A DNA stretch of 12,458 nucleotides from an uncultured Candidatus Bathyarchaeia archaeon (GCA_964450845.1 CAYVGZ010000045.1:1-12458), one strand, 5' to 3'; positions 1-12,458 are shown, numbered from the stretch's first letter. Translations and numbers: made by a program. The notes: a model not told the origin generated them from the letters alone.

Positions 1-819
1 ATAAGCCTTCATCAAATTAACCCTAATCAAAAACTCATTCGCAGAATAAATCCCACCGAGGTTTTCTCCCGGCACATTCATAAACTGAGGCAACCCAGCA
101 CCAGTGCCAATAAAAACCGCATCAAAACCCCGCTCCTTAAGCAACTCGGGAATAGTATAAGTTCTACCAACCAGATAGCCCAACTTAAGCTCAGCACCCA
201 ACTTCTTAATATAGTCCACTTCCGCCTGCACAATACTCTTTGGCAAACGAAACTCTGGAATCCCATAAACCAAAACGCCACCAGGCAAATGCAAAGCCTC
301 AAAAACCACAACCTCATGCCCAAGCTTAGCCAAGTCAGCCGCAGCAGTAAGACCCGCTGGACCAGCGCCTATTATTGCCACCTTTTTACCAGTAGAATAA
401 GCCTTATCAGGAATTGCAATGCTTCTTTCTCTTTCCAAATCAGCCACAAACCTTTCCAATCGGCCAATGCTTACTGGGTCGCCAACTTTTCCAAGAACAC
501 AGAATTTTTGGCACTGCTCTTCCTGTGGGCAAACGCGACCACAAATTGCTGGCAGACTATTTTTCTCCTTAACCTTCTTCACAGCCTCATCAAACTTTCC
601 CTCTCTAATCAATTTAATAAAAGCTGTTATGTCAACTTCCACAGGACAACCTTGCACACACTGGGGTTTTGGGCATTGTAAACAGCGGTTTGCTTCAGCT
701 ATAGCTTGTTCTTTAGTATAACCCAAAGCAACCTCGCTAAAGTTTTGCTTACGAACCTTTGGTTCCTGTTTGGGCATTGGCACAGCTTCTTTCTGAACCT
801 TAGGCTTACTTTCCGCCAC
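1..819 (-). CDS. nfnB: NfnB/SudA-type large subunit of NADH-dependent reduced ferredoxin:NADP+ oxidoreductase (GltD-like flavoprotein); partial, runs off the left edge
   Basis: Not in the ORF track; translated manually. GTG at 819 with GGAGG 8 nt upstream gives MAESKPKVQKEAVPMPKQEPKVRKQNFSEVALGY..., CLQCPKPQCVQGCP, CGRVCPQEEQCQKFC, IGRLERFVAD, the FAD motif KVAIIGAGPAGL, YGIPEFRLP, FIGTGAG and GIYSANEFLIRVNLMKAY. The frame is open to base 1 and overlaps the nfnA stop by 14 nt. Confidence 0.9.
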   Translation of the reverse strand, partial: MAESKPKVQKEAVPMPKQEPKVRKQNFSEVALGYTKEQAIAEANRCLQCPKPQCVQGCPVEVDITAFIKLIREGKFDEAVKKVKEKNSLPAICGRVCPQEEQCQKFCVLGKVGDPVSIGRLERFVADLERERSIAIPDKAYSTGKKVAIIGAGPAGLTAAADLAKLGHEVVVFEALHLPGGVLVYGIPEFRLPKSIVQAEVDYIKKLGAELKLGYLVGRTYTIPELLKERGFDAVFIGTGAGLPQFMNVPGENLGGIYSANEFLIRVNLMKAY

Positions 820-1645
820 TGCCACAGCCTCCAAGCTTTTCCCACAAAAGTGAGCTTAACCTCTCTTCTGGAAGAAACAGTCTTTGCCTTTTTATCAACT
901 CGTCAAAATCCACGCTGTGACCATCAAATTCTGGCCCATCCACACACCCGAATTTCATTTTTCCACCAACTGTGACTCTGCAAACTCCACACATTCCCAT
1001 TCCATCAACCATTATAGGAGTCAAAGTCACAACTGTGGCAACGCCAAATGGCTTTGTGATTTCAGAAACACTTTTCATCATAACAACCGGTCCCATAGCG
1101 ATGCAACGGTCAAACTTTTCTTTTCCAAGAATTTCCTTTAGAAATCCAAGTCCTTTATAACCCTTGGAACCGTCATCTGTTGCCACATAGACTTTTTCAC
1201 TCAAAGCCTTCATTTCTTCCTCGAAAAAAAGCAGATCCTTAATCCGTGCTCCAATAACAGTTGTGACAGTATTTCCAGCTTCCCGTAAAGCTTGAACTTG
1301 CAAAAGCATCGGCGCAATCATTACACCGCCAGCAACGCACAAAACTTTTCCGAATTTTTTGATTTCTGATGGATTCCCAAGAGGTCCAGTAATGTTCTCT
1401 ATGTATTCGCCTTCTTTTAGAAGTCCAAGCTGTTTTGTCGTTTTGCCGACCTCATTGAATGCGAATGTTATTGTTCCCCTCTTCTTGTCGTAGCCAGCTA
1501 TCGTCAACGGTATGCGTTCGCCTTTTACGCCTATTATTAGTATTATGAATTGGCCTGGTTTGATTTTTTCAGCTATTTCTGGAGCGTAAACCTCAAATAA
1601 TCTGATTTTTGGAGCTAACTCTCTGTTAGTTATGATTTTAAACAT
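806..1645 (-). CDS. nfnA: NfnA/SudB small subunit (FNR/PyrK-like FAD/NAD-binding protein with [2Fe-2S])
   Basis: 279 aa with KPGQFIIL, GERIPLTIA, GPLGNP, VAGGV, TDDGSKG and the C-terminal [2Fe-2S] motif MVDGMGMCGVCRV...CVDGPEF. Lies directly upstream of nfnB. Confidence 0.92.
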   Translation of the reverse strand: MFKIITNRELAPKIRLFEVYAPEIAEKIKPGQFIILIIGVKGERIPLTIAGYDKKRGTITFAFNEVGKTTKQLGLLKEGEYIENITGPLGNPSEIKKFGKVLCVAGGVMIAPMLLQVQALREAGNTVTTVIGARIKDLLFFEEEMKALSEKVYVATDDGSKGYKGLGFLKEILGKEKFDRCIAMGPVVMMKSVSEITKPFGVATVVTLTPIMVDGMGMCGVCRVTVGGKMKFGCVDGPEFDGHSVDFDELIKRQRLFLPEERLSSLLWEKLGGCGSGGK

Positions 1646-2858
1646 GTGATTTAGCCTCCGCCGTTGCCATTTTTGAGGGTGGCATGGAAGTTATCTTTTT
1701 GAAAAACTCGTCCAGTTTCTGGTTGAGCTCCCCAACACATCGAGGTGAGGCTGTGAAAAGTTCGAAACGGTCAATTAGGTTCATTTTCTTTAAAGTGTTT
1801 CGTAGTACACTCATGTTTCTTTCTGAGGTTTCCCTGCCTTCTTGGAGTTTACAGTCTTCTTCTGAACATACGACAGCCATCACGCCGTCAAAGCCGCTAT
1901 GTAACGCCTTAACAACATGAGCTGGGTCAAGCGCTTTGAAGCATGGAATTTCTATGATGATCGCTTTTTTCTTTTGTAGTAGGCTTTCAGGGTCGTCCAA
2001 TGCTGAAAACTCTGACCATTGACAACAAAAGACTAGAATAACTGGGAACTTTCCTTCTGCTTTTAGCTTTGCGGCTGATTCTCCGTAACGTTTTAAAACA
2101 TCGTCAAATGCAAAACCCTTAATCTGAATTGCCAAATGCGGACAAACCAAGGCACACGCTCCACAGCCAACACACAAGTCATAGTTTATCTTTGGTGTTG
2201 CAAACTCCTCCGCCTCTATGGCTTCGTATGGGCAAATAAAGACGCATTTGTCACAGCCTACGCACTTTTCTGTTTCATAAACCACTTTCCGCGAATACTT
2301 TATCACTTTTAAGGCGTCTCTACTGAAACCTAATTGCTCAAGCAATTCCTTGCCAAGCATCATTCTTCTAGCGTTTATCTTTGTGCCTTCCTTGAACCTG
2401 CAAAATCCGTCTTCACATTGGATGGAAATAACATTTTTTACGCCAGATTTCAAAGCCTGAAAGATGAACTCTGTTGGGATTCGTCCAGAACATGGTAAAC
2501 GTAACGGAATGTAATTGCTTATGTTTAAGCCTTGATCTTGCAAGATTTCCTCAATTTCACAAGTTGCAGGCGAGTTTCCTCTACACATGAGAACAAGCGT
2601 GTTGCTTTTACATTTGTCCCGCATGTAGTTAACATGCTTCAGCAAACTGTCATAATCATAATAGACTATTTCTATAGCTTGGGATGGACATGCACTATAG
2701 CATATTCCGCAAACTTGGCATTTTTGCAAATCCATCTCTACTTTGCCTGTCTCTGAATAGCGTTTTATGGCTTCGTAAGGACAGGTAGAGTAGCAGATTG
2801 AGCATTTGCTACAATAGTCTTGGTTAATGTTTATTGCGGCGACACACGCTTTACTCAT
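1638..2858 (-). CDS. Tandem (2x[4Fe-4S] ferredoxin + MvhD/FlpD-like) x2 iron-sulfur protein
   Basis: 406 aa with four CxxCxxCxxxCP motifs (C16-26, C47-57, C199-209, C229-239) and two MvhD-like domains: LMC92..PC123SGR..C148EDGFC153 and FC278C279QWS..IPC306..DGVMAVVC331SEEDC336. GGAG upstream; 8-nt overlap with nfnA (ATGTTTAA). Confidence 0.85.
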   Translation of the reverse strand: MSKACVAAININQDYCSKCSICYSTCPYEAIKRYSETGKVEMDLQKCQVCGICYSACPSQAIEIVYYDYDSLLKHVNYMRDKCKSNTLVLMCRGNSPATCEIEEILQDQGLNISNYIPLRLPCSGRIPTEFIFQALKSGVKNVISIQCEDGFCRFKEGTKINARRMMLGKELLEQLGFSRDALKVIKYSRKVVYETEKCVGCDKCVFICPYEAIEAEEFATPKINYDLCVGCGACALVCPHLAIQIKGFAFDDVLKRYGESAAKLKAEGKFPVILVFCCQWSEFSALDDPESLLQKKKAIIIEIPCFKALDPAHVVKALHSGFDGVMAVVCSEEDCKLQEGRETSERNMSVLRNTLKKMNLIDRFELFTASPRCVGELNQKLDEFFKKITSMPPSKMATAEAKSHV

Positions 2859-2994
2859 TTTACATGTTTCTCCAATGTTTTAGCGTTGTCTACTTCACAG
2901 CGTAACTGTTTTATTTACGTTTAGAAGTATTTGAAGACAATTCAGAATAATATAATGGTTTTGGAGTGTTTTATGTTGTTTGCAATAATGCTTC

Positions 2995-3930
2995 CTATTG
3001 TTTGTAGTAATATGGTCTTCGAATGTAACCGTAGGCTTCTAGAGCTGTAGTTATGCCCTGTCCCACTGCGGTTCCAATCTGTTTAACTGGATGGTTTGTA
3101 ACGTCTCCAGCTGCGTAAACCCCTACTATGTTTGTCCGCTGTCGAATGTCAATCATTACATATCCATCCTTGTCAACATTAACCCCTGCCTCTTTGGCTA
3201 TTTGACTGTTAGGTGTTTCTCCAACTTGAACAAAAACGCCGTCAACAAGCAGTCCTTTGGTTTCTCCAGTGTTCCTATTGAAAATTGTTACTTCATTTAC
3301 TAGTTTTTCACCTTTAACTTCTTTCACCTCAGTGTTCCACAAAATTTCTACGTTCGCTTTTTCCGTTAATGCCTTAACAAGGGCTTCTTCGGCACGAAAC
3401 GTACCTCTACGATGCGCAAGTTTTACTTCCGATGCAAGCCCTGCAATGTATAGAGCGGTAATCAGTGCTGAGTTGCCGCCGCCGACAACAAGTACACGTT
3501 TACCTTTAAACAAGGGACCATCACAGATGCCACAATAGCTTACCCCTCTTCCAAGGAACTCTTTTTCGCCTGGAACGCCAATTCCACGATAACGGGAACC
3601 AGAAGCAATAATGACCGCCTTTGCCTCATAGGAGGCTTTACCTGTTCTCACGATTTTCTTCTCATCCCTAAGGTCAAGGTTTAGAACTTTTTCAAATTCA
3701 CGGATGAGCACGCCTGTGCTTCTACACTGCGCCACCATTTTCTGCATTAGTTCGAACCCGCTTATATTCTGAAAACCTGGGTAATTCTCAACTAATGGTG
3801 CGTCTGCGGTTGTGCCCCCAGCAATTTTTTCGTCTAAAACAATGGTTTTTAGTCCGCTTCTTGCAGCATAAATTCCGGCAGCTAAACCGGCAGAACCCGC
3901 GCCAATGATTATTAAGTCCCAACTTTCCAT
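2995..3930 (-). CDS. trxB: Thioredoxin-disulfide reductase (NADPH-type)
   Basis: Start reassigned to ATG 3930 (MESWDLIIIGAGSAG; GAGG upstream), giving 311 aa. Motifs: GRGVSYCGICDG (CxxC), GGGNSA, HRRGTFR, GVYAAGDVT. Confidence 0.92.
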   Translation of the reverse strand: MESWDLIIIGAGSAGLAAGIYAARSGLKTIVLDEKIAGGTTADAPLVENYPGFQNISGFELMQKMVAQCRSTGVLIREFEKVLNLDLRDEKKIVRTGKASYEAKAVIIASGSRYRGIGVPGEKEFLGRGVSYCGICDGPLFKGKRVLVVGGGNSALITALYIAGLASEVKLAHRRGTFRAEEALVKALTEKANVEILWNTEVKEVKGEKLVNEVTIFNRNTGETKGLLVDGVFVQVGETPNSQIAKEAGVNVDKDGYVMIDIRQRTNIVGVYAAGDVTNHPVKQIGTAVGQGITTALEAYGYIRRPYYYKQ

Positions 3931-3994
3931 GCAAACACGCCTCAGACGATTTGTTCTTGTGAAAAGGTGTTTATCAATTATTCGCAATCTAAGC

Positions 3995-4010
3995 GGCAAA
4001 TGTTTAATTC
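3995..4010 (+). promoter_or_regulatory. BRE/TATA candidate of the MFS gene
   Basis: GGCAAAtgTTTAATT, about 38 nt upstream of ATG 4048. Confidence 0.35.
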
Positions 4011-4047
4011 TCATCGATGCAAATTAGAGACAGGCGGTGCTTGCTCA

Positions 4048-5433
4048 ATGAATGACGCATCAAAACAAAAACCAGAAACTGCGAGAACTCGTTTGACTGG
4101 CATGGTAGGCTTCACTGTTATTTGGATTGGTCAAATGTTTTCGCTTCTAGGGACATCCATGACAGCGTTCGCCATTACTATTTGGGCTTGGGAAGTTACG
4201 CAGGAGGTAACAGCTCTGACGTTGATTGGTGTTTTCAGCTTTGCACCGCTTATTCTGATGAGCCCGATTGCAGGAGCATTAGTGGATCGTTATAACAGAA
4301 AGAAAATCATGATGATTGCTGATTTTGCAGCAGGCTTGCCAACAGTAGCTATTTTATTGCTCTACGTAACCGGCAACCTACAAGTCTGGCATCTATTCAT
4401 AACAGGGGCAATTGCAGGCACATTTCAAGCTTTTCACTTTCCAGCATATTCAGCCGCTGTTACAATGATGGTCAAAAAAGAACAGTATGGTCGTGCCAGC
4501 GGCATGCTCTCAATAACACAGTTTGCCTCAACCATTTTTGCACCTATTGTTGCAGCCCTCATACTTACCATAGTCGGACTTGAGGCGGTACTAATCATTG
4601 ACATAATTACCTTTACGACAGCAGTTCTTATGTTGCCTCTCATACATATTCCGCAACCTCCAATTAGCGAAGCTGGACGCAGAGGAATGGGCAGCATTTG
4701 GAAACAATCCGTTTACGGATTTCACTACATCTATGAACGACCAAGCCTGCTTGGCATACAACTAGTTTTCTTCTGCATAAACCTGTTCGGCAGTTTCGGT
4801 AACACTGTAGTGACGCCGATGATTCTTGCACGCACAGGAGATGACAGCATAATCTTGGGAAGTATCATGTCCGCTGGTAGCGTTGGTGGATTAGTCGGCA
4901 GTGGAGTATTGACGCTTTGGGGTGGTCCAAAGCGTAAGGTGCATGGCATATTGATAGGAATGGTGTTGATCAGCCTTTTTGGTGGTTTGTTTATTGGACT
5001 TGGTAGAGCGCCCTATGTTTGGGCTCTAGGTCTTTTCCTTTCGATGTTTTTCCTACCCATAGTAAACGGTTCCAATCAAGCTATTTGGCAGGCCAAAGTG
5101 GCTCCAGATGTGCAAGGGCGCGTTTTTGCCACACGACTATTGATTGCGCAAACATCTGTGCCCATTGCTATGTTGTTGGCTGGTCCTTTAGCCGATCGAG
5201 TTTTTGAGCCAGGTATGATGGCAGAAGGCAATCTACAATCACTTTTCGGCGGGTTAGTTGGAAGTGGTCGCGGAGCTGGTATGGCGCTTATGCTTTTGAT
5301 TGCTGGATTTTTAGGCATTCTTGTCGGTTTTGGAGCGTATGCCTTTCGTGCAGTGCGAAATGCAGAAGACATCCTACCCGATCACGACGCAAAACCCTGC
5401 CCAACAGAAAATGAAAATCAGCCTATTACATAA
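4048..5433 (+). CDS. MFS transporter, DHA3/MefA-like efflux type
   Basis: Start reassigned to ATG 4048 (GGCGGTG upstream), giving 461 aa. About 12 hydrophobic helices; IWIGQMFSLLG; motif A GALVDRYNRKKIM; QAKVAPDVQGRVFA. Confidence 0.85.
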   Translation: MNDASKQKPETARTRLTGMVGFTVIWIGQMFSLLGTSMTAFAITIWAWEVTQEVTALTLIGVFSFAPLILMSPIAGALVDRYNRKKIMMIADFAAGLPTVAILLLYVTGNLQVWHLFITGAIAGTFQAFHFPAYSAAVTMMVKKEQYGRASGMLSITQFASTIFAPIVAALILTIVGLEAVLIIDIITFTTAVLMLPLIHIPQPPISEAGRRGMGSIWKQSVYGFHYIYERPSLLGIQLVFFCINLFGSFGNTVVTPMILARTGDDSIILGSIMSAGSVGGLVGSGVLTLWGGPKRKVHGILIGMVLISLFGGLFIGLGRAPYVWALGLFLSMFFLPIVNGSNQAIWQAKVAPDVQGRVFATRLLIAQTSVPIAMLLAGPLADRVFEPGMMAEGNLQSLFGGLVGSGRGAGMALMLLIAGFLGILVGFGAYAFRAVRNAEDILPDHDAKPCPTENENQPIT

Positions 5434-5445
5434 CATAATAGTATA

Positions 5446-6555
5446 TTACAGGGCCTGTGCAACCAGCTCTGCTATATCCATTATTTGGATTTTGCCTTCA
5501 TTGCCAGTAGTTTTCACAGCGTCTTCTATAGTTAGCAAACAGAATGGACATGCAACAGCTAAAACGTCTGCACCAGCGGCTACAGCATCCTTAACGCGTA
5601 TTTCTGCAAGTCGTGGACCTGAAATGTCAACCCACATTCGTCCGCCACCACCTTCGCAGCAGAGGCTTCTCGCCCTTGAACGGTCAAACTCTAATAGCGT
5701 CACGCCTGGAATGTTTTTAATAACCTTTCTAGGCTCTTCGTAGATGCCGTTTTGTTTACCCAAGAAGCATGGATCATGATAAATAACCTTCTTGTTCACT
5801 TCTTTTGAGAGAGTAAGTTTTTTGTCTTCGATGAGTTTTGCAAGTAGTTGCGTGTGATGTTGCACCTCGAAACTAGTTTGGTTGTATCGGTTTTTGAACG
5901 CGTGAAAGCTATGTGGACAGTTTGTAACTACTTGTTTTATGTTGTATTTGTTGAAAATTTTCATGTTTTCTTCAACTAGAAACTCGAATAAGCCTTTTTC
6001 ACCCATGCCGTAAACTTCGCTTCCACAGCAACTCTCCTCATCGCCCAAAACGCCAAAGTTTACTTCAGCCTTTCCAAAACATGTGGCAAGGCTTTTAGCT
6101 ACGTTTTGAACCCTTGGGTCGTAGGCTGATGTGCAACCGACATAATAGAGAATTTCTGCACCTTGCGAAATGTGCTTAAGATTTAGGCCTTGACTCCACT
6201 CAGAACGTTTGCTGCGGATTCTCGCCCATGGGTTACCATTTTTGAATATGCTCTCTAACGCGTCTCTGATGGTTGGAGCTATTTGTCCTTGTTCAACGGC
6301 CATGCTGCGGATGTCAATCAAAAATTCGTATGGATGCATGTCTTTGGGACAGCGAATAGCACATGCGGAGCAATTCGTGCAACTCCATAACTCGTTCTGT
6401 GGATGTATAGTTAACTGGCCCAAAACAGAAACCTCGCGCATGTACTTTCTAACGTTTAGGCCAGCTTTTCTTGCAACTGGACAGCTTCCAGTGCACATTC
6501 CACATTGAATACATTCGAGAAGCTTATGCTTTTGGACAAGCTCCTGAACATTCAT
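5446..6555 (-). CDS. HdrD-like (Fe-S)-binding protein: HdrC-like 2x[4Fe-4S] domain plus two CCG domains (GlpC/HdrD family)
   Basis: 369 aa with CIQCGMCTGSCP and WSCTNCSACAIRCP, GNPW, C141-x34-CC-x35-CxxS and HDPC263-x35-CC-x35-CPFC339. Confidence 0.85.
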   Translation of the reverse strand: MNVQELVQKHKLLECIQCGMCTGSCPVARKAGLNVRKYMREVSVLGQLTIHPQNELWSCTNCSACAIRCPKDMHPYEFLIDIRSMAVEQGQIAPTIRDALESIFKNGNPWARIRSKRSEWSQGLNLKHISQGAEILYYVGCTSAYDPRVQNVAKSLATCFGKAEVNFGVLGDEESCCGSEVYGMGEKGLFEFLVEENMKIFNKYNIKQVVTNCPHSFHAFKNRYNQTSFEVQHHTQLLAKLIEDKKLTLSKEVNKKVIYHDPCFLGKQNGIYEEPRKVIKNIPGVTLLEFDRSRARSLCCEGGGGRMWVDISGPRLAEIRVKDAVAAGADVLAVACPFCLLTIEDAVKTTGNEGKIQIMDIAELVAQAL

Positions 6556-6585
6556 TTTCTACATCACTTTTTACTGAAATGAAGG

Positions 6586-6603
6586 AGTAAGATTTTTAAT
6601 AAG
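6586..6603. promoter_or_regulatory. Candidate shared TATA element of the divergent hdrD-like/hdrA promoters
   Basis: AAGATTTTTAATAAG reads TTTAATAA on the + strand and TTATTAAA on the - strand, inside a 99-bp divergent gap. Confidence 0.4.
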
Positions 6604-6654
6604 TGTTTTCCCTTGTATGAATCAAAACATATCATGAAAAATGGAGATTGCCCG

Positions 6655-9021
6655 ATGGAGAGGAAACCACTTAGAATCGGCATTTTTGTCTGTGAGTGCG
6701 GTGGAAACATAGGCGACGTTATAGACGTTAAGGCAGTTGTTGACGCTGTTAAGAATTGGGAAGGAGTTGCAGTCGCTAAATATAACAAATATTTGTGCTC
6801 AAAACCAGCTCAAGAAATGATAGTTGAAGCCATAAAGAAAGAGAATTTGGACAGAGCAGTGGTTGCAAGCTGTACGCCGAGAATGCACCTTGCCACGTTC
6901 CAAAGCGTTTTAGAAAGGGCTGGTTTGAATCCCTACATGCTCGAGTTTGTAAACATTAGAGAGCAAAGCTCGTGGGTTCACGGACCGCACGCATCAACGG
7001 AAGCCACAAGGAAGGCTATAAGCCTAATTAAAGGTGGATACGAGCGAAGTCAGGAGCTTGAGCCTTTAGAAACCATAAGCGAAAAATGCTCAAGAGAAAT
7101 CCTAATTATAGGTGGTGGCATAGCTGGAATTACTGCTGCACTTGAGCTTGGATATTTAGGCTTTAAGGTATATCTTGTGGAGAGAAAACCTAGCATAGGC
7201 GGCAACATGGCAAAACTGACAAAGGTTTTTCCGACCCTTGACTGCGCTCAGTGTATTTTGACTCCAAGGATGGCTGAGGTTGGAAGGAACCCAAACGTAA
7301 ATCTGCTTACTTATGCAGAAGTACACGATGTTAGTGGGCGACCGGGCAATTATTCTGTTAAGGTTTTCATGAAGCCGCGAGGCGTGGACATTGAGAAATG
7401 TAGGAGTTGTGGCGTCTGCGCCAAAGTTTGCCCAGTAACTGTTCCAGACGAGTTTAATGAAGGCTTGTCTCAGAGGAAAGCGGCTTATATAGAGTTTCCG
7501 CAGGCTGTTCCGTCTGCTTACGCTATAGATTTTGATGTTTGTACGAAATGTGGAAAATGTGAGAAGCTTTGTCCATCTAAAGCCATAAACCTAGAGGACA
7601 AAGGCAAGACTGTCGAGCTAAACGTTGGCGCGATAATTTTAGCCACAGGATACAAGCTTTACGATGCCAGAAACTTGGAAATTTACGGTTATGGCAATTA
7701 CAAAGATGTTATAACAATGATGGATTTGGAGAGGCTTACTTCTGCTACAGGACCCACAGGTGGCTATGTTAAGAGAGCTGATGGTAGTGACGTTAAGAAG
7801 ATGGCTATTGTGTTGTGTGCTGGTTCAAGAGATAAGAACTACATTCCCTACTGCAGCCGCATTTGCTGCATGTATTCGCTGAAGCAGGCGTTTGTTCTTA
7901 AGAAGATGTTGGGAATAGATGTTACAATTCATTATATTGACATAAGGGCTACGGGTAGGGGCTATGAAGACCTTTACTGGCGAGACGAGGAAGCAGGAGT
8001 TGTTTTTATACGTGGAAAAGTGGCTGAAATCTATAAGAACAGTGGTAATGGTAAACTTGTAGTTTTGGCTGAGGACACGTTGACGGGTGAGACTGGGGAA
8101 TACGAGTATGATATGGTTGCTTTGGCTACGCCTATGGTTGCGCCCAGTGGTTTGAAGGAGTTGGCGGATAAGATGAAGGTTGCTACGGGTGAGGATGGTT
8201 TTGTTACGGAGAAGCATCCTAAGCTTGATCCTGTTGATTCGCTTGTTAGTGGAGTTTTTGTTTGTGGTTGTGCTTTGAGTCCTAAGGATGTTCGGGATAC
8301 GGTTTCTGATGGTTTGGGGGCTGCTTCGAGGGCTTCTTTGTTTTTGAAGAGTGATTATGTTACTACGAGTCCAGAGAAGGCGTATGTTATTGCGGATTTG
8401 TGTAATGGATGTGGTGAGTGTGTTAAGGTTTGTCCTGTTAACGCTATAACGATGGTGGATGGTAAGGCGAGGATTGATCCGTTTCAGTGTGTTGGTTGTG
8501 GTGCTTGTGTTCCTGTTTGTCCGTTGGAGGCTATTGATTTTAAGAATTCGACGGCGAGGCAGATGGTTGCTGAGTTGAGGGGTGTTTTGGCGGATAAGCA
8601 AAGCGATGAGGTTAGGGTTGTTGCGTTTGTTGATCGGAATGTTGGTTATACTGGTATGGATTTTTTGGGTTTGGATAGAACGAATTATCCAGAGAATATT
8701 CGGATTGTGTCTGTTCCGTCTACGGCTATTTTGGGTTTGAAGCATTTGCTTTGTGCGTTTGCGTTTGGTGCTGATGGTGTTTTGGTGATTGAGGGTTCGC
8801 AGGAGATTGATGAGCGGTTTACGAAGAAGAGGGTGATTGAGTTTGGACGGGAGTTGGCGAAGTATGGTGTTGAGAGTATGCGTGTGCGGTACAGTTATGT
8901 GCCTTTGCCCGTGTATAAGAAGGCTGCTGAGTTGTTTACGATGTTTGTGGATAGAATTAAAAAGTTTGGTCCGTTGGCGGATGATAAGCGTAATGCAATT
9001 AGGGAAAAGTTGCGGATGTAG
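6655..9021 (+). CDS. hdrA: Heterodisulfide reductase subunit A-like flavoprotein with fused C-terminal ferredoxin and degenerate MvhD domain
   Basis: Start reassigned to ATG 6655 (GGAG upstream), giving 788 aa. Motifs: FVCECGGNIG, LCS, ASCTPRMH, IIGGGIAG, KVFPTLDCAQC, inserted ferredoxin (CRSCGVCAKVCP, CTKCGKCEKLCP), MDLERL, YCSRICCMYSLK, C-terminal ferredoxin (CNGCGECVKVCP, CVGCGACVPVCP) and an MvhD-like tail (YPENIRIV..AFAFGADGVLV). Confidence 0.92.
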   Translation: MERKPLRIGIFVCECGGNIGDVIDVKAVVDAVKNWEGVAVAKYNKYLCSKPAQEMIVEAIKKENLDRAVVASCTPRMHLATFQSVLERAGLNPYMLEFVNIREQSSWVHGPHASTEATRKAISLIKGGYERSQELEPLETISEKCSREILIIGGGIAGITAALELGYLGFKVYLVERKPSIGGNMAKLTKVFPTLDCAQCILTPRMAEVGRNPNVNLLTYAEVHDVSGRPGNYSVKVFMKPRGVDIEKCRSCGVCAKVCPVTVPDEFNEGLSQRKAAYIEFPQAVPSAYAIDFDVCTKCGKCEKLCPSKAINLEDKGKTVELNVGAIILATGYKLYDARNLEIYGYGNYKDVITMMDLERLTSATGPTGGYVKRADGSDVKKMAIVLCAGSRDKNYIPYCSRICCMYSLKQAFVLKKMLGIDVTIHYIDIRATGRGYEDLYWRDEEAGVVFIRGKVAEIYKNSGNGKLVVLAEDTLTGETGEYEYDMVALATPMVAPSGLKELADKMKVATGEDGFVTEKHPKLDPVDSLVSGVFVCGCALSPKDVRDTVSDGLGAASRASLFLKSDYVTTSPEKAYVIADLCNGCGECVKVCPVNAITMVDGKARIDPFQCVGCGACVPVCPLEAIDFKNSTARQMVAELRGVLADKQSDEVRVVAFVDRNVGYTGMDFLGLDRTNYPENIRIVSVPSTAILGLKHLLCAFAFGADGVLVIEGSQEIDERFTKKRVIEFGRELAKYGVESMRVRYSYVPLPVYKKAAELFTMFVDRIKKFGPLADDKRNAIREKLRM

Positions 9022-9153
9022 CGGTGCGTAGTGTCTAGACACTTCTCTTATCGAGTTTGCGTGCGTGTAACAACTTATAGCCCCTCTATTTATAGGTAAA
9101 TGGGTTGTGGGTGTTGTAGGTTAGATAAATTCGATTAATGTTTGTGTGAAGTG

Positions 9154-9160
9154 TTTTTTT
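9154..9160 (+). terminator. Possible archaeal oligo-T terminator of hdrA
   Basis: T7 run about 130 nt after the hdrA stop and just upstream of the predicted GH3 promoter; the T-rich context lowers specificity. Confidence 0.3.
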
Positions 9161-9182
9161 GCCAGTTATTAATGAAGCATGT

Positions 9183-9195
9183 GATAATTTATTTA
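9183..9195 (+). promoter_or_regulatory. BRE/TATA of the GH3 gene (likely leaderless transcript)
   Basis: GATAAT (BRE-like) followed by TTATTTA, ending about 25 nt before ATG 9221; no SD sequence. Confidence 0.4.
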
Positions 9196-9220
9196 GTTGT
9201 GTTATCTATTTGTATTTCAA

Positions 9221-10357
9221 ATGTTTCGTGAAGACAGTGACTTTGGAATCTTTGGGTCTATAATTGGCTCGTGGTATGAATCTTTAAAAGACCCAGAACT
9301 TTATCAGAAAAAAGTCCTAGTGGATTTAGTCAGAGAGTATGATAAAACTGTTTATGGACAAAATCACAATGCGTCTGAAATTGAAGACATTGAGAGCTTT
9401 AGAAGGAACTTTCCAATTGTTGATTATAGTGGTCTTAGCCCGTATTTTGACGAAGCGGTAAAAGGCAATTATAAGGCTATTCTTCCTGAGCCAGTTTTGT
9501 GTTGGGTTATGACTCGAGGCTCAACAGGTGCTGCAAAAGTCTTGCCAGCAACTAAAACTCACATGGAACAGATTTTTACGTGCGGGGCAAGGGCATTGGT
9601 GAATTATACGATAAGAAAAAAAGACTTCGAAATATTCAATGGAAGAATCCTCAACCTAAATTTTCCATCCAACGTCCACGCCATGAATGTTTCTGGCCAA
9701 GAAGTCACTTACGGTTACAGTTCTGGCACTTATGCAAGGCTTAATCCAATGCTTAATGAAGTTAGTCTTGTGCCACGACAAGAAGAAATTGACTCTTTAG
9801 GTTCAGGCATAACTACGCGAGATTGGGAGAACAGATTCGAATTGGCGTATCAAAAAGGGCTGGCTGAAAACGTAGTTGCCACCATGGGGGTTACACCAAT
9901 AATCATGGCTTTCGCTAGATATGTGAAAAGAAAGCATGGAAAAAAGCCTAGGGACCTTTGGAAGTTTCGAGCCCTGTTCTGCACGAGCGTTCGGAAAATC
10001 CAATTTAAATATGCACCGAAATTGAGGAAATTTTTCGGCGAAATTCCAGTTGTCGAAATCTATAGTGCTACTGAAGGAGTCTTCGGACAACAACTCGACG
10101 ATTTGCCGTATATTTCACCAAACTACGACAAATATCTGTTTGAAGTGGAAACCCGTCAAGGAACAAAGATGCTGCATGAACTTAAGCGCGGAGAATGGGG
10201 CAAGCTAATAATCTCATCCTGCATGTTTCCAAGATATGACATTGGCGACTTAATAGAAGCAGCTGGAAAAAACTATTTTCGCGTGTTCGGAAGGAACAAG
10301 CTCTTAATACGCTTGGAACATAGGCTATACAGGTTTTTCCTCACATGGGCAACTTAG
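9221..10357 (+). CDS. GH3-family (acyl-adenylate-forming) protein, short form
   Basis: ATG 9221 preferred over TTG 9197, giving 378 aa. GH3-type N-terminus (P..Q..VL..L..T.YG..F...P...Y..L.PY), P-loop-like TRGSTGAAK, EIYSATEG, RYDIGD and hinge FRVFGR. Confidence 0.8.
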   Translation: MFREDSDFGIFGSIIGSWYESLKDPELYQKKVLVDLVREYDKTVYGQNHNASEIEDIESFRRNFPIVDYSGLSPYFDEAVKGNYKAILPEPVLCWVMTRGSTGAAKVLPATKTHMEQIFTCGARALVNYTIRKKDFEIFNGRILNLNFPSNVHAMNVSGQEVTYGYSSGTYARLNPMLNEVSLVPRQEEIDSLGSGITTRDWENRFELAYQKGLAENVVATMGVTPIIMAFARYVKRKHGKKPRDLWKFRALFCTSVRKIQFKYAPKLRKFFGEIPVVEIYSATEGVFGQQLDDLPYISPNYDKYLFEVETRQGTKMLHELKRGEWGKLIISSCMFPRYDIGDLIEAAGKNYFRVFGRNKLLIRLEHRLYRFFLTWAT

Positions 10358-10761
10358 ACTGCAGGATATCTTCTTCTCGCCATCATTAGTGCATATATTG
10401 TCCCAACTATCAGCAGCAATCCGGCAATAATAATGAAGGAAGCCCATACAACTTGTCTGGTAAACGCAGTAATGACGCCTGTTACTTGCAGAAAAGAGAT
10501 TAAGCCTATAATTAGCAATATGCATCCGCCAATGAAAGGTCCAATGAAGGCATATTCGCCCTTCTCGTGTTTCTCCCCTTTCTCTTGCTTTTCCTCTTTT
10601 TCGTGTTTCTCGCCCTTTTCTTCTTTCTCACTTCTATAACGTCTAGGTGCGATTGGTTGTTGCTCAGTGGGTTGTGCTTCAGCTTTTAATGGTGCCCCAC
10701 AACGAGGACAAAAGCTCATATCCTCTCTAACTTTGTAACCGCATTTTTTACACTCTGACAT
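10354..10761 (-). CDS. Zinc-ribbon domain membrane protein with EKx repeat linker
   Basis: ATG 10761 (AAGGTG upstream; GTG 10767 is an alternative start). CKKC-x14-CPRC, then (EKx)8, then two hydrophobic helices and a basic RRRY tail. Confidence 0.8.
   Translation of the reverse strand: MSECKKCGYKVREDMSFCPRCGAPLKAEAQPTEQQPIAPRRYRSEKEEKGEKHEKEEKQEKGEKHEKGEYAFIGPFIGGCILLIIGLISFLQVTGVITAFTRQVVWASFIIIAGLLLIVGTIYALMMARRRYPAV
10558..10629 (-). repeat. In-frame 9-bp tandem repeat, 8 units encoding EKx
   Basis: GAR-AAR-NNN x8 = EKE EKG EKH EKE EKQ EKG EKH EKG. Confidence 0.9.
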
Positions 10762-10804
10762 TATCACACCTTACCTATACCTTACCATCTTATTCCTTTC
10801 CAAA

Positions 10805-10850
10805 TATTTAAAACATCCCAAAAAGCCGATTCAATTAAGAAATGTTATAT
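10805..10850. promoter_or_regulatory. Divergent promoters for the zinc-ribbon gene and the 167-aa gene
   Basis: TTTAAATA on the - strand (10812-10805) and AAGAAAtgTTATAT on the + strand (10837-10850). Confidence 0.45.
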
Positions 10851-10884
10851 GCGCAACGGCAAAAATATATAGAGGCGATAAAGA

Positions 10885-11388
10885 ATGGCGAAACCCTTTG
10901 AAGGTTTTACACAAAGATCGACAGAACGCTTAATCAGCGTTTCTTCCGTAGGCTTTTTCCTAGTCTTAATCGGTATGATCTTTGCATTAACACCTGGTTT
11001 TTTCAGCGCTCTTTTAACGTTTTTCGATGACCTTAGTTTGGTTCAAGTTCCTAATGTTTATACTGGGATTGTTCTTCCAGCACCAGAAAACCCTGCCGAC
11101 CACACTACTGTTTATTCAGTTGCGTCGTGGTTCAGTTTTGGATGGGGAATATTTCTCGTAGCCTTACTCGTATTGAGGGTTATTGTCAATTCTCCGTTGA
11201 AGAAGAAGGCACAAAACGCGTCAGACGTCTTTTATTGGCTAGCAAGCGGTTTTCTCATTGGCTATTTTCTTAATGAAACCACCACTACTGTGATGTGGTT
11301 TTCATTTTGGACTGCAATAATAATGCTTCTCGGCTTGTCATTGATTATTAGAGCCTGTATTTTGGCGGTTTTTCATGTAATGCGCTAA
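10885..11388 (+). CDS. Hypothetical integral membrane protein (about 4 TM helices)
   Basis: 167 aa with four hydrophobic stretches; GAGGCG upstream of ATG, a TATA-like box upstream and a terminator-like element downstream. No family recognised. Confidence 0.7.
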   Translation: MAKPFEGFTQRSTERLISVSSVGFFLVLIGMIFALTPGFFSALLTFFDDLSLVQVPNVYTGIVLPAPENPADHTTVYSVASWFSFGWGIFLVALLVLRVIVNSPLKKKAQNASDVFYWLASGFLIGYFLNETTTTVMWFSFWTAIIMLLGLSLIIRACILAVFHVMR

Positions 11389-11400
11389 AAGCATGTCACT

Positions 11401-11425
11401 AGCTGTGCATGTTACAGCTTTTTTT
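11401..11425 (+). terminator. Hairpin plus T7 terminator after the 167-aa membrane gene
   Basis: AGCTGT-gcatgtt-ACAGCT (6-bp stem, 7-nt loop) running into TTTTTTT, 12 nt after the stop codon. Confidence 0.55.
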
Positions 11426-11546
11426 ATCCTAACGCTCTCTACAAAACCCATAACTGTCATTCTTTAACTCAATTTTCAGACTTCAATCCCATTTAAGGTT
11501 TAAACAACTGAACTAAATTGTTTCAAGCAAAGTAGGAGCTATAAGA

Positions 11547-11560
11547 CATAAAGTTTTAAT
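11547..11560 (+). promoter_or_regulatory. BRE/TATA of the acyl-CoA ligase gene
   Basis: CATAAAG-TTTTAAT, about 48 nt upstream of the TTG start. Confidence 0.45.
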
Positions 11561-11607
11561 CTGATTATCAGCTCAAATCAATAATCAGCCTAAGAAGGTC
11601 ATCTGTC

Positions 11608-12458
11608 TTGGTTACGTTATATCTTGACAAGATTTTTAATCCCCGAACCGTCGCCATAATCGGCGCAAGCGACGAACAAGACACTGTTGGCTACACGTTA
11701 ATGAAAAATTTTACAGAACATGGTTTTGAAGGCAAAATCTACCCAGTTAACATTCGCAAAACCGAAATCCATGGCTTAAAAGCCTACCAAACCGTAGAAC
11801 AAATTCCAGAACCAGTCGACCTTGCAGTAATCGCCACACCAGCAGAAACCGTTCCAGAAATAGTGGAACAATGCGGAAAAGCAGGAATAAAAGGCATAAT
11901 AATCATTTCTGCTGGTTTCAAAGAAGTCGGTCCAGAAGGCAGGGCTCTAGAAGATGAAATTCAAGAAATAAGAAAGAAATACGGTCTAAGAATTATAGGA
12001 CCTAACTGTTTAGGAATTATCCGCTCAAGCATACATTTAAACGCTACATTTATAAGCAAAACGCCAAAACCTGGCAACATAGCCTTCATTTCCCAGAGCG
12101 GTGCCCTAGGATCAGCAATCCTTGATTGGGCAATACATGAAAACATAGGCTTCAGCAACTTCGTCTCAGTTGGCTCAATGATTGACGTGGACTTTGGCGA
12201 CCTTATAGACTACTTTGGCACAGACCCTAAAACAAGAAGCATTTTAATGTATATTGAAGGGCTGACAGACGCCAGAAAATTCATGAGCGCCGCAAGACAC
12301 TTCGCAAGAACCAAACCCATAATCGTCGTAAAAGCCGGCAAATTCAGCGAAAGCGCAAAAGCCGCAGCTTCCCACACAGGTTCGCTTACTGGCGAAGACA
12401 TGATATACGATGCAGCATTCAAACGCGCCGGAATCGTCCGCGTTGACGAAATCTCCGA
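11608..12458 (+). CDS. ADP-forming acyl/acetate-CoA ligase alpha-like (CoA-binding) protein, possibly an Acd-GNAT fusion; partial, runs off the right edge
   Basis: Not in the ORF track; translated manually from TTG 11608 (AAGGT upstream): MVTLYLDKIFNPRTVAIIGAS..IYPVN..VDLAVIATP..IIISAGFKE..RIIGPNCLG..AFISQSGALG..MYIEG..KPIIVVKAG..AASHTGSL (phospho-His motif). Open to the end of the window. Confidence 0.9.
   Translation, partial: MVTLYLDKIFNPRTVAIIGASDEQDTVGYTLMKNFTEHGFEGKIYPVNIRKTEIHGLKAYQTVEQIPEPVDLAVIATPAETVPEIVEQCGKAGIKGIIIISAGFKEVGPEGRALEDEIQEIRKKYGLRIIGPNCLGIIRSSIHLNATFISKTPKPGNIAFISQSGALGSAILDWAIHENIGFSNFVSVGSMIDVDFGDLIDYFGTDPKTRSILMYIEGLTDARKFMSAARHFARTKPIIVVKAGKFSESAKAAASHTGSLTGEDMIYDAAFKRAGIVRVDEIS

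Follow-up and report, generated by a model that had tools for sequence, protein, structure and literature searches.

A tandem Fd-MvhD adaptor encoded with NfnAB in Bathyarchaeia: a putative MvhD-coupled Nfn

In an uncultured Candidatus Bathyarchaeia archaeon from sediment, the genes for NfnA and NfnB are encoded together with a gene for a tandem Fd-MvhD-Fd-MvhD adaptor, a protein which, judging from structure prediction, probably plugs into the pocket where NfnAB usually binds NAD. We consider it reasonably probable that the three proteins constitute a three-subunit enzyme, an MvhD-coupled Nfn, in which NAD(H) gives way to a protein wire. The proposal is based on synteny, overlapping ORFs, cofactor motifs, a substitution specific to the subfamily and a complex model that passes its controls; the distal partner, the direction in which electrons flow and the blocking of NAD(H) are inferred. 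A literature search found no paper describing an MvhD-coupled Nfn.

The window, that is, the whole 12,458-nt stretch analysed, carries on its minus strand the string trxB, adaptor, nfnA and nfnB. The first gene of this co-directional string and its best-conserved neighbour, trxB (2995..3930), encodes a low-molecular-weight NADPH thioredoxin reductase (TIGR01292, 344.8 bits against a cut-off of 343.45) with HRRGTFR and a CGIC at 133-136 that is invariant in 75 orthologs. Its end is separated from the start of the adaptor gene (1638..2858, minus strand, 406 aa, PF02662) by 136 A/T-rich nt, which could carry a separate adaptor promoter. The adaptor and nfnA ORFs have 8 nt in common, ATGTTTAA, and nfnA (806..1645, minus strand, 279 aa; NF004862, 373 bits) overlaps nfnB (1..834, minus strand; Fer4_20 and FAD domain, the N-terminal 278 aa before truncation by the contig end) by 29 nt, given a TTG start. 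On the other side of trxB lie a gene for an HdrD-like protein with HdrC and HdrB in one chain (5446..6555, minus strand; Fer4 and two CCG domains) and one for an HdrA2-type HdrA::Fd-MvhD (6613..9021, plus strand). The MFS transporter gene between hdrD and trxB (3967..5433, plus strand) is present at this site in only about 8 of 80 loci and is probably outside the system. Pfam and NCBIfam profile matches back the gene content and order given in the sequence-only reading of this DNA, and the ORF overlaps that it described are seen directly in the sequence. It had also called the cluster free of mvhAG and hdrBC, which is true of this 12.5-kb contig only: elsewhere, on contigs C12, C16, C24, C29 and C49, the genome encodes three large subunits of NiFe hydrogenases, three HdrB proteins and another five MvhD domains.

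Two alignments, of NfnB with 4YLF_B and of NfnA with 5JCA_S, identify the pair as a genuine Nfn. The NfnB fragment (Fer4_20, 149 bits) spans a pair of [4Fe-4S] sites and the beginning of the FAD domain and contains the motif YGIPEFRLPK, so that the YGIPEFR Arg is retained, as had been noticed earlier. Its full-length ortholog from locus L014 (474 aa, 90% identical across the window's part) aligns end to end with T. maritima NfnB 4YLF_B (608 bits), including GGGN.AMD and YRR..E.PAR; by this alignment NfnB has the two [4Fe-4S] clusters, the bifurcating-FAD region and the NADPH site of a large subunit. NfnA matches 5JCA_S with 293 bits, and its FAD and [2Fe-2S] segments, ERIPLT and VDGMGMCGVCRV...GCVDGPEF, align with those of 5JCA_S and 4YLF_A. 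The [2Fe-2S] ligands form a D-C-C-C motif (Asp and three Cys).

MvhD/FlpD proteins usually bridge HdrA and a hydrogenase, Fdh or Flx donor. The adaptor departs from this genetic context, being paired in the window with nfnAB. It is built from two repeats of a 2x[4Fe-4S] ferredoxin domain with an FlpD/MvhD domain after it (PF02662, 135.6 bits in two stretches), and its 24 invariant Cys fit four [4Fe-4S] and two [2Fe-2S] clusters. All 56 sequences compared keep the two MvhD Cys sets, C92/123/148/153 and C279/306/331/336. In a Foldseek search with the predicted model (pLDDT 80.6), the best PDB matches were the MvhD chains 5odc_D, 8rvu_F and 7bkb_F (TMt 0.75-0.80), which together with four Cys per [2Fe-2S] unit identifies the MvhD fold. 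P222, in an inter-cluster loop of the ferredoxin domain, is invariant across Nfn-linked Fd-MvhD modules; a Pro of this type is absent from the MetVF-type module, the C16 module of the same genome and the HdrA2-tail module of the window.

About 79 of 80 Bathyarchaeia species loci show trxB, adaptor, nfnA and nfnB in colinear arrangement, and the gene order is kept in families f5, f12, f15 and f23, where the adaptor is only 45-51% identical. The 8-nt adaptor/nfnA overlap recurs in 30 loci, the gap at this junction is at most 150 nt in 73 of 74, and the trxB-adaptor gap is at most 150 nt in 75 of 78. This survey, with overlapping starts and stops and linkage down to 45% identity, bears out the earlier suggestion that the adaptor belongs with NfnAB. 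Co-occurrence of the adaptor with mvhAG elsewhere had been named as evidence against the wiring proposed in that reading, and this is in part the case. The operon reads mvhG-mvhA-hycI-adaptor-nfnA-nfnB at one locus (L104) and mvhG-mvhA-hycI-adaptor-nfnA at three others (L101, L102 and L105); in families f12 and f15, adaptor-nfnA(B) lies within one mvhG-mvhA-hycI operon that is devoid of HdrA, with the linkage to nfnA(B) still kept. In family f18 and part of f5 the Fd-MvhD module is the tail of HdrA itself, and in sister lineages the same NfnA subfamily is encoded directly behind HdrA::Fd-MvhD genes. The system does not look like a heterodimer only, as a conserved third gene overlaps nfnA and the complex model passes its controls. 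It is very improbable that these redox genes are neighbours solely through co-regulation of NADPH supply and use, with no physical complex among their products. Three adaptor-free trxB-nfnAB strings (G082, G130 and G124) do show NADPH-related clustering by itself, but the overlapping start and stop codons, the linkage at 45% adaptor identity and the complex model all speak for a complex.

The model was built from L014 orthologs (87-90% identical to the window, with interface residues identical or nearly so) and covers the adaptor C-terminal half only, in cofactor-free form. This Fd-MvhD half was placed on the NAD(H)-binding crest of NfnA with an ipSAE of 0.87 (runs 0.88, 0.87 and 0.87), above a mark that was attained by 58 out of 80 solved complexes, as against 2 out of 110 mismatched pairs. 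The best control, with NfnB replaced and the partner still on NfnA, gave 0.52, and unrelated partners gave 0.00 and 0.17; the model supports the earlier suggestion that the adaptor belongs with NfnAB. Contacts agree by at least 82% across runs, and partner pLDDT is at least 79. Since a similar complex has never been solved, the predictor was not reproducing a known structure. The predicted interface involves residues 106-107 (GG of AGGVM), 132-135 (GARI), 155-158 (ATDD), 186-189 (PVVM) and the tail 251-271 of NfnA, and residues 196-208, 216-221 (AEEFAT) and 237-241 of Fd2 in the adaptor; the share of NfnB is six residues only. Alternatively, the adaptor could be a mere dedicated polyferredoxin for the low-potential [4Fe-4S] arm of NfnB, leaving NfnAB an ordinary NADH-dependent transhydrogenase. 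Ferredoxin-like domains indeed dominate the adaptor, and the NAD-domain residues of NfnA are mostly canonical. However, the model seats the adaptor on NfnA, even with NfnB replaced, and a subfamily-specific change from Gly to a bulky residue sits in the NAD loop; we regard the polyferredoxin role as improbable.

This Gly-rich loop reads AGGVMIAP in NfnA in place of GGGVG(I/V)A, with Met substituted for the second Gly of GxG. Solved NfnA, PyrK and sulfhydrogenase gamma structures have GGGVG(I/V)A, GGGIGVPP or AAGLGTAP. In stand-alone Bathyarchaeia nfnAB loci (n=25) the position is Gly in 23 and Ala in 2, and in every examined NfnA whose gene adjoins an MvhD-domain gene it is M, F, W or L. The NfnA proteins encoded beside MvhD-domain genes form a single clade (SH-aLRT 98); in one member (G123) an MvhD gene is absent within about 3 kb upstream of nfnA. 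The substitution arose once, so that its association with MvhD linkage represents a single evolutionary event. The Gly-to-Met change aside, the NAD domain of this NfnA closely resembles that of NAD-using NfnA in its residues, and NAD(H) binding may therefore persist. More tentatively, and with rather less than even confidence, we suggest that the whole NfnAB subfamily has dropped NAD(H) for an NfnA-docked Fd-MvhD, either a free adaptor or an HdrA tail, becoming a plug-in bifurcating unit that could be hard-wired to a [NiFe] hydrogenase or HdrA.

In the proposed MvhD-coupled Nfn, NfnB keeps all canonical NfnL parts: the bifurcating FAD, the site for NADPH and, toward ferredoxin, a pair of [4Fe-4S] clusters. 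NfnA keeps FAD and [2Fe-2S], with its NAD(H) cleft remodelled by the bulky Met and, in the model, filled by the adaptor's Fd2-MvhD2 half. The electron canonically exchanged with NAD+/NADH would go instead to or from a six-cluster protein wire. The wire's free N-terminal half, Fd1-MvhD1, would in turn exchange electrons with a second enzyme. The latter may vary by lineage, being an Mvh-type [NiFe] hydrogenase in f12/f15, where mvhGA-hycI share the operon, and HdrA where Fd-MvhD is its tail (f18 and part of f5). TrxB would consume NADPH at the same locus without being wired in as a subunit.

In the source genome, the candidate second enzymes are the C12 Mvh hydrogenases and the adjacent HdrA2/HdrD pair. 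A partnership with a C12 hydrogenase, giving an H2/NADP/ferredoxin enzyme with H2/H+ replacing NADH/NAD+, is possible though doubtful. It is consistent with the single mvhG-mvhA-hycI-adaptor-nfnA(-nfnB) operons of f12 and f15, the MvhA of which is 68% identical to the C12 MvhA. By our own calculation, the H+/H2 potential at ~1 Pa H2 is about -270 mV, near that of NAD+/NADH. A NiFe large subunit is present in 21/21 adaptor-positive sampled genomes and in about half of the others, but these counts come from related, non-independent genomes. Moreover, both C12 hydrogenases lie within Hdr operons bearing their own MvhD, and orthologs of the orphan C49 hydrogenase occur in 5 sampled genomes, just one of them adaptor-positive.

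The sequence-only reading had suggested that the adaptor may wire NfnAB directly to the adjacent HdrA2, with HdrD as the disulfide arm, in one hydrogenase-free machine with two bifurcating flavins; this now appears unlikely. The components themselves are as described. HdrA2 matches NF040770 at model positions 1-774 with 855 bits, below the 1100-bit exception cut-off, and has a fused C-terminal Fd-MvhD tail (FlpD domain, residues 669-786); its LER Glu and CCMYSLK Lys are retained, aligning with the corresponding flavin-site residues of solved HdrA 8RVU (chain a). The HdrD-like protein has 2x[4Fe-4S] and two CCG domains (101.5 bits), with four invariant Cys in the first, where CPHS replaces CxxC, and five in the second; its best family match is the C-terminal part of TfrB. 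In favour of direct wiring, 41 of the 63 loci having at least 6 kb of flank carry hdrD and hdrA2 upstream, as clade-specific neighbours, and in some species hdrD stops 61-73 nt short of trxB on the same strand. An MvhD-like adaptor that couples two bifurcation modules also has a precedent in class II benzoyl-CoA reductase, BCRII (10.64898/2026.04.10.717634). The position of the NfnA subfamily right after HdrA::Fd-MvhD in sister lineages makes Nfn-to-HdrA wiring plausible in principle. However, among 151 genomes sampled from the class, 21 have the Nfn-type adaptor, 16 an HdrD ortholog (at least 70% identity) and 5 both, plus one with a 50% variant. HdrD is thus missing in 15 of the 21, including seven from this archaeon's own family that are each at least 92% complete, and the adaptor is missing in 11 of the 16. 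In addition, hdrA2 is divergently transcribed, and its fused MvhD would occupy the canonical MvhD site. With HdrD in only 5-6 of 21 adaptor-positive genomes, the network is not obligate; its adaptor-NfnAB part is supported.

Comparison with known systems places the MvhD-coupled Nfn next to NfnAB/NfnSL (T. maritima 4YLF/4YRY; P. furiosus NfnI 5JCA). Orthology is clear for both subunits (608 and 293 bits), with common cluster ligands, YGIPEFR Arg and NADPH motif YRR..R. In contrast to NfnAB/NfnSL, the system includes a six-cluster third subunit that is coupled translationally, its NfnA loop has GGVM rather than GGVG, and a ferredoxin domain is modelled in the NAD cleft. In P. furiosus NfnII-A the NAD(H) site is occluded, and an unknown 'X' was proposed instead of NAD(H) (PMC12221290). 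The present system resembles this 'Xfn' (5VJ7) in being NfnSL-type, and X would here be a protein wire; if this is true, it would give X of an Xfn-type enzyme a concrete identity. However, NfnII falls in another clade (NfnA scores 196 bits with 5VJ7_B but 293 with NfnI-S), has another loop change (IGAYTGIVE) and lacks the adaptor gene.

The adaptor shares its fold (TMt 0.75-0.80) and four [2Fe-2S]-type Cys per unit with MvhD/VhuD of the MvhAGD-HdrABC and FdhAB-MvhD-HdrABC complexes (5ODC, 7BKB, 8RVU). The Fd-then-MvhD order is common to the adaptor, these systems and the Fd-MvhD tail of M. acetivorans HdrA2 (PMC5296606). Unlike MvhD/VhuD, the module is tandem-duplicated, free-standing and encoded with Nfn (or MetVF) rather than HdrA, and the surface that it is predicted to contact is the NAD cleft of an FNR-type domain. 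The idea that an MvhD-type adaptor or a fusion joins an HdrA-type module with a second flavin module linked to NAD(P)H is shared with two further systems: BamF-linked BCRII, which uses HydBC-type BamGH (10.64898/2026.04.10.717634), and the 'type III HdrA' of ANME-1 and Bathyarchaeota, in which an NfnB/GltD-like domain is inserted into HdrA (PMC9012536, PMC12054007). In neither is a tandem MvhD protein combined with an NfnA/NfnB heterodimer, and the present system, if correct, would be a second natural case of chained bifurcation modules. Finally, the f15 operon mvhGA-hycI-adaptor-nfnA resembles the [NiFe]-Fe-S-gamma arrangement of P. furiosus sulfhydrogenase I (9NEZ), whose gamma is an NfnA-like FAD/[2Fe-2S] subunit linked to the [NiFe] hydrogenase via an Fe-S subunit. 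Gamma, however, keeps its NADPH site (AAGLGTAP) and is fed via the [2Fe-2S] side, with neither an MvhD domain nor NfnB.

Among flavin-based electron-bifurcating enzymes, NfnAB is the textbook minimal case, and it has been regarded as self-contained. In the window, which is all of contig C45 of a Bathyarchaeia MAG of 1.64 Mb (93% complete), Pfam and NCBIfam scans place both Nfn genes in a minus-strand string of four: trxB (3930..2995; TIGR01292, 344.8 bits; motifs CGIC and HRRGTFR), a 406-aa tandem Fd-MvhD-Fd-MvhD adaptor (2858..1638), nfnA (1645..806) and nfnB (834..1, incomplete because the contig ends there). Adaptor and nfnA share 8 nt at stop and start (ATGTTTAA), and nfnA and nfnB share 29 nt, given a TTG start. 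On the far side of trxB lie an MFS transporter gene of the H+ antiporter family (3967-5433, plus strand), a gene for an HdrD-like protein that combines two CCG domains with two [4Fe-4S] motifs (6555..5446, minus strand), and a gene for an HdrA of the HdrA2 type to which an Fd-MvhD tail is fused (6613-9021, plus strand). Beyond hdrA2 the contig has a GH3-like gene, genes for two membrane proteins and a truncated gene for an ADP-forming acetyl-CoA synthetase. The sequence-only reading proposed that the adaptor may wire NfnAB to the neighbouring HdrA, with the HdrD-like protein as thiol/disulfide arm. Its account of the genes is confirmed, and three points need correcting: trxB is the first gene of the string that contains adaptor, nfnA and nfnB; the HdrA carries an MvhD of its own; and "hydrogenase-free" holds for this contig only, the genome encoding three [NiFe] large subunits.

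The Nfn orthology is genuine (NfnB, 608 bits to 4YLF_B; NfnA, 293 bits to 5JCA_S). The flavin-associated motifs claimed for both enzymes were also found: NfnB contains YGIPEFRLPK, and in the HdrA, LER and CCMYSLK are aligned with their counterparts in solved HdrA. In the adaptor, 24 cysteines are invariant, matching four [4Fe-4S] and two [2Fe-2S] clusters, and the best structural matches of its model are MvhD chains. As for the other genes, the MFS gene stands on the opposite strand between hdrD and trxB; of 80 related loci, only about 8 have it there, so it is a recent insertion into the cluster. The short GH3-family (acyl-adenylate-forming) protein (386 aa, within 9197-10767) is convergent with a zinc-ribbon membrane protein that has a Lys/Glu-rich repeat linker; together with a 167-aa membrane protein, the two recur 3' of nfnB in two other loci (L029 and L037).

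A scan of one genome per species found 80 loci in Bathyarchaeia, at adaptor identities from 63 to 88%. The order trxB, adaptor, nfnA, nfnB is colinear in about 79 of them, so the adaptor-nfnAB linkage on which the sequence-only reading depended is conserved. The median gap between trxB and the adaptor is 108 nt, the adaptor-nfnA spacing is -8 nt in 30 loci and at most 150 nt in 73 of 74, and nfnA and nfnB overlap. Adaptor, nfnA and nfnB thus form one conserved, tightly packed unit with intact cofactor ligands. A search at E<=1e-30 for natural fusions of the adaptor to an Nfn subunit gave no protein of more than 711 aa, which is weak evidence. One Bathyarchaeia-type trxB-adaptor-nfnAB locus (L085, DATGZD010000019.1; protein P0101; 66% identity) is labelled Candidatus Sulfotelmatobacter / Acidobacteriota; its NfnA nests inside the Bathyarchaeia NfnA clade, and the contig is therefore probably mis-binned.

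The HdrA2/HdrD pair behaves differently. Orthologs of both (at least 70% identity) lie upstream in 41 of the 63 loci that have at least 6 kb of flank, and in a few species 61-73 nt separate the end of hdrD from trxB. In a class-wide sample of 151 genomes, a full-length Nfn-type adaptor (at least 45% identity) occurs in 21 and an HdrD ortholog (at least 70%) in 16; only five genomes carry both, plus one with a 50% HdrD variant. No HdrD match at E<=1e-40 was obtained in seven adaptor-positive genomes that belong to the family of the window and are at least 92% complete. Therefore, HdrA2/HdrD is a frequent neighbour within one subclade and not an obligate partner.

What else the adaptor might connect is suggested by more distant lineages. 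At 45-51% adaptor identity, nfnA still follows the adaptor, in the operons mvhG-mvhA-hycI-adaptor-nfnA-nfnB (family f12, L104) and mvhG-mvhA-hycI-adaptor-nfnA (family f15; L101, L102 and L105), the latter with nfnB 2 kb off beside gdh. The sequence-only reading had said that co-occurrence of the adaptor with mvhAG instead would count against its proposal; co-occurrence with mvhG-mvhA is found in these two families, in operons that also contain nfnA. Distant paralogs of the adaptor (35-42% identity) adjoin MetV/MetF. Two of these tandem Fd-MvhD proteins (35-37% identity) lie in the strings adaptor-metVF-mvhG-mvhA (L107:1603-6671, genome G041) and fwdBAC-mch-adaptor-metV-metF (L106:2975-10803, genome G004), candidate hydrogenase-wired methylene-H4F/H4MPT reductases without HdrA. 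Since the tandem protein is found with nfnAB, mvhGA or MetV/MetF, its gene contexts argue that it is a general two-ended connector, with one end plausibly at an Mvh hydrogenase in several lineages. A NiFe large subunit occurs in all 21 adaptor-positive sampled genomes vs about half of the others; these genomes are related and not independent, so the co-occurrence is only suggestive of a hydrogenase link. One apparent exception, G020, was ruled out as an adaptor-positive genome without hydrogenase when a family search turned up part of a NiFe large subunit, truncated where its contig ends. As side observations, a true gdh is found next to the adaptor operon in L102, L103 and L105, and most loci of family f18 (L137-L144, for example L139:1821-7647) have, between HdrA::Fd-MvhD and nfnAB, a Glu/Leu/Phe/Val-dehydrogenase-like gene with 35% identity to Gdh. 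NADPH is used by TrxB and, in other lineages, by Gdh, which is probably why their genes cluster with Nfn.

Non-methanogenic Bathyarchaeia are abundant in sediments and have many Hdr/Mvh parts but no CoM/CoB. The window's own genome encodes eight MvhD domains, three [NiFe] large subunits and three HdrB genes. On contig C12 (L097:1919-12458, minus strand), a long run of genes in one direction encodes a GcvH-like protein (196 aa), a GltD/NfnB-like protein with Fd (585 aa), an MvhD-like protein (116 aa), a 115-aa unknown, an HdrA-like protein (1005 aa), MvhD, HdrC, HdrB, MvhG and MvhA; a second set, MvhA-HdrA::MvhD-HdrC-HdrB, is also present. With its GcvH/lipoate-carrier-like first gene, this Hdr/Mvh operon recalls sHdr systems of sulfur oxidation and their LbpA proteins. 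On contig C29 (L098:9758-14529, minus strand), an open frame of 1127 aa includes a GltD-like (Fer4_20) segment; after it come ORFs of 169 and 291 aa, of HdrC and HdrB size, the latter being HdrB by its CCG hits. The long frame may be a "type III" HdrA as reported for Bathyarchaeota (PMC12054007). Contig C49 (L111:1440-3718, minus strand) carries an orphan mvhG-mvhA pair between genes for a wHTH regulator and a membrane transporter; neither MvhD, Hdr nor any further redox partner is encoded close by. We rejected this hydrogenase as the missing partner: the MvhA of the f15 adaptor operon is closest to that of C12 (68%, vs 41% for C49), and orthologs of the C49 type (at least 61% identity) occur in only 5 of the 151 sampled genomes, just one of them adaptor-positive. 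On contig C16 (L112:3-3726), an Fd-MvhD ORF, truncated at the contig end, immediately precedes the genes for three subunits of a 2-oxoacid:ferredoxin oxidoreductase.

Between Nfn-type and MetVF-type adaptors, the C-terminal Fd2 and MvhD2 track the partner type and Fd1 does not. Adaptor residues 189-406 were therefore modelled with NfnB and NfnA, all from L014, an ortholog locus, as the window lacks part of NfnB; at the interface, L014 and the window have identical or nearly identical residues. The complex scored 0.87, against 0.52 for the best control. Of 80 solved complexes 58 reached the mark, as did 2 of 110 mismatched pairs, counts that are rough, being based on our own alignments and three chains. 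Runs share at least 82% of contacts, with partner pLDDT of at least 79. The predicted interface lies almost wholly on NfnA, at residues 106-107 (GG of AGGVMIAP), 132-135 (GARI), 155-158 (ATDD) and 186-189 (PVVM) and on the conserved C-terminal tail (251-271), with only six NfnB residues in contact. A control with NfnB replaced still gave 0.52, which fits a mainly NfnA interface. From FNR/PyrK-type domain topology, we take the four loop segments to be the nucleotide-binding crest. No comparable complex was found among solved structures. The model thus supports, but does not show, binding of the adaptor's C-terminal half to NfnA.

The NAD loop of the window's NfnA and its orthologs reads AGGVMIAP. 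In solved relatives, the second position of the GxG loop is Gly (GGGVGVA in P. furiosus NfnI-S, GGGVGIA in T. maritima NfnA, GGGIGVPP in PyrK, AAGLGTAP in sulfhydrogenase gamma). We aligned 40 further Bathyarchaeia NfnA loci. The position is Gly in 23 and Ala in 2 of the 25 stand-alone nfnAB loci, which include the adaptor-less trxB-nfnA-nfnB strings of G082, G130 and G124. Every NfnA behind an MvhD-domain gene, whether tandem adaptor or HdrA::Fd-MvhD (in some loci with a Gdh-like gene between), has Met, Phe, Trp or Leu. Genome G123 has Phe, yet no MvhD gene lies within about 3 kb upstream of its nfnA. In a quick maximum-likelihood tree (IQ-TREE), all MvhD-linked NfnA and that of G123 form one clade (SH-aLRT 98), with the stand-alone proteins outside. 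By this tree, "MvhD-coupled" NfnA is a distinct subfamily, and its loop/MvhD correlation reflects a single origin and not many independent events. In a small sample, Nfn-linked modules invariably have a Pro (P222) in the loop that joins the two cluster motifs of Fd2; it is missing from the MetVF-type, C16 and window HdrA2-tail modules.

In the controlled model, Fd2-MvhD2 docks on the NfnA nucleotide crest, where the subfamily carries its specific bulky residue. NAD(H) would then be excluded or disfavoured, and high-potential electrons could pass from the NfnB flavin through [2Fe-2S], NfnA FAD, Fd2, MvhD2 and Fd1/MvhD1 to a second enzyme, or the reverse. If this were a hydrogenase, the H2/H+ couple at sediment H2 levels would, by our calculation, be near the NAD couple; if it were HdrA, two bifurcation modules would be chained. 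Such a conserved variant, with a protein wire as its NAD arm, would make Nfn modular like HdrA and would help explain how H2, NADPH, ferredoxin and the thiol/disulfide pool are connected in non-methanogenic Bathyarchaeia.

Full-text literature searches on MvhD with NfnAB, Hdr-Nfn, Mvh-Nfn and MvhD-NfnAB returned only the ANME HdrA-NfnB fusion paper. "NfnABC" was rejected as a three-subunit NfnSL, being an unrelated Bfu-type enzyme (PMC11829005, PMC12018979); the WOR "plug" (PMC12318220), also of Bfu type, is not relevant either. BamGH-BamF-BamE is a demonstrated case of chained bifurcation modules (10.64898/2026.04.10.717634), and HdrA-NfnB fusions are a proposed one (PMC9012536). The proposed replacement of the NAD site parallels P. 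furiosus NfnII-A, in which the NAD(H) site is occluded and an unknown "X" is proposed instead (PMC12221290); if true, it suggests a possible identity for the third substrate in Xfn-type enzymes.
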